In this document: positions 1-64,000 of the stretch, piece by piece
Layout: the number at the start of each line of letters is the position of its first letter
Numbering within the stretch: position 1 is the stretch's first letter
Origin: an uncultured Planctomycetia bacterium
GTDB taxonomy: Bacteria; Omnitrophota; Gorgyraeia; 2-02-FULL-51-18
DNA: 64,000 nt
Direction: 5' to 3'
Assembly (NCBI GenBank): GCA_964612035.1
Contig: CAZTBX010000099.1
Location: forward strand, 3,194-67,193
Made by a program: the position numbers and the translations under genes
The notes under the pieces: generated by a model
The model's input: only the letters and a program-made list of their open reading frames with translations
Told to the model about the DNA's origin: nothing
Databases searched by the model: none

Positions 1-1
1 T

Positions 2-805
2 AACTTCGAGATCCGCAAGCAGCTCCTGGAATACGACAACGTGATGAACAAGCAGCGCGAGGTGATATACGCCGAAAGAAAAAAAGTGCTGGAAGGCGAA
101 GACCTGCGTGAACATTTTCTCGGCATGATCGAAGAAGTGGTGGACGGCATGCTCGAGGGCTACTCTCCGGAGAAAGAGAACGCGTTCAAGAGTTTGAATG
201 ACCTGGTCCGTAAAATTTTTCCTCTCTCGCTAGACGGTTTGGAAAATGCCGTAGGCGACTCGCTGGCGGATGAGATCATCGGGCGCGCCAAGGCCGCCTA
301 TGAGGAAAAAGAAAAAGAGATTAGCGCGGAGTTCATGCGCCACCTGGAGCGTTCCATCCTTCTCGATGTCGTGGACGCCAAATGGAAAGAGCATCTGCGC
401 AACACCGACACCCTGCGCGAGGGCATAGGCCTGCGGGCCTACGGACAGAAAGACCCGCTCGTGGAATACAAGCGCGAGGTGTTCGAGGCTTTCCAGGACA
501 TGATCCAGGCCATCAAAGAAGACTCGCTTGGTTTCATTTTCCACGTGCAGCCCGTGAGCCCGGAAAAGATGCTCCAGACCCCCGTGAAAAAAAAGTCCGT
601 CCCGTTGCAATTTTTGCACCCGGATGCGACAAACGCCGCACGCCGTTCCGCATTAGCTCCGGTTCCTGAAGAGCAGGCGCGTCCTCAGGTCTTCAACGGT
701 CTTCAGTCCGTCCAGCCCGCCCAGACCCACGGCGAAAAAGTGGGCCGCAACGATCCCTGCCCCTGCGGCAGCGGGAAAAAATACAAGAAATGTCACGGGC
801 AATAG
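2..805 (+). CDS. secA: Preprotein translocase SecA, C-terminal fragment; the gene continues upstream of the window
   Basis: Frame 2 from position 2 reads [23 protein letters not shown]. The C-terminus has the SecA zinc-binding motif [15 protein letters not shown]. Confidence 0.9.
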
Positions 806-809
806 GGCG

Positions 810-2399
810 GTGATACGCCGCCTGAGGGATATCTCCCTTATCCTTTTTTCGGCGGCGCTTCTCGTGCTGCCTTACCATTTTCAATCCCTGGGCGTCCTGG
901 CGTTCGTCGGGTTCATCCCTTATTTTTTCTGCCTCCGTCACCAAACGCCTGGCGGTGCCTTCAAATATTCTTTCCTGCTGGGCTTCCTTTTTTTCGCCCT
1001 TCTCGGTTTCTGGCTCACGAACGTGAATGTCATCGGCTTCGTGCTGCTGTCGGCGTACCTGGCGTTGTTCTTCGCGTTTTTCGGATTTTACGCGGTGTCT
1101 TTCCTCAAAACCGAGACCGGTGGCGCGCGCGCGGCGCTGTACACGGCCGCTATCTGGACGGCGCTCGAGTTCGTTCGCGGCTGGATGATCAGCGGTTTCC
1201 CGTGGGCGCTTCTAGGCTACAGCCAGTGGAAGAATCTCGTTATCATCCAAATAGCCGATATCGTGGGACCTTACGGTGTTTCTTTTTTTGTGATGGCCGT
1301 GAATGTGGCGCTGTTCGAATTGATACGGACGGCGCTCGGTCCCAGGGCCGGCGCGATGGAGCCCGCAACACGGCTCAAAGTGCTGCGCGGCACGGCGCTG
1401 TTCCTTTTTGGGCTCTCGGCCTCGGTGCTCGGCTATGGCGCCTGGTCGCTATCCTCGCGGGACGCGCTTTCCCGCCCCGCCATGCCCAAAGCCGTTCTGC
1501 GCGTGTCCGTGGTGCAGGGCAACATCCCGCAGGAACAGAAGTGGAACGCCAAGATCAAAGAGATCATCTTCGAAAAATACAAACGGCTCACGCTGATGGC
1601 CGCGGGCGAGCGGCCGGACCTCATCGTGTGGCCAGAGACCTCTTTTCCGGGATATCTCGAGGACGAACCCATCCTGGCGGCAAAATTGCGCAACATGGTG
1701 CGGCAGGGGCGCACGGCGGTGCTCGTGGGCGCGCCGTCTATGGGAGACCTCGAAACAGGCGGTCTCAAATTTTTCAACAGCGCCATTCTCTACAACAAGA
1801 ACGGCGAGGAGGAAAAAAGGTACAGCAAGGTGCATCTGGTGCCTTTCGGCGAATACATCCCGTTCGAACCCCTTCTGGGGTTTCTCCGCCATTTTTTCCC
1901 CATCGGGCATTTCAACGCGGGAGAGGACAAAACCGTTTTCAAATTGAGGGGCGAGTCGCCGGGCAGAGTGTCGGCCGCGCGTTTTGGCGTGCTCATCTGC
2001 TATGAGGACATTTTCCCCGGACTCGTGCGCGCTCTCTGTCTGAACGGCGCGGATTTCCTCGTCAATATCACCAATGACGCCTGGTTCGGCAAGACCTCCG
2101 CACCTTATCAGCACGCGCAGGCGTCGGTGTTCCGCGCCGTGGAAAATCGCGTGCCCGTGGTTCGCTCGACAAACACGGGCCTATCCTGCTTCATCTCCGC
2201 CGAAGGCCGCATACTCTCCAGCGTCAGCGAAAAAGGGGAGGAGATCATGGTGGCCGGCTACAAAACCCAGGATCTCGTCCTGCGCCGCGTCCGCACTTTT
2301 TACACCCGCTTCGGGGATATTTTCATGCTCCTCGTCGCAGCCCTCCTCGTCCTCTCCTACAAAGAAAAGTCCGCTCGGGAACGATATACCCAGTTTTAA
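810..2399 (+). CDS. lnt: Apolipoprotein N-acyltransferase
   Basis: 529 aa with a multi-TM N-terminus and a C-terminal CN-hydrolase domain (motifs VVQGNIPQ, LIVWPE, FGVLICYE). Sits directly after secA. Confidence 0.85.
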   Translation: MIRRLRDISLILFSAALLVLPYHFQSLGVLAFVGFIPYFFCLRHQTPGGAFKYSFLLGFLFFALLGFWLTNVNVIGFVLLSAYLALFFAFFGFYAVSFLKTETGGARAALYTAAIWTALEFVRGWMISGFPWALLGYSQWKNLVIIQIADIVGPYGVSFFVMAVNVALFELIRTALGPRAGAMEPATRLKVLRGTALFLFGLSASVLGYGAWSLSSRDALSRPAMPKAVLRVSVVQGNIPQEQKWNAKIKEIIFEKYKRLTLMAAGERPDLIVWPETSFPGYLEDEPILAAKLRNMVRQGRTAVLVGAPSMGDLETGGLKFFNSAILYNKNGEEEKRYSKVHLVPFGEYIPFEPLLGFLRHFFPIGHFNAGEDKTVFKLRGESPGRVSAARFGVLICYEDIFPGLVRALCLNGADFLVNITNDAWFGKTSAPYQHAQASVFRAVENRVPVVRSTNTGLSCFISAEGRILSSVSEKGEEIMVAGYKTQDLVLRRVRTFYTRFGDIFMLLVAALLVLSYKEKSARERYTQF

Positions 2400-2436
2400 C
2401 CCAGCCTTGATTGGGGCCGGTAGGGCCTGTTCGCTA

Positions 2437-2499
2437 TCCGCCTCCAAAAAGATTTTTTGCACGGAAATGGCACCCTGTGTCGTCCTGTTAGGTGGGAGG
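2437..2499. repeat. Left terminal inverted repeat of the accessory island (core ~56 bp at 2444-2499)
   Basis: tccgcctCCAAAAAGATTTTTTGCACGGAAATGGCACCCTGTGTCGTCCTGTTAGGTGGGAGG is the reverse complement of 4675-4731 with about 7 mismatches in 56. Confidence 0.8.
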
Positions 2500-2529
2500 C
2501 AAGCCATGCAGGAAGGCGTCACAAGGCTA

Positions 2530-2566
2530 TTGAAATATGTATAATTATATGTATACTTATATGTAT
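2530..2566 (+). promoter_or_regulatory. Sigma70-like promoter for brnTA with overlapping ATATGTAT direct repeats (candidate operator)
   Basis: -35 TTGAAA at 2530-2535, a 16 nt spacer, and -10 TATACT at 2552-2557. ATATGTAT(A) recurs at 2535-2543, 2547-2555 and 2559-2566 with ~12 bp periodicity. Confidence 0.5.
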
Positions 2567-2580
2567 CGGGCGAGGCCCAC

Positions 2581-2859
2581 ATGGACGTAGAATATGGGGG
2601 TTTCGTCTGGGACGATAGAAAAGAAGCCGAGAATATCCTCAAGCATGATGTTGATTTTAAGTCCGCATGCAGGGCGTTTCTCGATCCGGATAGAAAGGTA
2701 TTTAGAGATTCAAAACACAGCCGCTATGAGACGAGAAAGTTTTGCATCGGAAAAGTGGACAACCAGATCATGACGGTCCGATTTATGGTGAGAGAGCATA
2801 AGATCCGTATCATCGGCGCCGGTTATTGGAGACAGGGGAGGGCCTACTACAATGAATAA
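2581..2859 (+). CDS. brnT: BrnT-family (DUF497) type II toxin
   Basis: 92 aa. The layout FVWDDRKEAENILKHDVDFKSACRAFLDP...IRIIGAGYW matches BrnT/DUF497. Its stop overlaps the brnA start. Confidence 0.75.
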   Translation: MDVEYGGFVWDDRKEAENILKHDVDFKSACRAFLDPDRKVFRDSKHSRYETRKFCIGKVDNQIMTVRFMVREHKIRIIGAGYWRQGRAYYNE

Positions 2860-3091
2860 AAAAGTTCATGACCCAAATATGCCTGTCGGCAAATTGACAA
2901 GGGTCGTCGATGACCTGCCGCCGCCAAGCGAGCTCGCAAAACCCTTGCAAGGTGTGCGCATCACCATCATTGTCAGCAAGTCCAGCGTGGAATACTTCAA
3001 AACGAACGCCCGCAAATATCACACGAAGTATCAACGCATGATGCGCGAGGTGCTGGACAGCTATGTCTCCCGCCAGGCAGTCGCGCACTAA
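2852..3091 (+). CDS. brnA: BrnA-family antitoxin (RHH/CopG-like)
   Basis: 79 aa. The C-terminal motif VRITIIVSKSSVEYFKTNARKYHTKYQRMMREVLDSYV matches the BrnA pattern (V.L.L..DV.EWFK...GYQTRIN..LR.YM). It overlaps brnT by 8 nt. Confidence 0.7.
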   Translation: MNKKVHDPNMPVGKLTRVVDDLPPPSELAKPLQGVRITIIVSKSSVEYFKTNARKYHTKYQRMMREVLDSYVSRQAVAH

Positions 3092-3181
3092 TAAACAGCC
3101 GGAGGTCCCGTTCGCCGTCACCCGTTCGCTAGCTTAGTCTAATGCCTCCCCACCGACTGCGTCCGGTATGCGCCCCTAATT

Positions 3182-3240
3182 TCCGCCTTATTTTAAAATA
3201 ATCTGCACGGAAAATGCCTGGTCCGTCGTCTTGTATAGCA
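3182..3240. repeat. Degenerate internal third copy of the island terminal repeat, in the same orientation as the left copy
   Basis: tccgccttattttaaaataatcTGCACGGAAAATGCCTGGTCCGTCGTCTTGTATAG aligns with 2437-2499. Shared blocks are tccgcct, TGCACGGAAA(A)TG and GTCGTC(C/T)TGT. Confidence 0.55.
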
Positions 3241-3261
3241 GAAACCGTAAAGTGAGAGGTC

Positions 3262-3290
3262 TTGAAAAAACAACTTATAGGTTGTATACT
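3262..3290 (+). promoter_or_regulatory. Sigma70-like promoter for the XRE regulator module
   Basis: -35 TTGAAA at 3262-3267, a 17 nt spacer, and -10 TATACT at 3285-3290. The hexamers and spacing match the brnTA promoter. Confidence 0.5.
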
Positions 3291-3301
3291 TTAGGAGCGG
3301 T

Positions 3302-3388
3302 ATGTATTCGGTCAGGTTCTTTAAAGAAGAGATCGCCACCGCTTTGAAGAGAAAACGGATATTTGAGGGGAGAAGTATCGATGAATAA
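3302..3388 (+). other. 28-codon upstream ORF (MYSVRFFKEEIATALKRKRIFEGRSIDE), possibly a decayed toxin remnant or a leader peptide
   Basis: ATG at 3302 lies downstream of the promoter. The TAA stop at 3386-3388 overlaps the ATG of the XRE gene at 3381. It sits where a HigB/RelE-like toxin usually precedes this antitoxin type. Confidence 0.25.
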
Positions 3389-3710
3389 ACACTTGGGTTC
3401 GGATCTCAAAGAGACCTATAAGAAATTTGCTAAGGCAAGCCCTAAAAATGCACTCGAAGCCCAAATTCTGACCGGTAAACTCGAAATGGCGAATTTACTG
3501 ATCTCTCAAAGGGAAGATCTCGGTCTCAGCCAGAAAAAATTGGCTGAAAAACTGGGTGTTAAGCAGCAGCTCATCAGCAAAATAGAAAGCGGCTCTAACA
3601 ATATTACACTCGATACGCTGATCCGAGTATTGACCGTTTTGGGGGTCGCTTTGAAGGTCGAGAGAGTTAAATTAGAGAGAGCTCAAAAGGTATTACAATT
3701 TGTAACATGA
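3381..3710 (+). CDS. XRE-family helix-turn-helix protein resembling HigA-type type II antitoxins; orphan, with no intact toxin
   Basis: HTH core LSQKKLAEKLGVKQQLISKIESGSNNITLDTLIRVLTVLG. The RBS gaggggag lies 8 nt before the ATG at 3381. The ORF track starts at 3363 using TTG. Confidence 0.7.
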   Translation: MNKHLGSDLKETYKKFAKASPKNALEAQILTGKLEMANLLISQREDLGLSQKKLAEKLGVKQQLISKIESGSNNITLDTLIRVLTVLGVALKVERVKLERAQKVLQFVT

Positions 3711-3728
3711 ATTGACCGTCCTCCGCCC

Positions 3729-3831
3729 ATAGAATGGTACCGTAGAATGGTACCGGGTACGGAGGGGACAGCTACCAGAGTGTAACGTGTCCCTTTGGTA
3801 AGCGGTACCGTTCTACGTTCTACGTTCTATG
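3729..3831. repeat. Iteron-like array of the GTAGAAYGGTACC motif plus three tandem GTTCTAC heptamers
   Basis: ATAGAATGGTACC at 3729-3741 and GTAGAATGGTACC at 3742-3754 lie in direct orientation. GGTACCGTTCTAC at 3804-3816 is the inverted form. GTTCTAC repeats at 3810-3816 and 3817-3823, followed by gttctat at 3824-3830. Confidence 0.7.
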
Positions 3832-4126
3832 ATCGACGCTCGCCACACGCCGGCTCTCCATTGATTGACTCGTTTTTGGATTAGAGTTAACCTCTTTCTT
3901 TAGGATGTTGTCCGATATATGTCATGTAAGCAAATAGCCTCGGAAAAATTAAGTTATGATTAGCGACGCTTTGTCTCTGATTGATTTTCTCAAAAAACAC
4001 TTGATGGAATACTCAGTTAAAAGTGCATTGTTTAACTCTGACGGTATCAGGATTGAAGGAGACAGTTTTATTGAAATAGATAAAATCCCAGTCCAGTGTA
4101 GAACGGTACCGCTTACCAAAGGGACA
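3788..4126. repeat. Perfect 29 bp inverted repeat pair (3788-3816 and 4098-4126) enclosing ~280 bp of AT-rich DNA
   Basis: TGTCCCTTTGGTAAGCGGTACCGTTCTAC at 3788-3816 is the exact reverse complement of GTAGAACGGTACCGCTTACCAAAGGGACA at 4098-4126. Confidence 0.85.
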
Positions 4127-4135
4127 GGTTGTTAG
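3956..4135 (+). CDS. Hypothetical 59 aa ORF (MISDALSLIDFLKKHLMEYSVKSALFNSDGIRIEGDSFIEIDKIPVQCRTVPLTKGTGC)
   Basis: Open frame from ATG 3956 to TAG 4133-4135. It is just under the 60 aa ORF-track threshold, has no clear RBS, runs through the right 29 bp IR, and overlaps the ORF6N stop by 4 nt. Confidence 0.2.
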   Translation: MISDALSLIDFLKKHLMEYSVKSALFNSDGIRIEGDSFIEIDKIPVQCRTVPLTKGTGC

Positions 4136-4668
4136 TATTTGACATGAAAACCGACCGGTTTTTTCGGCGTCGATTTTGGTGATTCGAGCAATTCCTTGAG
4201 AGCCTCAAAAACGACTTTGAATTGCTTATCGTGTTTTTCGTATTTCCTCTCCAGTTCCTCGATCTTCTGACGGACAAGCTCATTGGTAGCGACCATTTCG
4301 CGGAGTTTGATGAAAGCCCGCATGATCAGGATATTGGCCTGCACTGCCCGGGGACTGTTGAGTATCCCGGAAAGCATGGCTACTCCTTCCTGGGTGAAAG
4401 CGTAAGGTAGGTAACGCCGCCCTCCACGGCCTTTGTTTGAGGTTCCAAATTGGAACCTCAAAGATTCAGCCTCATCAGCCGTTAAACGAAACATAAAGTC
4501 TTCTGGAAATCGGCTTATGTTTCGCTGAACAGCTTTATTTAGATTTTTAGTTAGGACGCCATAGAGTTCCGCAAGCTCACGGTCCAACATGACCTTTTTA
4601 CTCCTAATAAAATAGATCCTCCGCTCGACTTGCTCGTGCGAAAGCATGATATTCCCGTGTTTTGTCAT
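4132..4668 (-). CDS. ORF6N/KilA-N domain DNA-binding protein with a C-terminal coiled coil
   Basis: 178 aa. The core VMLDRELAELYGVLTKNLNKAVQRNISRFPEDFMFRLT...GRGGRRYLPYAFTQEGVAMLSGILNS is typical ORF6N. An AGGAGG RBS 7 nt upstream lies inside the right terminal repeat. This is the only minus-strand gene in the window. Confidence 0.75.
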   Translation of the reverse strand: MTKHGNIMLSHEQVERRIYFIRSKKVMLDRELAELYGVLTKNLNKAVQRNISRFPEDFMFRLTADEAESLRFQFGTSNKGRGGRRYLPYAFTQEGVAMLSGILNSPRAVQANILIMRAFIKLREMVATNELVRQKIEELERKYEKHDKQFKVVFEALKELLESPKSTPKKPVGFHVKY

Positions 4669-4674
4669 GACACC

Positions 4675-4731
4675 CCTCCTTACCTAACAGGACGACGGAG
4701 GGGGTCATTTCCGTTCAAAAAATCTTTTTGG
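4675..4731. repeat. Right terminal inverted repeat of the accessory island
   Basis: CCTCCTTACCTAACAGGACGACGGAGGGGGTCATTTCCGTTCAAAAAATCTTTTTGG is the reverse complement of 2444-2499 at ~87% identity. It contains a CCCCTCC(17 nt)GGAGGGG hairpin and supplies the ORF6N RBS. Confidence 0.8.
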
Positions 4732-4776
4732 CCCGCTCGCCCCACAACGCTCGCCACCCGCCAGCCCCACAGCGGT

Positions 4777-4805
4777 TTGACAGCTCAAGCCCTAGTCGCT
4801 ATAAT
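4777..4805 (+). promoter_or_regulatory. Sigma70 consensus promoter upstream of lysS
   Basis: -35 TTGACA at 4777-4782, a 17 nt spacer, and -10 TATAAT at 4800-4805. Confidence 0.6.
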
Positions 4806-4852
4806 AATTTCCATAAATTTAAGTAAGCAAAGAAGTTGCGAAAGGAACGGGC

Positions 4853-6304
4853 TTGAAAGAAGAAAACGAGCTTGTTAAAGAACGCTTTAAAAAGTTAGAG
4901 CAGATAAAGGCCATGAATATAGACCCTTTCGGGGGAAAATTCCCGAAGCAGGGGCCTATTTCTGAGCTTCCCAAGCTTGTGGAAGGCAGTCGCGTGGCCT
5001 CAGCCGGCCGCCTCTCGGCCATGCGTGTCATGGGCAAGTCCGTGTTCTGCGACCTGAAAGATGAAAGCGGCCGCATCCAGCTTTATATCAAGCACGAGAA
5101 TCTCGGCGACGCGCAATTCTTGCTTTTTGAGCGCCTCGACATCGGTGACATCATCGGCGTCGAGGGCGAGCTTTTCAAGACCAAGACCGGCGAGATCTCC
5201 ATCCGCGTCGAAAAACTTTCACTGCTTGCAAAAAGCCTGAGGCCTTTGCCGGAAAAATGGCATGGCCTGAAAGACGTCGAGGCGCGCTACCGCCAGAGAT
5301 ACCTCGACCTCATTTCCAACGACGAGACAAAGGACATTTTCCGCAAGCGTTCGATGATCATCCGTGAGATACGCCGCGTGCTCGATGACAAAGGCTATCT
5401 CGAAGTCGAGACGCCCATGATGCATCCCATCCCCGGCGGGGCGGCGGGGAAACCGTTCAAAACGCATCACGAGGCGCTGGACCTGGACCTTTTTCTACGC
5501 ATCGCGCCGGAACTTTACCTGAAAAAGCTTTTGGTCGGCGGTTTCGACAAGGTGTATGAGATCAACAAGAGTTTCCGCAACGAGGGCATCTCCACGCGGC
5601 ACAATCCCGAATTCACCATGCTCGAGGTGTACACGGCGTATCAGGACTGCGAGGACGTCATGCAGCTCACCGAGGACATCGTGAAGCATGCCGCGCAAAG
5701 CGTGTTTGGCACGCTGACGCTTGAGCAGGGCGGCCGCGTGCTCGACCTCTCCAAATGGGAACGCGTGTCTTTCGCGGCGCTCATGAAAGATTCTTTCGGC
5801 ATCCTGCCCGATGACGATATCGCCTCGTGGCCGGACAAGCTGCGCAAAAAGGGCGTGAAGATAGAAAAAAAGGACCTGTCGAGGACTCAGCTCATCAACA
5901 TCATCGCGGACCTGCTCGAGCCCGGCAAAACGGACGCTCACCAGACGCTGAAGCCCATGTTCGTCACGGATTATTTTTCAGAACTTTCGCCGCTGGCGCG
6001 CCGCAACAAGAAGCACCCCGAGCTCAGCGAGCGTTTCGAACTTTATTTTGGCGGCATCGAGATCGCCAACGGCTATTCCGAGCAGAACGATCCCATCGAG
6101 CAGCGTGAACGCCTCGAAGAGGAGATGAGGGAAAAAGGAAAAGGCGCGGGAGAGCTGGACGAAGATTTTCTGACGGCACTCGAGCACGGCATGCCTCCGG
6201 CCGGCGGCCTCGGCATCGGCATCGACCGTCTCGTGATGCTGCTCACCAATCAGCCCTCCATCCGCGAGGTGATCTTATTTCCCCAAATGAAAAAAGAGAG
6301 TTAA
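4853..6304 (+). CDS. lysS: Lysine--tRNA ligase (class II)
   Basis: 483 aa with an N-terminal anticodon-binding OB fold and class II motifs (FRNEGIS, PPAGGLGIGIDRLVM). Confidence 0.9.
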   Translation: MKEENELVKERFKKLEQIKAMNIDPFGGKFPKQGPISELPKLVEGSRVASAGRLSAMRVMGKSVFCDLKDESGRIQLYIKHENLGDAQFLLFERLDIGDIIGVEGELFKTKTGEISIRVEKLSLLAKSLRPLPEKWHGLKDVEARYRQRYLDLISNDETKDIFRKRSMIIREIRRVLDDKGYLEVETPMMHPIPGGAAGKPFKTHHEALDLDLFLRIAPELYLKKLLVGGFDKVYEINKSFRNEGISTRHNPEFTMLEVYTAYQDCEDVMQLTEDIVKHAAQSVFGTLTLEQGGRVLDLSKWERVSFAALMKDSFGILPDDDIASWPDKLRKKGVKIEKKDLSRTQLINIIADLLEPGKTDAHQTLKPMFVTDYFSELSPLARRNKKHPELSERFELYFGGIEIANGYSEQNDPIEQRERLEEEMREKGKGAGELDEDFLTALEHGMPPAGGLGIGIDRLVMLLTNQPSIREVILFPQMKKES

Positions 6305-6334
6305 ACGATGGAAACCGAAAACCCATTCTCGTTA

Positions 6335-6397
6335 ACCAATGAGGCGCACCAGGTACCAGAGCACCAGTCACCAGTAGGTTCTGGTGCTCCATTGGTC
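6335..6397 (+). terminator. Hairpin downstream of lysS (possible terminator; no clear U-tract)
   Basis: GAGCACCAG at 6359-6367 pairs with CTGGTGCTC at 6381-6389 around a 13 nt loop. The stem is extended by ACCAATG and CATTGGT. Confidence 0.3.
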
Positions 6398-6399
6398 TC

Positions 6400-7573
6400 A
6401 TGAACTTTCACTGGTTCATTGCCAAACGCTATCTCTGGTCCAAGAGGCGCCATCCGTTCGTCGGAGTGGTGAGCACGATCTCGGCGCTGGGCATTTGCGT
6501 CGGCGTCGCCGCGCTCATCGTGGTGCTCGCCGTGATGAACGGGTTTGACGAAGACCTGAAAGAAAGGGTGATCGGCCTCCGTTCGCATCTCATCGTCGAA
6601 AAGGACGGCGCCTTCACTGACTCCGAGGCCGTCATGCAGCGCGTTCGCGCCGTGAAAGGCGTGGCGGGAACTTCCCCGTACGTGGAGGGCCAGGCGTTGG
6701 TGCAGGTCGGTGAGTGGGGCAGTGGCGTTCTCGTGCGCGGCATAGACCCGCGCCGGGAAAAGAAAGTGTCCAAATTTTTCCAGTATCTGACCGAGGGCAC
6801 GCTCAGCGATTCGCCGAGCGGCGTCGTCGTCGGCTCCGAACTTGCCAAGCGCGCCCATATCAGCCGCGGCTCCAACCTTCTCATCGCCACGCAGAACACC
6901 GAGAAACCGATGCGTCTCACCGTTGAGGGGATATTTTCTTCGGGGATGTACGAATACGACGCGAACCTCGTTTTTCTGAATTTGAAGAATGCGCAGGCGC
7001 TTTTCGGCCTCGACAATGGTGTCAGCGGCGTCTCGGTGTACCTGAAAAAAGCCGAGCTTGCCGATCAGGCGAAAAGATCCATGCGAAACATGCTGCCGTC
7101 GGCGTTCTTCATCCGCACCTGGATGGACATGAACCGCACGCTTTTTTCGGCGCTGAAACTGGAGAAGATCGTGATGTTCCTGATCCTGACGCTGATCATT
7201 TTCGTGGCGTGCCTCAACATCGCGGGCAGTCTCACCATCCTCGTGATGGACAAGACCAAGGACATCGGCGTATTGAAAGCGCTGGGGGCGGCACCGTATT
7301 CGCTGGTGAAGATATTTGCGCTCGACGGCCTCATCCTCGGTCTCGTGGGCTCCGGCGCGGGTTTTCTGATCGGGACCGGGCTGTGCGCGCTGCTCAGCCA
7401 GCATTCTTTCGTCGAGCTTCCTAAAGAAATTTACTACATCGACCGTCTGCCGGTGCAGGTGAACGCCAAGGATACGGCGATAGTGCTGATCGTGGCCATT
7501 TTTCTGAGTTTTTTGTCGGCTTTATACCCGGCCACGCGCGCGGGGCGGCTGGATCCCGTAAAGGCTCTCCGCT

Positions 7574-7581
<8 letters not shown>
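6400..7581 (+). CDS. lolC: Lipoprotein-releasing system permease (LolC/LolE, FtsX-like)
   Basis: 393 aa with an N-terminal TM segment, a periplasmic MacB-like domain and a C-terminal FtsX 3-TM domain. It is followed by lolD. Confidence 0.8.
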
Positions 7582-8250
<669 letters not shown>

Positions 8251-8254
<4 letters not shown>

Positions 8255-9198
8255 GTCTCAAGATCTATCTGGACGGCAGACTGGTGGACCGCGAGCACGC
8301 GGTGATCAGCGTTTTCGATCACGGACTGCTTTACGGCGATGGTGTATTCGAAGGCATCCGTTCTTACAACGGTCTGATCTTCAAGCTGCGCGAGCATCTG
8401 AACCGCCTGTTCGAGTCGGCGCACACGCTGATGCTGGATATCCCGATGTCCAAGGAAGCGATCGAAAAAGCCATGATCGAGACGCTGAAGGCCAACGGGT
8501 TGAAGGACGCGTACATCCGGCTTGTCGTCACGCGGGGTGTCGGCGACCTGGGCCTGGACCCGCGCAAATGCAAAAAGGCGACGGTGTTCATCATCGCCGA
8601 CAAGATCGCGCTTTATCCGAAAGAATATTACGAAAAGGGCCTGGCACTCGTGACGGTGCCGACGGTGCGCAACCATCCGGAGGCACTGAACCCGCAGCTC
8701 AAGACGCTGAATTACCTGAACAACATCCTCGCGAAGATCGAGGCGACGAATGCCGGCATGGACGAGGCGATGCTCCTCAACGCGCAGGGTTACGTCACCG
8801 AATGCACCGGGGAGAACATTTTTTTCGTGACCGGCAAGAAAGTGGTGACCCCGCCCCCGTATGTCGGGATCCTGAAAGGCATCACGCGCGAAGTCGTCAT
8901 GCGCCTGGCGCGCGAGAACGGGTTCGAGGCGCGCGAAGACGTGTTCACGCGCCACGATCTGTACATGGCGGACGAAGTTTTTTTGACGGGCACGGCTGCG
9001 GAGATAGTCCCGGTGGTGCGCATCGATAACCGCGGCATCGGCGACGGCCGGCCCGGCAAGACCACGCTGTTTTTGATGAAGGAGTTTCAGAAGCTGACGC
9101 CGAAGGAAGGTGTCCGTTACAATCTCGGGTCTTTTTCGGTCAACGGCCGCGTGCAGGCGACGAGAACGGCGAAGGCGCCAAAGAAGGCCGCGCGCTGA
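8251..9198 (+). CDS. ilvE: Branched-chain amino acid aminotransferase (class IV PLP fold)
   Basis: Class IV aminotransferase motifs (VFDHGLLYGDGVFEGIRSY, LNPQLKTLNYLNNILAKIEA). The likely ATG at 8251 overlaps the lolD stop (ATGA). Confidence 0.75.
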
Positions 9199-9752
9199 TG
9201 TTGTGTGACGAGTGCGGCAAGAACAAGGCCACGGTGCATCTGACGGAGATCATCAACGAACAGATCTCAAAGCTGAACCTCTGTGAGGGCTGCGCCAAGC
9301 AAAAAGGCGCGGATGCCGAGCAGAATTTCGGCATCACCGACCTTTTGATGGCCCTGTCGGACGTAGAGGCGCAACCGCAGGCGGCGGGCGGCGCGCCGGG
9401 CACGGCGGTCCCGACCAAGAACAAGTGTGCGCATTGTGGTCTCACTTACGAGGATTTCAAAAAGGTAGGACGGCTCGGATGCAGCGATTGCTACACGACT
9501 TTCAAGGCCAACCTGGCGCCGCTTTTGAAGCGCATTCACGGGTCGAACCTGCACATGGGGAAATCCCCAAACCCGACGGCCGTGAAAGAGCAGAAAATAT
9601 CCAACAAACTGCACGACGAGCTGGAGACGGCCAAGCACGAACTGTTGAAAGCGGTGAAGAGCGAGGAGTTCGAGGAAGCGGCGGCGCTGAGGGACAAAAT
9701 AAAATTCTTGGAGAAAAAACTGAAAGAACAGCCGAAAGAGCACAAGGCATGA
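9198..9752 (+). CDS. mcsA: McsA-like protein arginine kinase activator (zinc-finger pairs plus UVR motif)
   Basis: CDECGKNKA...CEGCAK and CAHCG...CSDCY cysteine pairs. The C-terminal UVR-like EEFEEAAALRDKIKFLE precedes mcsB. Confidence 0.75.
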   Translation: MLCDECGKNKATVHLTEIINEQISKLNLCEGCAKQKGADAEQNFGITDLLMALSDVEAQPQAAGGAPGTAVPTKNKCAHCGLTYEDFKKVGRLGCSDCYTTFKANLAPLLKRIHGSNLHMGKSPNPTAVKEQKISNKLHDELETAKHELLKAVKSEEFEEAAALRDKIKFLEKKLKEQPKEHKA

Positions 9753-10807
9753 CCTCCAGGATCGATCATCTGCTCAAGCAGACCTGCGAGTGGCTGTCGG
9801 GCGCGGGGCCCAACTCCGACATCGTGATGAGCTCGCGCGTGCGTATCGCACGCAACCTGGAAAAGATCCCTTTTTCACACTGGGCCAACAAGAAGCAGGA
9901 AAAAGAATCGCTCGAATCGCTGGAGCAGGCCGTCGGCGGCACCGAAATGATGAAAAATGGTCTCCTCGTGCGCATGGCCGAGGTGGACGACATCGACAAG
10001 CAGTTCCTCCTGGAAAGGCATCTGATCAGCCGCGAGCACATCATGCATCCGGAATACAAGGCCGTAGTGATCGGCGACAAAGAAGCCATCAGCATCATGA
10101 TCAACGAAGAGGATCATCTACGCATCCAGGTGATGCAGTCGGGATTCAACCTGCAGGAATGCTGGCGCATCGCCAACCGGCTGGATGATTCACTGCACAA
10201 GCGCGTGAAGTTCGCTTTCAGCACGGACTGGGGGTATCTCACGGCCTGTCCGACGAACACCGGCACCGGCCTGAGGGCCTCGGTGATGCTGCATCTGCCG
10301 TCGCTGGTGATGACCAAGCAGATCAGCCGTGTCTTGCAGGCGATCAGCAAGCTCGGCATGACGGCGCGTGGACTGTACGGCGAGGGCACCGACGCCGAGG
10401 GCAATTTTTTCCAGATCTCGAACCAGGTGACGCTCGGTGCGGCCGAAGAGGACATCATCGACAACCTCGAGCGCATCATCCGCCAGGTGGTCGGCCACGA
10501 GGAAAATTCGAGAAAGACCCTGATGAAGCAGAACCGTGAAATGCTGCAGGACAAGATCTGGCGTTCGAACGGGACGCTCCGCAGCGCGCACATCATCAAC
10601 ACGCGGGAGACCATGACGCTGCTTTCCATGGTGCGCCTCGGCGTGGACATGGGGCTGATCAGCGACATCGACCGCCGCGCGGTGAACGAGCTTTTCATTC
10701 TCACGCAGCCGGCGCATCTTCAAAAGATCGAAGGCCGCGTGCTGAGTTCGGCCCAGCGCGACGTGAAGCGGGCCAATTTGATCCGGCGGAGACTTGAAGG
10801 AAAATAA
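9749..10807 (+). CDS. mcsB: Protein arginine kinase McsB (ATP:guanido phosphotransferase family)
   Basis: 353 aa from the ATG at 9749, which overlaps the mcsA stop (ATGA). Phosphagen-kinase motifs FSTDWGYLTACPTNTGTGLRASVMLHLP are present. The ORF track shows a longer in-frame ORF from 9425. Confidence 0.8.
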   Translation: MTSRIDHLLKQTCEWLSGAGPNSDIVMSSRVRIARNLEKIPFSHWANKKQEKESLESLEQAVGGTEMMKNGLLVRMAEVDDIDKQFLLERHLISREHIMHPEYKAVVIGDKEAISIMINEEDHLRIQVMQSGFNLQECWRIANRLDDSLHKRVKFAFSTDWGYLTACPTNTGTGLRASVMLHLPSLVMTKQISRVLQAISKLGMTARGLYGEGTDAEGNFFQISNQVTLGAAEEDIIDNLERIIRQVVGHEENSRKTLMKQNREMLQDKIWRSNGTLRSAHIINTRETMTLLSMVRLGVDMGLISDIDRRAVNELFILTQPAHLQKIEGRVLSSAQRDVKRANLIRRRLEGK

Positions 10808-10827
10808 ATTTACAGGGGAGAAAGACC

Positions 10828-13305
10828 ATGTTCAATAAATTCACCGAACGCGCAAGAAAAGTCATTCTACTTGCCAAGCAGGAAGCCAAACGCTTCAACC
10901 ACGACTACATCGGCACCGAACACATCCTGCTCGGGCTTTTGAGGGAGGGGGAGGGCGTGGCCGCCGCCGTGCTTCAAAGCCTCGGCATGAACCTGAACAA
11001 CATTCGTTTGGAAGTCGAAAAGCTCGTGCAAGTCGGGCCGACCACGGTGGTATCGGGGGATCTCCCGTTCACGCCGAAGGCGAAAAAGGTAATGGAGCTC
11101 GCCATGGAAGAAGCGCGCACGCTGGGCCACAACTACATCGGCACCGAGCATTTGCTTCTGGGCCTCATCCGCGAAGGAGAGGGCGTGGCGAGTCAGGTGT
11201 TCATGAACATGGGTCTGGATCTCGAAAAAGTGCGTGAAGAGGTGATCAAGCTGCTCGGCTCGACGACGCCGGGCGCGCAGTTCGACCCATCGGGACAAAG
11301 CGCCGCACCGACGGGGGGCGGACCGTCTTCCAAGACAAAAACGCCGGCTCTCGACGCTTTCGGCCGCGATCTCACAAAACTCGCCAAAGAAGGAAAGCTG
11401 GATCCGGTCATCGGACGCGACGATGAGATCGACCGTGTCATGCAGACGCTGTCGCGTCGGCGCAAGAACAACCCCGTGCTTCTCGGAGAAGCCGGTGTCG
11501 GCAAGTCCGCCATCGTGGAAGGGCTGGCGCAGAAAGTGTTCAGTGGGGATGTCCCCGAGATCCTGCGCAACAAGCGCATCATCACGCTAGACCTAGCACT
11601 CATGGTGGCCGGGACCAAATACCGCGGCCAGTTCGAAGAACGCATCAAGGCCGTCATGGATGAGATCAGGCGTTCGGAGAACGTGATCATGTTCGTCGAC
11701 GAGCTGCACACGCTCGTGGGCGCCGGAGGCGCCGAAGGGGCCATCGATGCCTCCAACATTCTGAAGCCAGCCCTTGCTCGCGGCGAGATCCAGTGCATCG
11801 GCGCGACGACGCTGGACGAATACCGCAAATACATCGAAAAAGATTCGGCCTTGGAACGGCGCTTTCAGGTCATCATCGTGGACCCGCCGTCCGTGGAGGA
11901 GACCATTCAGATCCTGCGTGGCCTGCGGGACAAATACGAGGCCCATCACAAGGTCAAGTTCCTCGACTCGGCGCTCGAGGCCGCGGCGAAACTTTCCGAC
12001 CGCTACATCGCCGGACGCTTTCTGCCGGACAAGGCCATCGACGTCATCGACGAGGCCGGCGCGCATGCCCGGCTCAACACCTACACGACACCGCCCGAGG
12101 TCAAAGAGCTGGAGAAAAGGCTCGAAGTGATCAAGCACGAGAAAGAGGACACGATCAAGGAGCAGGATTTCGAAAAGGCGGCGGCCCTGAGAGACCAGGA
12201 GAGGGAAACGCGCCGTTTGATGGACAAGACGAAAAAAGAGTGGATGGAGACGCGCTCGAAGATCGAGCTCGAGATCGGCGAAGACGACATCGCGAAGATC
12301 ATCTCCAAGTCCACGGGCATCCCTATTTCGCGTCTCGAGGAAAAAGAGACGGCGCGGCTTATGCGCATCGAGGACGAGCTTAGGAAGCGCGTCGTCGGCC
12401 AGGAAGAGGCGATCTCGACGATCTCGCATGCGGTGCGCCGCTCGCGCGCAGGCCTGAAAGACCCGCGCCGGCCCATCGGTTCTTTCATTTTCCTCGGGCC
12501 CACCGGTGTCGGCAAAACGCTTCTGGCCCGCGCGCTCGCGGAATTCCTTTTCAACGACGAGAACGCGTTGATCAGCTTTGACATGTCGGAGTACATGGAA
12601 AAATTCAACGTGTCGCGGCTGGTCGGCGCCCCGCCGGGTTATGTCGGATATGAAGAAGGTGGACAGCTCACCGAGCGCGTGCGCCGCCGGCCGTATTGCA
12701 TCGTGCTTTTCGACGAGATCGAGAAGGCGCATCCGGACGTGTTCAACCTTCTGTTGCAGGTGCTGGAGGAAGGCCGTCTCACCGATTCACTCGGCCGCAA
12801 GGTGGATTTCCGCAACGTGCTGCTCATCATGACGTCGAACCTCGGCGCCGAGTACCTGCGCAAGCAGGGCAGCATCGGCTTCAAGGCTCAGGCGGACAGC
12901 ACGGATTACAAGGACATGAAATTGCGTCTGATGGAAGAGGTGAAAAAGACTTTCAAGCCCGAGTTCATCAACCGCGTGGATGACATCGTCGTGTTCAAGA
13001 AGCTCTCGAGGGAGCAGCTCGAGCTGATCATCGAGATCGAAGTGGCGGGCCTGAAAAAGCGCCTCACCGAGAAGGGTATCGAGATCGTGCTCGACCAGAA
13101 GGCGAAAGATTTCCTCATCGATAAAGGGTTCGATCAGGCCTTCGGCGCGCGGCCCCTGAAGCGCACGCTGCAGAAGTATCTCGAGGATCCGATCGCCGAA
13201 GAGCTGATCTCGCGCAAGATACGGCCCAATGACGTCATACACGTTTCCGTGAAAGAGGGTGAGGACGGCCTCGCCTTTCATCAAGGGGCTGGCGTCACCC
13301 GCTGA
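10828..13305 (+). CDS. clpC: ATP-dependent Clp protease ATP-binding subunit ClpC
   Basis: 825 aa with a duplicated Clp N-domain, two AAA+ modules ([30 protein letters not shown]) and a UVR-like linker (FEKAAALRD). Confidence 0.95.
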
Positions 13306-13307
13306 AG

Positions 13308-14744
13308 TTGCGCCGTCCAGAGTTTAAAGGAAACAAGCGCCTTGCGTGGTGCCTTCTTTTTGTCGCCATCGGAGCGGCCGGCGTTTACCTCGCGCAGCTG
13401 AAAAAAGACGCGTTGGTACGCGAGGCGGCCGCTTTTTTACAAAAGATGCTGCTGCGGGAAACGGAGCTTGATTTTCGCATCGGCCGCATGAGGGGCAAAC
13501 TTTCGGGCGGCATTCGTTTCGAGGACGTGCGCATCGAGGATCCCGCGCTCCCCGAGGGGGACCGAATGCTTTTCAGCGCCAAAGAGATCCGTTTTCGTTA
13601 CAATTTTCTCGATTTTATCTCGAAGCAGTTCGGTTCCAAGTTGGAGGTGACGGTCGTAGAGCCCGTGATCGTGTGGCGGCCGTCGGCGAGGCTAAGCCGC
13701 GAACCGCTGCCGATACTCTCGTGGATGAAGCAGTGGGCGCTGTCGTCGAAAGGGCGTTTTTCGATACGGCTCCTGAAGACCAAGTTTTATATGGGCAGCG
13801 TGCCGTTGAAGATCGAGGAATTTTTTCTCGACGCCGGACCCGACAGTTTTCGCGCCGAGATACCGATACGGCACCTGGAGATCGCCGGGTCCGATATTTC
13901 GTCGGTGATCAAGGTGAGTGGGCGTATCGAGCCGGGGCTCATCCATGAGGATGACGCACTCGTCGGCGAGATCCGTACCGAGGGGAGCGTGGTCAACTGG
14001 AACCCGCTGCCGGCGGAGTCGGCGTTTGATTTCCGATGCTCGCGTCGTGGGCTGCACATATCGGCGTCGGATTTTCTAGGAGGCATCGAAGTGACGGGTG
14101 CCGTGGATTTTCAGAACGGCGGCGAGGCCGAGTGGACGCTACACGCCGAAGATTACGCGCTGTCGAACCTGGACGCGTTCCTCCAGTCGGCGCAAAAGAT
14201 ATCGATCTCCGGGCGCATGAGTTTGGACCTCGGTTTCAGCGGCGACCTGTTCGCGCCGCAGGTGAATGGCGACGTGCGCGTGGAATCGCCGTGGCTCGGC
14301 AAGGAACTGAAGGCCATGGACATTCACGTGGATGGCGTGTATCCGACGGTGCGCCTCACGGGGTCGAGAGTACTTCTGCAGGACGGCTCGTCGATGCGCC
14401 TGGCCGACGAGACGCTGGAGGCGCAGGATCTTTTCAATGAAAAGACTTATCAGGCGCTGGTCTCCGGGGCCCAACAGGACAACGTGGTGTGGGGAGACTG
14501 GGAGTTCAGGCATCCGCGGGACGAGAACGACAAGCCGGAATTTCTCATACAACGGTCGTTCGGTGACCGCGCGAGGCTGCATTTCAGGAAATTCAACGTT
14601 GAGGACGAGGACCTGATCGAGTCGCGCCAGACGCAGCCCATGGAACTCGGGCTTGAGCTGAAGCTCAGACCCAAAGATTCGGTGAAGCTCGAGTGGCGCG
14701 AAGAAGAGGGGTTCGTGGGGGTCGAGCGAAAGATGAAATTTTGA
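13308..14744 (+). CDS. Hypothetical membrane-anchored protein, possibly an AsmA/TamB-like envelope protein
   Basis: 478 aa with an N-terminal TM helix followed by a long beta-rich region. It lies immediately upstream of mlaEFD. Its function is inferred from context only. Confidence 0.35.
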   Translation: MRRPEFKGNKRLAWCLLFVAIGAAGVYLAQLKKDALVREAAAFLQKMLLRETELDFRIGRMRGKLSGGIRFEDVRIEDPALPEGDRMLFSAKEIRFRYNFLDFISKQFGSKLEVTVVEPVIVWRPSARLSREPLPILSWMKQWALSSKGRFSIRLLKTKFYMGSVPLKIEEFFLDAGPDSFRAEIPIRHLEIAGSDISSVIKVSGRIEPGLIHEDDALVGEIRTEGSVVNWNPLPAESAFDFRCSRRGLHISASDFLGGIEVTGAVDFQNGGEAEWTLHAEDYALSNLDAFLQSAQKISISGRMSLDLGFSGDLFAPQVNGDVRVESPWLGKELKAMDIHVDGVYPTVRLTGSRVLLQDGSSMRLADETLEAQDLFNEKTYQALVSGAQQDNVVWGDWEFRHPRDENDKPEFLIQRSFGDRARLHFRKFNVEDEDLIESRQTQPMELGLELKLRPKDSVKLEWREEEGFVGVERKMKF

Positions 14745-14754
14745 GGAGAGGCCA

Positions 14755-15534
14755 TTGAAGGCGATCATCGACCAGGTCGGCAACCGCGTGGTGGAGCTGA
14801 TCCGTTTCATGGGGGGCACTTTCACGCTGTTCATCCAGACGCTGTTCTGGATCGCGATGCCGCCTTTCCGCGTGCGCCAGGTTTACGAGCAGATGGTGAG
14901 GATCGGAGTTGATTCGCTGCCGATCGCGTCCCTGACAAGTTTTTTCATCGGCGTGGTCATCGCGTTCCAGAGCGCGTATCAGATGCAGCGCGTGAACGCG
15001 GAGATGTACATCCCGAGCCTCGTGGCGATCTCGATCACGCGTGAGATCGGTCCCGTGCTGACCGCGCTCGTGGTCGCCGGCCGTATCGGGGCCTCGATCG
15101 CGGCCGAGCTCGGCAGCATGAAGGTCACCGAGCAGATCGATGCGCTTGAGACGCTCGCAACGCAGCCGATCAAGTACCTTGTCGCGCCACGCTTCATCGC
15201 GCTTTTCACGATGCTGCCGCTTTTGACGGTGTACGCGGACTTCATCGGTATTTTGGGCGGCTACATGGTGTCCGTGCACAAACTCGGCCTGTCCCACAAC
15301 CTTTATATCAAGATGACGTTCCTGCCGCTGGAGCTGAAAGACATTTTTACGGGGCTTTTCAAGACACTGGTGTTCGCCTCCATCATCTGCATTGTTTCAT
15401 GTTACGAGGGGATGCGCGTGGAAGGCGGCGCCGAAGGCGTAGGCGCGGCGACGACGCGCGCGGTGGTGCAGTCATTCATTCTCATCATCATGGCGGACGC
15501 GCTTTTCACGATCATTTTCTATTTTGGTACGTGA
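14755..15534 (+). CDS. mlaE: Phospholipid ABC transporter permease MlaE
   Basis: 259 aa multi-TM permease of the MlaE/YrbE family, followed by an ATPase gene and an MCE-domain gene. Confidence 0.85.
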   Translation: MKAIIDQVGNRVVELIRFMGGTFTLFIQTLFWIAMPPFRVRQVYEQMVRIGVDSLPIASLTSFFIGVVIAFQSAYQMQRVNAEMYIPSLVAISITREIGPVLTALVVAGRIGASIAAELGSMKVTEQIDALETLATQPIKYLVAPRFIALFTMLPLLTVYADFIGILGGYMVSVHKLGLSHNLYIKMTFLPLELKDIFTGLFKTLVFASIICIVSCYEGMRVEGGAEGVGAATTRAVVQSFILIIMADALFTIIFYFGT

Positions 15535-15538
15535 TACG

Positions 15539-16339
15539 ATGACCGACACGATGATCGAGGCAAAAAAAGTTTCAAAGGCCTTCAACGGGCGCATGGTGCT
15601 GAACCAGCTCGATTTGAAGGTCATGCGCGGCGAGACGCTGGTCATCATGGGCCGCTCCGGATGTGGAAAAAGTGTTTTCTTGAAGAATGTTATCGGGATA
15701 CTCCGACCCGACGCCGGCGAGATGCTCGTGGACGGCGTGAACCTCGTCGGGCTTTCGACGAAGCAGATGCACCAGCTTCGCATGCGCTTCGGTATGCTGT
15801 TCCAGGCCGCGGCCCTTTTTGATTCGATGACCGTCGGTGAGAACGTGGGATTCGCGCTCATCGAGCACACGGAACTCAGTGAAAAGGCGATACGCGAGCG
15901 CGTGGAGGAATCGCTGGAGCTTGTGGGCCTGAGGGGCATTCAGGACCTGAAGCCGTCGGAGCTGTCTGGCGGCATGAAAAAAAGGGTGGCACTCGCGCGG
16001 GCGATCTGCATGCGGCCCGAGATCCTGTTGTACGACGAACCGACCACGGGCCTGGACCCGATCATGGCCGATGCGATCAATGATCTCATCGTGGAGTTGC
16101 ACGACAAACTGCAGGTGACCGGCGTCGCTGTGACACATGACATCGTGAGCGCGTACAAGATCGCCACGCGTATCGCTATGATGTACCAGGGCAGGATCAT
16201 TCAGATCGGGACGCCCGACGAGATCAAGAACACGACGAACCCGGTGGTTCGCCAGTTCATCAGCGGGTCCGCGACGGGCCCGATCACGGATATCAGTTTC
16301 AAGAGTTTGGAAGAAGTCAAAGAAGGAGAGCGTGGATGA
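15539..16339 (+). CDS. mlaF: Phospholipid ABC transporter ATP-binding protein MlaF
   Basis: Walker A GRSGCGKS, signature LSGGMKKRVALARA, Walker B LLYDEPTTGLD. Confidence 0.85.
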   Translation: MTDTMIEAKKVSKAFNGRMVLNQLDLKVMRGETLVIMGRSGCGKSVFLKNVIGILRPDAGEMLVDGVNLVGLSTKQMHQLRMRFGMLFQAAALFDSMTVGENVGFALIEHTELSEKAIRERVEESLELVGLRGIQDLKPSELSGGMKKRVALARAICMRPEILLYDEPTTGLDPIMADAINDLIVELHDKLQVTGVAVTHDIVSAYKIATRIAMMYQGRIIQIGTPDEIKNTTNPVVRQFISGSATGPITDISFKSLEEVKEGERG

Positions 16340-17070
16340 AAAAAGTGGGTCTGGAGTTCAAAGTCGGCTTGTTCGTTCTCGCGGCTATCGCCATTCTGGT
16401 GGGCCTCGTGCTGAAAGCCGGTGATTTTTATCTGAAGCCGGGTTATCAAGTCCGCTTTTTCTTTGATTCCGTGAGCGGAGTGGATGTCGGCTCGCCGGTG
16501 CGCCTGGCGGGTGTCAACGTCGGCGAGACGAAGAGCATTCGCGTCGTACGGGATGAACAGGGAGAGACGCAGGTGGAGGTCTCCGCGTGGATCTCCCAGG
16601 GCGTATTCATCGAAGATGACGCCAAGGTCGCCGTCAACTCTTTGGGGCTGCTCGGCGAAAAATACATCGAGATCCTGCCGGGGACCGGCGGGCATCCGAC
16701 GCTTTCGGATGGCGGCACGCTGATAGGCAGTCCTCCAGTGGGGTTTGAGGACCTCATCGGGAACTCGAACCGGCTCATCCACAAGATCGAATTCACCATG
16801 GACAATCTGAACCAGGTCGCCGGTGACCCGGAATTCAAGGCTGGCCTGAAAGGCACTTTCGTGAACGCCGATGTTCTCACGCGCGATCTGCGTGAGACCA
16901 CCGACGATCTGAAAGACGCGGCGAAATCCGCGCGCATCGTGCTGGCGAGACTGCGCGACGGCGAGGGCAGCGTCGGGCGCCTCTTGAAAAACGACAAGAT
17001 CGCCCGTGATCTCGAGGATTTTGTGGCCGACATCAAGGCGCATCCCTGGAAACTATTGAAGAAGAATTGA
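16336..17070 (+). CDS. mlaD: MCE-domain periplasmic substrate-binding protein MlaD
   Basis: An N-terminal TM helix followed by an MCE domain (VGSPVRLAGVNVGE). Confidence 0.8.
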   Translation: MKKVGLEFKVGLFVLAAIAILVGLVLKAGDFYLKPGYQVRFFFDSVSGVDVGSPVRLAGVNVGETKSIRVVRDEQGETQVEVSAWISQGVFIEDDAKVAVNSLGLLGEKYIEILPGTGGHPTLSDGGTLIGSPPVGFEDLIGNSNRLIHKIEFTMDNLNQVAGDPEFKAGLKGTFVNADVLTRDLRETTDDLKDAAKSARIVLARLRDGEGSVGRLLKNDKIARDLEDFVADIKAHPWKLLKKN

Positions 17071-17099
17071 CGGCTTAAGCATCCAATAAGAGGAATCAC

Positions 17100-18128
17100 A
17101 TGACGTTCGGGTTCATTCGTGCACTGTTCGTCCTCGTCAGCATGATCCTTGGTTTTCAGCTGGCGAGCAGCTATGACGGTTTCGGCGGAGCCGCGGGTCT
17201 CGTGGGTGCCGGTATCGGTGTCGGTCTAGCTTTCATCGTCATTCTCATCGAAAAGGGCCTGGGCAAGCTGTCCCTGCGCGGCATGTCCGCGGCGGTGTTC
17301 GGCCTTATCCTCGCACTCATCGTCTCCCGTTTCATCACGGGCGCAGTGGATCAGATCCCGGACATCAACCCCGAGATCGCCGCACCACTCAAACTGGTCC
17401 TGGTGCTCATTCTCTGTTATTTTGGGATGATATTTTCCATGCGCGGCCGCGACGAGTTCAACCTCATCATTCCTTACGTGAAGTTCGACCGGCAGGACCA
17501 GAAAGACGCGCTGCTCATCCTGGACACCAGCGTCATCATCGACGGGCGTATTCTCGATATTTTTCACACCCGCTTCATCGAGGGGAGATTCGTGATCCCT
17601 CGCTTTGTGTTGAAAGAGCTGCAGGCGATCGCCGATTCACAGGATCCTCTGAAACGCAATCGCGGTCGCCGCGGTCTCGACGTACTGAATAAGCTGAAGG
17701 CGACGCAGTTCAACACCGTGAAGATCCACGAAGAGGACTTTCCGGAGGTCAGCTCCGTGGACGAAAAGCTCGTGAAGCTCGCGAAGCTCTTGGACGGAAG
17801 GGTCTTGACGAACGATTACAACCTGAACAAGCTCGCGGAATTTCAGGGTGTGACCATTCTCAACATCAACGAGCTTGCCAACGCCTTGCGTCCCGTGCTC
17901 TTGCCGGGGGAGGTGCTGGAAGTGCGTCTCATGCGTGAAGGCAAAGAGCACAACCAGGCCATCGGTTATCTCGACGACGGCACCATGGTCGTCGTCGACA
18001 ATGCACGAAAGCTCATGGGAAACGTGGCCCGAGCGTCCGTCACTTCGGTGCTGCAGACGGCCGCCGGTAGGATGATATTCGCGAAACTGGATTCGGATAA
18101 GGCGGTGGCACCGATCCCGGCGCCGTGA
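17100..18128 (+). CDS. PIN/TRAM domain membrane protein (YacL-like)
   Basis: 342 aa with N-terminal TM helices, a PIN domain (ILDTSVIIDGRI) and a C-terminal TRAM-like domain. It sits upstream of ispDF, as yacL does in Firmicutes. Confidence 0.7.
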   Translation: MTFGFIRALFVLVSMILGFQLASSYDGFGGAAGLVGAGIGVGLAFIVILIEKGLGKLSLRGMSAAVFGLILALIVSRFITGAVDQIPDINPEIAAPLKLVLVLILCYFGMIFSMRGRDEFNLIIPYVKFDRQDQKDALLILDTSVIIDGRILDIFHTRFIEGRFVIPRFVLKELQAIADSQDPLKRNRGRRGLDVLNKLKATQFNTVKIHEEDFPEVSSVDEKLVKLAKLLDGRVLTNDYNLNKLAEFQGVTILNINELANALRPVLLPGEVLEVRLMREGKEHNQAIGYLDDGTMVVVDNARKLMGNVARASVTSVLQTAAGRMIFAKLDSDKAVAPIPAP

Positions 18129-18835
18129 GGATCTCAGCCATTGTTCCTGCCGCCGGCAAAAGCCGGCGCCTCGGCGGCCGGCTGGCAAAAGTGCTGAGGC
18201 CTCTCGGCGGGAAGCCTTTGATCGGGCATACGCTTGTAAACCTCGGGCGGGCATTCCATTTTCAGGAAGTCATAGTCGCTGCACAGCCGCGGCAGTTCGG
18301 TGAGCTGAAGCGTCTTTTTGGCCGTTTAGGCCTGAGCCGTACCCGCGTCGTGACAGGCGGATCCACGCGCGCCGCTTCGGTGAAGAACGCCGTGCTGGCC
18401 GTATCGGCTTCCAGCGACTGGGTGTTGATCCACGACGCGGCGAGGCCCCTCGTGCGGCCTGAAACCGTAAAGGCCGTGGTGGCGGCCGCCGAGAAGACGG
18501 GGGCGGCTATCTGCGCCTTGGCCGTGACCTCGACGGTGAAAAGAGCGGACGCGCGGAAAAAGATCATCCAGGGGACCGCGGACCGCTCAAGCCTGTTTTT
18601 GGCGCAGACGCCGCAGGTGTTCAAAAAAAAGTTGCTTCTGGGCCGCTATCTGCGCCTCGGCGCTAAGGCGCTACGCGCGACGGACGAGGCGGCGCTGTTT
18701 GACGGTTCCGGTGTCAGGGTCGCGATCGTGGCGGGAGATGCGGCCAATATCAAGATCACGACGCCGGACGATCTGGATCTTTTTCATTTTTATAAAAGAA
18801 AGGCGGGCAGGCGTGCGCATCGGCATCGGGTATGA
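18125..18835 (+). CDS. ispD: 2-C-methyl-D-erythritol 4-phosphate cytidylyltransferase
   Basis: N-terminal AIVPAAGKSRRLGG motif, 236 aa, followed by ispF. Confidence 0.85.
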   Translation: MRISAIVPAAGKSRRLGGRLAKVLRPLGGKPLIGHTLVNLGRAFHFQEVIVAAQPRQFGELKRLFGRLGLSRTRVVTGGSTRAASVKNAVLAVSASSDWVLIHDAARPLVRPETVKAVVAAAEKTGAAICALAVTSTVKRADARKKIIQGTADRSSLFLAQTPQVFKKKLLLGRYLRLGAKALRATDEAALFDGSGVRVAIVAGDAANIKITTPDDLDLFHFYKRKAGRRAHRHRV

Positions 18836-19289
18836 CATCCACGCGCTAAAGCGGGGCCGCCGGCTCGTGCTCGGGGGAGTGACTGTCCCGTTCCACAAGG
18901 GGCTGGACGGGCACTCGGATGGCGACGCGCTGTACCACGCCATCGTGGATGCCGTGTTGGGCGCATCGGGCAGCGGCGACATCGGGGATGTTTTCCCCGA
19001 TAGCGATCCGCGATATCGCGGGGCCGACAGCGCTCTTTTTGCCAAAAAAGCGATGCAGACGCTGAGGCGGAAAAAAATGAAGATCGTGCACATCGACTCG
19101 ATCGTGCTTGCGGAAGCGCCACACTTCGGACCTTACAAGGAAAAAATGAGGAAAAATATCGCGCGCGTGTTCGGCGTGCCGGTGGCACGTGTGGGACTCA
19201 AGGCAAAGACCAATGAAGGCTTCGGCCCCGTGGGTCGCGGCCAGGCCATCGCCTGCCATTCGGTGGTGTTGTTGAAAGGAAAAACCTGA
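18813..19289 (+). CDS. ispF: 2-C-methyl-D-erythritol 2,4-cyclodiphosphate synthase
   Basis: [22 protein letters not shown]...[18 protein letters not shown]. The likely GTG start at 18813 overlaps the ispD 3' end. The ORF track starts at 18699. Confidence 0.85.
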
Positions 19290-19290
19290 T

Positions 19291-19899
19291 ATGGGCGAGC
19301 ATGAAACGCTGCGGCTGATAGCGGTCGTCGTTCTCGGCGTGGCGCTGTTGAAAATAATTTTGTACAAACTATTTTTCCAGGACGTGATCCGGGCGACGCT
19401 GGAACGGGACCCTGCGGCCACCGGCGATCTCGTGGTGATCTTCAGCTATTCGGGCATCGACGCGCTCTTTTTTTACCGCATCGCGCGCCTGTTTTTTTAT
19501 TCGGGGCTCAAGTTCCCCGCGAGGATGCTGTCGCAGTTCGCCCGCTGGCTCACGGGCATCGAGATACACCCGGGCGCTGAGATCGGAAAAGGCCTTTTCA
19601 TAGACCATGGGACCGGCGTCGTCATCGGCGAGACCTCGGTGATCGGGGACAACGTCACGATGTTCCAGGGTTCGACGCTGGGGGGCACCGGCAAGCAGAA
19701 AGGGAAGCGCCATCCAACTATCGGCAGCAACGTCGTCATCGGCGCCGGCGCCAAGATCCTCGGCAATATCCAGATCGGCGACAGCGTCAGCGTCGGAGCC
19801 AATGCCGTGGTGATCCAGGACGTGCCGCCGAACTCCACCGTCGTCGGCGTGCCGGGCCGCGTGGCCCGCCGCGAAGGGAAAAGGATCGACGAGAAGTAG
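19291..19899 (+). CDS. cysE: Serine O-acetyltransferase
   Basis: 202 aa with left-handed beta-helix hexapeptide repeats ([21 protein letters not shown]...[21 protein letters not shown]). It precedes cysS. Confidence 0.8.
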
Positions 19900-19906
19900 A
19901 ACGGCC

Positions 19907-21307
19907 ATGGCCCTCAAGATCTACAACTCGCTCACCCGCGAAAAAGAAACATTCCAGCCGTTGACTCCCGGGCAGGCCTCGTTGTATGCCTGCGGCCCCA
20001 CCGTGTACGACGAACCCCATATCGGCCACCTGCGCTCCGCCTACTTTTTTGACATGATCCGTGCCTATTTCGAATATTCGGGTTACCGTTTCCGTTTCGT
20101 GCGCAACGTCACGGACATTGATGACAAGATCATCGAGAAGGCGCGCCAGTCCGGAGGCCAGAACCTCGTTCTCGAAGTGCAAAAAGTGTCTCAGATCTAT
20201 TTTGAAAAGTACAAGAACGACCTGGCGCGGCTCGGCCTGCGCGATCCCGACGAGGAACCGCGTGCCACGAGCCACGTCGGCGCTATGCTGCAGCTGATCC
20301 AGCGCCTGATCGCGAAAGGCGTGGCGTATGAGAGCGGCGGCGACGTGTATTTCGAAGTGAAGGCGTTCAAGGGCTATGGCCGGCTGTCGCATCAGGACCA
20401 GGACGCGATGAAAAGCCACGTGCGCATCGACAAGAACGAGAAAAAAAGGGACGACCTGGACTTCGCGCTGTGGAAACGCGCCGGCACCGACGAGCCCGGC
20501 TGGGACAGCCCCTGGGGTCGCGGGCGGCCCGGCTGGCACATCGAGTGTTCGGCCATGAGCATGCAGTATCTCGGCGAAAGCTTCGACCTGCACGGCGGCG
20601 GCATTGACCTTATTTTTCCGCATCACGAGAATGAGATCGCCCAAAGCGAATCGGCGACGGGCCGGCCTTTCGTGCGCGCCTGGCTTCACCACGGCCTGGT
20701 CACCGTGGATCAACAGAAGATGTCCAAATCGCTGAAGAACTACGTGACCGTTTCACATATTTTGCAGAGCGGAGGCGAAGAGCTGGGGCTCGAGGCCCTG
20801 AGGCTCTTTTTTCTAGGCACGCATTACCGCGCGCCTCTCGATTATTCGGCGGAACAGATGAAAATGGAGCTTTCGGTCGCGAAGCGCTTTTTCTTTTTCT
20901 TCGAGGAAACGCGGCAGGTGAAAGGCATCGCCGCGAAAGGCAAGTTCGCCGACTTCGAAGCGGCGTTCCGCGCGGCCATGGACGACGATTTCAACACGCC
21001 AAAAGTGCTGACGCTGATGCATGAGCTGATGCGCGAGGCGCGGAAAAAAGCCGACTCCGGGACGCTTTTGGCCGCACGCGACCTTCTGAAACGCTGGGGA
21101 GCGCTTTTCCACCTTTTTGATCATGACAGACTGCTCGAGCGGCCGGCGGACGCATCGCTGGAGGAAGACATCCGGAAACGCCGCGAGGCCCGGAAGGCCA
21201 AAGAGTTCAAGGCGGCCGATGACATCCGCTCAAGGCTTCTCGCGCGCGGGATAGCGCTCACCGATCTTGAGGATGGCAGCACGATCTGGAGGTGTGAAAT
21301 TGACTAG
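19907..21307 (+). CDS. cysS: Cysteine--tRNA ligase
   Basis: Class I HIGH motif (PHIGHLRSA), KMSKS, and zinc-ligand cysteines. 466 aa. Confidence 0.9.
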
Positions 21308-21932
21308 AAAAAAAGGTGTGCTCATCACGCTCGAGGGCAACGAGGGCTGCGGGAAGTCCACGCAGATAGGCCTCCTGGCCCGTGCCCTGCGCCGCAGAGG
21401 CAAAAAAGTTTTCGTGACGCGTGAACCGGGCGGCACGCGCGTGAGCGATGCGATACGCTCGGTGCTTCTCGACAACCGCCACCGAAGCATGACCGGCGTG
21501 TGCGAGACGCTGCTGTACATGGCCAGCCGTGCGCAGCTGATCGCCGAAGTGGTAAAACCCAGGCTTGAAAAAGGGTTCGTTGTCCTCTGTGACCGCTGGC
21601 TCGACGCCACCGTGGCCTATCAGGGTTTCGGTGAGGGTGTGGACATTGGCTGGATACGGACGCTTGGCCGCGAAGTGACGCAGGGCATCGCGCCGGACCT
21701 CAGCCTCTACATCGATATTCCCGTTCGCGTCGGCCTCGCGCGCGCCAAAAAAAGGCGCTCGCCTGACCGCATGGAAAAAAAAGACATCGTGTTCCACGAA
21801 CGCGTGCGCCGGGGCTACCTGCATATCGCGAAAACTGAAGGCCGTCGCTTCAAGCGCATCGAGGCGCGTGAGCACGATTCATCCAAGACCATTCATGAGC
21901 GCATCCAAAAGGCGGTTCACTGTGTCCTTTAA
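21294..21932 (+). CDS. tmk: Thymidylate kinase
   Basis: P-loop LEGNEGCGKSTQ, DRWLDATVAYQG and a lid region. The start is uncertain (GTG at 21294 or TTG at 21300). The ORF track starts at 21267. Confidence 0.8.
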   Translation: MKLTRKKGVLITLEGNEGCGKSTQIGLLARALRRRGKKVFVTREPGGTRVSDAIRSVLLDNRHRSMTGVCETLLYMASRAQLIAEVVKPRLEKGFVVLCDRWLDATVAYQGFGEGVDIGWIRTLGREVTQGIAPDLSLYIDIPVRVGLARAKKRRSPDRMEKKDIVFHERVRRGYLHIAKTEGRRFKRIEAREHDSSKTIHERIQKAVHCVL

Positions 21933-22800
21933 AGAGCTGGAGTCTCTGCAGCCATCCGTCATCGGCTCGCTGAGAGCCATGCTTTCTAGGCACCGGCTGC
22001 CGCACGCGCTTCTTTTCGAGGGCCCTCAGGCATCGGGACAAATGGAGATCGCCCGGGCGCTGGCCAAGATCCTTTTCTGTGAAAAACCCGGGGACGAGGC
22101 CTGTGATGCTTGCGCGGACTGCCGCCTGGCCGATGCCGGGGCGCACCCCGACTTTTTTCTGCTGCAACCCGAAGCCGATTCGCGGACCATCAAGATGGAG
22201 GAGGTGCGGACAATGCTCACGCGCGTCTCGCTGAGGCCGCTTCGCGCAAAATTCAAGGTATTTCTGGTACACCGGGCCGAATGCCTGAATGAGGTCGGCC
22301 AAAGTGCGCTCTTGAAAACGCTCGAGGAGCCGGAAGGAAACTCGGTGTTCATTCTCATCAGCCACGCGCCGGAGGCGATACTCGCCACCGTCCGCTCACG
22401 CTCTCAGGCCCTGAATTTTCGTCCGAGGCCGGTGAGCGACGAGGAAAGCGCCGAGATAGAGCCGGCCAAAAAAGCCATCGTGGAATTCGTGATGAACCGC
22501 GGCCGTTATCCAGCGCCCGATCTGGGCCCGCTGGACAGGACGCAGCTTTTGGCCGTGCTCGAGACGGTCATCGTTTTTTTCAGAGACGCCATGGTTCTGG
22601 CTGAAAGCGCGGACGAAATGCTTTCAGGTCCCGAAGACAGGGGAGCGAAGCAAAAATGTGCGCAATCATTTTCCATCGAGGAGATACTCGACACGCTGGA
22701 GACGGTGGGCGAATTCAAAGAAAAACTGTTGTCCAACGTGAACCTGAAGCTGGCGCTTTCCGTTTTCTGGGACAGGCTTCTCGCGGTGGCATCCGCATGA
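21895..22800 (+). CDS. holB: DNA polymerase III delta-prime subunit
   Basis: Clamp-loader AAA+ fold lacking a canonical Walker A (LPHALLFEGPQASGQ). Zinc-module cysteines (CDACADC). Its position after tmk matches the conserved tmk-holB pairing. Confidence 0.7.
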   Translation: MSASKRRFTVSFKELESLQPSVIGSLRAMLSRHRLPHALLFEGPQASGQMEIARALAKILFCEKPGDEACDACADCRLADAGAHPDFFLLQPEADSRTIKMEEVRTMLTRVSLRPLRAKFKVFLVHRAECLNEVGQSALLKTLEEPEGNSVFILISHAPEAILATVRSRSQALNFRPRPVSDEESAEIEPAKKAIVEFVMNRGRYPAPDLGPLDRTQLLAVLETVIVFFRDAMVLAESADEMLSGPEDRGAKQKCAQSFSIEEILDTLETVGEFKEKLLSNVNLKLALSVFWDRLLAVASA

Positions 22801-24350
22801 GCGACCGCTACTATCTCACGACGCCGCTTTATTACGTGAATTCCAGGCCGCATGTCGGTCATTCGTACACGAATATCGCCGCGGACGCGCTGGCCAGGTT
22901 TCAGCGTCAACGGGGGAAAGAGGTGCTTTTTCTGACTGGCACCGACGAGCATGGGCAGAAGATAGACCGGGCGGCCCGCGAGGCCGGCATGTCCCCGAAG
23001 GAATTCACGGACAAAATTTCCCAGACCTTTGTCAGTCTTTGGAAGACGTTGAACATATCCTACGACGATTTTATCCGGACGACGGAAGCCCGCCACAAGG
23101 AAACCGTGGGATACGTTTGGAATAAGATCAAAGACGCCGAAGTGTTGGTGAACGGCAGATCCGAAAAGGTCTTATACCGGCACACCTACGACGGATATTA
23201 TTGCGTTTCCTGCGAAACTTTCATCACCGAAGGGCTGTTGGATCCCAACAACCCCGCGATGTGTCCGGATTGCAAACGGCCGCTCGAGCGGATGAAAGAG
23301 GAGACATACTTTTTCAGGATGTCGGCCTATCAGGAGCGGCTCATGGCCGATATTCGCCAGGGCAGGATGAAAGTACTACCGGAATCGCGCCGCAAGGAGG
23401 TGCTGGGATTTCTCGAACACAACCGCCTCGCGGACCTCAGCGTCTCACGCCCCGTCAGCAGGCTGTCATGGGGCATCCCATTGCCGTTCGACAAGGACCA
23501 CGTGACCTACGTCTGGTTCGACGCGCTGATCAATTATATTTCCGCCTGCGGTTACGGGCGGGACGAGAAATTGTTCAAGAAATGGTGGCCGGCAGGCGTC
23601 CATATCATCGGCAAAGACATACTCCGGCATCATGCGGTGATATGGCCGGTGCTTTTGTACGCTTTGGATATTCCAATGCCCCAAATGATATTTGCCCACG
23701 GCTGGTGGGTGCAGGGCGGCGAAAAAATGTCGAAATCACGCGGGAACGTCACCGACCCCGTCGAGATCGTCAAAACATACGGAGTGGATGCCACCCGTTA
23801 TTTCCTGCTCCGGGAAACGGCATTCGGACAAGATGGCACTTTCAGTGAACAGGCGCTGATACTCCGCTACAACACGGACCTGGCGAACGATCTGGGAAAT
23901 CTGCTGCATCGGACGCTCACGATGTGCGAAAAATATTTTGAAGGCAGTGTGCCCGGGCTCGCAAAGGACTTCTTGAGTAAGCTCGGGAAAGACCACCCGT
24001 TCGCCGTTAAGACATCCGCTCTGCTGGATAATTTGGATCATTTGCCGACGGATCTAGTACCTCTCATGGACAGACTGGCATTCTCGGAAGCGCTGGAAAG
24101 AATATGGGTGGTCATTGACCTCGGCAATAAATACATCGAGTCCGCCGCGCCATGGAAAATGTGGAAAGAGAACAAGACCGACGAAGTGAAGATGCTGATC
24201 GCCGTGCTGCATCAGAGCCTTCAGGCCATCAGCGTCGCCGTTTCTCCGTTCATGCCGACTGTCGCGGAATCCATGAAACGGCAGTTGGGCGCCGGCGGTC
24301 CCAAGATAGCCAAAGGCGTGCCTATATTTCCAAGGATTGAAGTTAAATAA
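22797..24350 (+). CDS. metG: Methionine--tRNA ligase
   Basis: Begins MSDRYYLTTPLYYVNSRPHVGHSYT with the HIGH region and has a KMSKS motif. The ATG at 22797 overlaps the holB stop. Confidence 0.9.
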   Translation: MSDRYYLTTPLYYVNSRPHVGHSYTNIAADALARFQRQRGKEVLFLTGTDEHGQKIDRAAREAGMSPKEFTDKISQTFVSLWKTLNISYDDFIRTTEARHKETVGYVWNKIKDAEVLVNGRSEKVLYRHTYDGYYCVSCETFITEGLLDPNNPAMCPDCKRPLERMKEETYFFRMSAYQERLMADIRQGRMKVLPESRRKEVLGFLEHNRLADLSVSRPVSRLSWGIPLPFDKDHVTYVWFDALINYISACGYGRDEKLFKKWWPAGVHIIGKDILRHHAVIWPVLLYALDIPMPQMIFAHGWWVQGGEKMSKSRGNVTDPVEIVKTYGVDATRYFLLRETAFGQDGTFSEQALILRYNTDLANDLGNLLHRTLTMCEKYFEGSVPGLAKDFLSKLGKDHPFAVKTSALLDNLDHLPTDLVPLMDRLAFSEALERIWVVIDLGNKYIESAAPWKMWKENKTDEVKMLIAVLHQSLQAISVAVSPFMPTVAESMKRQLGAGGPKIAKGVPIFPRIEVK

Positions 24351-25528
24351 TGGAAGCTTATTTAGATTACAACTCCACCACTCCTATTGACCCCGAAGTG
24401 TTCGAGGCCATGAAGCCTTGCTATGGCCCGCTATTCGCCAACGCCTCGAGCTTTCACCAGAGAGGCCAGGCGGCGCGTCATGCCATCGAGGCGGCGCGCG
24501 AAAGCATTGCCGCCGCGCTCGAAGTGGAACCCGGTGACATCGTGTTCACTTCCGGCGGCACCGAAGCGGACAACCTGGCGGTGAAAGGGGCGATGGAAAT
24601 GGCCGCCTCTGGGAGGGATCATCTCATCGTGTCGCAGATCGAGCATCAGGCGGTGCTGTATCCGGCCCAGCAGTTCGAGAAAAAGGGTTTTCGCGTGAGC
24701 TTTGCGCCTGTCGACTCGAGCGGCCTCGTGGACCTCGAATTTCTGAAACGCGAGATCACGGACAGAACGGCGCTCGTGAGCCTCATGCACGTGAACAATG
24801 AAACCGGTGTCGTGCAGCCGGTAGAAGAGGCCGCGCGCCTGGCACACGCCAAAGGCGCTTTTTTTCACTGCGACGCCGTGCAATCCTTCGGCAAGCTTGA
24901 ATTTCACCCGGAACAGTGGGGTTTTGACCTCGTATCGTTGTCCGCGCATAAGATCTGCGGCCCGAAAGGGGCGGGGGCGCTTTATGTGAGAAAAGGCGTG
25001 AAGCTGAAGGCCCAGACGCATGGGGGGCATCAGGAAAAAAATATCCGACCCGGCACCGAGAACGTGGCTGCCATCGTGGGTTTCGGAAAGGCCGTGGAGC
25101 TGGCCGAGAAAAAGAGAGAATCTGAAGCCACGCGCGTGAAGGCGCTGCGCGACAGGCTCGAAGAGGGGATGTTGCGTGCCGTGAAAGGTTCTGCCGTGAA
25201 CGGTGTTCGCGAACGGCGCGTCTATAACACGCTCAGCGTTTCATTCGACGGTTTGGACGGCGAGACGCTGCTCATGAACTTGGACCTGAAAAATATTTTC
25301 GTATCCACGGGGTCGGCATGCACCGCCGGGTCTGTGGAACCATCGCATGTACTCGTTGCGATGGGTCTTGCCGAATCGCTGGCGCGCAGCACCCTCCGTT
25401 TTTCTCTCGGCCGTTTCACCACGGAAGCGGAGGTTGACTACGCCCTGCGAGAGCTGCCCGGTATCGTGGAGCGGCTGCGGCGGTCTTCGACGACGGTAAA
25501 ACCGGTCACTCACGGAAAACTCCCGTAA
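24350..25528 (+). CDS. Cysteine desulfurase (NifS/IscS-like class V aminotransferase)
   Basis: 392 aa with a PLP-lysine region (SLSAHKICGPKGAGALYVRKG) and a C-terminal active-site Cys loop (STGSACTAGS). Confidence 0.8.
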   Translation: MEAYLDYNSTTPIDPEVFEAMKPCYGPLFANASSFHQRGQAARHAIEAARESIAAALEVEPGDIVFTSGGTEADNLAVKGAMEMAASGRDHLIVSQIEHQAVLYPAQQFEKKGFRVSFAPVDSSGLVDLEFLKREITDRTALVSLMHVNNETGVVQPVEEAARLAHAKGAFFHCDAVQSFGKLEFHPEQWGFDLVSLSAHKICGPKGAGALYVRKGVKLKAQTHGGHQEKNIRPGTENVAAIVGFGKAVELAEKKRESEATRVKALRDRLEEGMLRAVKGSAVNGVRERRVYNTLSVSFDGLDGETLLMNLDLKNIFVSTGSACTAGSVEPSHVLVAMGLAESLARSTLRFSLGRFTTEAEVDYALRELPGIVERLRRSSTTVKPVTHGKLP

Positions 25529-25538
25529 AGAAAACAGA

Positions 25539-26315
25539 ATGATCGTAGACACTCATTGTCATTTGCATTTCGACGCCTTTGACGCCGACCGTGACGCGGT
25601 TATTCAGCGCGCCCGCGAATTCGGGGTCGAATACCTCGTCAACGTCGGCACCGACCCCGCCACGAACGAGGCCGCCTGGGCGCTCGCTTCGAAAAACGAA
25701 CACATGTGGAGCACGGCTGGTATGCACCCTCATCATGCGCATGAAGCGGGTGAAGAACACCTGGATGCCATGCGTCACTTCATCGATGAAAAAAAGCCCG
25801 TGGCTGTTGGTGAAATAGGTCTCGATTTTATCAAAAGCGAGGCGGACCCCGATTCACAGAAAAAGGTATTTGCCCGCATGCTGCAGGTGGCCAAAGAAAA
25901 AGGCCTGCCAGTCATCATCCACTCGCGTGAAGCGCTGGACGACACGCTAGCAGTGCTGAAAAGCGAAGCGCCGGGCATACGCGGCGTGATGCACTGTTTT
26001 TCATATGACATGGAGGGGCTAAAAAAAGTACTGGATATCGGTTTCATGGTCTCCTTCACCTGCAATCTCACTTTCAAGAACGCGGGACCGCTTCTCGAGG
26101 TGGCGAAGAAGGCGCCCATCGAGCGTTTCATGCTCGAGACCGATTCGCCGTATTTGGCGCCTCAGATCTATCGCGGGAAAAGGAACGAGCCGTGCTGTCT
26201 CCGGAACCTCGTGGACTTCCTGGCCGAACAGAGAGGGATGAGCGTCGAGGCGCTTGAGCTGGCCACCACCGAGAACGCCGTCGCCTTTTTCGGGTTGAAA
26301 GCCCAGAAGCCATGA
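25539..26315 (+). CDS. tatD: TatD-family metal-dependent hydrolase
   Basis: IVDTHCHL start with His/Glu/Asp metal ligands spread along 258 aa. Confidence 0.8.
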   Translation: MIVDTHCHLHFDAFDADRDAVIQRAREFGVEYLVNVGTDPATNEAAWALASKNEHMWSTAGMHPHHAHEAGEEHLDAMRHFIDEKKPVAVGEIGLDFIKSEADPDSQKKVFARMLQVAKEKGLPVIIHSREALDDTLAVLKSEAPGIRGVMHCFSYDMEGLKKVLDIGFMVSFTCNLTFKNAGPLLEVAKKAPIERFMLETDSPYLAPQIYRGKRNEPCCLRNLVDFLAEQRGMSVEALELATTENAVAFFGLKAQKP

Positions 26316-27352
26316 AAAGCGTTTTTGCCGGCCACAAAGCCACGATCTTTATGTTGCTAGTGGCGTCTCTTTTTTACGCGGCCCTCCTTTTCGTCGGGCA
26401 GCCGGCATCGAGATCCGGCGGTGTCGAGCCGGCGCGCGTCGTCCAAAGCCGGCAGCTGCAGGAGATCCGGCAGAGGGAAGAGGTGTTCCGCGAAAATTTC
26501 CGCCGCCATTCGGGAGCCGTGCAGGTTTTTTCTTTCGGGTTCTTGACGCTCTTTTTTTTAGGCCTTTATTTGGACACACGACTGATCGCGGCGCGCAGGG
26601 CTGGCCGACCCTGGATCCCTGGCGGACGCGGGATCGCAGCGTCTCCCTGGGGCCTTTTGGATGCGGCGCAGGTCGTCGCTTTTCTTTTTTTCTCCGAAGT
26701 CGTCATTTCCGGTGTGGAGATGGCGGCGCTTTTTTTCGGGTTCAAACCCATTCCCGGCGAACTGCTTCTCATGCTGAACAGTTTTGTGCGCAATCTCGCC
26801 GTGGCTATTTTCATCGTCTGGCTGGTGCGGAAAAAGTTCGGCCGGTCGCTTGAGGACATCGGCCTCACCGCGACAGATCTCTCGAAGAACGTGAAGCTCG
26901 GCCTTGTCGGTTATGTCGCCATGGTCCCGTTCCTCGTCCTGTCCCTGATGGCGTTGACGGCCTTGTCCCAACTTTATTCGTATGAACCGCCGCCGCAGAA
27001 AGTTGTGCAGATCTTTTTGGAGCAAGCCTCGGAGCCTTATCTTCTTTTTTTCACTTTTTTTGTGGCACTGCTCGGGCCGGTGATCGAGGAGATCTTTTTC
27101 AGGGGGTTTGCGTACAAGGCGCTGCGTTCGCGATACGGGGCCAGGCGGGCGATGATAGCGACGGCGGCCGTGTTCGCCCTGTTCCACATGAATCTTTTTA
27201 TTTTTCTGCCCATATTCGTGCTCGGGATATTTCTAGCGTATCTTTATGAAAAAACGGGGTCGCTGGTGCCTTCGATCACCGCGCATGTCGCGCACAACCT
27301 GATCATGGTCACGCTCACGCTGTTCTTCAGGGCGCTGTCCGTACCCGCATGA
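26312..27352 (+). CDS. CPBP-family (CAAX) intramembrane metalloprotease
   Basis: Multi-TM protein with motifs EEIFFRGF, FALFHM and HVAHN. Confidence 0.7.
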   Translation: MKSVFAGHKATIFMLLVASLFYAALLFVGQPASRSGGVEPARVVQSRQLQEIRQREEVFRENFRRHSGAVQVFSFGFLTLFFLGLYLDTRLIAARRAGRPWIPGGRGIAASPWGLLDAAQVVAFLFFSEVVISGVEMAALFFGFKPIPGELLLMLNSFVRNLAVAIFIVWLVRKKFGRSLEDIGLTATDLSKNVKLGLVGYVAMVPFLVLSLMALTALSQLYSYEPPPQKVVQIFLEQASEPYLLFFTFFVALLGPVIEEIFFRGFAYKALRSRYGARRAMIATAAVFALFHMNLFIFLPIFVLGIFLAYLYEKTGSLVPSITAHVAHNLIMVTLTLFFRALSVPA

Positions 27353-28266
27353 GCCGTCGCCTGAGATCTCTAGGGGAGTTCGAGCTCATCCGGCGCATCC
27401 GCCGCCGTGTGCCTCGCGGTCGCTCGGTGAGCGTTGGCATCGGCGACGATGCCGCGGCCGTGCGGATGAAACCAGGCAAAGAGACGCTTTTTACGACGGA
27501 CCTTCTCATCGAGGGGACGCATTTCCGTCTATCGGAAGCGAGTGCAGGCGACATCGGGCGCAAGGCGCTTGCCGTCAACATCAGTGACATCGCGGCCATG
27601 GGTGGCTTGCCGCGCCATGCGGTGGTGGGGCTCGGTGTTCCGGGGCGCTGCCCGGTGCGTTTCGTCGACGAATTTTATAGAGGGCTGCTCAAGCTTGCGC
27701 GCGAATTCGGCGTGTCGGTGGTCGGGGGGGACACGGTGAGGGCCAGCCGCATTGTCGTGTCTGTCGCGCTTCTCGGTGAGGCGGATAAAAAAACCATGGC
27801 CAGGCGCTCGGGGGCCAAAGTAGGCGACGTGCTATTCGTGACAGGGGCGCTCGGCGCTTCTTATCCGACAAAAAAACACCTGCATTTCACGCCACGCGTC
27901 TCGGAGGCGCAGTTTCTCGTCAAAAATTTTCATATTCACGCCATGATGGACATTTCGGACGGCCTGGCCTCGGACCTGTTCCGCATCGCCGAAGAAAGCC
28001 GCGTCGGGGTCTGGATAGCCGCCGAGGCCGTGCCGCTCACGCCGGGCGCCACGCTCGAGCAGGGTCTTTCCGACGGCGAGGATTTCGAGCTTTTATTCGC
28101 GCTTTCCCCAAAAGACGCGGCGGCGCTGACGCTCGATAAGGCCGGTCAACGCAGCGGTCTCTATCACCCGATCGGAAAGATCGTTGAGCGCCGGCACGGC
28201 ATACGGCTCGTGAGGCGCGGGGTCGCCGAAGCGATGGAACAGAAAGGTTACAAACATTTTCGGTGA
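27349..28266 (+). CDS. thiL: Thiamine-monophosphate kinase
   Basis: AIR-synthase-related fold (GEFELIRRI, GIGDDAAAV, DLLIEGTHF, NISDIAAMGG). Confidence 0.8.
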   Translation: MSRRLRSLGEFELIRRIRRRVPRGRSVSVGIGDDAAAVRMKPGKETLFTTDLLIEGTHFRLSEASAGDIGRKALAVNISDIAAMGGLPRHAVVGLGVPGRCPVRFVDEFYRGLLKLAREFGVSVVGGDTVRASRIVVSVALLGEADKKTMARRSGAKVGDVLFVTGALGASYPTKKHLHFTPRVSEAQFLVKNFHIHAMMDISDGLASDLFRIAEESRVGVWIAAEAVPLTPGATLEQGLSDGEDFELLFALSPKDAAALTLDKAGQRSGLYHPIGKIVERRHGIRLVRRGVAEAMEQKGYKHFR

Positions 28267-28727
28267 TAAAAATGATATCCCGCTCGCCGTCTGAAACGAA
28301 AAGAATAGGTCTGCGCATCGGCCGCCGACTCGGAGCCGGTGACGTCGTCGCGCTCCACGGGCCGCTTGGCTCTGGGAAAACCACGCTCGTGAAGGGAATA
28401 GCGCGTGGCCTGGGTCATCGCCGCGAAAAGGACGTCTTGAGCCCCACATTCGTCGTCATCCATGAGTATGCGGGGCGTGAAAAAATATTTCACCTCGACT
28501 GGTACCGGCTGTCTTCGGTGCGTGGCGTGGACAGAGAGCTTGCCGAGGAATGTTTTTCCGCCAGTGCCGTGACGCTTGTCGAATGGCCCGAGAGAGGCCG
28601 ATCCATTTTACCGAAAGATAGGATAGAAGTGACGCTCGGCCATTGTGGCGGGGATTCGCGCAGCATCCACATTTGCGGCCGTGGCACGAGGCGGCGATGG
28701 GCGCTGTCGCGCGGGAAACATCGATGA
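28263..28727 (+). CDS. tsaE: tRNA t6A37 biosynthesis protein TsaE
   Basis: 154 aa with P-loop LHGPLGSGKTTLVKGI. Confidence 0.8.
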   Translation: MIKMISRSPSETKRIGLRIGRRLGAGDVVALHGPLGSGKTTLVKGIARGLGHRREKDVLSPTFVVIHEYAGREKIFHLDWYRLSSVRGVDRELAEECFSASAVTLVEWPERGRSILPKDRIEVTLGHCGGDSRSIHICGRGTRRRWALSRGKHR

Positions 28728-29401
28728 AGCTAGTGGCTTTTGACTGTTCGACGGGTGCGTTGTCGCTCGGGGTGTTCGATTCCGGAAAAAGACTGGCCGG
28801 TGAAACGACAAGCTCCGGCATGCACTCGACCACGCTGGCTCCGGCCATTGAAAAGGCGCTTCAAAAGAGCGGGTTCGCTCTCAAGGACCTGGACTGCATA
28901 GCCCTGGGACTGGGCCCCGGTTCTTTTACGGGTCTGCGCGTGGCTGTCACGACCGCCAAGACACTCGCTTACGCGGCCAAGAAAAACATCGTAGGAGTGT
29001 CCAGCCTTGAGGCGATGGCGCAAGCCTGTTCCGAAAAAACCCGGCCGATCGCGGTGATAGGCGACGGGCGGAAGGGGATGCTTTATTTCGCGCTTTACCG
29101 GCGTACGGCGAAGGGCCTGAGCATTCTACGGAAGCCAGCGCTGGTTGACGCGGAACATCTTTTTCAAAGTTTCAAAGGCCCGGCGCATTTTATCGGCGAA
29201 GTGGAAAAATTCATGACACGGCTTTCCGAATTATCTAAAAAGCGAGTAGGCATCACCTGGGACGAGCGGAACTCCGTTCCGAAAGCCGAAGGAGTGGCCG
29301 AGGCCGCCATTTTGCGCGTACGCAGCAAAAAGTTCGACGATGCTTTCCTGTTGGAGCCGCTTTACCTGCATGCCAGAGACTGCAATGTCACCAAAAAATA
29401 A
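28724..29401 (+). CDS. tsaB: tRNA t6A37 biosynthesis protein TsaB (inactive Kae1 paralogue)
   Basis: MKLVAFDCSTGALSLGV...GPGSFTGLRV. It follows tsaE with an ATGA overlap. Confidence 0.8.
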   Translation: MKLVAFDCSTGALSLGVFDSGKRLAGETTSSGMHSTTLAPAIEKALQKSGFALKDLDCIALGLGPGSFTGLRVAVTTAKTLAYAAKKNIVGVSSLEAMAQACSEKTRPIAVIGDGRKGMLYFALYRRTAKGLSILRKPALVDAEHLFQSFKGPAHFIGEVEKFMTRLSELSKKRVGITWDERNSVPKAEGVAEAAILRVRSKKFDDAFLLEPLYLHARDCNVTKK

Positions 29402-30527
29402 AATACCGCTTGTATGGGCCGAAGTGGACCTGAAAAATCTCAGGGCCAATCTCAGCGCTCTCAAGCGCTCACTCGTCTCCAAACACACAGAAATACTCGC
29501 GGTGGTGAAAGCGGACGCGTATGGACATGGGATGAAGGTCGTGGCGCGCGAACTGGCCAGGCAGGGCGTCGCGTTTTTCGGCGTGGCCAATATCGATGAG
29601 GCCCTGGAGCTTCGAAAAGCGCTGCCCGCAGCCAAGATCCTCGTGCTCGGCACTTTTCACGAACAGCAGCTGCCGCTTTATCTCAGCGCACGTATCCGGC
29701 CCAGCATCTCTTCGCTGGAAGACATGAGACTCGTGCAGCGTGCCGCCCAGCGAAAAAAAACTCCGTTCGCCGTGCACGTCAAGATCGATACGGGCATGGG
29801 CCGTCTCGGCGTGTGGTGGGAAGACGCGGAAGCTTTTTTCCATCAGGCGGTGAAAATGCGCCGCGTGCGCATCGAGGGCGTGTACACACATTTTTCAAGC
29901 GCGGACCACAAGGATGGCTCCATCACCACCAAACAGATCGCGTTGTTCAATGGCACCCTGGCGCTGCTCAAGCGTCTGAACATCCATCCTCGCTATTTTC
30001 ACGCTGCCAACAGCCTTGGCGCCATCCGTTTCCACAAAACACATCTGAATCTCGTGAGGCCCGGCATTGTCCTGTACGGTCTGAACCCTTATCGCGGCGG
30101 ACGCCTGTCCATCAAGCTCAAGCCGCTTCTTTGTCTCAAAACCCGCATTTCGTTCCTGAAGAAAACCGCCAAAGGCCGTTCCATCAGCTATGGCGCCACT
30201 TACCACACTTCCAAGCCGACCTGGATAGCGACACTACCCGTGGGGTACAGCCACGGGTACCGCCTCGGCTTGTCCAACAAGGCTCATGTCATCGTTCGCG
30301 GCCGGCGTTGTCCGGTGGTGGGACGCGTCACCATGGACCACACGCTCGTGGATGTGGGGCATGTACCCGGCGTAAAACGCTGGGACGAGGTGACGCTGAT
30401 CGGAAAGCAGGGGCGTGTCGAGATCAGCGCCGAAGACATAGCTTCCTTAATGCAAACCATCCCCTACGAGGTGGTGTGCTCCATCCATAGTCGTATCCCA
30501 CGCTTCTACAAGCACATCGGGAAATAG
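29385..30527 (+). CDS. alr: Alanine racemase
   Basis: PLP-lysine motif AVVKADAYGHG and a C-terminal beta domain. The start may be at 29370 or 29385. Confidence 0.85.
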   Translation: MSPKNKIPLVWAEVDLKNLRANLSALKRSLVSKHTEILAVVKADAYGHGMKVVARELARQGVAFFGVANIDEALELRKALPAAKILVLGTFHEQQLPLYLSARIRPSISSLEDMRLVQRAAQRKKTPFAVHVKIDTGMGRLGVWWEDAEAFFHQAVKMRRVRIEGVYTHFSSADHKDGSITTKQIALFNGTLALLKRLNIHPRYFHAANSLGAIRFHKTHLNLVRPGIVLYGLNPYRGGRLSIKLKPLLCLKTRISFLKKTAKGRSISYGATYHTSKPTWIATLPVGYSHGYRLGLSNKAHVIVRGRRCPVVGRVTMDHTLVDVGHVPGVKRWDEVTLIGKQGRVEISAEDIASLMQTIPYEVVCSIHSRIPRFYKHIGK

Positions 30528-30544
30528 GCCCCTCGCTCTGTATT

Positions 30545-30572
30545 TTGACAGCACTTGGTTCCGTGCTATAAT
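30545..30572 (+). promoter_or_regulatory. Consensus sigma70 promoter upstream of ilvB
   Basis: -35 TTGACA at 30545-30550, a 16 nt spacer, and -10 TATAAT at 30567-30572, inside an AT-rich intergenic stretch. Confidence 0.6.
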
Positions 30573-30641
30573 ACAAAGTTTACTAAAATGGTCTTGTATT
30601 GACTCAAAAAAGGATCGCTTTTAGATCATAAAGGAAGCTGA

Positions 30642-32318
30642 ATGTCTAAGATGACGGGTGCCCAGATCGTCGTGGAAGCTTTCACACGCGAAGGCGTGGA
30701 ATACGTTTTCGGATTGCCTGGCGGAGCTTGCCTGCCCCTGTTTGACGCGTTATACGACGCAAAATTCAAAGTCGTTCTCGTGCGCCATGAACAAGGCGCC
30801 GTCCATATGGCCGAAGGCTACGCGCGTTCCACGGGCAAACCGGGTATCGTTGTCGTGACTTCAGGTCCCGGCGCCACGAACACCGTGACGGGGATCGCCG
30901 ATGCGTACATGGACTCCATTCCTCTGGTTGTCATCACGGGGCAGGTGAAATCGTTTCTCATCGGGAATGATGCCTTTCAGGAAGCCGACGTGACCGGCAT
31001 CACGCGTCCCATCACGAAACACAATTATCTCGTGAAAGACATCAAAGACCTCGCACGCGTCGTGAAAGAGGCGTTTTACATCGCCACGCACGGCCGTCCG
31101 GGACCGGTGCTCATCGATTTCCCTTCGGATGTGAGCCTCATGTCCATCGACTTTCAGTATCCGGAAGAAGTGAGCATCCGCGGGTTCAAGCCGACCACGC
31201 AGGGTCATCCGGGCCAGATCAAAAAGGCCGCGAAGATGATCGAGGAATCGAAGAAGCCCGTGGTGTACACCGGCGGCGGCGTCATCATCGCGGGTGCGGC
31301 GCGTGAGCTCGTGGAATTCGTGGAAAAAACGAACGCGCCCTGCACAAACACGCTGATGGGTCTCGGCGGCGTGCCGGCCAATCACCGTCTTTTCATGGGC
31401 ATGCTCGGCATGCACGGGACCGTGTACGCGAACCGCGCGGTGCATGAAAGCGACCTTCTCATCGCTATCGGCGCGCGCTTCGATGACCGTGTCACCGGAG
31501 ATTTAAAAAAATTCGCTCCGACCGCCAAGATCATCCACATGGACGTGGACCCTTCGGCGATCTCAAAGAACGTGAAAGTGGACATCCCCATCGTTGGCGA
31601 CGTGAAGCAGATACTGCAGGAGCTGAACAAGATCGTGAAGCCCGCGGACACGGCCTTGTGGCTAGCCGATATCGAGAAATGGAAAAAGGAGAGCCCTCTG
31701 CGCTACCGTGATGACACCGAAGAGATACGCCCGCAGTACGCGATCCAGAAATTGTCGGACATTTACGGCGGCGATGCCATCGTGTCCACGGACGTGGGGC
31801 AGCATCAGATGTGGGCGGCCCAGTATTACAAGTTGAACGGTCCGAACCAGCTTCTCACCAGCGGCGGCCTCGGCACCATGGGCTACGGATTTCCGGCGGC
31901 CATCGGCGCGCAGTTCGCGTTCCCCGGCCGCACCGTCTGCTGTATCACCGGCGACGGTTCGATACAAATGAACATCCAGGAGATGGCGACGGCAGCGCTG
32001 CACAAACTGCCGATCAAGATCGCCATCATCAATAACAATTATCTTGGCATGGTGCGCCAGTGGCAGGAGGCGTTCTACAAGCGCCGCTATTCGAGCTCAG
32101 AGATGTCGGGCAACCCCGATTTCGTGAAGCTCTCCGAGGCCTATGGCGGTGCTGGCATCCGTGTGACGAAAAAAGCCGAGGTCGAAAAGGCTATTCAGTG
32201 GTCGCTCACGGTGACAGACCGGCCGTGCGTACTGGATTTCGTCGTGAAAGAGGAAGAAAACGTTTTTCCCATGATCCCCGCGGGCAGGTCCTTCGAGGAA
32301 ATCATGGACATGGCTTAA
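30642..32318 (+). CDS. ilvB: Acetolactate synthase large subunit
   Basis: 558 aa ThDP enzyme (GGxGxxN...NN motif [17 protein letters not shown]). It is followed by ilvN and ilvC. Confidence 0.9.
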
Positions 32319-32332
32319 AACAAAGGGGATGT

Positions 32333-32845
32333 ATGGCCGTTCATGACGCGACACCCATTGAACACCGGATACTCTCGGTGCTCGTCGAAAATCGGTCTGG
32401 TGTACTGTCCCACGTGGTGGGGCTTTTTTCGGCGCGAGGGTTTAACATCGATTCACTGGCCGTCGGAGAGACCGAGGACCCGACGATGTCGCGCATCACG
32501 CTGGTCGCTGCCGGAGACCAGAAGACGCTCGAGCAGATCAAAAAGCAGCTGAACAAGCTCATCGACGTCATCAAGGTGCAGGACCTGACCACCGAGGAAT
32601 TCATCGACCGCGAGCTCATGCTCGTAAAAATGAAGAACACGCCTCCGATCCGCGAAAAGGTGCAGGCGCTCTCGGCGGAGTACCACCTTCGCATCGTGGA
32701 TGAAAATCCGGATGTGGTCACTTTCGAATGCACGGAGTCAAGGGAGAACACGCAAAAGCTTTTCGGCAAATTAAAAAGTATCGGGATACTGGAAATTGCC
32801 CAGACCGGGGCGGTCGCTCTTTCCAAAAAACCTCCGAAAGACTAA
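32333..32845 (+). CDS. ilvN: Acetolactate synthase small (regulatory) subunit
   Basis: ACT domain start HRILSVLVENRSGVLSHVVGLFSARGFNIDSLAVG. ATG at 32333. The ORF track shows a longer ORF from 32060. Confidence 0.85.
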   Translation: MAVHDATPIEHRILSVLVENRSGVLSHVVGLFSARGFNIDSLAVGETEDPTMSRITLVAAGDQKTLEQIKKQLNKLIDVIKVQDLTTEEFIDRELMLVKMKNTPPIREKVQALSAEYHLRIVDENPDVVTFECTESRENTQKLFGKLKSIGILEIAQTGAVALSKKPPKD

Positions 32846-32877
32846 GTCCCGTTCCAAATTTAAACTAGGAGAAAAAA

Positions 32878-33864
32878 ATGGCGAAAATTTATTATGACCA
32901 GGACGCGGACTTGACGGACATCCAGGACAAGACCGTCGGTGTCATCGGTTACGGGATCCAGGGGCGCGGCCAGGCACTGAACCTGCGTGACAGCGGCGTG
33001 CGTGTCATCGTGTCCCAGAGACCCGGCGGGCCCAATTACGAAATGGCGAAAAAGGACGGATTCCAGCCCGTCGAAGCGGCCGAGGCGGCGAAAAAGTCCG
33101 ATATCATCATCATCCTCGCGCAGGACCCGCTTCAGGCGGACATTTACAGGCAGTCCGTGGCGCCGTATCTGACGAAAGGCAAGGCGCTGGCTTTTTCACA
33201 CGGCTTCAACATCCATTTCAAGCAGATCGTGCCCCCGAAATTCGTGGACGTGTTCATGGTGGCGCCCAAAGGCCCGGGCAGCCTTGTGCGCCGTCTGTAC
33301 GAAGAGGGAAAAGGCGTGCCGTGTCTCGTGGCCATTTTCCAGGACGCGACCAAACGCTGCAAAAACATCGCGCTGGCCTATGCCAAGGGTCTCGGCGGCA
33401 CGCGCGCCGGTGTCATCGAGACGACTTTCAAAGAAGAGACGGAGACCGATCTTTTCGGTGAGCAGACGGTGCTTTGCGGCGGCACCAGCGCCCTCATCAA
33501 GGCGGGGTTCGACACGCTGATCCAGGCGGGCTATCAGCCGGAGATCGCGTATTTCGAGTGCCTGCATGAACTCAAACTCATCACCGACATGATCTATGCC
33601 ACTGGGATCCAGGGCATGAGGAAGCGCGTGTCGGATACCGCCGAGTACGGTGATGTCACGCGCGGACCGCGCGTGGTGAACGCCCAAACGCGCAAGGAAA
33701 TGAAAAAGATCCTGAAAGAGATCCAGAGCGGGAAATTCGCGAAGGAATTTCTAGCGGACTATAAAAAAGGTAAAAAGAATTTCGAAAAATTGCGGCACGC
33801 GGACGACAAGCACCCGGTCGAACTGGTGGGAGCGAAGCTGAGAGGAATGATGAAATGGCTGTGA
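32878..33864 (+). CDS. ilvC: Ketol-acid reductoisomerase
   Basis: Rossmann motif [18 protein letters not shown]. 328 aa class I KARI. Confidence 0.9.
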
Positions 33865-33869
33865 AAGAA

Positions 33870-33979
33870 GCGAAAAGTGAAAAGCGAAAAACGAAAAGTG
33901 ATGGAGCCACTTCGTGGCCTATATAAAAGTCGCCGAAGGCGACTCAATAGTTTTACGCTTTTCGTTTCACGCTTTTCGC
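33870..33979 (+). promoter_or_regulatory. Structured ilvC-leuA intergenic region: imperfect ~30 nt GCGAAAAG-rich inverted repeat arms around two short hairpins (candidate attenuator/terminator)
   Basis: Arm 33870-33900 (gcgaaaagtgaaaagcgaaaaacgaaaagtg) pairs imperfectly with arm 33951-33979 (ttttacgcttttcgtttcacgcttttcgc). Inner hairpins are GCCACttcGTGGC at ~33905-33917 and GTCGCCgaaGGCGAC at 33929-33943. Confidence 0.4.
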
Positions 33980-33985
33980 TAAATT

Positions 33986-35539
33986 ATGACAGATAACAAT
34001 AGAATTTACATTTTCGACACCACTCTAAGGGACGGCGAGCAGTCTCCGGGCGCGAGCCTGGACGAAAAAGGCAAGCTCGAGATAGCCAAGCAGCTCGCGG
34101 AGCTTCGGGTGGATGTCATCGAAGCCGGATTTCCCATCACTTCGCCGGGAGATGCGCAGGCGGTCAAGCGGATAGCCCAGGAAGTGAAGGGGCCTATGAT
34201 CTGTGCCCTTGCGCGCACCGTGCAAAAAGACATGGACGTGGCGCTGGATTCACTGAAGCCGGCGAAAAAGTCACGCTTGCACGTTTTCATCGCGACTTCC
34301 GAGATACACAGGCGTTACAAGCTGAACAAGGCAAAAGAGGAAATACTCCGCATCGCCGCCGAGTCCGTGCGCTATGCGCGCAATCGCATCGGCGAGGTCG
34401 AGTTCTCTCCCGAAGACGCGTCACGCACCGAGCCGCCTTTTCTGTACCAGGTGCTTGAGGCCGTCATCGACGCGGGCGCCACCGTACTGAATATCCCCGA
34501 CACGGTGGGATACGCCACGCCTTTTGAATTCGGCAATCTCATCAAAGGGATATTCGATAACGTGCCCAATATCCAAAAGGCCATCATCAGCGTGCATTGC
34601 CACAACGATCTCGGCCTAGCCGTTGCCAACTCGCTGGCGGCCGTGCGCTTTGGCGCGCGCCAAGTCGAATGCACGGTGAACGGCATCGGCGAACGCGCCG
34701 GTAACGCCGCGCTTGAGGAGATCGTCATGGCGCTCGACACGCGTAGCGATATTTTCGGCAAGCACACGAATATACGGCGCGACCAGATCTGCAAGTCCAG
34801 CCGCCTCGTGAGTTCGCTCACGGGCATGGTGGTACAACCCAACAAGGCCGTGGTCGGGAAAAACGCTTTCACGCACGAGTCCGGCATCCATCAGGACGGA
34901 CTTTTGAAGCTCCGAAAAACCTACGAGATCATGCGTCCCGAGGACGTAGGGTTCGGCGAAACCAAGCTCGTACTCGGCAAGCACTCGGGCCGCCACGCGC
35001 TCGAGTCGCGCCTCGGCAAGATCGGCTACAAGCTTTCGCCCAAAGAGCTGGACAAGGTGTTCGAAGATTTCAAGACGCTCGCGGACAAAAAAAAGGAAGT
35101 GTTCGACGACGACATCGCGGCCCTCGTGGACACGCGGATCGCGGGCACGCCGAAGCGTTATGAACTCGCGTATCTCCGGGTGCTCACGGAAAGCGGCAAA
35201 GATCCGACGGTGTCGGTAAAGATCAAGGACAAAGGAAAGGTGCTCTCGGCCTCGGGGACAGGCAGCGGGCCGGTGGATGCGGCCTACAAGCTCGTGGACA
35301 AGATGATCAAGCGGAAGACGAAGCTTCTGGATTACCAGATCCGTTCCGTCACCGTCGGCAAAGACGCGCAGGGTGAAGTGACGATCAAGGTTGAGGGGCA
35401 AGCCGGCCATGTGGTGCTCGGCCAAGGACTCAGCACCGACGTCATCGAAGCCAGCGTGCGCGCGTATCTCGACGCGATCAATAAGATGGTGCACCGGTCG
35501 CAGGCATCCTCCAAAGGCCGCCTCGACCACGGTGTGTGA
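33986..35539 (+). CDS. leuA: 2-isopropylmalate synthase
   Basis: DTTLRDGEQSPG start, HCHNDLGLAVANSLAA, and a C-terminal LeuA dimerisation/regulatory domain. 517 aa. Confidence 0.9.
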   Translation: MTDNNRIYIFDTTLRDGEQSPGASLDEKGKLEIAKQLAELRVDVIEAGFPITSPGDAQAVKRIAQEVKGPMICALARTVQKDMDVALDSLKPAKKSRLHVFIATSEIHRRYKLNKAKEEILRIAAESVRYARNRIGEVEFSPEDASRTEPPFLYQVLEAVIDAGATVLNIPDTVGYATPFEFGNLIKGIFDNVPNIQKAIISVHCHNDLGLAVANSLAAVRFGARQVECTVNGIGERAGNAALEEIVMALDTRSDIFGKHTNIRRDQICKSSRLVSSLTGMVVQPNKAVVGKNAFTHESGIHQDGLLKLRKTYEIMRPEDVGFGETKLVLGKHSGRHALESRLGKIGYKLSPKELDKVFEDFKTLADKKKEVFDDDIAALVDTRIAGTPKRYELAYLRVLTESGKDPTVSVKIKDKGKVLSASGTGSGPVDAAYKLVDKMIKRKTKLLDYQIRSVTVGKDAQGEVTIKVEGQAGHVVLGQGLSTDVIEASVRAYLDAINKMVHRSQASSKGRLDHGV

Positions 35540-36408
35540 TGTCTAGGTCTTCGCCCCCAAAACTAGACTCCAATACACAGCTGTACGGCATCATCGGTGA
35601 CCCCATCGGCCACTCGCTTTCCCCGAAGCTTCATAACGCCGTTTTTGAGAAATTCGGCATGAACGCCGTGTACCTGGCTTTCCGGGTCGAAGCCAGCCGC
35701 GTCGAACAAGCCTTTGACGCCATGCGGGCGCTTGGCATCGCGGGGTTCAACGTGACGGTTCCGCACAAGGAAGCGGCGATCGACTGCATCGACGAGATCC
35801 CTCATGATATCGACCGCGTCATCGGCGCGATCAACACCATCGTGAATCGTGATGGAAGGCTTTTTGGATACAACACCGACAGCCCGGGGTTCTTGAGTTC
35901 TTTGAAACAGGAGCTTGCTTTCAACCCCAAGGGGAAAAAAGTCCTGCTCCTGGGCGCCGGAGGCGCCGCGCGGGGAGTGTCTTTTTCGTTGGCTTTGGCC
36001 GGAGCTGAAAAAATGTGGGTCTACAATCGCACGCGGGAGAAAGGTGTGGGTCTCGCGGATCTTTTGACGAAACATTTTCCAAAAACGGAGTTTTCGGCCA
36101 TCGGCGGCTCCGGAGAAGCGGCCATGGAAAAGATCGATCTCGTGGTGAACACCACTTCCGTCGGGATGGAAGGTAATCCCGGTGTTCCTTTGGACCTCCG
36201 TCATTTGAAATCGCAGCCGGCGGTGGTTGACCTCGTGTATTCACCGGAGGAAACCGAATTTCTCAAGCAGGCCAGGCGTCTCGATCTGCGTTGCACGAAC
36301 GGCCTCGGGATGCTCGTCGCGCAGGCCGCGCTCTCGTTCGAGCGCTGGACAGGCAAAACAGAGGGCGTTCAGGCGCTGATGGCGGACGTTCTGAAAAAAT
36401 GTCTTTGA
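35536..36408 (+). CDS. aroE: Shikimate dehydrogenase
   Basis: LYGIIGDPIGHSLSPKLHN start and NVTVPHKE motif. 290 aa. Confidence 0.85.
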   Translation: MMSRSSPPKLDSNTQLYGIIGDPIGHSLSPKLHNAVFEKFGMNAVYLAFRVEASRVEQAFDAMRALGIAGFNVTVPHKEAAIDCIDEIPHDIDRVIGAINTIVNRDGRLFGYNTDSPGFLSSLKQELAFNPKGKKVLLLGAGGAARGVSFSLALAGAEKMWVYNRTREKGVGLADLLTKHFPKTEFSAIGGSGEAAMEKIDLVVNTTSVGMEGNPGVPLDLRHLKSQPAVVDLVYSPEETEFLKQARRLDLRCTNGLGMLVAQAALSFERWTGKTEGVQALMADVLKKCL

Positions 36409-37187
36409 TCGTGTTCCTATTCGGGACCCTCGTCGGCAGTTTTCTGAACGTATGCATTTTCCGCATTCCGGCGAACCGTTCCATTGTGTTTCCAGGGTCC
36501 AGCTGTCCGTATTGCGCGAAACCGATACGCTGGTTCGACAATATTCCTTGCCTGAGCTTCTTGGCGCTGCGCGGACGCTGCCGCGACTGCGGAGCGAAAA
36601 TTTCTCCGCAGTATTTTGTCATCGAGTTTTTGACGGGGACGCTTTTCGCCGTGTTCTACGGCCGTTTTGGAGCCACACCGATAGCAGCGATCTATCTGGT
36701 GTTGACGCTGGCGCTTCTCGTTGAAAGTGCCATCGACTGGAGACACGAGATCATCCCGGACCGCATCACACTGCCGGGGATGCTGCTGGGCGTTGTTGTT
36801 TCAGCCGTGCTTCCTTCACTTCACGGTGAGGAGACGGCGCTGCGCGCCACCCTGCAGTCGCTGGGCGGGCTTCTCCTCGGGGGTGGGTTCTTGTATTTGG
36901 CGGCGGTTGCCGCCGAAGCGATATTGAAAAAAGAGGCGATGGGCGGCGGGGACGTGAAACTGCTCGCGATGATGGGCGCATTCCTTGGCTGGAGAGGTGT
37001 GCTCTGGACTGTCTTCGTGTCCTCGCTTCTTGGGAGCGTCGTCGGCGTATACTTGCGTCTCACAAAAGGCCGCGAACGCATTCCGTTCGGGCCGTTCCTG
37101 GGCGCGGCCGCGGTACTTTATATTTTTTTCGGGGAAGTGGTGATCCGGTGGTATTCCCAAGCGATGGGCTTGGAGAGAATTTTTTAG
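36399..37187 (+). CDS. pilD: Prepilin peptidase (A24 family)
   Basis: N-terminal Cys-pair zinc motif (CPYC...CRDC) and multi-TM A24 peptidase body. ATG at 36399 overlaps the aroE end. The ORF track starts at 36291. Confidence 0.75.
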   Translation: MSLIVFLFGTLVGSFLNVCIFRIPANRSIVFPGSSCPYCAKPIRWFDNIPCLSFLALRGRCRDCGAKISPQYFVIEFLTGTLFAVFYGRFGATPIAAIYLVLTLALLVESAIDWRHEIIPDRITLPGMLLGVVVSAVLPSLHGEETALRATLQSLGGLLLGGGFLYLAAVAAEAILKKEAMGGGDVKLLAMMGAFLGWRGVLWTVFVSSLLGSVVGVYLRLTKGRERIPFGPFLGAAAVLYIFFGEVVIRWYSQAMGLERIF

Positions 37188-37202
37188 GCGGAGGAGGTCT
37201 GT

Positions 37203-38327
37203 ATGCTGCGTTTCTTGAATAGCGGGGAATCTCACGGAAAATGTCTCGTTGCGATACTCGAGGGCATGGTGGCCGGTCTTCGCGTGGACGAGGCCGACAT
37301 TGATCATGATCTAGCGCGGCGCCAGGAAGGCTATGGCCGCGGCGGCCGCATGACCATCGAAAAAGACCGCGTGGAGATCCTCTCCGGCGTGCGTCAGAAA
37401 AAGAGCATCGGTGCGCCCATTGCGCTCTTGGTGGTGAACAAGGATTTCAAGATCAACGAGCTTCCGGTGGTCAAGCGGCCCAGGCCCGGACACGCGGATC
37501 TCGTCGGCGCCATGAAATACGGGTGCGAAGACGTGCGGGACGTGCTAGAGCGGGCGAGCGCCCGCGAAACCACTACGCGCGTGGCGATCGGTGCGATCTG
37601 CCGCGCTTTCCTGAAAGAGTTCGGCGCGGAACTCGTGAGCCACGTGGTGCGCATCGGGGACGTCGTGGCCGACGCCTCCGGCATGGATTTTGAGCGCATC
37701 CGCCGCGAATCGGCGACATCGCCCATGCATTGCGCCGACAAGGCCGCGACCAAAAGAATGATGGCAAAGGTCGACGAGTCACGCAGAACCAAGGACACTA
37801 TCGGCGGCGTTTTTGAAGTCGTGGTGAAAGGCGTTCCACCGGGCCTTGGCAGTTTCGTCCACTATGATCGGCGCCTCAACGCGCAGATGTGTGCGGCTGT
37901 GATGTCCATTCAGGCCGTGAAAGGCGTTGAGATCGGCATGGGATTCCGTGCGGCCGGAACGCCGGGGCGCCTGGTGCACGACGAGATCTTTTACGACAAG
38001 AAAAAGGGATTTTACAGAAAGACCAACAATGCTGGCGGTTTCGAGGGCGGCGTGACGAATGGCGAAAACCTCGTGATCCGCGCGGCCACGAAACCGTATT
38101 CGACGCTGATGAGCCCGCTCCGGTCCGTGCACATCGATTCGAAAAAAGAAGAAAAGGCGACCATCGAGCGTTCGGACGTGACGGCGGTGCCGGCCTGCGG
38201 CGTCGTAGGCGAGGCGATGGTGGCGTTCGAGCTCGCAAAGGCCTATCTCGAGAAGTTCGGCGGGGACAGTCTCATCGAGACGCGGCGGAATTTCGACGGT
38301 TACCTGAAACAGCTCAAGGATTTCTAA
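37203..38327 (+). CDS. aroC: Chorismate synthase
   Basis: FLNSGESHGKCLVAILEGMVAGL start. 374 aa. Confidence 0.9.
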   Translation: MLRFLNSGESHGKCLVAILEGMVAGLRVDEADIDHDLARRQEGYGRGGRMTIEKDRVEILSGVRQKKSIGAPIALLVVNKDFKINELPVVKRPRPGHADLVGAMKYGCEDVRDVLERASARETTTRVAIGAICRAFLKEFGAELVSHVVRIGDVVADASGMDFERIRRESATSPMHCADKAATKRMMAKVDESRRTKDTIGGVFEVVVKGVPPGLGSFVHYDRRLNAQMCAAVMSIQAVKGVEIGMGFRAAGTPGRLVHDEIFYDKKKGFYRKTNNAGGFEGGVTNGENLVIRAATKPYSTLMSPLRSVHIDSKKEEKATIERSDVTAVPACGVVGEAMVAFELAKAYLEKFGGDSLIETRRNFDGYLKQLKDF

Positions 38328-38336
38328 GGCGGAAAA

Positions 38337-38867
38337 TTGTCGGACGAAAAAAATATCGTTCTCGTCGGGTTCATGGGCACCGGGAAATCGAGCGTGGGCA
38401 AGGCGCTCGGGAAAAAATTGAAACGTCCCGTCATTGACCTGGATGAAAACATAGAGGCTGCGGAGAAAAGAAGTATCCGCGACATTTTTGAAAAGGACGG
38501 CGAGGCGCATTTCCGCTCCCTTGAAAAAAAAGCCGTCCAGGCGCTTTCGGGTGAACGCGGCGTCGTGATCACGACGGGCGGAGGGGCGGTGCTGGACGAG
38601 GACAACAGGCGCGTGCTGAAGAAAAACGGCATTCTGATCACTTTGTCGGCAACGCCGGAAGCGATCTACACGCGCGTGAAACATTCCGGCCATCGGCCGC
38701 TACTCAACCACGGCGACCCGCTTTCGGAGATCAAGCGCCTTTTGTTGCTGCGTGAACCTTATTATAGGCAGTCGGATATTTCCATCGACACCGACGGAAA
38801 AAAGCCGGCCCAGGTGGCCGAAGAGATCCTGACTGCGTTGGAAGGAAGACTGCATGGCCAAGATTGA
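38337..38867 (+). CDS. aroK: Shikimate kinase
   Basis: P-loop GFMGTGKSSVG. 176 aa. Confidence 0.85.
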   Translation: MSDEKNIVLVGFMGTGKSSVGKALGKKLKRPVIDLDENIEAAEKRSIRDIFEKDGEAHFRSLEKKAVQALSGERGVVITTGGGAVLDEDNRRVLKKNGILITLSATPEAIYTRVKHSGHRPLLNHGDPLSEIKRLLLLREPYYRQSDISIDTDGKKPAQVAEEILTALEGRLHGQD

Positions 38868-39885
38868 TCTGAAAAAACTCCTGGCATTGACCCTGACCCA
38901 TGATTTTGGTCCGGTCACTTTACGGGAACAGCTGAAGGCCCGGGGTTCTGTCGAGGCGATATTGGACGCTACGCCGGACGCAAAGAAGTTTTTAGAGGCG
39001 GCGGATGACGAAATGCAGCTTGCCAAAAAACACGGCGTCGGCATCGTGGCGTATTTCGATGAGCGTTATCCGGCAGACCTGCGCGAGATCTACGACCCTC
39101 CCATTCTACTGTATGTGCAGGGAAAGCTACCGGCGGCCTCCAAGCCCCGCATCGCCGTCGTGGGATCCAGAGACGCTTCGCTTTACGGCCTCCGAATGGC
39201 GCAATCGATCTCGAGAGACTTATCGGCGGCCGGGGCTGTTGTCGTGAGCGGTCTTGCCCGTGGCATCGATACGGCGGCACACGAAGGTGCGCTTTTGGGC
39301 GGCACGGAGACGGTTGCGGTGCTCGGCAGCGGTCTTCTGCATCTTTACCCAAGCGAAAATCGTAAAGTGGCGCAGCGGATAGCCAAAAAAGGAGCTGTGC
39401 TTTCGGAATTCCCACTGCGCATGCATGCCCAGCCCCGTTTTTTTCCGTACCGAAACAGGATCATCAGCGGCCTCTCACGCGCCGTGCTCGTCGTGGAAGC
39501 GCGCGAAAAAAGCGGGGCGCTGATCACGGCGGATGCCGCTCTCGAACAGGGCCGAGACGTTTTTGCCGTACCGGGGAACGCCGATTCGGCGAAGTCCGGA
39601 GGCACCAACAAACTTTTAAAGCAGGGGGCTCGGATGGTGACCTCCGCCGAAGATATCCTTGAGGAACTGCATCTCAAGCGCGTGTCAATGCTGGCGCCGG
39701 CTTTCAGCGATGAGGAGAGCCTGTTTCTATCATTCTGGAGAGACGGTGAGTCGCATCTCCTGGACGAAGTCATCGAAGAAGCGGGTTTCCCCGCCCGCCG
39801 AGCCGCATCACTGGCCACGCTCCTGACGCTGAAAGGTGCCCTGCGCGAACTGCCTGGAAAATATTTCATGAGAAATTCGAATTAA
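38854..39885 (+). CDS. dprA: DNA-processing protein DprA
   Basis: Rossmann-like DprA core (IAVVGSRDASLYG...VVSGLARGIDTAAHEGAL). It sits directly upstream of topA as in many genomes. Confidence 0.85.
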   Translation: MAKIDLKKLLALTLTHDFGPVTLREQLKARGSVEAILDATPDAKKFLEAADDEMQLAKKHGVGIVAYFDERYPADLREIYDPPILLYVQGKLPAASKPRIAVVGSRDASLYGLRMAQSISRDLSAAGAVVVSGLARGIDTAAHEGALLGGTETVAVLGSGLLHLYPSENRKVAQRIAKKGAVLSEFPLRMHAQPRFFPYRNRIISGLSRAVLVVEAREKSGALITADAALEQGRDVFAVPGNADSAKSGGTNKLLKQGARMVTSAEDILEELHLKRVSMLAPAFSDEESLFLSFWRDGESHLLDEVIEEAGFPARRAASLATLLTLKGALRELPGKYFMRNSN

Positions 39886-42150
39886 ATGGAAGCCCTGAAG
39901 AGTATACAAGTCCGTCTGAACGGCGAAGCGAAAACACTGGAGTCTCCAAAAACGCTTGGCGCGCTTCTCGCGGAGCTCTCGATCCCCAGAGAAAAGGTCG
40001 TCGTCGAGCTCAATCTTGACATCGTCCCGCGAGACCGGCTGGACGGGGCGTCCCTGAAAGACGGCGATGAGATCGAGATCGTTCATTTTGTGGGAGGCGG
40101 CGCGCCCGCGCACGCCCTCGTGATCGTCGAGTCGCCAGCCAAATGCAAGACCATCAACAAATATCTCGGCCCTCAATACGAAGTGGCCGCCTCCATGGGC
40201 CACGTGATCGATCTGCCCAAAAGCAAGATGGGCATAGACATCGAGAAGAATTTTGAGCCTCAGTACATCATCGTCCGCGACAAGAAAAAGATACTCGGTG
40301 AACTGCGCCGTAAGGCGAAAGGTAAAAAAGAGATCTACCTCGCCTGCGACCCTGACCGCGAAGGCGAGGCCATCAGCTGGCACCTGAAAAATGAGCTCGG
40401 TGACGGCAAGATCGTGCGCCGCGTGGTGTTCAACGAGATCACGAAAGAAGCGGTGCTGGACGCTTTCCGCCACCCGATGGACATCAACTTGGATCTTGTG
40501 GACGCCCAACAGGCGCGTCGCGTACTTGATCGCCTGGTAGGCTATAGCTTAAGCCCGCTTCTTTGGCAGAAAGTGGGCCGCGGCCTTTCGGCCGGCCGCG
40601 TGCAATCCGTGGCCCTTCGCATGATCGTGGACCAGGAAAGAAAGATCCGGGCGTTCAAGCCCGAAGAGTACTGGAGCATCGAGGCCGAGCTCAAAAAGAA
40701 AAAAGGGGATCGCACGCATTTCACCGCGAAGCTCGAAGAGATCGCGCAGGTCAAGGCCGACCTGAAGAATGAAAAAGCGGCCTCCGAGCATCTAGAGAAG
40801 GCGCGCACCCAGCCTTTCATCGTGAAAGAGGTGAAACGCTCGAAGAAAAAAAGGAATCCCTCGGCCCCGTTCACGACGAGCAAACTCCAGCAGGCGGCCT
40901 ACAACCAGCTTCGTTTCCCGGCCTCCAAGACGATGAGAACGGCGCAGACGCTTTACGAGGGCGTGGAGCTGGGGAGTGAGGGCAGCGTGGGTCTCATCAC
41001 CTACATGAGAACCGATTCCGTGCGCATCTCGGATTCGGCGCTGAAAGAAACGCGCGACTTCATTCTTAAAAAATACGGCAAGCCCTATTTGCCTTCCACG
41101 CCGAATATTTATAAGGCTAAAAAAGGCGCTCAGCAGGCACACGAAGCCATTCGCCCCACGTCGGTGACCAGAATGCCCTCTGATATAGAACCCTTTTTAG
41201 CCCCCGACCAACAGAAGCTTTACACACTGATCTGGGAACAGGCCGTGGCCAGCCAGATGACGCCGGCTTTGATCGCCCAGGAGACGGCGAACATCAGCGC
41301 CGGTGATTGTATTTTCCGCGCCAGCGGCAGCCGCACGGAATTCGCGGGCTTTCTCCGCGTGACGCGTGATGACGACAAGGACAATCCGTTGCCGCCGCTA
41401 GAAGAAGGCGAGGCGCTGGATCTCGTGAACATCGACAAATTCCAGCATTTCACGAAACCCCCGGCGCGTTTCACCGACGCCTCGCTCGTGAAGGCCCTCG
41501 AAGAACAAGGCATTGGCCGGCCGTCCACCTACGCCCCGATCATCGCGACGCTCACCGAGCGCGACTATATCCGCCGCGAAGGCGGCAGCCTCGTGCCGCA
41601 GGAGCTCGGCATGCTGGTCACGGACCTTCTCGTCCAATATTTTTCCAAGGTCATGGACTTCCAATTCACGGCCGGTATGGAAGAAGAGCTGGATCACATT
41701 GAAGAAGGGAAAATAGGCTGGGTCAAAGTGGTGAAAAGCTTCTATTCCGTTTTCAGCGGCCAGCTAGAGATCGCAAAGACCGAGATGCAGACCGTGAAAA
41801 AAGAGAACGAGCCCACGGATGAGATCTGCGAAAAATGCGGTAAGCCGATGGTCATCAAATGGGGCCGCCGCGGGCGATTCATGAGCTGTTCCGGATGGCC
41901 CGAGTGCCGCAACGCCAAGTCCATTTCCACAAACTTTCCGTGTCCGCAGTGCGGAAAAGGAAAGCTGGTCGCCCGCCGGGCCCGCTCCGGCCGTGGGCGC
42001 ACTTTTTACGGCTGCACCGAGTATCCGGCCTGCAATCTCATCGTCAACAAACTGCCGTCGGCGGAGGGTTCCGAGCCGAATGCCGCTCCCGCCGCGGGCG
42101 AAACGGCGCCAGGGCCCGCCGCCGAGGGAACGGAGAGCTCCGATGGATAA
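39886..42150 (+). CDS. topA: DNA topoisomerase I with an in-frame N-terminal ThiS-like ubiquitin-fold domain (residues ~1-72 ending GGG). It is either a genuine fusion or a lost stop between thiS and topA.
   Basis: The first 72 aa (…LNGEAKTL…IVPRDRLDGASLKDGDEIEIVHFVGGG) match the ThiS/MoaD sulfur-carrier pattern including the C-terminal GG. The reading frame continues APAH-ALVIVESPAKCKTINKYLG into a complete Toprim/TopA body with C-terminal Cys4 zinc ribbons. Confidence 0.8.
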   Translation: MEALKSIQVRLNGEAKTLESPKTLGALLAELSIPREKVVVELNLDIVPRDRLDGASLKDGDEIEIVHFVGGGAPAHALVIVESPAKCKTINKYLGPQYEVAASMGHVIDLPKSKMGIDIEKNFEPQYIIVRDKKKILGELRRKAKGKKEIYLACDPDREGEAISWHLKNELGDGKIVRRVVFNEITKEAVLDAFRHPMDINLDLVDAQQARRVLDRLVGYSLSPLLWQKVGRGLSAGRVQSVALRMIVDQERKIRAFKPEEYWSIEAELKKKKGDRTHFTAKLEEIAQVKADLKNEKAASEHLEKARTQPFIVKEVKRSKKKRNPSAPFTTSKLQQAAYNQLRFPASKTMRTAQTLYEGVELGSEGSVGLITYMRTDSVRISDSALKETRDFILKKYGKPYLPSTPNIYKAKKGAQQAHEAIRPTSVTRMPSDIEPFLAPDQQKLYTLIWEQAVASQMTPALIAQETANISAGDCIFRASGSRTEFAGFLRVTRDDDKDNPLPPLEEGEALDLVNIDKFQHFTKPPARFTDASLVKALEEQGIGRPSTYAPIIATLTERDYIRREGGSLVPQELGMLVTDLLVQYFSKVMDFQFTAGMEEELDHIEEGKIGWVKVVKSFYSVFSGQLEIAKTEMQTVKKENEPTDEICEKCGKPMVIKWGRRGRFMSCSGWPECRNAKSISTNFPCPQCGKGKLVARRARSGRGRTFYGCTEYPACNLIVNKLPSAEGSEPNAAPAAGETAPGPAAEGTESSDG

Positions 42151-43024
42151 GTTCGCCGAGAAGTTCCTCGTTTATTTGAAAGTTGAGAAAAATTACTCGC
42201 CGCACACGCTGATCGGTTATTCGCATGACCTTAAAGAATACTACGCCTTTCTCGAAAACGGCGGCGCGCTCGAAGCGGGCAAGGATTCGCTGCGCCGCTA
42301 TCTCGCGCATTTGAACGAAAAAGGCCTTTCCAAGCGCACGGTCAGCCGCCGCATGGCGACCTTAAGGACCTTTTACCGCTTTCTCAAGCGCGAGGGTCAC
42401 GTGAAAGACAATCCGATGGCGTTTCTGAAAAACCCAAAGCTCGAAAAAAAGCTTCCGATGGTGCTCGATGAAGGCGAGGTTAGCCGCCTGCTCGACTCGC
42501 CGGAAGATGACGCGTCGGGCCTGCGTGACAAGGCCATCCTCGAGACGCTGTACTCGACGGGCATGCGCGTTTCCGAGCTCGTGCACATGGACCTGGAAAG
42601 CGTGGACTTCATCGGCGGCGTGTGCCGCGTGCTTGGAAAAGGGAGCAAGGAACGGCTTTGTCCCATCGGCGACCGGGCGCTGCGCTCGATCCGCCGCTAC
42701 CTCGAGGAGAAAGGCCGCGTGACGAAAAAGGCCGATCGGGTGCTTTTCGCGAACCACTCACCGAACCAAAAAGGTTCACGACTCACGGACAGAAGCGTCC
42801 GACGCATCGTGGAAAAATACATCGAGAGAACCTGCCGGCGGGAGAGTATCTCTCCGCACACGCTGCGGCATTCGTTCGCGACGCATCTTCTCAACCGCGG
42901 CGCCGACCTGCGGTCCGTGCAGGAGCTTCTCGGGCATGAAAACCTTTCGACGACGCAGATCTACACGCACGTATCGACACAGCGCCTGAAAGAGGCCTAT
43001 GACAAGGCGCACCCGCGCGCCTAA
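42143..43024 (+). CDS. xerC: Tyrosine site-specific recombinase XerC/XerD
   Basis: N-terminal core-binding domain (FLVYLKVEKNYSPHTLIGY) and catalytic R...HxxR...Y (HTLRHSFATHLL, TQIYTHV). Conserved dprA-topA-xerC order. Confidence 0.8.
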   Translation: MDKFAEKFLVYLKVEKNYSPHTLIGYSHDLKEYYAFLENGGALEAGKDSLRRYLAHLNEKGLSKRTVSRRMATLRTFYRFLKREGHVKDNPMAFLKNPKLEKKLPMVLDEGEVSRLLDSPEDDASGLRDKAILETLYSTGMRVSELVHMDLESVDFIGGVCRVLGKGSKERLCPIGDRALRSIRRYLEEKGRVTKKADRVLFANHSPNQKGSRLTDRSVRRIVEKYIERTCRRESISPHTLRHSFATHLLNRGADLRSVQELLGHENLSTTQIYTHVSTQRLKEAYDKAHPRA

Positions 43025-43031
43025 GAATCCG

Positions 43032-44315
43032 ATGATATTTTTTATTTACGACCTACTGTTCTGTTGTTTCGCCCTTGCGTATTTGCCGTTCTTTTTCCTG
43101 AAAGGCAAGCATCGCGGCGGCTTTGGATCGCGTTTCGGGGCGGTCCCGCAAAGCGTTACGGCCTCGCTCAAAGGACGGTCGGTGGTGTGGATACACGCGG
43201 TGTCCGTGGGGGAGATAGGCCTCGCCGTCCGCCTTGCCAGTGTGCTGAAAGAAAGATGTTCGCCCTCCCTTCGCGTCGTGTTCACGACGACGACGCTGGC
43301 CGGACGCGAGGTGGCCGAGAAGATCAAATCGCCCGAAGACACCGTCCTTTATTTTCCGATAGACCTCACTTTCTGCATCCGTCGCTTCATCCGCGGCATT
43401 TCCCCGAAAGCCGTGATCCTTCTCGAAACGGAGATCTGGCCGAATCTCATCCGGGAACTTCACCGCCGGCGTGTGCCGGCCTTCATCGTGAATGGACGCA
43501 TTTCGGACAAGGCCATCGCCAAATACCGCCTCGTCCGTTTTTTCATGCGCCACGTGTTCGAAAATTTGAGTGGGATCGGCGCCCAGAACGAGGCCATGCG
43601 TGCGCGCTTTTTATCCGTCGGCGCGGCGGCGGACCGCGTGCAGGTCACGGGCAACATGAAGTTCGACTGGCAGCCCGTGCAGGCCCAGCTCTCCGCGGCC
43701 GTGCTGGCCCGCAAACGGCTGAAAACGAACGGCGCATTTCTTCTCGTGGCGGGCAGCACGCATGAAGGTGAGGAAGAGCTTTTTTTCAACCTGAGCCGAT
43801 CGGTGGAAAAGACGGCAGGACTCGTGTGTCTGGTGGCGCCGAGACATCTCGAGCGTTTATCGTCAGTGGTGTCGCGTGCGGCCAAGGCGGGCGTTTCCGC
43901 GTCGCTTTTTTCTCAGGGGAACGGGGCCGCCGGCCCGGGGAGCGTGTTCATTTTAGACCAGATGGGCATACTGCCCTCCTTTTATGAGATCGCGGATGTC
44001 GTGTTCGTCGGGGGAAGCCTCGTGCCTGTCGGCGGCCACAATCCCGTCGAACCGGCCTATTTCGGCTGCCCGATATTGTTCGGTCCGCACATGAACAATT
44101 TTGCGGACATCAAGGAGGAGTTCAAGCGTGAACAGGCCGCTTTTGAAGTGCAAGACGCAAAGGCGCTTGAGGAACAGGTTTTAAGGCTTATGAAAGAGCC
44201 TGCGCTCCGGAAATCGGCCGGAGAGGCCGCTTATCGTCTCGTGCAGAAAAACCAGGGCGCCGCGCGCCGCAACATCGAAACTTTTATCCAGCCATTAGGA
44301 GCACAACTTCAGTGA
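43032..44315 (+). CDS. waaA: 3-deoxy-D-manno-octulosonic acid (Kdo) transferase
   Basis: N-terminal TM helix and a GT30 fold (WIHAVSVGE, ETEIWPNLI). It is followed by lpxK. Confidence 0.8.
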   Translation: MIFFIYDLLFCCFALAYLPFFFLKGKHRGGFGSRFGAVPQSVTASLKGRSVVWIHAVSVGEIGLAVRLASVLKERCSPSLRVVFTTTTLAGREVAEKIKSPEDTVLYFPIDLTFCIRRFIRGISPKAVILLETEIWPNLIRELHRRRVPAFIVNGRISDKAIAKYRLVRFFMRHVFENLSGIGAQNEAMRARFLSVGAAADRVQVTGNMKFDWQPVQAQLSAAVLARKRLKTNGAFLLVAGSTHEGEEELFFNLSRSVEKTAGLVCLVAPRHLERLSSVVSRAAKAGVSASLFSQGNGAAGPGSVFILDQMGILPSFYEIADVVFVGGSLVPVGGHNPVEPAYFGCPILFGPHMNNFADIKEEFKREQAAFEVQDAKALEEQVLRLMKEPALRKSAGEAAYRLVQKNQGAARRNIETFIQPLGAQLQ

Positions 44316-45292
44316 AAAAACTCATCGCAGGGCTTTTATCTCAAGTGTATCGCGCGGGACTCATCGCCACGCAGTCGAGCTACCGCCTTTTTCCTTCCCG
44401 CATACGGAAAGTCCCGGCGCGCGTGATCAGCATCGGAAACATCACCTGGGGTGGCACCGGAAAAACGCCGATGGCCGCGAAGCTCGCCAAGGATCTGTCG
44501 TATTACGGCAAGAGAGTGGCCGTGCTCATCCGCGGCTATGGCATGGATGAAGTGGCCGAGCTTCAGAAGAAGCTGCCCGGCGTGCCGGTGATGGTCGGCC
44601 GCGATCGCGTGCAGTCCGCGCTTTCAGCCATTAAGGAGCACCAGAGCGATCTTCTCATCCTCGACGACGGTTTCCAGCATCTGCGCCTGCATCGCGACCT
44701 CGACATCGTCGCCATCAACACGACGCAGCCGTTCGGCCCCGGCGGGCTTTTGCCGGCCGGCACGCTGAGGGAGCCGCTGGAGCATTTGTCGCGCGCGCAT
44801 ATCTTTGTCCTCACGAAAAGCAACATCGGCGCGAAGAATATCCCCTGGATACGCAAAAAACTGGCGGCCATCAAACCGGACGCACCAGTGTTCGAGGCCG
44901 TGCACCGGCCTTTGCGGTTCATGGACTATGTGAAAGGGCGCATCACGACGCTGGCCGAGATCCGCGGCCGCAAAGTGGCGGCGATCTCAGGCATCGGCGA
45001 CCCTTACTCTTTCGAGAGAAGCGTGGAAAGTCTGGGCGCCGAGATCGTGTTCGCCGCGCGCTACGACGACCATCACCCCTACCGTGCGGGAGAGGTGATG
45101 GATTTCATCAAGCACGCGCGTGCGCTCGGGGTTTCGGAGGCCGTCACGACGGAAAAGGATTTTCACCGGCTTGAACCCCTGCTGAAAAAAGAACTTTCGG
45201 CGGAGGCTGGCTCTTTCAGCTTCCAGGTACTTCAAATAGAATTCCAGATTGGCAATGAAGAAGACTTTATTCGAAGATGTCTTAATTCTTAG
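44312..45292 (+). CDS. lpxK: Tetraacyldisaccharide 4'-kinase
   Basis: P-loop GNITWGGTGKTP. 326 aa. Confidence 0.85.
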   Translation: MKKLIAGLLSQVYRAGLIATQSSYRLFPSRIRKVPARVISIGNITWGGTGKTPMAAKLAKDLSYYGKRVAVLIRGYGMDEVAELQKKLPGVPVMVGRDRVQSALSAIKEHQSDLLILDDGFQHLRLHRDLDIVAINTTQPFGPGGLLPAGTLREPLEHLSRAHIFVLTKSNIGAKNIPWIRKKLAAIKPDAPVFEAVHRPLRFMDYVKGRITTLAEIRGRKVAAISGIGDPYSFERSVESLGAEIVFAARYDDHHPYRAGEVMDFIKHARALGVSEAVTTEKDFHRLEPLLKKELSAEAGSFSFQVLQIEFQIGNEEDFIRRCLNS

Positions 45293-47222
45293 TCTCGTCA
45301 AGACCGCGCAGGCGCTGGTACGCCTTCTGCCGCTCGGTGTGTGCGTGCGCGGGGCCCGGGTGCTCGGCGTGGCGGTTTATTTCCTCTCGAAGCGCCGCAG
45401 GATCGCCTACAAAAATCTGCGCGCCGCGTTCGCCGGCGAAAAAAGCCGCCGCGAGATGAAACGCATCGCGCGCGTGTCCATGGAAAACCTCGTGGCGTCC
45501 GCCGTCGAGCTCTTGAAGGCGCCCGATCTCGACCGCGCGTACGTGGACCGACATGTCCGTATCGACGGAAAAGAACGCTTTGAACCTTATCTTCAGCAAG
45601 GCCGGGGCCTGATATTCCTCACGGCGCATCTGGGCAGCTGGGAATTTTTGAACATCACCGCCAGCATCCTGAATTACCCCATGGTCGCTCTTGCGCGCGT
45701 GCAAAAACATCCGCGCTCGGACGCGTTCCTGAACGAACTGCGTACTTCGAAAGGTAGCCAGGTCATCCATAAAGGCATGCCGATCCGCGAGGCGCTCCGG
45801 TCGCTAAGACGGGGGAAGATACTCGGGATCCTGAGCGACCAGGATGGCGGGAAAAACGGGTGCTTCGTGCGTTTTTTCGGCCGTTTATCGTCTACCCCGA
45901 CGGGTGTGGCGACTTTCGCGATGAGGACCGGAGCCCCGATATTCCCCGCTCTGGTGCATCGTGAAAACCTCGTGGACCACGTCGTGGAAGTTGAAGGTCC
46001 TTTGCGCATGCCCGAGAACGAGGACGATCCCAGGAGAGCCGAACATTTCGTGCTCCAACAGTTCGCGGATGTGCTGGAAGCCAAGATCCGAAAATACCCG
46101 GACCAGTGGCTTTGGGCGCATCGCCGGTGGAAATCAAGCCCTGATCGATCCGTGCTGATCTTAAGCGACGGCAAGGCGGGGCATCTAAACCAGTCGCTGG
46201 CGTTCTTTGCCGCTTATCGCGAGGAGAAAAGAGCGAGAGGTCAGTCCGACGACACGCTGAAGCTCGCGGTGATCGAGGTGCTTTTCAAAAGCGGTCTCCA
46301 TCGTCGTTTTCTCGCCGGGCTCACGCTTCTCACGCGCGGGAGACTGCCTTTCAAGCATACGCTTATGAAATTCGTCCTTGTCGATGAGTGCTATGATACG
46401 GTCATGAAAACTTATGCGGATGTCGTGGTTTCCTGCGGTTCCTCGTTGAGTGGTCTGAATCTGCTCGTCACTTATGAAAATCAGGCGAGGTCCGTGCTGC
46501 TCATGAACCCTCCTGTTCCTTCCGCAAGGTTCGACGCCGTGATCGTCCCTGGCCACGACGAACCCAGACGCGCTTCGAATGTATTTGTCACCGAAGGACC
46601 GCCGGTGATGATCAGTGAGGCGGTGCTGTCCGAGGAAGCCGAAAAACTGAGCACCGAGCTCCGCATCCCCGAAGGCCGACGCATCGGTTTTCTCATCGGC
46701 GGCGATACGGAGTCGCTGAAATTCGAGCCTGTCGTGGTGGAAAACATGATCGGCCAAATGAAGCGTCTCATGAAAGAGATGAACGCGCTGATCTTCGTCA
46801 CTTCTTCGAGGCGCACGCCGCCATGGGCCGATACTTTATTGAAGCAGGCCTTTGAGCGCGAAGAGCGCTGCCCGCTCCTGGTCATCGCCAACGAAGCAAA
46901 CCGGAACGGCGTCGTGAAAGGGATACTGGGGCTCTGCGAGCTCGTGGTGGTCACCGGCGAATCCATGTCCATGCTTTCGGAAGCCGTCGCCTCGGGCAAA
47001 CGTGTCGTGGCCTTGCTGCCGGTGAAGGAAGCGTCGCTGAAGAAAAAACACAGAGCTTTTTTGCGCCAGATGCAGGCCTCCGGCCGCCTGGGCACTGCTG
47101 AGGCCGAGAACCTCTGCGACAGCGTGCGAGGACAGCTCCTGACGACAGCCGTCGATCATCGCAACGGTTCCAGCGACAAAAATCTTCAAGCGCTGCGCGA
47201 AGCGGCACGCAGGCTTCTATGA
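45249..47222 (+). CDS. Two-domain protein: N-terminal LpxL/HtrB-family lipid A late acyltransferase, C-terminal ELM1/DUF1022-like domain
   Basis: Residues ~1-300 carry the LpxL-family region (FLTAHLGSWEF, ILSDQDGG). Residues ~300-657 resemble ELM1-family proteins (ILSDGKAGHLNQSLA). There is no stop between the domains. Confidence 0.6.
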   Translation: MAMKKTLFEDVLILSLVKTAQALVRLLPLGVCVRGARVLGVAVYFLSKRRRIAYKNLRAAFAGEKSRREMKRIARVSMENLVASAVELLKAPDLDRAYVDRHVRIDGKERFEPYLQQGRGLIFLTAHLGSWEFLNITASILNYPMVALARVQKHPRSDAFLNELRTSKGSQVIHKGMPIREALRSLRRGKILGILSDQDGGKNGCFVRFFGRLSSTPTGVATFAMRTGAPIFPALVHRENLVDHVVEVEGPLRMPENEDDPRRAEHFVLQQFADVLEAKIRKYPDQWLWAHRRWKSSPDRSVLILSDGKAGHLNQSLAFFAAYREEKRARGQSDDTLKLAVIEVLFKSGLHRRFLAGLTLLTRGRLPFKHTLMKFVLVDECYDTVMKTYADVVVSCGSSLSGLNLLVTYENQARSVLLMNPPVPSARFDAVIVPGHDEPRRASNVFVTEGPPVMISEAVLSEEAEKLSTELRIPEGRRIGFLIGGDTESLKFEPVVVENMIGQMKRLMKEMNALIFVTSSRRTPPWADTLLKQAFEREERCPLLVIANEANRNGVVKGILGLCELVVVTGESMSMLSEAVASGKRVVALLPVKEASLKKKHRAFLRQMQASGRLGTAEAENLCDSVRGQLLTTAVDHRNGSSDKNLQALREAARRLL

Positions 47223-49321
47223 ACGTTCTTCAGATACTCCCTGAACTCAAGTCCGGCGGCGTCGAACGCGGCACCGTGGACCTCGCCAAACACCTGAAGC
47301 AAAACGGCCACAAAGCCGTGGTGGTGTCGGCCGGCGGCCCGATGGTCGGGGATCTCACTTCTGCCGGCATCACGCACTACGCCCTGCCGGTGCACAAAAA
47401 ATCCCTGTTCGCCATGTGGCAGTCCATGCGGCTTCTCACGCGCATCGTACACTTGGAGTCCATCGAGGTCATTCACGCCCGGAGCCGCGTCCCGGCGCTA
47501 GTGGCGTTCTTCGTCAGCCGCCGCACGCAGGTGCCTTTCGTCACCACCTGTCACGGTTTTTACCGCAAGCATTTTTTGAGCCGTTTCATGGGTTTCGGAA
47601 AGATCGTGATCGTCGCCAGCCACATCATCGGAAAAAGGATGCGTGACGATTTCGGCGTGCCGCAGGCGAAGCTGCGCCTGATCCACCGCGGCGTGGATCT
47701 CGAAGAGTTCAAGTTTCCTCCCGAGGTCCCCGCCGCGAAAAAAGAGGTGGTCATCGGCCTCATCGGGCGCCTGACGCCTATCAAGGGACACGCGTTCTTT
47801 CTGAAAGCCATGGCGCGCGTCACGCGCGTGTTCCCGAACGTGAAGATACAGATCATCGGCGACGCGCCGAAGCCTCAGTACAAAGAAGACCTACTCACAC
47901 TGACGCGGCACCTGGGGCTTTCGCACGCCGTGCAGTTTCTCGGCACGCGTTATGACATCGCAGAACTCCTGTCCCAGATGACGGTGCTTGTCGCGCCCTC
48001 GGTGGGCGAGGAGGCGTTCGGCCGCGTCGTGATCGAGGCGGGTGCCTGCGGCGTGCCAGTGGTGGCGACGCGGATGGGAGGCCTCGTGGACATCATTGAG
48101 AACGAGAAAGACGGACTGCTGGTCTCCGCCGACGACCCGCGTGTCCTCGCAGATGCGGTGCTGCGGCTACTGAAAGACCCGGATCTTGGACGAAAGTTCG
48201 CCGTTTCACTGCGGGAAAAGGTTCAGCGGGAGTTCGGCCTGCCCCTGATGTTCGAAAAAACGCTGCGCGTGTACGAGGAAGCGGTGAACCAGAAGCGTAT
48301 TCTCGTTATCAAGATCAGCGCCGTCGGCGACGTCATCCTCACCGTCCCTTCGCTGCGCGCCCTGCGGCGAAAATACCCGGAGGCTTGGATCTCGGTGCTC
48401 GTGGGCCGCAAATCGAGGAAGATCATCCGCAACTGCCCTTACGTCAACGACACCATTGTGTATGACGAACCGAGAAGATTCCGTCTTTTGGCGAATTTCA
48501 GGATGGCACGGCTTCTGGCGAAAGAAGGCTTTGATATCGTCGTGGACCTGCAAAACAACCGTGCCAGCCATTTTCTTTCTTTTTTCTGCGGGGCAGGGAT
48601 ACGCGCCGGACACACGAACCGCAAGTGGGCGTTCTTTCTGAACCGGAAAACCAAGGACAGTCCGAACACGATGCCCCCGCTCGAGCACCAGTTCCAGGTG
48701 CTGAAGCTTCTGGGCATCGAGGACTACGACAAAAAACTGGAGCTATGGACGGAAAAAGAAGAGGACCAGCGTGTTCGGGTGTTTCTCGAATCGCAATGGG
48801 TGTCCCCGAGCCAGGTGCTCGTGGGGCTGAACCCCGCTTCGTCGCTTCGCTGGCCGACGAAACAGTGGCCGATAGAAAATTTTGCGAGGCTCTGCGATGA
48901 GCTCGGGAAACGGAACATACGCGTCGTGGTGACCGGCTCGAAAGAAGACGCTCCCTCGTTGGACAAGCTGTTCGCGCTGACGCGGCATAAGCCTATCAAC
49001 GCGGTGGGGAAGACCAGCATCACGGAACTCATTGCCCTTATTCGTCGCTGCCAGCTTTTCATCAGCTCGGATTCGGCGCCGATGCACATAGCCGCAAGCG
49101 TGGACATTCCGTTGATCGCTATTTTTGGACCGACGGACCCAAAACGGCATCTCGTGCCTCCGTCGCGTTACCAGGTGTTCTGGAAAGAGATCCATTGCAG
49201 TCCCTGCTATCTCCGAAACTGTCCCATCGGGCACCCGTGCATGAAAAAGATCCCGGTGCAGGACATCTTCGACGCGGCGCTTCATTTCGTCAACCAAGGC
49301 CGCAAGAGAGACCCTGCATGA
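47219..49321 (+). CDS. Bifunctional glycosyltransferase: N-terminal GT4 (GT-B) domain fused to a C-terminal GT9 heptosyltransferase-like domain
   Basis: GT4 motifs EAFGRVVIEAGACGVPVVAT occur within residues ~1-360. The sequence then runs KRILVIKISAVGDVILTVPSLRAL with C-terminal GT9 motifs. Confidence 0.7.
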   Translation: MNVLQILPELKSGGVERGTVDLAKHLKQNGHKAVVVSAGGPMVGDLTSAGITHYALPVHKKSLFAMWQSMRLLTRIVHLESIEVIHARSRVPALVAFFVSRRTQVPFVTTCHGFYRKHFLSRFMGFGKIVIVASHIIGKRMRDDFGVPQAKLRLIHRGVDLEEFKFPPEVPAAKKEVVIGLIGRLTPIKGHAFFLKAMARVTRVFPNVKIQIIGDAPKPQYKEDLLTLTRHLGLSHAVQFLGTRYDIAELLSQMTVLVAPSVGEEAFGRVVIEAGACGVPVVATRMGGLVDIIENEKDGLLVSADDPRVLADAVLRLLKDPDLGRKFAVSLREKVQREFGLPLMFEKTLRVYEEAVNQKRILVIKISAVGDVILTVPSLRALRRKYPEAWISVLVGRKSRKIIRNCPYVNDTIVYDEPRRFRLLANFRMARLLAKEGFDIVVDLQNNRASHFLSFFCGAGIRAGHTNRKWAFFLNRKTKDSPNTMPPLEHQFQVLKLLGIEDYDKKLELWTEKEEDQRVRVFLESQWVSPSQVLVGLNPASSLRWPTKQWPIENFARLCDELGKRNIRVVVTGSKEDAPSLDKLFALTRHKPINAVGKTSITELIALIRRCQLFISSDSAPMHIAASVDIPLIAIFGPTDPKRHLVPPSRYQVFWKEIHCSPCYLRNCPIGHPCMKKIPVQDIFDAALHFVNQGRKRDPA

Positions 49322-50100
49322 CCGCGCCGAAAAAGCGCAGCACGCTCCGCGTCACGATCCTGGCGTTTTTGTGCGTTTTGTCCGCCGTTTATTTTTACCG
49401 GTACAACTACGAAGTGCCGATACTCATGTATCATCATGTCGGCGACTGTTCCACTCTCCCCGGACCCTGCGTTAACCCCAAAACGTTCGAGCGACAGATG
49501 GAATTTCTCAAGGTGCATCGTTATCGCGTGTTTTCGCTGGAGGAACTGCTGAGCCGCCTTCGCGCCGGCGAACCGTTGCCACCCAAAACCGTGGCCATCA
49601 CTTTTGACGACGGCTATATCGACAATATCGATCACGCTTTTCCGGTGTTGAAAAAAATGGGTTTTCCGGCGACGATCTTCATGATCACTCGCAACATCGG
49701 GCAGGAAGGTTCGTTATCGGAGGAGGACCTGGGGATACTGGACAGCTCGGGCGTGTCCATCGGCAGTCATACGGTGAGCCATTCTTTTCTTCCGAATCTC
49801 GACTCAAAGTCCGCTTTGTCTGAGCTCGAGGGATCCAAAAAAGATCTAGAGGGGGTGCTGGGCCACTCGGTCACCCTGTTCAGCTATCCAGCGGGCGGAT
49901 TGACGGCGAGGAGCCTGGCCCTCGTGAAGACGACCGGCTACGAGGGGGCCGTGACCACCAATTATGGCTCCGAACGGCACAACCCTTACGCGCTTCACCG
50001 CATCAAGGTCGGCGAATCAGGCGGAAGTCTGCTCAGCCTCTGGATCAAAACCAGCGGCTTGTATCATTTCGGTAAACGGCGTGTGGAGATCAAGGCGTGA
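49318..50100 (+). CDS. Polysaccharide deacetylase (NodB homology domain), membrane-anchored
   Basis: TM helix followed by ILMYHHV...TFDDGY...H-x-x-H motifs. ATG at 49318 overlaps the upstream stop. The ORF track starts at 49195. Confidence 0.7.
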   Translation: MTAPKKRSTLRVTILAFLCVLSAVYFYRYNYEVPILMYHHVGDCSTLPGPCVNPKTFERQMEFLKVHRYRVFSLEELLSRLRAGEPLPPKTVAITFDDGYIDNIDHAFPVLKKMGFPATIFMITRNIGQEGSLSEEDLGILDSSGVSIGSHTVSHSFLPNLDSKSALSELEGSKKDLEGVLGHSVTLFSYPAGGLTARSLALVKTTGYEGAVTTNYGSERHNPYALHRIKVGESGGSLLSLWIKTSGLYHFGKRRVEIKA

Positions 50101-51068
50101 ACATCCTCATCGTCAACGTCAACTGGATAGGGGACGTGCTTTTTTCGACGCCCGCCATCCGCGCCATCCGAAAAAGATGGCCCGACGCGTATATCGCTTG
50201 TTGGGTCCCCGCACGCTGCGCGCCCGTTCTGCGCAGCAACCCGCATCTGAACGAAGTGCTTACGGGAGGAAATCCACTTGTGCTCAGACGCCGGCGCTTC
50301 GAGGCGGTTTTTCTTTTTCATCGTTCAAGGAGCAAGGCTTTTGCGTGTCTGCTGGCGGGCATTCCAAAACGGTTCGGCTATTCGGGCCGCCGCCGGGATT
50401 GGATGCTCACGCATCGCTGTCCGCCGGCCGACGCATCCATGCATCGCCTGGATCATTTTTTGAACCTCGTGCGTTCTTTTGGCATCGAGGATGACGGAAG
50501 GTCCATGGATTTTTTTCCAAAACCCGGAAGCGACGCCGAGCTCGACCGCCTTTTTGACGAACACGGGATCAAGAAAGACGAACCGTACGTCGTGCTGCAT
50601 CCGGGCGGCAACTGGGACCTGAAGCGCTGGCCGCCGGCGTTTTTCAAGAAATGGGCGAGGCTTCTCATCGACAAAACCCACTGGAAAGTCATTATCTGCG
50701 GAACGGCCGGGGAAGCGTCCCTCGCGCAGGAAGTGCTCGAAGGTTTTTCGGAAAAAGAGATGGTGTCGCTTTCCGGAAAAACCTCTCTCGACGGTCTCGC
50801 CGTGCTTCTCAAGCGCGCGCGGCTTCTTATTTCCAATGATTCGGGGCCTCTCCACGTGGCCGCCACGCAAGGCACGCCGATCGTGGGCGTATTCGGACCC
50901 ACGCTGCCCGAGATCACGGGGCCGCAGGGCGAAGGCCGGTCCGTGATCCTGCGCAAAGACGTCGGCTGTGAAGTGCCGTGTTATTTTAGGGCCTGCAATT
51001 ACCGCCAATGCCTGGACCTGCTTTCTCCCGAAGAGGTGTTTGAAAGGTCCGAGGAGCTTTTGCGTTGA
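50097..51068 (+). CDS. Glycosyltransferase family 9 (LPS heptosyltransferase-like)
   Basis: ILIVNVNWIGDVLFSTPAIRAIRKRWP start with a C-terminal GT9 nucleotide-sugar binding region. Confidence 0.75.
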   Translation: MNILIVNVNWIGDVLFSTPAIRAIRKRWPDAYIACWVPARCAPVLRSNPHLNEVLTGGNPLVLRRRRFEAVFLFHRSRSKAFACLLAGIPKRFGYSGRRRDWMLTHRCPPADASMHRLDHFLNLVRSFGIEDDGRSMDFFPKPGSDAELDRLFDEHGIKKDEPYVVLHPGGNWDLKRWPPAFFKKWARLLIDKTHWKVIICGTAGEASLAQEVLEGFSEKEMVSLSGKTSLDGLAVLLKRARLLISNDSGPLHVAATQGTPIVGVFGPTLPEITGPQGEGRSVILRKDVGCEVPCYFRACNYRQCLDLLSPEEVFERSEELLR

Positions 51069-53083
51069 GGAAAAAACCTTTCGAGGCGAGGAGCATCCTC
51101 GTCGTCACACTGTCCAATCTGGGTGACGTCGTGCTCACACTGCCGGTGATCCACTCGCTTCAGGAAGCGCACCCCAAGGCGGACATGGATGTCATCGTCG
51201 GCGTTGGCGGACAGCCAGTGTTCGAAGGAGACAAACGCATCCGGCGTGTCATCGTGTACGATAAAAGATCCTCCTGGCCGGCCAAGTGGCGTCATCTCAT
51301 GGAGGTACGCCGTTCGCGATACGACATCATCGTGGATCTGCGGCATTCGTTGATAGGGCTTTTAGGCGGAGCCCGCCGCCGGAACGCCTATGTGGATCTT
51401 CGTCTCCGCCGTCTGCATCAGACCGTACGCCATCTGAGGGCGTTGAAGGGGCTTGCGCCCAACCACGAGGAGGTGTCTTTTCTGGCGGGCCGAGCAGACG
51501 CGGGGGATGATCCACTGCCGCGCGAACTGGCCGATGAAAAGATCGTCGTGGCTTCCGTCGGGTCTAAAAGTCATATCAAAAAGTGGCCGGCCATCAGTTA
51601 CGCGGCGCTTCTCGACCGCCTTGCCGTGAACGACGGCTACCGCATCGTTCTCGTCGGAGACGCCTCGGATGCGCCCGATGCGGCCGAGGTGAAGCGCCTC
51701 TTATCATCGCCCGCCCTGGATCTCACCGGGCGCACGGATTTCCGACAGCTTGTTTCGTGCATCAGCCGCGCCGAGCTTGTCGTGACGAATGACAGCGCGC
51801 CGCTGCATATTGCCGATGCGCTGAAAGTCAGGACGCTTGCGATATTCGGGCCGACGGACCCTAGAAAATACGGACCCCGTTTTAGCCAAAGCCGGTCGGT
51901 GAGAAAACCTCTTTTCTGTTCGCCCTGCGAAAAGGCGTTGTGTCGTTTCGGGCACGAATGCATGCGCGAGCTCGGCGTCGAAGAGGTGTACCGCAAAGCG
52001 AGGCAGATCCTCTACGATGAACCCGCCGCCCTTGCCCCGAAAATCCTCATGCTGCGTCTAGACAGAATGGGGGACGTCATGTTTTCGCTTCCCGCCATTG
52101 CGGCGGTGAAAAAAAGATTCCCGAAAAGTTTCGTGTCGCTCATGGTGCGGCCCTATACGCAGCCGCTGGTGGAAGGACATCCTCTGATAGACGAGGTGAT
52201 CCCCTACCGCTACGAGCGCGGCGGCCGGCATCGGACCCCGATAGGCTTCCTCCGTTTTTTGAGCGAGATCGCAGGCAGGCGCTTTGACATGGCCTTCATT
52301 CTTCATCCGAGCAACCGCTCGACCTGGCTGCCATTCCTTGCCGGCATCCCGTATCGCTTCGGTTTTGATTCGCATTGGCCGGCATTGCTGACGAAAGCCG
52401 TGAAAGACAAGCGCAGCGAAGGCAAGAAGAGCGAGGCGGATTACACCGCGGACATCGTGCGTGCCTCCGGAACCGAGGCCGTCGAAAAAAATCCTGTTTT
52501 CCCGGTCTCGAGATTCGACGCCCTGCGTATCGAAAAACGCCTGGCGGCCGAGGGCTGTGCGGGGGACGAGGCCCTGATCGTTCTGCATCCGGGCGCAAGC
52601 TGTGCCTCAAAACGCTGGCCGATACAGCGTTTTTTAGAATTGGCGCGTAAGATCGCCGCATCTCATCCTCATCGAATGGTGGTCATCGGCGGAGCCGAAG
52701 AGATCGGGAATGCCGGGTGCTGGACGGAGTTCCGAGACCGCGTGCTCGATCTCACGGGCTGTTTGGATCCGAAAGAGCTGGCCGCGCTGCTCAAGCGCTG
52801 CGAACTGCTTGTATCCAACGACTCCGGCCCCGTGCATGTCGCCTCGGCCGTTGGCACACCCACGGTCGCTATCTTCGGCCGGAATCAGGCTGGACTCAGT
52901 GTGGCGCGGTGGCGGGCGCTGGGGGAAGGTCACACCGTTCTCAGGGAGGATGTCGGCTGCGTGGTGTGTCTAGCGCATCGCTGCAGCATTGATTTTGAAT
53001 GCCTCAAAGCTGTTCAAGTCGAAAGCGTGTATGAGGCCATTCAAAAGACACTGGGCGCCCGGAAACATGCGCTACAAGCTTAG
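51065..53083 (+). CDS. Tandem GT9-GT9 protein (two complete heptosyltransferase-like domains in one chain)
   Basis: Domain 1 begins ILVVTLSNLGDVVLTLPVIHSL. Domain 2 begins ~residue 320 with ILMLRLDRMGDVMFSLPAIAAV. Each has its own C-terminal GT-B half. Confidence 0.7.
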   Translation: MRKKPFEARSILVVTLSNLGDVVLTLPVIHSLQEAHPKADMDVIVGVGGQPVFEGDKRIRRVIVYDKRSSWPAKWRHLMEVRRSRYDIIVDLRHSLIGLLGGARRRNAYVDLRLRRLHQTVRHLRALKGLAPNHEEVSFLAGRADAGDDPLPRELADEKIVVASVGSKSHIKKWPAISYAALLDRLAVNDGYRIVLVGDASDAPDAAEVKRLLSSPALDLTGRTDFRQLVSCISRAELVVTNDSAPLHIADALKVRTLAIFGPTDPRKYGPRFSQSRSVRKPLFCSPCEKALCRFGHECMRELGVEEVYRKARQILYDEPAALAPKILMLRLDRMGDVMFSLPAIAAVKKRFPKSFVSLMVRPYTQPLVEGHPLIDEVIPYRYERGGRHRTPIGFLRFLSEIAGRRFDMAFILHPSNRSTWLPFLAGIPYRFGFDSHWPALLTKAVKDKRSEGKKSEADYTADIVRASGTEAVEKNPVFPVSRFDALRIEKRLAAEGCAGDEALIVLHPGASCASKRWPIQRFLELARKIAASHPHRMVVIGGAEEIGNAGCWTEFRDRVLDLTGCLDPKELAALLKRCELLVSNDSGPVHVASAVGTPTVAIFGRNQAGLSVARWRALGEGHTVLREDVGCVVCLAHRCSIDFECLKAVQVESVYEAIQKTLGARKHALQA

Positions 53084-53870
53084 AATTCTTACTCTCGCCG
53101 CCGCCGTTTTCCTGGCGGGCGCGGGGGTTGTTCACGCTTCCACCAATTTCGCCAAAAAGATCCCTCAAGCGACCGCGGCCATAGAAGCGCCGGCCGCGAA
53201 GCTTCGTATCGGCGAGCATCTTGTTTATGAAGTCTATTGGATGGGCGTGCACGTCGGCATCGGCGAACTCCGCGTGCTGGAAAAAGTCGCGATCGAGGGG
53301 CGCGAGGCCATCCACGTGGTTGCGATCGCCAAAACCAACGATTTCCTTTCAAAGATCTATCCGGTCAATGACGAGGTTCACAGCTATCTGGACGCGGAGA
53401 CGCTTCAGTCCCTCCGCTTCGAGAAAAAATTGAGCGAAGGGAATTACCGGGCGCATGAGCGCGTCACCTTTGATTGGAACGGCGAGAAGATCGTGTACGA
53501 CGGCTTTCGCAGCGGCACGCACAAAGAGTTTCCGCTGCGCGTGCGGCCGCATCACGACATCCTCAGCTGCTTCTACTGGTTCCGCACGCAGCCCGTCGAG
53601 GTCGGAACATCGATCAAGACCTGGGCCAGCGACGAGGAGGAGGACTGGGAAGTTGAGATCCGGGTGCTGCGCCGCGAAACCAAGGAACTACGCGGCAAGC
53701 GCGTGGTGGACACGCTACTCGTCGAGCCCCAGTCGAAGGTGAAAGGCATGCTGTACAGCCGCGGCCGCGTCTGGGTCTATTTCAGCGCGGACAGCCGGCG
53801 GGTGCCGGTGTGGGTGCTTTTCAAGACACCGTTCGGTCCGGTGAGCGGGATTTTACAGAATTTCGAGTGA
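53067..53870 (+). CDS. DUF3108-like secreted protein of unknown function
   Basis: Signal peptide MRYKLRILTLAAAVFLAGAGVVHA followed by a beta-rich body (YEVYWMGVHVGIGELRV...). The ORF track starts at 52989, overlapping the previous gene. Confidence 0.5.
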   Translation: MRYKLRILTLAAAVFLAGAGVVHASTNFAKKIPQATAAIEAPAAKLRIGEHLVYEVYWMGVHVGIGELRVLEKVAIEGREAIHVVAIAKTNDFLSKIYPVNDEVHSYLDAETLQSLRFEKKLSEGNYRAHERVTFDWNGEKIVYDGFRSGTHKEFPLRVRPHHDILSCFYWFRTQPVEVGTSIKTWASDEEEDWEVEIRVLRRETKELRGKRVVDTLLVEPQSKVKGMLYSRGRVWVYFSADSRRVPVWVLFKTPFGPVSGILQNFE

Positions 53871-53895
53871 AAAACCCGCTTTGGAGGGCGTTTCA

Positions 53896-53925
53896 TTGAC
53901 ACTTCCGATTGTTCGATGCTACAAT
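53896..53925 (+). promoter_or_regulatory. Sigma70-like promoter upstream of the hldE-kdsB-pyrG-kdsA... block
   Basis: -35 TTGACA at 53896-53901, an 18 nt spacer, and -10 TACAAT at 53920-53925. This is the only sizeable intergenic gap in the LPS cluster. Confidence 0.5.
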
Positions 53926-53954
53926 GCGTTCTTTGTGATTTCATGAGGTGATTT

Positions 53955-55021
53955 TTGCGGACAACCGCCAGCCATTTTGGCCGTCAAAAGAAAGTTCTTT
54001 CCGGTTTTGAGCACGTCAAGGTGCTCGTCCTAGGCGATCTTATCCTCGACGAATTCATCTGGGGCAACGTTTCCCGCATTTCCCCCGAAGCGCCGGTGCC
54101 CGTCGTATGGGTCGAGTCCGAGAATTTCATGCCCGGAGGCGCCAGCAACGTCGCCAACAACATCCGCGCGCTGGGAGGAGAAGTGTTCCTGGCCGGCATC
54201 GTCGGAGACGACGCCCGCGGGGAGACGCTGCAGACGCTTTTGCGGAAAAAAGGCGTGCACGGTGAGGGGATACTGGCGGACAGAGGCCGACCCACCACGC
54301 AAAAAACGCGCGTGATCGCCCATCACCAGCAGGTGGTGCGCATCGACCGTGAGGAGCAAAAACCGATCTCCGATGTACTGCTCAGGCGCCTCGTCGCCTA
54401 TGTGCAGAATAAGATAGCGGATGTCGACGCGCTCATCATCGAAGACTACGGCAAAGGCGTCATCGTTCCAGGCCTTGTCCGTGAGATCGTGGACATCGCT
54501 AGAAAGCACGGAAAGATCATCACCGTGGATCCCAAGGAGACGCATTTTTCCTATTACCGGGGCGTGACGACGATCACCCCCAATCATCATGAGGCCGCCT
54601 CGGCCGTCGGGTTCCGTATCAAGGACGACGACACTCTGCAGAAGGCCGGCCAGACACTGTTGAAAAAACTGCGCTGCGAGGTCGCTCTGATCACTCTCGG
54701 AGAGAACGGCATGGCTATTTTCCAGCAGGGGAAACGCATGGTGAAGATCCCGACGGAGGCGCAGGAAGTGTTTGACGTGTCCGGCGCCGGCGACACGGTG
54801 ATTGGCACTTACACACTCGCGCGCGCGGCGGGCGCCTCGGCTCTCGAGGCGGCGCAGATCGCCAATTGCGCGGCCGGCGTCGTCGTGGGCAAGGTCGGCG
54901 TCGCGGTCGTCACGCCCGAAGAACTTTTGAAGCGGCTGAAAAAGAAAAACGCAACGAGCGTTCAAGGTGCACATTCTCCGGTTTCTTTCAATGGCGCGGC
55001 GCGGCGCCAGCGGGCGCGCTC

Positions 55022-55025
<4 letters not shown>
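53955..55025 (+). CDS. hldE: D-glycero-beta-D-manno-heptose-7-phosphate kinase (HldE domain I, PfkB family); no adenylyltransferase domain
   Basis: VLVLGDLILDEFIWGNVSRISPEAPVPV with a PfkB C-terminal DVSGAGDT motif. 356 aa, ending before kdsB. Confidence 0.75.
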
Positions 55026-57365
<2,340 letters not shown>

Positions 57366-57373
57366 GGAAGCCC

Positions 57374-58225
57374 ATGAAACCACGGATGATCCGTATCGGC
57401 AAGCTGTGCATCGGAGCGGGAAAGCCGCTAGTGCTCATCGCCGGGCCGTGTGTGGTCGAAAGCCGCCAAAGCGCCCTGCGCCACGCGCGCGCTATCGGGA
57501 TCATCGCCTCTCGCGTCGGCCTGCCCTGGATATACAAATCAAGCTATGACAAGGCCAACCGCAGCTCCATGAGTTCGTTCCGGGGCCTCGGTATTGACGG
57601 CGGCCTTCAGATCTTGAAAGACGTGCGTGAGGAGGTAGGCGTTCCCGTGTTGACGGATGTGCATTCCCCTCACGAGGCGGTGAAAGCCGGCGTCGTGGCC
57701 GACGTGCTGCAGATCCCGGCGTTTCTCTGCCGGCAAACCGACCTTTTGCGCGCGGCCGGCGAGACCGGAAAAGTTGTGAACGTGAAAAAAGGCCAGTTCC
57801 TTTCGCCGTGGGAGATGAAGAACGTGGCGGAGAAAGTCGCCTCGACGGGGAACGCTCGCGTGCTTCTCACCGAGCGCGGTACTTTTTTCGGATACAACGC
57901 GCTCGTGAACGATTTTCGCAGCATTCCGATCATGAAAGATTTTGGATATCCGGTGATCTTTGACGCCACGCATTCGGTTCAGCGCCCCGGTGGATTAGGA
58001 AAAAGCTCGGGTGGAGACAGGCGATTCGTACCTGCGCTCGCGCAAGCGGGGGTGGTGGCCGGAGCGGATGGTATTTTCATGGAGGTGCATGAACGGCCGA
58101 GCCGGGCCCCGAGTGACGGACCCAACATGGTGCCTCTGCGAGACCTCGAGCGCCTGCTAGACCGGCTGTCAAAACTTTCACGCCTAGTCAGAAAAGAAAG
58201 GCCGGTGACGCTGCATGCCGATTAA
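57374..58225 (+). CDS. kdsA: 2-dehydro-3-deoxyphosphooctonate aldolase (Kdo-8-P synthase)
   Basis: [12 protein letters not shown]...[13 protein letters not shown] motifs. ATG at 57374. The ORF track starts at 56900. Confidence 0.9.
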
Positions 58226-59174
58226 AGTGGCCAAGCAGGTGATACGCATCGAGCGGGACGCACTCACGCATCTCATGTCAAAAATAGACGGCACTTTTGA
58301 AAAGGCCTGCGAGATCATCATGAAATCAACGGGCCGTGTGGTCGTGACCGGTATGGGCAAGCCCGGATTCATCGCCCAAAAGGTTTCGGCCACTCTGTCC
58401 TCGACCGGCACGCCTTCGCTTTTTCTCCATCCGGCCGAAGCGCTTCACGGCGATCTCGGCCGCGTGATGAAAAATGACGTCGTCATCGCTTTTTCCAACA
58501 GCGGCCAGACCGAAGAGATCGTGAAGCTGCTTCCTTATATTAGGCGCATCGGGGCGAAGCTGATCTCTTTCACCGGCAATAAAAAGTCCGTGCTTGCCGA
58601 GCAGAGCGACGTGACGCTCGATGTGAGCGTACGCAAAGAGGCCTGCCCGTTGAACCTTGCGCCCACGGCCTCCACCACCGTCATGCTCGCGATGGGAGAT
58701 GCGCTCGCGCTGACACTGCTAGAGAAAAAAGGGTTCAAGAGCGAAGATTTCGCTTTTTATCATCCCGGCGGCAATATCGGCAAAAAGCTTTTGCTCAAAG
58801 TCTCCGACCTCATGCGCAAAGGCAAAAAAAACCCCGTGGTGCCCGAGACGATGCGGCTTGAGCAAGTGCTTTACCGCGTGACGAGAGCCCGAGCGGGTTC
58901 GGCCACTGTCGTTGACGGACGCGGACGCCTAAAAGGTATTTTCACCGACGGCGATCTGAGGCGCCACTTGAAGCGCGGCAAGAACATTCTCGATGCTCGT
59001 ATCGGCCAGCTCATGACGCGCCAGCCGGTCACCGTTGCGCCGGACCAGCGCGCCATGGAAGCGCTGCAGGTGCTGCGCGCCCGAAAAATTGACGAAGTTC
59101 CTGTCGTGGATTCCAAACGCCGCCCCGTGGGCCTTCTAGATATTCAGGATCTGTTGGACGCGGGTTTAAGCTGA
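58215..59174 (+). CDS. kdsD: Arabinose-5-phosphate isomerase (SIS domain plus tandem CBS)
   Basis: SIS motif [15 protein letters not shown] and a C-terminal CBS pair. 319 aa. Confidence 0.85.
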
Positions 59175-59177
59175 TCC

Positions 59178-59711
59178 TTGCAGATCCCCGAACAGCTCAA
59201 AGGACGTCTTTCAAAGATCAAGCTCGTTATCGTCGACAATGACGGTGTGCTCACGGACGGGCGCATCATTCTCGGCGACTATGGCGATGAGCTCAAGTTT
59301 TTCGACGTGCAGGACGGTTTCGGCCTGGTGATGCTGCGCCGCGCGGGCCTTCTCACGGCCATCATCAGCGCCAAAAAATCACGCGTGAACAAGCGTCGCG
59401 CCAAGGAACTCGGCGTCTGCAAGCTGTACCAGAACGCCTTCGATAAACTGAAGGTCTTTGAGAAGTTGACCCGTCAATTCAAGGTGACTCCGGAAGAGGC
59501 CTGCTATGTCGGCGACGACTTGATCGACATCCCGGTGCTAACGCGCGTGGGTTTCGGCGTCGCCGTGGCCAACGCCGTGCCCGAAGCCAAAGAGGCCGCT
59601 CACTATGTCACGACGCGTGGGGGCGGACGCGGGGCCGTGCGCGAAGTGGCCGACATGATCCTGCAGGCGCAGGGGCGCTGGGCGGAGGCGACGGCGCGGT
59701 ATTTTCGATGA
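59178..59711 (+). CDS. kdsC: 3-deoxy-D-manno-octulosonate 8-phosphate phosphatase
   Basis: HAD motif I-like start IVDNDGVLTDGR and YVGDDLIDIPV. 177 aa. Confidence 0.85.
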   Translation: MQIPEQLKGRLSKIKLVIVDNDGVLTDGRIILGDYGDELKFFDVQDGFGLVMLRRAGLLTAIISAKKSRVNKRRAKELGVCKLYQNAFDKLKVFEKLTRQFKVTPEEACYVGDDLIDIPVLTRVGFGVAVANAVPEAKEAAHYVTTRGGGRGAVREVADMILQAQGRWAEATARYFR

Positions 59712-60472
59712 GCCAGTGGCGCAGTCCATTCGCGTGGCCGCTGGTGATCGTTGTCCTCGTTCTGACGATGGCGCTTTTCGCTCGCCGCATAGAACCCAAG
59801 ACCATTAAAACATCCTCGTCTGCGGATCTCATCCGCTCGAGCGCCGAACAGCATTTGCAGACATTCAAGCTCAAGGGGTTCGACGAGCAGGGCAAACAGT
59901 TCTGGAACCTGGAAGGCGAGAACGCTAGGATCGATACCACTAAGACCGTGTACCTGGAAAAAGAGGTTACGCTGAAGCTTCGTGACGGCATGGTGGTGAA
60001 AACCGATCACGTGCAATGGTCGCAGGACCAGGGCATCATGAGGACGGATGCGAAGGTGTACGCGGACCATGCGAGCGTGAAAGTGACGGGCCGGGGCGCT
60101 CTGGGAAAGCCGAACGAGAGTTTCCTGCAGCTCAACCGTGACGTGGAGATGACCATCAACGCCACCACGAAAGTCAATTGCTGGGGCCCGATGAAGATCT
60201 TTTATGCGCAGAATAAAATGGTTTTCTACCGTCAGGTGCAGGTGACGGACGACAAAGGGACGCTGAAGGCCAGGCGCATGGATGTGTCTTTTGACCCGGA
60301 CACGAAAAAGATCGAGCAGATCATCGCTATCGGGGATGTCATCATCCAGCGCGGCGAAGACCAGACGCGATCGCAGCGCGCGATCTATTCGGTGACAACA
60401 GGCTCCGTGCGCCTCGAAGGGGACCCAGAGCTCACTTTGCACAAGGATTCAAGCCCACTTGTCTCTTCTTGA
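59708..60472 (+). CDS. lptC: LptC/LptA-family (OstA-like) LPS transport periplasmic protein, membrane-anchored
   Basis: N-terminal TM helix and a beta-jellyroll OstA-like body. It sits immediately upstream of lptB. At 254 aa it is longer than a typical LptC. Confidence 0.6.
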
Positions 60473-61181
60473 AACCAAGGCACTGAAAAAGTCTTACAAC
60501 GGCCGCGCCGTCGTGAACGGTGTGGATATTTCTATCAATCCCGGTGAAATAGTGGGACTTCTGGGCCCGAACGGCGCTGGCAAGACCACCACCTTTTACA
60601 TGGTGACCGGCGTTATTCGTCCGGACAGCGGCAGCATTGTGTTTGACAAGCGCAACGTGACGCAGTACCCGATGCACAAGCGCGCGCGCCTCGGCATCGG
60701 CTATCTTTCGCAGGAACCCTCGATTTTCAGAAAACTCACCGTCGAGGAAAATATCATGGCCATTCTCGAGACGCTGGACCTGCCGCTGTTTGAGAGGAAA
60801 AAAAGGCTGGAGGAGCTCTTGAGCGAGCTCGAGATCAAGCATCTGCGCAAGTCCAGGGCTTTCACGCTCTCGGGCGGCGAACGGAGACGCCTCGAGATCA
60901 CGCGTGCCCTCGTGACGCATCCCTTGTGCATACTGCTCGACGAGCCCTTTTCCGGCATAGACCCCATCGCCGTGTCCGATTGCCAGCACCTGATACAAGA
61001 GCTGAAGAGCAAAGGGCTTGCGATCCTCCTCACCGATCACAATGTCCGTGAGACACTCGCCATCACCGACCGCGCCTATATCATGTTCGAGGGTAAAATT
61101 CTCATTTCCGGGACCAAAGACGAGCTTTTGACCAACAAGGAGGCTCGCAAGATCTATCTCGGCGAAAAGTTCAAGATGTAG
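60459..61181 (+). CDS. lptB: LPS export ABC transporter ATP-binding protein LptB
   Basis: [43 protein letters not shown]. Confidence 0.9.
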
Positions 61182-61261
61182 GTCCTCGAAGTTTACCCTG
61201 CACGGCAATTGTGGTAACATATTTCTTTTGAGTAACTAACAGCGAAAGGGACTTTTTTGTC

Positions 61262-61558
61262 ATGGTCGTGGATATCGCAGGGCGGCATTTTCACGTGTCG
61301 GAACCGCTGAAGGAGTATGTGCGGGGGAAGATGCTGAAACTCGACAAATACTCCCTGAAGCTCGAGGCTGCGCATGTGGTGCTGGAGGTGCAGAAGTTCC
61401 ATCATGTGTGCGAGATCACGACGCTGGGTAAAAACCTGCGCTTCACGGCCAAGGAAGAGGCGAGCGACATGTACGCCGCTTTTGATAACTGCCTTGGCAA
61501 CATGCAGTTACAGCTTGGGCGCCAACACGAACGCGTAAAGGACCACCGGAAAAAATGA
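61262..61558 (+). CDS. hpf: Ribosome hibernation promoting factor (short HPF/RaiA form)
   Basis: 98 aa, VDIAGRHFHVSEPLKEYVRGKMLKLDKY. It sits downstream of lptB as in many genomes, but with no rpoN between them. Confidence 0.8.
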   Translation: MVVDIAGRHFHVSEPLKEYVRGKMLKLDKYSLKLEAAHVVLEVQKFHHVCEITTLGKNLRFTAKEEASDMYAAFDNCLGNMQLQLGRQHERVKDHRKK

Positions 61559-62793
61559 AAGCCAGTTTAAAAAAACTCAAAGACTGCCGCATGAAGCTTT
61601 TCGTCGAGGTCGAGGCCGACCTCGTCGAGCACCGCTTCCAGGAAGTCCTGCGCGGTTTCCAGCGCGCCGCGCGCCTGCCCGGTTTCCGCGAAGGCAAGGC
61701 CCCGTTCGAGCTCATCGAAAAGAAATATTCCGAAGAGGCCAAAGAGGAAGTGCTGAAATCGCTGATCCCCGAGGCGTATCACCAATCGGTGCGCACGCAG
61801 AAAGTTTCGCCGGTCTCGATGCCGTCCATCGCCGAGATCCGCTTTGAGCGGAACAAGAAGCTGACTTTCACGGCCGAGTTCGACCAGTCACCGGAAGTCC
61901 CCATCAAAAATTACAAAGGCGTGAAGCTCGAGAGAGCGTCCACCGAAGTCACCGACGCCGACGCGGAAAAGGCCGTCGGCTCGCTTCTGGACTCACGGGC
62001 CGCTTTCGTGCCTGTCGAAGAAGCCAGGCCCGTGCGCGAGGGAGACTTCGTGGCCGCGGATATCGACCTCTGGCTTGACGGCGCCTATGCGCCGGGACAG
62101 AAAGGCGTTCTGCTTTCCGTTCAGCGCGCGGACAAAGACGATTTTTACGAGAAAGCGCTGGGCGCCGGGATCGGAGAGGCCCGCGAGGTGCAGCTCAAGC
62201 CCGAAGGAAAACCTTTTGCCAAGGTCTGGATCCGTGCGATCAAGGAAAAAAAACAGCCACCGCTTGATGAGGAATTCGCAAAGTCTTTCGGCAAGGACAC
62301 CGTCGAAGCGCTGCGCGAGGCCGTGCGCAAAGATGTTGCGTCTTACAAACGCTCGGACTCCATGGAAAAAATGAAAAAGCAGCTTTTCAGTAAGCTTCTA
62401 TCATCGGTGTCTTTTGTGGCGCCCGACTCTCTGATCCAAAAACAGAAACAGCGGCTCATGGAGCAGATGAAGCAGCAGTTTTCCCGTGCCGGTGCGTCCG
62501 AGACGGAGGCCGCTAAAGAAATGGCCGCGGCGGAGACTGAGATCGCCCTGCGTGCCGCCGAACAGGTGAAGCTTTATTTCATTTTGCAGAAGATAGCGGA
62601 GATCGAGCATGTCGAGGCGGATGAGCTTGAGCTTGAACGCCGGCTCCAGACGCTGGCGGCACAGTCCAAGCGCCCGATCGACGAAGTGCGAAATACGTTC
62701 GAGGAAGACCTGCGCGATTCTCTGCGCGAGACCAAGACCGTGGATTTTTTGATCGCCAACGCGAAATTTGAAGAAATGAAAACTAGCGTATAG
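61555..62793 (+). CDS. tig: Trigger factor
   Basis: 412 aa with an N-terminal ribosome-binding domain (GFREGKAP), a PPIase-like middle and a C-terminal arm. It is followed by clpP. Confidence 0.85.
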   Translation: MKASLKKLKDCRMKLFVEVEADLVEHRFQEVLRGFQRAARLPGFREGKAPFELIEKKYSEEAKEEVLKSLIPEAYHQSVRTQKVSPVSMPSIAEIRFERNKKLTFTAEFDQSPEVPIKNYKGVKLERASTEVTDADAEKAVGSLLDSRAAFVPVEEARPVREGDFVAADIDLWLDGAYAPGQKGVLLSVQRADKDDFYEKALGAGIGEAREVQLKPEGKPFAKVWIRAIKEKKQPPLDEEFAKSFGKDTVEALREAVRKDVASYKRSDSMEKMKKQLFSKLLSSVSFVAPDSLIQKQKQRLMEQMKQQFSRAGASETEAAKEMAAAETEIALRAAEQVKLYFILQKIAEIEHVEADELELERRLQTLAAQSKRPIDEVRNTFEEDLRDSLRETKTVDFLIANAKFEEMKTSV

Positions 62794-62874
62794 CGGATAG
62801 CGTAGAGCGGATAGGATGTCATTTCTATACGCTAAACGCTATACGCTCCACGCTCATAAATAAAGGATAATCCC

Positions 62875-63477
62875 ATGAGCATACTCATTCCAATGGTCAT
62901 CGAACAAACGGGCCGCACCGAGAGGGCTTATGATATTTACTCGCGGCTTTTGAAAGACCGCGTGATGTTCATTGGCACGCCGATAGACGACAATGTCGCG
63001 AATCTTATTGTCGCGCAGCTTTTGTTCCTACAGATGGAAGACCCGGAAAAAGACATACACCTTTATGTCAACTCACCGGGCGGCTCGATCACGTCTGGCC
63101 TTGCGATCTACGACACGATGCAGTTCCTAAAGCCGGATGTGTGCACCTACTGCGTGGGGCAGGCCGCGAGCATGGGGGCCGTGCTGCTCGCCGCGGGCAC
63201 GAAGGGCAAACGCTACGCGCTACCCAACTCCCGCATGATGATACACCAGCCGTGGGGAGGCGTTCAGGGCGTCGCCGCGGACATCAGCATACAGGCCAAG
63301 GAGATCCTGAGCCTCAAGGAACGCCTGAACAACATCCTCGCCAAGCACACCGGCCAGGACGTCGCGAAGATCGAAAAGGACACCGACAGGGATTATTTCA
63401 TGTCCGCGGAAGAGGCGCGCGCCTACGGACTCGTCGATGAGGTGGTCACCAAGGTCCACTCCATCAAAAAAACATGA
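62875..63477 (+). CDS. clpP: ATP-dependent Clp protease proteolytic subunit
   Basis: Catalytic triad context ([16 protein letters not shown]). 200 aa. Confidence 0.95.
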
Positions 63478-64000
63478 GCGAGTACCTGCTTCTCACGCCG
63501 GGACCCACGAACGTCCCGCGGCGTGTGCTCGAAAAGACCGCGCTGCCGATGATCCATCATCGGACCAAGGAATTTCAGGGCATTCTCGAGCGCGTGAATG
63601 CGAACCTGCAGAAGGTTTTTTTCACGCAACACCCGGTGGTGACCTTCGCGTCTTCGGGCACCGGCGCCATGGAGGCGTCGATCTCGAATCTACTGGCGCG
63701 AGGCGACACCGTGCTTTCTTTTTCCGCCGGTAAGTGGGGCGAGCGCTACCGCGACATCGCACGCAATTTTGGTCTCGACGTGAAAAGCCATGAGACCGAA
63801 TACGGCCGTGCCGTGGCGCCGGAAGAGGTTCGCGTCGCGCTGCAAAAACATCCGGGTGCCAGGGCCGTTCTCGTGACGCATTGCGAAACTTCGACGGCGG
63901 TGACGCATCCTATCGAGGCGATCGCGAAAGTCACACGCGGCACGAACGCGCTGCTCATGGTGGATGCCGTCAGCGGCCTTCTCTGCGATGAGTTCAAAAT
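63474..64000 (+). CDS. Class V aminotransferase (serine--glyoxylate/phosphoserine aminotransferase-like), 5' fragment running off the window
   Basis: [20 protein letters not shown]...[14 protein letters not shown] at 63474 overlaps the clpP stop. There is no stop before the window end, so it is absent from the ORF track. Confidence 0.6.

Follow-up and report, generated by a model that had tools for sequence, protein, structure and literature searches.

Comparative genomics has described propagated or 'mobile' promoters, near-identical promoter segments that stand before unrelated genes. At promoters of ECF-type sigma factors, transcription is expected to depend on the sigma factor and to start 5-9 nt downstream of the -10 box, and ECF sigma factors are usually autoregulated. 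The features reported for such promoters are AAC at -35, CGT at -10 and a homopolymeric tract beside the -35 element, with a quoted spacer range of 14-17 bp (PMC5758882). Both kinds of promoter bear on a 2.3-kb segment located between lnt and lysS in the 64-kb stretch of DNA analysed here, which is referred to as the window. The segment is a mosaic accessory toxin-antitoxin (TA)/candidate-defence islet within an insertion hotspot, and as such an ordinary kind of locus. It shows no essential difference from other small TA/defence islets in hotspots, since the content of the gap varies (empty, relB-yafQ, IS, or brnTA with XRE and ORF6N), the GC content is foreign, and TA genes accompany a candidate defence gene (PDC-S05). 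We consider it quite likely that one promoter-like module heads each of the three transcription units of this mosaic islet, and that no transposon is involved.

The islet between lnt and lysS

The synteny secA-lnt-lysS is conserved among relatives, in which the lysS promoter likewise follows directly after lnt. Where Lnt is ~60% identical, the order is secA-lnt-lysS-lolC and the gap measures just 90-150 bp (loci L034/35 and L038/39). The same gap is filled by relB-yafQ in L036/37, and by a 1.5-kb insertion flanked by a 16-bp direct repeat in L040, which belongs to the same species as L039. An earlier note on this DNA had proposed looking for an empty site at this junction, and the relatives indeed provide one, together with the two filled alleles. 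The lnt-lysS gap is thus repeatedly occupied by different cargo in related Omnitrophota; insertions recur at this spot, and within a single species both an empty and a filled state are documented. The MAG GCA_001804125.1 has an empty gap (L039), yet it carries the module described below before its spoVG (L014).

The segment from 2400 to 4776 has a GC content of 0.468, against 0.579 in the remaining window, and the minimum among 286 windows of the same size elsewhere in the 64 kb is 0.549. GC3 values of 0.40-0.68 for the islet genes, compared with 0.73-0.77 for lnt, lysS and lolC, extend the difference to codon usage. The AT-rich island claimed by the earlier note is borne out by these values, and an insertion of foreign composition, specific to this lineage and lying after lnt and before the lysS promoter, is supported. 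No tRNA was found in the 64-kb window, and searches of the islet ORFs against Pfam, PADLOC and NCBIfam returned no transposase or integrase domain, in agreement with what had been claimed.

The islet holds brnTA, an orphan XRE antitoxin gene whose toxin partner may have decayed, a spacer rich in hairpins, and a candidate defence gene of the ORF6N/PDC-S05 family (Table 1). Pfam analysis recovered the brnTA, XRE and minus-strand ORF6N genes that had been proposed as cargo, although the BrnA match is weak. The brnTA genes form a putative type II BrnT/BrnA pair, in which the toxin gene is followed by an overlapping antitoxin gene in the canonical position. BrnT is 53% identical to the BrnT of L008, and BrnA is 57% identical to the product of the gene after brnT in that locus. 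The ATATGTATA repeats are also kept before the L008 brnT, with a module upstream, so that the order module, ATATGTATA-operator promoter, brnTA is preserved at just 53-57% protein identity.

The XRE protein matches the NCBIfam Y4mF/HipB/HigA antitoxin models below their cut-offs. The 28-codon ORF that precedes its gene has no Pfam match, and may be what is left of a toxin gene that once preceded the antitoxin gene. The ORF6N protein matches the PADLOC profile PDC-S05 over its full length (195 bits; residues 6-174 on profile positions 4-175 of 177), and has more than 8000 homologues. A perfect palindrome within its coding sequence goes beyond what the peptide requires, being reached in at most 1 of 5000 synonymous recodings. 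ORF6N genes often lie on contigs of ~1 kb, and are also found in tandem arrays in which every stop codon is followed by gene fragments.

Table 1. Features of the islet and its flanks, with coordinates in the window
Feature	Coordinates	Strand	Basis
lnt (apolipoprotein N-acyltransferase), left flank	810..2399	+	Pfam LNT_N + CN_hydrolase
Module copy L (left arm), promoter-like, reads rightwards	2443..2497	+	Inverted-repeat arm; nhmmer E 2e-10
12-codon stub ORF, where module-driven genes normally start	2506..2544	+	Sequence reading
Sigma-70-like brnTA promoter with ATATGTATA operator-like repeats	2530..2557	+	TTGAAA-16-TATACT, 10/12
brnT toxin gene	2581..2859	+	Pfam BrnT_toxin, 69 bits
brnA antitoxin gene	2852..3091	+	Pfam BrnA, 18.7 bits, under 26.1 cut-off; 8-nt overlap with brnT
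Module copy M	3186..3243	+	nhmmer E 9e-12; 70% inverted repeat with R; fits exact 35-nt pattern
Sigma-70-like XRE-unit promoter with palindrome CAACTTATAGGTTG	3262..3290	+	TTGAAA-17-TATACT
28-codon ORF	3302..3388	+	Position, overlap with XRE start
XRE/HTH_3 antitoxin-like gene (HipB/HigA-like)	3381..3710	+	Pfam HTH_3, 58 bits
Hairpin/short-repeat block: 30-nt arms 3741-3770 / 3788-3817, flanks GTAGAAYGGTACC and GTTCTAC repeats	3729..3817	.	Repeat search
59-codon ORF, doubtful reality, between inverted-repeat copies	3956..4135	+	GC3 0.40
Third copy of second inverted-repeat family, abuts ORF6N stop codon	4098..4130	+	97% complementary to 3784-3816
ORF6N-domain gene, candidate defence family PDC-S05	4132..4668	-	Pfam ORF6N, 112 bits
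Perfect 15+1+15 palindrome within ORF6N coding sequence	4434..4464	.	Sequence
Module copy R (right arm), ORF6N promoter region, reads leftwards	4678..4731	-	Inverted-repeat arm; nhmmer E 7e-11
lysS promoter, right limit of inserted DNA	4777..4805	+	TTGACA-17-TATAAT, 12/12 match
lysS, right flank	4853..6304	+	Pfam tRNA-synt_2, 302 bits

The module family and its downstream genes

The module is ~55 nt long and consists of an AT-rich tract, TGAACGAAAA, 11 nt and GTCGTC-N-TGTATAG; its consensus is an AT-rich tract, TG(A/C)ACG(A/G)AAA, 11 variable nt ending in TCY, and GTCGTC-N-TGTWWRG. Copy L reads TGCACGGAAA-N11-GTCGTC-C-TGTTAGG, followed by GGGAGG-N6-ATG, while copy R leads into AAGGAGGGG-N5-ATG of ORF6N. 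An nhmmer profile derived solely from the 24 instances that lie outside the window detected exactly three sites in the 64 kb, namely L, M and R (E 2e-10 to 9e-12; next E 0.06), all of them inside the islet and none in the 61 kb of flanking chromosome. The 24 further distinct sites come from uncultured-bacterial MAGs and metagenomes, and the MAGs are labelled as several different phyla. An exact 35-nt pattern, for which ~0.5 chance matches are expected in 1.2e12 positions, returned 15 matches spread over 12 genome loci and another 16 spread over 15 metagenome loci. One of these (L009, within coding sequence) looks like a chance match, and a search of viral contigs with the pattern returned none.

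A co-oriented gene begins 8-182 nt downstream in all 23 of the non-window instances in which the downstream sequence is uncut. The products encoded downstream of the module are SpoVG, ORF6N, RecA, TspO, 23S_rRNA_IVP, Y1_Tnp, BrnT, RHH and RelE; among the 23, spoVG accounts for ~10 and ORF6N for 7, and the others include toxin-antitoxin genes, an IS200-like transposase gene and recA. The module stands in identical register before the ORF6N genes of L008, L017, L021, L024 and L032. Housekeeping contexts are represented by spoVG followed by a YraN-like gene in L020 (from reading of the sequence) and by recA on a 143-kb contig. A conserved promoter-like motif is hereby defined for Omnitrophota and similar uncultured bacteria, one which links spoVG and recA with toxin-antitoxin genes, the ORF6N/PDC-S05 candidate defence family and an IS200-like transposase. 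Neither Rfam nor a limited literature search yielded a description of it, and it is apparently an undescribed but conventional kind of promoter-like motif.

Spacing within the module is rigid and without indels, with two conserved blocks, a variable 11-mer between them and the AT-rich tract upstream. The pattern itself fixes TG(A/C)AC and GTCGTC as invariant, and both are also present in weaker profile hits (L030:4033, L015:1608). Given the rigid spacing, the absence of RNA covariation and the lack of an Rfam match, the module behaves as a putative promoter or operator module. The module family with its positions, the empty and differently filled sites and the foreign composition are observed directly; that the module is active as a promoter, which kind of sigma factor it serves and in what order the units were acquired are inferences. 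At the level of DNA, the module would serve as a promoter, probably together with a site for a regulator, and transcription would start near the TGTATAG box to give a short leader with a Shine-Dalgarno sequence.

The layout, with AAC in a -35-like box, an adjoining homopolymeric tract and CGTC in a -10-like box, is closest to promoters of ECF-type alternative sigma factors, and a sigma factor of this type is possibly the one involved. Like ECF promoters (group IV, e.g. those of B. subtilis sigma-W/X/M/V/Y), the module has a TGAAC box with the characteristic AAC, which a homopolymeric A/T tract adjoins on its downstream side, and a CGTC box lying some two helical turns further on; spacing is rigid, the leader before the Shine-Dalgarno sequence is short, and stress-type genes follow (recA, spoVG, TA). 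The AAC-to-CGT distance is 18 nt, or 16 nt if counted as far as the first GTC in GTCGTC, which puts it at the edge of the quoted 14-17 or outside it. The module further differs in its longer blocks, and in that no copy was found before a sigma or anti-sigma gene. Indeed, a sigma-factor gene follows the module at 0 of 27 distinct sites, as retrieved by a strict pattern that could miss weaker copies. The conserved blocks measure 10 and 13 nt and thus exceed the usual length of sigma contacts, so that a regulator may bind there in addition to a sigma factor or in place of one. If the module does mark an alternative-sigma regulon, it would open the stress control of accessory genes to testing in a phylum where genetics hardly exists.

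In many cases the module lies immediately 5' of a Shine-Dalgarno sequence and ATG, as would suit a structured cis-regulatory RNA leader common to the downstream genes, either riboswitch-like or with a hairpin that sequesters the Shine-Dalgarno sequence. In copy R, CCCCCTCC can pair with the Shine-Dalgarno sequence GGAGGGG, and ACGGA with TCCGT. However, RNAalifold analysis of 27 instances gave -0.57 kcal/mol with 4 invariant pairs and no covariation, position 7 (A) is mostly opposite C, and the C-run becomes a G-run in several members without a compensating change. Furthermore, Rfam gave no relevant match in 2300-4950 (E up to 10) or in 18 loci (gathering score), and ORF6N would then have no promoter, as no sigma-70-like promoter is found upstream of its start while brnT, the XRE unit and lysS each have one. 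An RNA leader is, in our view, extremely improbable.

In the TA units the module lies upstream of their own autoregulated sigma-70-type promoter, and with the module read as a promoter these units would have two in tandem. A second, canonical promoter follows the module in L, M, L008, L010, L012 and L030; alternatively, TA cassettes could tend to insert just downstream of modules. The layout of L012 (module, Shine-Dalgarno sequence and ATG, 36-codon stub, then a RelE-like TA unit) is like that of the brnTA unit.

The resemblance to propagated promoters lies in a ~55-nt segment that precedes non-homologous genes both within a genome (3 in 2.3 kb) and across genomes, and that also travels with an IS200-like gene. 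The module differs from them in its conservation across MAGs labelled as several phyla and in its presence before housekeeping genes, and it is therefore more like a regulon signal than a recently spread repeat.

The inverted arms

The earlier note had described the islet as bounded by an imperfect inverted repeat of ~56 bp with ~7 mismatches. This repeat is real: the arms at 2444-2493 and 4682-4731 are 50 nt long, 90% complementary and 2188 nt apart, and widening them to 56 nt adds one indel and two mismatches, for ~7 differences altogether. They start 45 nt past the lnt stop codon and end 46 nt short of the lysS -35 box. The claim that no clean target-site duplication is visible also holds, as no direct repeat abuts the arms and the best flank match, 10/12, is not significant (equalled in 582 of 2000 shuffles). 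What had been overlooked is that both arms run inward into a Shine-Dalgarno sequence and ATG at equal distance, R into ORF6N (ATG at 4668) and L into the 12-codon stub (2506-2544), and that a third, more diverged module copy (3186-3243) precedes the XRE unit. The arms are members of the gene-upstream module family, of which this islet has three, one per unit. The brnTA unit reads rightward and the ORF6N unit, encoded on the other strand, leftward; their modules therefore stand inverted to each other at the islet ends and resemble terminal inverted repeats (TIRs).

From the arms, the earlier note had proposed a non-autonomous TIR-bounded element mobilised in trans. Such an element would be MITE-like, with cargo, and its 50-nt arms would be the binding sites of a transposase encoded elsewhere. 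The arms are indeed 90% matched and come to within ~45 nt of the two limits of the insertion, relatives lack the foreign segment, and the convergent ORF6N/brnTA pair of L008 is likewise placed between inverted modules. Such an element is nevertheless largely refuted, and we rate it as very unlikely: at the 24 further sites the module occurs as single, always co-oriented copies before genes such as spoVG and recA, the islet has a third, internal copy, the inward genes have their ribosome-binding site and start codon within the arms, no target-site duplication is present, and viral contigs lack the pattern. The Y1_Tnp family uses hairpin ends and not TIRs. Among the 27 motif-retrieved loci, the only transposase gene with a module is an IS200-like Y1_Tnp (L011/L016/L013), with the module on one side only, and no autonomous element was detected that bears the module at its two ends; nor did the genome and metagenome pattern searches reveal a second L...R unit. 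The likeness to MITEs is thus that of two inverted 50-nt repeats near the limits of a foreign, transposase-free segment, and the islet departs from them in its solitary repeats elsewhere, its inward translation signals, its internal copy and its lack of both a target-site duplication and a detected autonomous relative.

Recombination between copies of an intergenic repeat family was the other option put forward. This comes close, as the arms do belong to a repeat family: counting its copies, as had been suggested, gives three in the 64 kb, all in the islet, and 24 further sites elsewhere, with the full arm occurring within the 64 kb only at L and R. The family is regulatory and not REP/BIME-like, and recombination between its copies is hypothetical. 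As in REP/BIME/REPIN families, the repeat is short and intergenic, and one copy adjoins a Y1 (IS200/RAYT-like) gene. In contrast to these, the module is not palindromic, as is evident from the consensus fold given above, is low-copy in the window (3 in 64 kb, all in the islet), is conserved across distant genomes and not species-specific, and always points towards a gene start.

Identity within the family averages 69% over the 50 nt equivalent to the arms, so any two convergent members will resemble an imperfect TIR. Two convergent genes that share a strongly conserved promoter type can therefore yield a convincing 'TIR pair', and inverted repeats should be checked against solitary copies before a transposon is called. 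The identity between L and R, at 90% (81% at family-variable columns), ranks in the top 2 of 351 family pairs and needs an explanation beyond family conservation. As the two copies are mutually closest, they may stem from a common donor, or have arisen by duplication or become homogenised within this genome.

Cassettes and the second repeat family

The module might instead be the 5' boundary or recombination site of exchangeable 'promoter-first' cassettes (ORF6N, TA, IS200-like), which a hypothetical enzyme would shuffle between genomes and which would make the islet a small cassette array. In six independent TA units, two of which come after a short stub ORF, the module closely precedes a complete promoter belonging to the unit itself; in the window, every islet unit has a module while the flanking chromosome has none. 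The ~1-kb ORF6N contigs and the tandem arrays with gene fragments would fit as well, as would the differing GC3 of the units (0.40-0.68). We regard this as unlikely, since single-copy housekeeping genes in a normal chromosomal setting have the module before them as well (spoVG in L020; recA), no associated recombinase or common 3' boundary was found, attC-like symmetry is lacking, with only the 4 invariant pairs in the RNAalifold consensus, and the relB-yafQ and IS insertions of the lnt-lysS gap are without the module. In a wider form, the module, the ORF6N palindrome selected at the nucleotide level and the palindrome-bearing ORF6N fragments after intact copies would together mark an undescribed cassette-exchange system, which strikes us as improbable. 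Promoter-first units (ORF6N/PDC-S05, TA pairs, IS200-like) would then be swapped between genomes and into hotspots such as lnt/lysS, with L...R as one transferable block, a proposal that we likewise find doubtful.

Integron cassette arrays and CALIN offer a related comparison, as the islet strings together a few small genes, TA or unknown, is AT-richer than its host and has a related repeat between units. It differs in that the repeat lies 5' of each gene, has promoter-like boxes and shows no R''/L''-L'/R' symmetry, and in that its units are on both strands, with no integrase. In attC sites, the inverse core RYYYAAC and the core GTTRRRY are paired through an imperfect internal palindrome. An attC site was considered for the module and rejected: GTTAGGT is present in L and R but TGTATAG in most members, and there is no complementary RYYYAAC partner.

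Finally, the islet holds a second, unrelated inverted-repeat family (3741-3770, 3788-3817 and 4098-4130), which the earlier note had also overlooked and which occurs only inside the islet. The 59-codon ORF between its copies has no match in Pfam, PADLOC or NCBIfam. The DNA fold of the hairpin block is estimated at -25 kcal/mol (z -3.3). The Logan contig L001, which carries an identical lysS copy, breaks at 4101, within the third copy of this repeat.

The lnt-lysS gap and its contents

The segment between lnt and the lysS promoter, which the earlier note had described as an AT-rich island, has a GC content of 0.468 between the lnt stop codon and that promoter, compared with 0.579 elsewhere and a minimum of 0.549 among 286 equal-sized windows outside the islet. 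Codon usage follows the same trend, with a GC3 of 0.40-0.68 for the islet genes versus 0.73-0.77 for lnt, lysS and lolC, and the differing GC3 among the islet units suggests a mosaic origin. Pfam analysis recovered the genes that had been read from the sequence, namely BrnT, BrnA (weak), an HTH_3/XRE protein and, on the minus strand, ORF6N, with Lnt and LysS as flanks. The window contains no tRNA, the islet ORFs contain neither a transposase nor an integrase domain, and no significant flanking duplication is present, all of which agrees with what had been noted. The similarity at the left flank, considered as a target-site duplication or as a second copy of the lysS promoter, was likewise not significant. 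An exact-sequence look-up of the window ORF6N and Lnt matched no record.

Lnt homologues with ~60% identity come from Omnitrophota MAGs, and their contigs display four states of the junction; these relatives are too distant for nucleotide-level insertion limits. An empty site was indeed found: contigs L034/35 and L038/39 carry secA-lnt-lysS-lolC with a gap of 90-150 bp that holds the conserved lysS promoter only. In L036/37 the gap is occupied by relB-yafQ, in L040 by a 1.5-kb insertion with the 16-bp direct repeat AATTCGAGTTTCATAT on both sides, encoding a 108-aa ORF and an HTH_28/29/32 transposase-like protein, while in L041 the junction is rearranged. Since L039 (empty) and L040 (filled) encode an identical Lnt protein, they represent one species, and the gap is a true empty/filled polymorphism. 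The four states imply that the gap from the lnt stop to the lysS -35 is a recurrent landing site and that the content of the window is lineage-specific. Foreign GC and GC3, together with the empty and differently filled gaps of the relatives, support the island status of the segment.

Features of the islet and of related loci (window positions unless a contig is named)
Feature	Position	Strand	Remark
lnt stop	2399		
Module L (left arm)	2443-2497	+	
Module M	~3186-3243	+	upstream of XRE unit
Module R (right arm)	4678-4731	-	
Inverted repeat	2444-2493 / 4682-4731		50 nt, 90% complementary
12-codon stub	2506-2544		
ATATGTATA repeats, brnT promoter	2528-2570		
ATATGTATA repeats, L008	4640-4680	-	
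brnT promoter	2530-2557		canonical sigma-70
XRE unit promoter	3262-3290		canonical sigma-70
lysS promoter	4777-4805		canonical sigma-70, 12/12
ORF6N	4132-4668	-	
ORF6N palindrome	4434-4464		
Second repeat family, copy 1	3741-3770	+	
Second repeat family, copy 2	3788-3817	-	
Second repeat family, copy 3	4098-4130	+	
Match to CKKMGPSVVLLN	2458-2493		
lnt-lysS gap, L039 vs L040	6560-8200		
L029 modules	19-53, 1318-1352	-	
L012 near-palindromic box	~160-270		
ORF6N fragments, L008	2248-2290, 3248-3290, 4008-4040, 4775-4810		
ORF6N fragment, L032	7795-8145	-	

A module shared with unrelated loci

The inverted repeat that had been read as the possible ends of a mobile element is present, and a search of the 64 kb revealed no full-arm copies besides L and R. 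Read inward, R ends in ...TGTTAGGTAAGGAGGGGTGTC-ATG, the ATG being the start codon of ORF6N, and L ends in ...TGTTAGGTGGGAGGCAAGCC-ATG, the ATG of which opens the 12-codon stub; the third copy, M, is more diverged than these two. The arm sequence recurs, with its register unchanged, upstream of ORF6N homologues on unrelated contigs. A search pattern derived from these upstream regions (TGMACGRAAA-N11-GTCGTC-N-TGTWWRG), for which ~0.5 chance matches are calculated in the 1.2e12 positions of the genome contigs searched, produced 15 matches in 12 loci of genome contigs, 16 in 15 loci of metagenomes and none in viral contigs. Leaving out duplicates and L009, a probable chance match within coding sequence, 24 distinct instances lie outside the window and three within it. 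A profile built from the 24 alone returns exactly the three window sites (E-values of 9e-12 for M, 7e-11 for R and 2e-10 for L), the next-best site in the window scoring 0.06. Literature searches retrieved nothing relevant on ORF6N upstream motifs or Omnitrophota promoters, and no prior description of the module.

In 23 of 23 non-window instances with downstream sequence, a co-oriented gene starts 8-182 nt past the motif, often with an AGGAGG box in between. According to Pfam, this gene encodes SpoVG at ~10 distinct sites, ORF6N at seven sites outside the window and, at two more, an IS200-like Y1 transposase (in one case on two contigs of one MAG, in the other as a frameshifted pseudogene); BrnT, a BrnA-like antitoxin, a RelE-like toxin, an RHH antitoxin, RecA, TspO and a 23S-rRNA-IVS protein are also encoded behind the module. 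Of these, spoVG and recA belong to the ordinary chromosomal gene set, as on a 157-kb contig where spoVG is followed by a YraN-like gene. MAG GCA_001804125.1, which is related to the organism of the window (its Lnt is 59% identical), possesses the module before spoVG (L014) and an empty lnt-lysS gap (L039), which places the module in the regulatory vocabulary of the host lineage rather than at a transposon end. The mechanism of a TIR-bounded element is therefore not supported, as solitary copies of the module also head genes, including spoVG and recA. Exchange of module-headed units as cassettes, a reading in keeping with six TA units directly behind a module and with the gene fragments in ORF6N arrays, is improbable and remains a minority view, because the module also stands at housekeeping genes and the units have neither a recombinase nor a common 3' boundary. 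Taken as a whole, the locus is a small TA/defence islet of an ordinary kind that occupies an insertion hotspot.

The mean identity within the family is 69% over the arm-equivalent 50 nt, so that any two convergent members make an imperfect inverted repeat. The 90% shared by L and R ranks in the top two of the 351 pairs, a level also reached by L012/L033, which come from unrelated samples. L and R are mutual closest relatives, with a G at position 7 that M also has; this suggests that they share a donor or that this genome has duplicated or homogenised them. The convergent ORF6N and brnTA of L008 are likewise bracketed by inverted modules, and the brnTA order there is that of the window (module, ATATGTATA-operator promoter, brnT) at a protein identity of only 53-57%, which indicates that the module is no debris but a long-standing component of the brnTA unit. 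The ATATGTATA repeats are conserved despite this protein divergence and are probably the BrnA operator.

Some database ORF6N proteins (P0004, 196 aa; P0023, 230 aa) have N-terminal extensions that are translated module (e.g. MNENKGVRRLVWLRRTAM...), and CKKMGPSVVLLN in such an extension matches the window within L; the extensions are start-codon mis-calls, from the module's ATG or TG(A/C)AC. The 1.4-kb contig L029 carries two identical modules 1299 nt apart, with a 23S-rRNA-IVS four-helix-bundle gene behind the first, while the sequence past the second agrees for 18 bases and then stops, as a result of either tandem duplication or assembly wrap-around of a repeated unit.

The nature of the signal

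The 27 instances align with zero indels and consist of an AT-rich tract, the 10-nt block TGAACGAAAA, 11 variable nt ending in TCY, and the 13-nt block GTCGTCtTGTATaG. We have high confidence that the module would represent promoter or regulatory DNA. Comparison of R with L003 hinted at covariation in an ACGGA/TCCGT hairpin, as in an RNA leader or riboswitch; across all 27 instances, RNAalifold yielded four invariant pairs only (-0.57 kcal/mol) and no covariation, and neither the window nor 18 loci matched an Rfam family, making an RNA element unlikely. A sigma-70 promoter within the arm was also rejected, given that TTGAAC and TATAGT are 23-25 nt apart, that a start past TATAGT would lose the SD, and that the scan was negative; the same scan detected canonical promoters for brnT, the XRE unit and lysS, and none upstream of the ORF6N start. 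The symmetry or boxes that define attC, REP and sigma-54 elements are missing from the module.

The SD lies within a few nt of TGTATAG, and transcription should consequently start at or before this box, so that GTCGTC would fall near -10 and TGAAC near -35. Promoters of ECF sigma factors are marked by AAC at -35, CGT at -10 and a homopolymeric tract beside the -35, with a quoted spacer of 14-17 (PMC5758882). The module has all three of these features, yet 18 nt separate AAC from CGT (16 if counted to the first GTC), and no sigma gene lies downstream at any of the 27 sites. In light of these two points, an ECF-type promoter is proposed tentatively, its chances being a little short of even. The three islet units carry a conserved module, probably an alternative-sigma promoter, two copies of which face each other.

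In L012, L015, L016 and L017, a near-palindromic box, (C)CGGACGACGTCC(C), the right half of which equals the module's CGTCGTCC, is situated ~50-100 nt upstream of the module. The L012 box belongs to a 22-nt unit that occurs twice in tandem, and is followed by GTTAGSCGATAGC-CAAAAT. Such a box may serve a dimeric regulator as operator.

ORF6N, XRE and a second repeat family

The ORF6N protein matches PDC-S05, a candidate defence family in PADLOC, over its full length (195 bits); its closest long-contig homologue (L008) adjoins an Eco47II/Dcm/Vsr restriction-modification system. The XRE protein resembles HipB/HigA-type antitoxins, with scores below the NCBIfam cut-offs, and the 28-codon ORF 5' of its gene is possibly a remnant.

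The ORF6N coding sequence harbours a perfect palindrome of 27-31 nt (arms of 13-15, 1-nt loop), also seen in L006, L008 (three genes), L017, L024 and L032. It encodes the peptide LRFQFGTS / LKSQIVIS, and exists as two sequence types distinguished by compensatory changes in each arm. No more than 1 in 5000 synonymous recodings attains arms as long as those observed, which argues for nucleotide-level selection; no literature on ORF6N palindromes was found. Mid-gene ORF6N fragments bearing the palindrome (e.g. DLISQFGTSS*, SLRSQIVTSNWG and MVILRCQFATSNKGRG) are located directly past the stop codon of intact ORF6N genes in L008 and L032, an arrangement suggesting that tandem ORF6N arrays recombine, or have members replaced, at the palindrome. 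Islet candidates for such fragments (the 3' end of XRE, TTACAATTTGTAA; the second inverted-repeat family; a 59-codon ORF) were not supported, tblastn with 120 homologues giving E-values of at least 0.009 and a profile search no match.

The second repeat family is unrelated to the arms, is confined to the islet within the window and had no match in the other loci. Its hairpin has 30-nt arms and a DNA fold of -25 kcal/mol (z -3.3), and short repeats of GTAGAAYGGTACC and GTTCTAC flank it. Copy 3 is 97% complementary to 3784-3816, adjoins the ORF6N stop and encloses 281 nt that hold the doubtful 59-codon ORF. The same organism has also been assembled independently (L001; Logan ERR4904393): this contig corresponds to window 4101-7876, with identity over 3.8 kb, and ends inside copy 3, presumably owing to a de Bruijn graph tangle from the 33-nt inverted repeat.

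What the first reader, a model, noticed from the sequence alone, without database searches (positions are those of the whole stretch)
3182..3290. A third degenerate repeat copy splits the island into two modules with identical promoter architecture
At 3182-3240 a diverged copy of the terminal repeat (shared blocks tccgcct, TGCACGGAAA(A)TG, GTCGTCYTGT) lies in the same orientation as the left copy. About 30 bp after the left copy and about 20 bp after the internal copy sits a TTGAAA-N16/17-TATACT promoter (2530-2557 and 3262-3290). This repeat-promoter-gene layout is modular and suggests sequential cassette capture or duplication. The right copy, which is inverted, instead supplies the AGGAGG RBS for ORF6N.
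Basis: seen in the sequence. Interest (0 to 1): 0.5.

Follow-up and report, generated by a model that had tools for sequence, protein, structure and literature searches.

The report
Shared leader heads three accessory-gene cassettes
The "third repeat" is real: all three copies belong to a widespread, so far undescribed ~50-base leader sequence that precedes small mobile and defence-type genes in Omnitrophota-like bacteria, and here it heads three unrelated gene cassettes inserted between two housekeeping genes.

Summary
Copies lie at 2444-2500 (+), 3190-3248 (+) and 4675-4731 (-), and TTGAAA-N16/17-TATACT promoters lie at 2530-2557 and 3262-3290. The internal copy is not a decayed terminal repeat. 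It is 60-65% identical to L and R but up to 75% identical to copies from other metagenomes.

All three belong to one leader family: TT..ACGRAAA-N11-GTCGTCYTGTWTRG, then usually AGGAGG and ATG. Elsewhere this leader precedes ORF6N genes (PADLOC candidate PDC-S05), RAYT-like Y1 transposase genes, and toxin-antitoxin operons that carry their own sigma-70 promoters. A profile built only from regions upstream of ORF6N genes in another genome recovers exactly the three window copies (E 5e-7 to 1e-3; next hit 0.18).

Every copy points toward its downstream gene. A relative has lnt and lysS only 96 nt apart, so 2400-4776 is an insertion. It holds three leader-headed cassettes (brnTA, a decayed Gp49/HigB-type pair, ORF6N) plus REP-like hairpins.

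Best reading: a portable promoter-proximal 5' leader that can hide the ribosome-binding site. It is intact before ORF6N, and it sits upstream of TA operons that took over the other two slots. "Duplication of modules" and "terminal repeats of one element" are not. No Rfam family matches.

The parts
2444..2500 (+). Leader copy L. Core ACGGAAA-N11-GTCGTCCTGTTAGG lies at 2461-2492, followed by a relic SD GGGAGG (2494-2499).
   Evidence: 50 nt, 90% inverted match to R. nhmmer E 1.3e-3 with the ORF6N-upstream profile and 6.3e-8 with the 9-copy external profile.
2506..2544 (+). Relic 12-codon ORF (MQEGVTRLLKYV*). It starts at the position where family members have the start codon. It probably marks the displaced original gene.
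   Evidence: Sequence read. The SD-N6-ATG geometry matches the SD-bearing family members (alignment). L004 shows the analogous case of a Y1 gene truncated after 9 codons.
2530..2557 (+). Sigma-70-like promoter TTGAAA-16-TATACT of brnTA, embedded in the ATATGTATA-type palindromic repeats (about 2533-2566) that are the presumed operator.
   Evidence: Promoter scan. Repeats D19 and I19. A near-identical promoter/operator lies upstream of the BrnT homologue in L024, and a related one in L007.
2581..3091 (+). brnT (2581-2859) and brnA (2852-3091), a type II toxin-antitoxin operon (cassette 1).
   Evidence: Pfam BrnT_toxin E 4e-19. BrnA_antitoxin E 2e-3, below the curated cut-off. The gene order matches the brnTA locus in L007.
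3190..3248 (+). Leader copy I (the finding). Core ACGGAAA-N11-GTCGTCTTGTATAG lies at 3207-3238. No SD follows it.
   Evidence: nhmmer E 2.5e-4 (independent profile) and 2.5e-9. It is 72-75% identical to external Y1-type leaders against 60-65% to L and R.
3262..3290 (+). Sigma-70-like promoter TTGAAA-17-TATACT of cassette 2. Its spacer holds the palindrome ACAAC-N6-GTTGT, the presumed operator of the HTH antitoxin.
   Evidence: Promoter scan. Palindrome read from the sequence and paired in the fold.
3302..3710 (+). Cassette 2: a 28-codon ORF (3302-3388), probably an internally deleted Gp49/HigB-type toxin, plus an XRE/HTH antitoxin (3381-3710).
   Evidence: Pfam HTH_3 E 7e-16. NCBIfam antitoxin families Y4mF, HipB and HigA, all below their cut-offs. 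33% identity to the HTH partner of a Gp49 toxin in L004. The toxin-relic reading is inference.
3729..3830 (.). REPIN-like pair of inverted REP-type hairpin repeats downstream of cassette 2.
   Evidence: Inverted repeat I4 and direct repeat D17. The 16-mer CCAAAGGGACACGTTA is identical to the REP flanking Y1 genes in L003 and L006.
4098..4130 (+). REP-type repeat abutting the stop codon of ORF6N. It is 97% complementary to 3784-3816.
   Evidence: Inverted repeat I2. It has the same position relative to the stop codon as the REP after the Y1 gene in L003. A Logan contig of the same genome breaks here.
4132..4668 (-). ORF6N-domain gene (178 aa), cassette 3.
   Evidence: Pfam ORF6N E 2e-32. PADLOC PDC-S05 E 2e-58 over the full length. 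More than 8000 homologues.
4675..4731 (-). Leader copy R, the intact form. The core lies at 4683-4714. The anti-SD-like spacer UGACCCCCUCC is followed by the SD AGGAGG (4675-4680) and the ATG at 4668.
   Evidence: nhmmer E 4.8e-7. The predicted spacer-SD duplex is -20.1 kcal/mol. It is closest to the leaders of ORF6N genes in L007.
4777..4805 (+). lysS promoter TTGACA-17-TATAAT. It marks the right limit of the inserted island.
   Evidence: Promoter scan, 12 of 12. The same promoter lies directly after lnt in the relative L019.

Best explanation
The three copies are members of a dispersed, portable leader of about 50-60 nt, comprising a promoter-proximal region and a 5' UTR. In Omnitrophota-like and some other uncultivated bacteria this leader is the normal upstream region of small selfish or defence-type genes: ORF6N/PDC-S05 genes and RAYT-like Y1 transposase genes.

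Its canonical form is an AT-rich stretch, then ACGRAAA, an 11-nt C/U-rich spacer, GUCGUCUUGUAUAG, the SD and AUG. In the RNA the spacer can pair with the SD, and it can alternatively be held in a short 5' hairpin (ACGGA/UCCGU). This would gate translation.

In this window the island 2400-4776 is an insertion between lnt and lysS built from three leader-headed cassettes:
- Copy R is the intact form and drives or gates ORF6N.
- Copies L and I sit upstream of slots now occupied by TA operons with their own autoregulated sigma-70 promoters: brnTA, and a decayed Gp49/HigB-type pair.
- Either those operons displaced the original gene, or they recombined in at the shared leader.

Shown: family membership, orientation, insertion status, the mosaic boundary at the leader's 3' end, and the recurrence of TA operons behind the leader.
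Inferred: transcription of the leader, RNA-level SD occlusion, and gene replacement as the origin of L and I.
For: 1. Family and contexts.
- The pattern ACGGAAA-N11-GTCGTCYTGTWTAG hit 1 GTDB MAG and 5 metagenome contigs.
- In L002, L003/L006 and L005 the leader runs into SD+ATG of a Y1_Tnp protein (Pfam E 4e-11). The best NCBIfam match is REP-associated tyrosine transposase.
- ORF6N homologues found by protein search carry the same leader. L007 has three ORF6N genes plus one brnTA operon behind it, and L009-L011 carry it too.

2. Independent profile test.

3. Position and orientation. All 12 non-redundant copies are co-oriented with the next gene and end about 14-90 nt before its start. In SD-bearing copies the SD follows the core within 1-2 nt.

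4. RNA-level signals.
- Cognate spacer-SD duplexes are stronger than non-cognate ones: -9.9 against -7.8 kcal/mol, permutation p 0.008, with window R at -20.1.
- The 5' hairpin is 90% paired, with one G-C to A-U exchange and frequent G-U pairs.
- In Y1 leaders GUCGUCUUG pairs with codons 2-4 (L003, z -4.7).

5. Mosaicism. L007 units 2 and 3 are about 93% identical for about 145 nt up to ...TGTATAG, and then become unrelated. Leader type does not track ORF6N phylogeny.

6. Displacement relics.
- L004 keeps 9 Y1 codons before a Gp49/HTH TA pair.
- Window L keeps SD+ATG and 12 codons.
- L007 unit 2 keeps a degenerate SD and an ATG-TAA.

7. Insertion. The relative L019-L021 has lnt-lysS 96 nt apart with the same lysS promoter. 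The island has lower GC than its flanks.
Against: - No transcription data exist, and no convincing promoter is seen upstream of copy R. The -10-like hexamers 4-8 nt before ACG occur in 10 of 12 copies but lie in AT-rich DNA, and L and R lack them.
- Fold z-scores of single leaders are mostly unremarkable.
- The single covarying pair comes from one genome, and a +3 register pairs almost as well.
- One SD-bearing copy (L007 unit 1) has a purine-rich spacer with no anti-SD.
- The invariant 14-nt block GUCGUCUUGUAUAG is unpaired in both proposed conformations, and this model does not explain it.
- The core is fully retained in TA-linked copies that have lost the SD. That hints at a function other than SD occlusion, although those copies were ascertained through the core.
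- External pattern hits are biased toward intact cores.
Confidence: 0.5

Rival explanations
1. The leader is a DNA-level recombination or transposition site that marks the 5' boundary of a mobile cassette (leader ... gene(s) ... REP-type hairpin). The cassette would be moved or exchanged in trans, for example by the RAYT-like Y1 transposase that carries the same leader, or the leader would act as a landing pad for TA cassettes. On this reading the island is an array of three such cassettes.
For: - Sharp similarity breakpoint exactly at the end of ...TGTATAG between L007 units.
- The core is retained in TA-linked copies that have lost the SD.
- Five of 12 copies are followed within about 15-50 nt by unrelated TA operons: BrnTA twice, Gp49/HTH, RHH/PemK and HTH.
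- Y1 genes with this leader are flanked by inverted REP hairpins.
- The window ORF6N and HTH genes are followed by the same REP type, which shares a 16-mer with those hairpins.
- ORF6N occurs as a solitary insertion between housekeeping genes.
Against: - The junction between leader and incoming cassette varies (0 to about 35 nt after the core) rather than sitting at one nucleotide.
- There is no Y1 gene in the 64-kb window.
- BrnT homologues chosen by protein similarity lack a canonical leader (L022, L024).
- No target-site duplication flanks the island or the copies.
- The strict co-orientation with genes and the SD geometry are what a cis-regulatory element would show.
Confidence: 0.22
2. 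The conserved blocks act in double-stranded DNA, either as an alternative-sigma (ECF-like) promoter or as the operator of a shared regulator such as the ORF6N DNA-binding protein itself. This would put ORF6N, Y1 and some TA operons under common transcriptional control.
For: - Two near-invariant blocks (ACGRAAA and GTCGTCYTGT) lie at a fixed 11-nt distance with a variable spacer, which is the typical anatomy of a promoter or operator.
- TGAAC ... CGTC resembles ECF promoters, which have AAC in the -35 element and CGTC in the -10 element (PMC5758882).
- ACGGA-N10-TCCGT is a palindrome in several copies.
- ORF6N is a KilA-N-type DNA-binding domain with a coiled-coil tail (established knowledge of the domain).
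Against: - The -35 'AAC' is not conserved: it is GAC in the Y1 copies and CAC in window L and I.
- The invariant CGTC lies 18 nt from it, outside the 14-17 nt range quoted for ECF promoters.
- The half-site 'pairs' include frequent G-T, which only makes sense in RNA.
- The spacer composition tracks the SD.
- No sigma-70 geometry fits.
Confidence: 0.15
3. L and R are the terminal inverted repeats of a single non-autonomous transposon (a mobile insertion cassette or MITE-like element) that carried the whole 2.3-kb island. The internal copy would be a decayed end of a nested or older element.
For: A 50-nt, 90% inverted repeat lies at the two ends of a low-GC insertion that is absent from a relative.
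Against: - There is no target-site duplication: the flanks are ...ATCCGCCT and CCCGCTCG....
- There is no transposase.
- The inner ends of the 'TIRs' are SD sequences at start-codon distance.
- The same sequence occurs singly and in direct orientation in front of genes in other genomes.
- The internal copy belongs to a different sub-lineage from L and R.
Confidence: 0.05

Closest known systems
Putative mobile promoters (Matus-Garcia, Nijveen and van Passel 2012, PMC3488235)
   Same: These are 50-100-nt upstream sequences with at least 80% identity in front of non-homologous genes, within and between genomes. Window L and R (50 nt, 90%, before brnT and ORF6N) fit that operational definition, and the family crosses genomes.
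   Different: That category is purely operational, with no function assigned. Here the element has a defined two-block core, an SD at a fixed distance, and a specific clientele (ORF6N/PDC-S05, RAYT-like Y1, TA operons).
IS200 tnpA left end and 5' UTR (own knowledge of the IS200/IS605 literature; not tested here)
   Same: A Y1-transposase gene is preceded by a conserved leader in which a stem-loop can sequester the ribosome-binding site. In Y1-linked copies here GUCGUCUUG pairs with codons 2-4, and the spacer pairs with the SD.
   Different: There is no sequence similarity and no Rfam match. The Y1 proteins here score as RAYT-like, not IS200. The same leader also serves non-transposase genes.
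REP/RAYT systems (REPINs)
   Same: Y1 genes carrying this leader are flanked by inverted REP-type hairpins. The window island contains a REPIN-like doublet and a third REP copy that share a 16-mer with those hairpins.
   Different: The finding is the leader, not the REP. There is no RAYT gene in the window. The Y1 proteins fall below the NCBIfam RAYT cut-off (51-57 bits against 80). REP/RAYT descriptions known to me do not include gene cassettes sharing the RAYT leader.
Integron gene cassettes and attC sites
   Same: A conserved element lies immediately 5' of each cassette's SD. TA cassettes bring their own promoters. There is a sharp similarity boundary at the element's end. L and R even contain GTTAGGT, which fits GTTRRRY.
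   Different: The element is not an imperfect palindrome with complementary R''/R' cores. Most members, including copy I, read GTATAG, not GTTRRRY. Orientations are mixed. No integrase gene was encountered, though none was specifically searched for. Junction positions vary.
Neisseria Correia elements and other promoter-bearing intergenic repeats (own knowledge)
   Same: These are short dispersed intergenic repeats that sit next to genes and can supply promoter or 5'-UTR sequence.
   Different: Correia elements have terminal inverted repeats and TA target duplications and insert in either orientation. This leader has neither TIRs nor duplications and is always co-oriented with the gene.

Membership tests
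Leader family defined here (ACGRAAA-N11-GTCGTCYTGTWTRG) | Significant match to a profile built from copies outside the window | tested here: met
   ORF6N-upstream profile from L007: R 4.8e-7, I 2.5e-4, L 1.3e-3, next hit 0.18. The 9-copy external profile gives 1e-9 to 6e-8, but that profile is partly circular.
Leader family defined here | Co-oriented with, and close to, the start of the downstream gene | tested here: met
   All three window copies and all nine external non-redundant copies meet this.
Putative mobile promoter (PMC3488235) | 50-100 nt, at least 80% identity, upstream of non-homologous genes | tested here: met
   L against R: 50 nt, 90%, before brnT and ORF6N. L001 against L007 unit 2: 88% over the 40-nt core, in different MAGs.
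Putative mobile promoter | Actual promoter activity | not testable with these tools
   Only weak -10-like hexamers lie upstream of the core. There is no sigma-70 match for copy R.
Any described RNA family (Rfam 15) | Match to a covariance model | tested here: not met
   No hit at gathering thresholds in the whole window. There is no leader hit even at E up to 10 in window 2350-4850 or in L007 4500-8300.
SD-sequestering 5' UTR (translational gate) | Anti-SD complementary to the copy's own SD, supported by co-variation | tested here: inconclusive
   Cognate duplexes beat non-cognate ones (p 0.008, 8 copies), driven largely by window R at -20.1 kcal/mol. One copy lacks an anti-SD. Single-sequence z-scores are weak.
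Transposon or mobile insertion cassette with terminal inverted repeats | Terminal inverted repeats | tested here: met
   2444-2493 and 4682-4731, 90%.
Transposon or mobile insertion cassette with terminal inverted repeats | Target-site duplication, and copies of the same element elsewhere | tested here: not met
   The flanks differ. The leader occurs singly or in direct orientation elsewhere. There is no other copy in the 64-kb window.
Integron cassette / attC | Imperfect palindrome with R'' RYYYAAC and R' GTTRRRY cores | tested here: not met
   Only a 5-bp stem is predicted. Copy I and most members read GTATAG.
Integron cassette / attC | Associated IntI integrase | not tested
   No integrase was encountered in the ORFs and called genes examined, but no specific search was made.
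REP/RAYT system | RAYT gene flanked by inverted REP hairpins | tested here: not met
   This is met in L003/L006. The window has REP-like repeats but no Y1 gene (tblastn). The Y1 proteins of the loci score 51-57 bits against a cut-off of 80 for NF047646.
ECF-sigma promoter | -35 AAC, -10 CGTC, spacer 14-17 nt (PMC5758882) | tested here: not met
   CGTC is invariant. AAC is present in only half of the copies, and the spacing to the invariant CGTC is 18 nt.
Type II TA system BrnT/BrnA (cassette 1) | BrnT_toxin and BrnA_antitoxin domains in an overlapping gene pair behind a palindromic promoter | tested here: met
   BrnT E 4e-19. BrnA E 2e-3, below the cut-off. The genes overlap by 8 nt.
PADLOC candidate defence gene PDC-S05 (cassette 3) | Full-length match to the PDC-S05 HMM | tested here: met
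   E 2e-58, residues 6-174 on profile positions 4-175 of 177. Defence activity itself was not tested.

The most novel reading that the evidence does not exclude
The leader, together with the REP-type hairpin after the stop codon, delimits a previously unrecognised kind of exchangeable gene cassette in Omnitrophota and neighbouring phyla. On this reading ORF6N/PDC-S05 genes, RAYT-like Y1 transposases and type II TA operons are interchangeable cargo behind one conserved 5' module. The cassettes would be moved or swapped by the Y1 enzyme, or by recombination at the leader. It would be a single-strand-transposase analogue of an integron platform.
Probability: 0.15. Interest if true: 0.75.

Novelty: new variant of a known kind. 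Interest (0 to 1): 0.45.

Why it matters
This turns an apparent local curiosity (three look-alike stretches in one islet) into a recognisable, searchable sequence family. The family links three classes of selfish or defence genes in poorly known, uncultivated phyla: ORF6N/PDC-S05, RAYT-like transposases and toxin-antitoxin operons.

If the leader is a translational gate, it is a new cis-regulatory RNA candidate that is absent from Rfam. If it is a recombination handle, it would explain how small defence and addiction genes are shuffled into housekeeping intergenic regions in streamlined genomes. It would also give RAYT-like enzymes a role beyond REP maintenance.

Practically, the motif TT..ACGRAAA-N11-GTCGTCYTGTWTRG can be used to annotate such islets and their gene starts in Omnitrophota MAGs.

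Tried and rejected
- Plain pairwise alignment of the internal copy against L and R with shuffles gave only marginal support (12 of 300). It was replaced by profile tests.
- My first spaced pattern used the wrong spacing and found nothing.
- Exact-protein look-ups of the window's ORF6N and BrnT found nothing on record.
- IMG/VR viral contigs contain no copy of the motif, so it is not a phage element in that collection.
- Rfam gave no match at gathering or permissive thresholds.
- A sigma-70 promoter inside the core was rejected. TATAGT as a -10 element would start transcripts inside or after the SD, and no -35 fits.
- Sigma-54 was rejected by eye because the GG/GC spacing is wrong.
- An ECF-type promoter is weak.
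- The attC reading was rejected for lack of palindromic cores.
- The idea that leader+brnTA is an obligatory unit was tested with BrnT homologues chosen by protein similarity. L022/L023 have no leader, and L024 has at most a doubtful remnant.
- The weak profile hit at 13577-13609 lies antisense in a coding region and is chance.
- More diverged ORF6N leaders (L008, L012, L013...GTAGTTCAGCCCAnCTGAACGAAAGA...CGTCTTTT...) look related by eye, but the profile does not detect them.
- ORF6N in L015-L017 has no leader at all.
Full report
**Setting.** The finding lies in a 2.4-kb stretch between lnt (810-2399, Pfam LNT_N and CN_hydrolase) and lysS (4853-6304).
- GC falls to 0.39-0.50 there, against 0.55-0.64 in the flanks.
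- LysS homologues show the organism is Omnitrophota-like.
- In a relative with 76% LysS identity (L019-L021) the gene order secA-lnt-lysS-lolCD is the same, but lnt and lysS are only 96 nt apart. The lysS promoter TTGACA-17-TATAAT follows directly after lnt.
- The window has the same perfect promoter at 4777-4805. So 2400-4776 is an insertion.

**Island content**.
- brnT and brnA occupy 2581-3091.
- A 28-codon ORF (3302-3388) overlaps an XRE/HTH antitoxin-type gene (3381-3710). That gene is 33% identical to the partner of a Gp49 toxin in L004, so this is probably a HigBA/Gp49-type pair whose toxin suffered an internal deletion (inference).
- On the minus strand lies a 178-aa ORF6N-domain gene (4132-4668). 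It matches the PADLOC candidate defence family PDC-S05 over its full length (E 2e-58).
- Between the last two lie REP-type hairpin repeats: a REPIN-like doublet at 3729-3830 and a third copy at 4098-4130.

**Checking the observation.**
- L (2444-2493) and R (4682-4731) are 90% identical over 50 nt in inverted orientation. The similarity continues through the SD (GGGAGG in L, AGGAGG in R).
- The internal copy is weak by pairwise criteria: 70% ungapped over 40 nt, and a local score reached by 12 of 300 shuffles.

**Evidence from outside the window.** A spaced pattern common to the three copies was scanned over the public collections. It returned one GTDB MAG contig (L001, Planctomycetia) and five metagenome contigs (L002-L006), where about one chance hit was expected from my own estimate.
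- In L002, L003/L006 and L005 the motif runs straight into AGGAGG and the ATG of a 195-aa Y1_Tnp protein. Its best NCBIfam match is REP-associated tyrosine transposase, below the cut-off.
- The gene in L003/L006 is flanked by perfect inverted REP hairpins ACCGGACCCCGTCCCAAAGGGACACGTTA.
- In L004 the Y1 gene is cut after nine codons and followed by a Gp49 toxin/HTH antitoxin pair.
- In L001 the motif is followed 13 nt later by TTGACA-17-TATACT and an RHH/PemK pair.

**ORF6N homologues.** Homologues of the window's ORF6N protein were fetched by protein similarity, independently of the pattern.
- In L007, three tandem ORF6N genes each have the same leader.
- A fourth leader on the other strand of L007 precedes a brnTA operon with the same kind of ATATGTATA palindromic promoter as the window's.
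- L009-L011 repeat the first L007 unit.
- More distant ORF6N genes (L008, L012, L013) have a recognisably related but diverged leader. L015-L017 have none.

**Significance of the internal copy.** An nhmmer profile made only from the 100 nt upstream of the three L007 ORF6N genes finds R, I and L as its top three hits in the 64-kb window (E 4.8e-7, 2.5e-4, 1.3e-3). The next hit (E 0.18) is antisense inside a coding region.
- A profile of nine external copies gives E 1e-9 to 6e-8. That profile is partly circular, because six of its copies were retrieved with a pattern derived from the window.
- Over the 40-nt core the internal copy is 60-65% identical to L and R but 72-75% identical to the Y1-linked external copies. 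L and R are each other's closest relatives at 85%.
- So the internal copy is a genuine family member of a different sub-lineage, not a decayed copy of the terminal pair.

**Anatomy of the family**. The leader reads, in order:
- an AT-rich stretch of about 30 nt;
- (T)T-N2-ACGRAAA;
- an 11-nt, mostly C/T-rich spacer;
- GTCGTCYTGTWTRG;
- in copies that serve ORF6N or Y1 genes, an SD 1-2 nt later and the ATG 6-9 nt after that.

All 12 non-redundant copies point toward the next gene.

**RNA-level signals.**
- The spacer is complementary to the copy's own SD. The mean duplex energy is -9.9 kcal/mol for cognate pairs against -7.8 for non-cognate pairs (permutation p 0.008). Window R is the extreme case at -20.1 kcal/mol, covering the SD up to the AUG.
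- A 5-bp hairpin ACGGA/UCCGU that overlaps the anti-SD is 90% paired. It shows one G-C to A-U exchange and many G-U pairs. However, the exchange comes from one genome, and a +3 register pairs almost as well.
- In Y1 copies GUCGUCUUG also pairs with codons 2-4 (L003, -28 kcal/mol, z -4.7).
- These features fit a transcribed leader that gates translation. They are suggestive, not conclusive.
- No Rfam family matches.

**Evidence that the leader is exchanged independently of the genes.**
- L007 units 2 and 3 are about 93% identical for about 145 nt, from a REP-like hairpin through the leader core. They become unrelated immediately after ...TGTATAG, although both are followed by ORF6N genes (about 50% protein identity).
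- Leader type does not follow ORF6N phylogeny. The window's closest ORF6N homologue (L008, 79%) has the diverged leader, while a 49% homologue (L007 unit 3) has the leader most like copy R.
- L001 (Planctomycetia MAG) and L007 unit 2 share 88% of the core.

**TA operons behind the leader.** Five of 12 copies (window L and I, L001, L004, L007-brnTA) are followed by unrelated TA operons. In window L and I, L001 and L007 a sigma-70-like promoter is detected by the scan. L004 has only a by-eye TTGACA-17-TAACCT that fails the scan.
- The operons begin 13 to about 50 nt after the core.
- Relics of the former SD, ATG or first codons remain in L004, window L and L001.
- The leader is not an obligatory part of brnTA cassettes. 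BrnT homologues chosen by protein similarity either follow uvrA directly (L022/L023) or have at most a doubtful remnant (L024). L024's promoter/operator is nevertheless almost identical to the window's.
- So the TTGAAA/TATACT promoters belong to the TA cassettes, and TA operons have repeatedly come to lie behind leaders.

**Interpretation.** The best-supported reading is a portable promoter-proximal 5' leader of ORF6N/PDC-S05 and RAYT-like genes.
- Copy R is the intact, working form.
- Copies L and I sit in front of TA operons that displaced or recombined into the original slots.
- The main rival is that the leader is itself a DNA recombination or transposition handle, delimiting mobile cassettes together with the REP hairpins.
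  - For it: the sharp mosaic boundary, retention of the core where the SD is lost, and the REP that abuts the ORF6N stop codon just as it abuts the Y1 stop codon in L003.
  - Against it: variable junctions, no Y1 gene in the window and no target duplications.
- A dsDNA promoter or operator reading is weaker. The ECF-like 'AAC' is not conserved, and the spacing to the invariant CGTC is 18 nt, against 14-17 for ECF promoters.
- The single-transposon reading of L and R is unlikely. There is no target duplication, the inner ends are SDs, and the same sequence occurs singly elsewhere.

**Comparison with known things.**
- L and R meet the operational definition of putative mobile promoters (PMC3488235).
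- The RBS-occluding leader of a Y1 transposase recalls the IS200 tnpA 5' UTR (own knowledge), but without sequence similarity.
- The surroundings are REP/RAYT-like.
- The cassette-like layout resembles integron arrays only superficially.
- I found no description of this leader in Rfam or in the paper library.
- I rate it a new variant of a known kind: a dispersed regulatory leader or mobile promoter. A minority possibility is that it marks a new cassette-exchange system.

**Limits.**
- Six external copies were ascertained through an intact core.
- No expression data exist for any copy.
- Only 64 kb of this genome could be searched.

Noticed in passing
window 3729-3830 and 4098-4130; L003 656-671; L006 109-124: REP-type repeats: a REPIN-like inverted doublet and a third copy that abuts the ORF6N stop codon. 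The 16-mer CCAAAGGGACACGTTA is identical to the hairpins flanking RAYT-like Y1 genes in L003 and L006. A Logan contig of the same genome (L018) breaks exactly at 4101, which suggests the repeat is multi-copy in the genome.
   Followed up: partly
window 4436-4462 (inside ORF6N); L007 about 5259-5286, 5593-5622, 6594-6620, 7357-7380: The ORF6N gene contains a perfect 13+13-nt palindrome TTTGAGGTTCCAA/TTGGAACCTCAAA that encodes the LRFQFGTS motif. The palindrome is identical in a 76%-identical homologue. Similar palindromes sit immediately after the stop codons of the three L007 ORF6N genes. They may be gene fragments or recombination scars.
   Followed up: no
window 3836-3854 and 4747-4765: A 19-nt direct repeat ACGCTCGCCAC(A/C)CGCC(G/A)GC (17 of 19) brackets the segment holding the REP, ORF6N and leader R. 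It could be an att-like duplication or just GC-rich low-complexity sequence. It was not tested against shuffles.
   Followed up: no
window 2426-2437 and 3121-3132: CCYGTTCGCTAK lies upstream of both plus-strand leaders. In copy I it is separated from TCCGCCT by an extra 47 nt or so.
   Followed up: no
window 3302-3388: The 28-codon ORF overlapping the HTH antitoxin gene looks like the N- and C-terminal ends of a Gp49/HigB-type toxin joined by an internal deletion. That would leave an orphan antitoxin.
   Followed up: partly
window 4132-4668 (-): The ORF6N protein is a full-length match to the PADLOC candidate single-gene defence family PDC-S05 (E 2e-58). It has more than 8000 homologues. It often occurs as a solitary insertion between housekeeping genes (L008, L013) or in tandem next to an R-M system (L007).
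   Followed up: partly
window 3956-4135 (+): A 59-codon ORF in AT-rich DNA runs into the REP copy at 4098-4130. It has no family match and is probably a truncated gene fragment.
   Followed up: no
L005 6237-9662: The contig with a leader-bearing Y1 gene also carries several TA-like gene pairs, judged from their translations only (RelE/ParE-, HigBA- and VapBC-like). None of them has the leader, so the leader is not a general feature of TA operons.
   Followed up: partly

What the first reader, a model, noticed from the sequence alone, without database searches (positions are those of the whole stretch)
3729..4126. Iteron-like GTAGAAYGGTACC array and a perfect 29 bp inverted-repeat pair enclosing 280 bp of AT-rich DNA
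Four copies of a 13 bp motif lie at 3729-3741 and 3742-3754 (direct), 3804-3816 (inverted) and 4098-4110 (direct), together with three tandem GTTCTAC heptamers at 3810-3830. These are embedded in or adjacent to a perfect 29-mer inverted pair (3788-3816 and 4098-4126). Arrays of direct and inverted binding-site repeats next to AT-rich DNA are typical of plasmid or phage replication origins and partition sites, or of multi-site operators. The block lies between the XRE regulator and the DNA-binding ORF6N protein, so either could be the cognate binder. It could also be the terminal inverted repeats of a tiny nested MITE-like element.
Basis: seen in the sequence. Interest (0 to 1): 0.6.

Follow-up and report, generated by a model that had tools for sequence, protein, structure and literature searches.

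The report
Transposase-linked repeat cluster, not an origin
The repeats are three copies of a 33-base unit that, in related Omnitrophota bacteria, flanks a small tyrosine (RAYT-type) transposase gene on both sides, so this is a cluster of REP/MITE-like mobile repeats and not a replication origin, partition site or operator.

Summary
The window holds three copies of a 33-nt unit, GTAGAAYGGTACC-N10-GGGACAGGTT: A at 3742-3774 (+), B at 3784-3816 (-) and C at 4098-4130 (+). Short partial copies of the unit's 5' head lie next to A and B.

The origin/operator reading is not supported. The same unit occurs beside unrelated genes in about a dozen other genome and metagenome loci. In seven independent loci, inverted copies with the GTAG ends facing outward tightly flank a 195-aa Y1/HUH transposase gene. 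That protein's best solved relative is E. coli TnpA_REP.

The unit carries a GTAG head, a short covarying hairpin and the GGGGWSAS motif reported for inverted repeats flanking RAYT/TIRYT genes. A/B is a head-to-head doublet, as in a REPIN. C is a solo copy identical to B at 32 of 33 positions.

No transposase gene lies in the 64-kb window. The cluster sits in a 2.4-kb toxin-antitoxin island inserted between lnt and lysS of an Omnitrophota genome, and relatives lack the island.

Verdict: a new member of a known kind (REP/TIR-RAYT system), of low to moderate interest. The recurrent 5'-head "stutter" is the only unusual feature.

The parts
3729..3741 (+). Partial 5'-head copy of the unit (ATAGAATGGTACC, unit positions 1-13), in tandem with unit A ('head stutter').
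   Evidence: The same kind of partial head duplication is seen in L007, L008, L012, L014, L015, L016 and L019.
3742..3774 (+). Unit A: GTAGAATGGTACCGGGTACGGAGGGGACAGCTA. It has a GTAG head, a GGTAC-CGG-GTAC hairpin and the GGGGACAG motif. It is the left arm of the head-to-head doublet.
   Evidence: PWM score 48.4 of 54.5 bits. It matches the RAYT-flanking consensus at 29 of 33 positions by direct comparison with the units listed.
3775..3783 (.). 9-nt spacer (loop) between units A and B.
3784..3816 (-). Unit B: on the minus strand GTAGAACGGTACCGCTTACCAAAGGGACACGTT. It is the right arm of the A/B doublet and matches C at 32 of 33 positions.
3817..3830 (-). Two partial 7-nt head copies of unit B (GTAGAAC and ATAGAAC on the minus strand).
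   Evidence: The same heptamer stutter occurs in L012, L007 and L008.
3817..4097 (.). 281-nt AT-rich DNA (38.4% GC) between units B and C. By the geometry of the transposase loci it lies outside the elements. Its content is unknown.
   Evidence: No Pfam hit for its ORFs, no Rfam hit, no RAYT similarity, and no similarity to any fetched locus.
4098..4130 (+). Unit C: GTAGAACGGTACCGCTTACCAAAGGGACAGGTT, a solo unit. Its GGTT tail ends 1 nt from the ORF6N stop codon.
   Evidence: It matches at 31 of 33 positions the unit that sits 26 nt beyond the stop codon of the ORF6N homologue in L001, although the two ORF6N proteins are only 49% identical.
3381..3710 (+). Neighbour: XRE/HTH_3 protein (antitoxin-like). 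It converges on the repeat cluster and is not part of the element.
   Evidence: Pfam HTH_3, E = 6.9e-16.
4132..4668 (-). Neighbour: ORF6N-domain protein. It converges on the repeat cluster and is not shown to be part of the element.
   Evidence: Pfam ORF6N, E = 2e-32.

Best explanation
The array is a small cluster of REP/TIR-type repeats belonging to a RAYT-like (REP-associated tyrosine, Y1/HUH) transposase family of Omnitrophota.

The 33-nt unit has a (G)TAG head, a 5-bp-stem/3-nt-loop hairpin (GGTAC-CNG-GTACC), a 3-nt linker and a GGGGACAGGTT tail. In the complete element, two inverted units with heads outward bracket the 195-aa transposase gene.

By analogy with E. coli TnpA_REP and IS200/IS605 (inferred, not shown here), the transposase would recognise the folded top strand of a unit as single-stranded DNA. 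The head tetranucleotide would help choose the cleavage site. The enzyme would then cut and rejoin, spreading units or doublets in trans.

In the window, A/B is a head-to-head doublet, equivalent to an element that has lost its gene (REPIN/MITE-like). C is a solo unit from the same source sequence as B. No transposase gene is present in the 64 kb, so these copies are non-autonomous or relics.

They lie where such repeats are tolerated: between two convergent genes in an inserted toxin-antitoxin island. Any host role, such as mRNA 3'-end protection by the A/B hairpin, is possible but untested.
For: 1. The family exists elsewhere with unrelated flanks. There are 2 genome loci and 11 credible metagenome loci, and 35 units score at least 20 bits in 261 kb against 0 in shuffles.

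2. Inverted units with GTAG outward tightly flank a Y1 transposase gene in L007, L014, L015, L016 (twice), L019 and L022. The usual layout is unit-GAA, about 30 nt, ATG ... stop-ATC-unit.

3. The protein identity is consistent with a RAYT:
- Pfam Y1_Tnp, E = 5e-12.
- The only NCBIfam hit is REP_Tyr_transpos.
- The best PDB match of the family profile is 4ER8, E. coli TnpA_REP (1e-8), ahead of ISDra2 TnpA (6e-4), with the HUH motif and the Y-I-x-x-N-P-V tyrosine aligned.

4. The unit contains GGGGACAG, which fits the GGGGWSAS motif reported for inverted repeats flanking RAYT/TIRYT genes, and it has the GTAG tag of REPs (PMC3733652, PMC6006769).

5. More distant RAYT homologues keep the same architecture with compensatory stem changes (GGGGA/TCCCC, GGGG/CCCC). 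84% of cells are paired against 69.5% in shuffles (0 of 500), with 10 two-sided changes.

6. Doublets with the same orientation and 17-34-nt loops recur in L010 and L013.

7. The unit is far better conserved than its neighbours. It is 31/33 identical between the window and L001, while the adjacent ORF6N proteins are 49% identical.
Against: - No RAYT gene lies in the 64-kb window (tblastn), so the link to a transposase rests on other genomes.
- Copy number looks low. All three units in the window are at one locus. The strict pattern hit only 2 of 185,579 species genomes, each once, and the relaxed pattern hit 12 metagenome contigs. Classical REPs number in the hundreds.
- A single unit is only weakly self-complementary (-5 kcal/mol, not better than shuffles), and units B and C have a mismatched stem.
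- The NCBIfam score (57-65 bits) is below the curated cutoff of 80.
- Two RAYT copies 91% identical lie 2 kb apart in L016. That looks more like an active IS than a domesticated single-copy RAYT.
- No activity of any kind has been measured.
Confidence: 0.8

Rival explanations
1. Relic of a rearranged transposase locus. The three units would be leftovers of one former unit-RAYT-unit element that lost its gene and was broken up by insertions (for example of the ORF6N module). They would not be copies that transposed here independently.
For: - Unit C abuts the ORF6N stop codon (1 nt), much as the downstream unit abuts the RAYT stop codon (3 nt) in L015, L016 and L007.
- In L015 a RAYT N-terminal fragment is cut off exactly at a unit head.
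- In L001 a unit is the junction between an rve-transposase fragment and the ORF6N gene.
- All window copies are at one locus.
Against: - No trace of RAYT coding sequence lies between or beside the units.
- B and C are near-identical while A differs at 8 of 33 positions, which suggests at least two events of different age.
- The B/C orientation (heads inward) is the reverse of a gene-flanking pair.
Confidence: 0.1
2. Protein-binding array: an operator, iteron or partition site bound by the neighbouring XRE or ORF6N protein.
For: - The array has direct and inverted repeats of a 13-mer between two DNA-binding protein genes.
- A unit also lies at the 3' end of an ORF6N homologue in L001, and a doublet lies at the 3' end of an HTH_3 gene in L010.
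Against: - The array lies downstream of both convergent genes, not at a promoter.
- The same unit occurs next to many unrelated genes and flanks transposase genes.
- The XRE proteins of the window and L010 are not detectably related.
- There are no rep or par genes, the locus is a chromosomal site between lnt and lysS, and nothing matches in plasmids or phages.
Confidence: 0.04
3. Invertible DNA switch. The near-perfect 33-bp inverted pair B/C would let the 281-bp AT-rich segment flip, changing antisense or read-through transcription of XRE and ORF6N.
For: - The arms are 33 nt and 97% complementary, 281 nt apart, a typical inverton geometry.
- A weak promoter-like site lies at 4059-4086.
Against: - No recombinase gene lies among the neighbours secA, lnt, BrnTA, XRE, ORF6N, lysS, lolCD and ilvE.
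- The arms are explained as copies of a dispersed repeat family.
- The segment lies downstream of both genes.
Confidence: 0.04
4. Ends of a DDE-type IS or MITE (termini TGT...ACA), or integron attC-like sites.
For: - The unit tail reads TGTCCC outward, like IS3/IS481 ends.
- An rve fragment abuts a unit in L001.
- The doublet is an imperfect hairpin flanked by AAC...GTT.
Against: - There is no target-site duplication around A/B or B/C.
- Conservation extends beyond TGT to AACC.
- The rve fragment is a C-terminal piece, not a gene following an end.
- GTAGAAC/GTTCTAC does not fit the attC consensus RYYYAAC/GTTRRRY (consensus from my own knowledge). No integrase and no array of such sites is present.
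Confidence: 0.02

Closest known systems
REP/REPIN-RAYT systems (REPtrons) of Enterobacteria, Pseudomonas and Stenotrophomonas (PMC2817692, PMC3116915, PMC3333891, PMC3479197, PMC8266576)
   Same: - A short unit with a GTAG head.
- Inverted units flank a Y1/HUH transposase gene.
- Head-to-head doublets form hairpins.
- Units are intergenic, between convergent genes.
- The transposase profile matches E. coli TnpA_REP best.
   Different: - The single unit is barely palindromic: a 5-bp stem against 6-13 bp in classical REPs.
- It has a long conserved non-palindromic tail (GGGGACAGGTT).
- Copy number appears low rather than in the hundreds.
- The GTAG head is degenerate next to the transposase genes (ATAG, CTAG, TTAG).
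- The host phylum is Omnitrophota.
TIRtrons/TIRYT: RAYT-like genes flanked by terminal inverted repeats sharing GGGGWSAS (Di Nocera et al. 2013, PMC3733652); Y1 subclass 2.1 of Quentin et al. 2018 (PMC6006769)
   Same: - The inverted repeats flanking the Y1 gene contain GGGGACAG, which fits GGGG[AT][CG]A[CG].
- Repeat families are moderately abundant and arranged as singles, dimers and clusters.
   Different: - The 195-aa Omnitrophota proteins have only the Y1_Tnp domain. The C-terminal HTH/DnaA_C-type domain of subclass 2.1 appears only in more distant hits of about 306 aa.
- The unit also carries a GTAG tag and a hairpin, so it combines REP and TIR features.
IS200/IS605 insertion sequences (IS608, ISDra2)
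   Same: - A Y1 HUH transposase.
- Subterminal hairpins recognised as ssDNA.
- No target-site duplication.
   Different: - IS200/IS605 ends are not inverted repeats of each other.
- The profile matches TnpA_REP (1e-8) better than ISDra2 TnpA (6e-4).
- Here solo units and doublets occur without a gene.
Plasmid or phage iterons and partition sites
   Same: Clustered direct and inverted short repeats next to AT-rich DNA.
   Different: - There is no rep or par gene and no regular iteron spacing.
- The site is a chromosomal island.
- The repeats are shared with transposase flanks in other genomes.
- Nothing matches in the plasmid or phage collections.

Membership tests
REP/REPIN-RAYT (REPtron) | Short unit (20-50 nt) preceded by a conserved GTAG-type tetranucleotide | tested here: met
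   GTAG heads units A, B and C. Heads next to RAYT genes are often ATAG, CTAG or TTAG. The GTAG in the pattern-found loci is fixed by the search pattern.
REP/REPIN-RAYT (REPtron) | The unit itself is an imperfect palindrome (stem usually 6-13 bp) able to fold as ssDNA | tested here: inconclusive
   The consensus unit folds into a 5-6-bp stem with a 3-nt loop at -5 kcal/mol, not better than shuffles, and units B and C fold poorly. The stem does covary across RAYT subfamilies, but on 15 hand-aligned sequences, and the two-sided changes come from two loci (L024 and L031).
REP/REPIN-RAYT (REPtron) | Inverted units flank a RAYT gene | tested here: met
   Met at seven gene copies in six loci elsewhere: L007, L014, L015, L016 (twice), L019 and L022. 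Not met in the window, where no RAYT is found in 64 kb.
REP/REPIN-RAYT (REPtron) | The protein is a RAYT: HUH motif, catalytic Tyr, RAYT-specific model | tested here: inconclusive
   - Pfam Y1_Tnp scores above its cutoff.
- HUH (NHAHFL) and Y-I-E-R-N-P-V align with 4ER8 TnpA_REP, the best PDB hit.
- NCBIfam REP_Tyr_transpos is the only hit but scores 57-65 bits against a cutoff of 80.
REP/REPIN-RAYT (REPtron) | High genome-wide copy number of the repeat, with a single-copy RAYT | not testable with these tools
   - Only 64 kb of the source genome is available. Its three units are all at one locus.
- There are few hits in the genome and metagenome scans.
- L016 has two RAYT copies.
- Low-copy flanking repeats are known for RAYT groups 1 and 4 (PMC5581495).
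TIRtron/TIRYT (Di Nocera 2013) | Terminal inverted repeats with a GGGGWSAS motif flank the Y1 gene | tested here: met
   GGGGACAG occurs in unit A and in the flanks of L015, L016, L019 and L007. GGGGACAC occurs in L024 and L031. The motif is as quoted.
TIRtron/TIRYT, Y1 subclass 2.1 (Quentin 2018) | C-terminal HTH (DnaA_C-like) domain on the transposase | tested here: not met
   The 194-196-aa proteins have only Y1_Tnp. PF08299 appears only in hits of about 306 aa at 40-45% identity.
Plasmid/phage iteron origin or partition site | Regularly spaced direct repeats next to a cognate rep or par gene on a replicon or prophage | tested here: not met
   - The neighbours are lnt, BrnTA, XRE, ORF6N and lysS.
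- Synteny shows a chromosomal island.
- There is no plasmid or phage match.
- Replication activity is not testable here.
Inverton (invertible promoter) | Inverted repeats flanking a promoter, with a site-specific recombinase nearby, and both orientations present in a population | tested here: inconclusive
   The inverted repeats are present, no recombinase lies in the first 9 kb of the window, which contains the array, and there is only a weak promoter-like site. Orientation polymorphism cannot be tested without reads.
DDE-type MITE | Terminal inverted repeats plus a target-site duplication, related to the ends of a DDE IS | tested here: not met
   There are no direct repeats flanking A/B or B/C. 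The full-length elements carrying these units encode a Y1 transposase, not a DDE transposase.

The most novel reading that the evidence does not exclude
The recurrent 'head stutter' may be an in-vivo footprint of the Y1 transposase's cleavage and strand-transfer chemistry. The stutter consists of tandem partial copies that always restart at (G)TAG and stop after 7, 12, 13, 17 or 24 nt. It occurs only on the 5' side of a unit and is seen in 11 of 35 units across unrelated loci. If the reading is right, these Omnitrophota units record where the enzyme cuts and rejoins. That would give a direct handle on how RAYTs disseminate REPs, which the literature still calls unresolved.
Probability: 0.2. 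Interest if true: 0.55.

Novelty: new member of a known kind. Interest (0 to 1): 0.3.

Why it matters
It removes a false lead: there is no hidden replicon or partition site here.

It extends REP/TIR-RAYT systems to Omnitrophota, an uncultured phylum known almost only from metagenome-assembled genomes. The unit combines the GTAG tag of REPs with the GGGGWSAS tail of 'TIRtron' repeats.

The family is low-copy and strongly conserved across genomes. Its transposase gene can be duplicated. It may therefore sit between an active IS200-like element and a domesticated RAYT, which bears on how such systems evolve.

The head stutter could inform the unsolved dissemination mechanism. Practically, these units mark junctions of accessory (toxin-antitoxin and defence) islands and can mislead annotation, because ORFs read through them.

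Tried and rejected
- Rfam at E <= 1 over 2400-5000 gave only a chance miRNA hit.
- No intrinsic terminator-like site was found in 3100-4900.
- Pfam found nothing for the two small ORFs in the AT-rich segment.
- tblastn of RAYT proteins against the window found no gene or relic.
- Exact-protein look-ups of ORF6N and LolD found nothing on record. The source contig appeared only through LysS (P0121), with no accession or name.
- A single-sequence PDB search found nothing; the family profile was needed.
- blastn of the 281-bp segment against all fetched loci found nothing.
- Plasmid and phage collections gave no match.
- Viral contigs hold no close ORF6N relative and only RAYT relatives at 32-35% identity, without the unit.
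- L003 was set aside as a probable chance pattern match (15 bits, GC-rich context).
- I considered and dropped CRISPR repeats (no spacers; tandem and inverted copies), attC sites (consensus not met, no integrase), Tn7/Mu-type multi-site ends and IS481 ends (no DDE gene associated), and a structured RNA for the second 'leader' motif (no covariation).

Full report
**1. The observation**

The sequence is as described, with small corrections.
- Positions 3729-3754 hold two tandem 13-mers, ATAGAATGGTACC then GTAGAATGGTACC.
- An inverted 13-mer lies at 3804-3816 and a direct one at 4098-4110.
- Positions 3810-3830 read GTTCTAC GTTCTAC GTTCTAT.
- The 13-mer gives 4 matches in 64 kb against 0.85 expected.
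- The 29-mer pair is perfect and never occurs in shuffles. It extends to 33 nt with one mismatch and encloses 281 nt of 38% GC DNA, against 57.5% for the window.

- A, 3742-3774 (+).
- B, 3784-3816 (-).
- C, 4098-4130 (+).

B and C agree at 32 of 33 positions. A agrees with C at 25 of 33. A and B form an imperfect hairpin with a 9-17-nt loop: -24.6 kcal/mol as ssDNA, z = -4.4. The extra 13-mer and the two extra heptamers are partial copies of the unit's 5' end.

**2. Context**

- The cluster lies between the 3' ends of two convergent genes, an HTH_3/XRE protein (3381-3710) and an ORF6N protein (4132-4668, minus strand). A BrnT/BrnA toxin-antitoxin pair lies upstream.
- The surrounding genes are secA, lnt, lysS, lolC, lolD and ilvE.
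- LysS has a 100% match on a 70-kb NCBI/Logan contig. Most of its named relatives (five of six) are from Candidatus Omnitrophota/Omnitrophica.
- In three relatives (LysS 73-76% identical) the order secA-lnt-lysS-lolC-lolD is kept. lnt and lysS are only about 100 bp apart there, with a conserved TTGACA-N17-GATATAAT promoter.
- So window 2400-4776 (46.8% GC) is an inserted accessory island, and the repeat cluster is part of it.
- Rfam finds nothing. No terminator-like site is predicted.

**3. The unit is a family**

- A degenerate pattern found the unit in two species genomes: L001, an Omnitrophota MAG, and L002. A relaxed pattern found it in 12 metagenome contigs, one of them probably by chance.
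- The flanks are unrelated from locus to locus. They include a PIN toxin operon, Gp49/HTH_3 toxin-antitoxin operons, a RhuM gene, a D12 methyltransferase/ParB-like island and two tRNA genes.
- Three arrangements recur:
  - inverted pairs with GTAG outside and 17-34-nt loops (window A/B, L010, L013);
  - head-to-tail full units (L007, L009);
  - tandem partial head copies.
- A weight matrix finds 35 units in 261 kb of non-redundant sequence and none in shuffles.

**4. What the unit belongs to**

- In L007 and L014 the inverted units bracket a 194-195-aa ORF. It matches Pfam Y1_Tnp, and its only NCBIfam hit is REP_Tyr_transpos, below the curated cutoff.
- A protein search found 264 homologues, several named as Omnitrophota transposases.
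- Every fetched homologue at 56% identity or more to the L007 protein is flanked the same way: P0003, P0005, P0007 (two gene copies) and P0030. The usual layout is unit-GAA, about 30 nt, ATG ... stop-ATC-inverted unit, with heads outward.
- The family profile matches E. coli TnpA_REP (4ER8, E = 1e-8) better than ISDra2 TnpA (6e-4). The HUH motif and the catalytic Tyr (Y-I-x-x-N-P-V) are aligned.

This is the organisation described for REPtrons and 'TIRtrons'.
- REPs are short palindromes preceded by GTAG. They occur as singles, as head-head, tail-tail and head-tail dimers, and as clusters, mostly between convergent or co-directional genes (PMC3733652; PMC8266576).
- Some RAYT-like genes are instead flanked by longer inverted repeats sharing GGGGWSAS (PMC3733652; PMC6006769).
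- The present unit has both features: a GTAG head and GGGGACAG.

**5. Anatomy and constraint**

- The unit reads (G)TAGAAC, then GGTAC-CNG-GTACC, then NNN, then GGGGACAGGTT.
- More distant RAYT homologues (44-51% identity) have different flanking units. L024 and L031 keep the plan hairpin, 3 nt, GGGGACA[CG], with the stem changed to GGGGA/TCCCC or GGGG/CCCC. L032 has a related unit without a clear hairpin.
- On a hand-registered alignment of 15 units the five stem pairs are formed in 84% of cells against 69.5% in shuffles (0 of 500). There are 10 two-sided changes, and the structure beats all slid controls. The independent lineages are few, so this is supportive only.
- A single unit folds weakly, and units B and C have a C-T mismatch in the stem. 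The window copies may be decaying.
- The unit is much better conserved than its surroundings. It is 31/33 identical between the window and L001, where the adjacent ORF6N proteins share 49% identity and the DNA is poorly alignable.

**6. How it most likely works**

Shown here:
- the family;
- its association with a Y1/HUH transposase;
- its geometry;
- its dispersal to unrelated sites.

Inferred from E. coli TnpA_REP and IS200/IS605 (PMC8266576):
- the enzyme binds the folded top strand as ssDNA;
- it uses the head tetranucleotide to select a nearby cleavage site;
- it cuts and rejoins, moving units or doublets without target duplication.

In these terms:
- A/B is a gene-less head-to-head doublet (REPIN/MITE-like).
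- C is a solo copy from the same source as B.
- The 281-bp AT-rich DNA lies between elements, because in the B/C pair the heads face inward, the reverse of a gene-flanking pair.
- No RAYT gene or relic lies in the window. The copies therefore depend on a transposase elsewhere in the genome or are relics.

**7. The odd feature**

- Extra head copies lie within 30 nt upstream of 11 of 35 units, against about 0.6 expected.
- They always restart at TAG. They end after 7, 12, 13, 17 or 24 nt and never occur on the tail side.
- One base of microhomology at the junctions is too little for simple slippage. My guess is aberrant cleavage and strand transfer, or re-initiation at a nick. This is untested.

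**8. Rivals**

- An operator, iteron or partition function is unlikely:
  - the array is downstream of both genes;
  - the unit is shared with many unrelated contexts;
  - the locus is chromosomal;
  - the plasmid and phage collections hold nothing similar.
- An invertible switch cannot be excluded without reads, but it lacks a recombinase and is not needed to explain the repeat.
- DDE-type MITE and attC readings fail their defining features.
- A 'rearranged relic of one former transposase locus' remains a reasonable variant of the main explanation.

**9. Verdict**

- This is a known kind of element (REP/TIR repeats of a RAYT-type transposase) in a phylum where I found no description of it. 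A literature search combining Omnitrophota with transposase or 'repetitive extragenic' returned nothing relevant.
- Copy number appears low, as reported for RAYT groups 1 and 4 (PMC5581495).
- The transposase gene can be duplicated: two copies 91% identical lie in L016. The family may therefore be closer to an active IS than to a domesticated RAYT.
- Interest is low to moderate.

Noticed in passing
window 2444-2493 (+), 3195-3234 (+), 4682-4731 (-); also L001 about 2455 (+) and 6983 (-); L010 4407 (-) and 6435 (-): A second, unrelated repeat: a motif of about 45 nt (roughly ATTTTTTGAACGRAAAT..CCCTCC..CGTCGTCYTRTTAGGT) lies just upstream of the RBS or promoter of BrnT, XRE and ORF6N in the window, and upstream of BrnT, ORF6N and two Gp49-type toxin operons elsewhere. 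Copies 1 and 3 form a 50-nt, 90% complementary inverted pair that brackets the whole 2.3-kb island. It has no Rfam hit and no RNA covariation. It may be a shared promoter/operator or a cassette boundary of toxin-antitoxin modules.
   Followed up: partly
window 2400-4776: The BrnTA-XRE-repeats-ORF6N block (46.8% GC against 57.5% for the window) is an insertion between lnt and lysS. Three relatives keep secA-lnt-lysS-lolCD with only about 100 bp between lnt and lysS and a conserved lysS promoter.
   Followed up: yes
window 3836-3854 and 4747-4765: A 19-nt direct repeat, ACGCTCGCCACACGCCGGC / ACGCTCGCCACCCGCCAGC (17 of 19 identical), flanks the segment that holds the AT-rich DNA, unit C, ORF6N and the leader motif. 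It may be a junction footprint of a two-step assembly of the island (D2).
   Followed up: no
L001 6013-6385: A unit forms the exact junction between the ORF6N module and an 84-aa C-terminal fragment of an rve (IS481/IS3-type) transposase. That fragment in turn truncates a host gene after about 24 codons. This fits reports that REPs are IS targets (PMC1525189, title and abstract only).
   Followed up: partly
L015 9777-9983: A 68-aa N-terminal RAYT fragment (MPRRPRILEDGGIYHVYSRGNN...) is cut off exactly at the head of a 24-nt partial unit, just upstream of the intact RAYT gene.
   Followed up: no
L016 8026-8613 and 10001-10588: Two RAYT genes 91% identical lie 2 kb apart, each with its own flanking units, and a fifth unit at 11690 repeats the same upstream flank. 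This suggests the gene plus its units can duplicate like an IS.
   Followed up: partly
window 4436-4462: A perfect 13-nt inverted repeat with a 1-nt gap (TTTGAGGTTCCAA T TTGGAACCTCAAA) lies inside the ORF6N coding sequence (I5).
   Followed up: no
window 3303-3389: A 28-codon ORF overlaps the XRE start codon (ATGA overlap), downstream of a promoter-like site at 3262-3290. It could be the remnant of a truncated toxin gene of a HigBA-type pair. This was not verified.
   Followed up: no
window 2528-2575 and 4069-4086; L001 about 2540-2590: Repeated ATATGTATA motifs lie upstream of BrnT in both the window and L001 and are a probable BrnA operator. An 18-nt stretch similar at 15 of 18 positions lies just before unit C (D3).
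   Followed up: no
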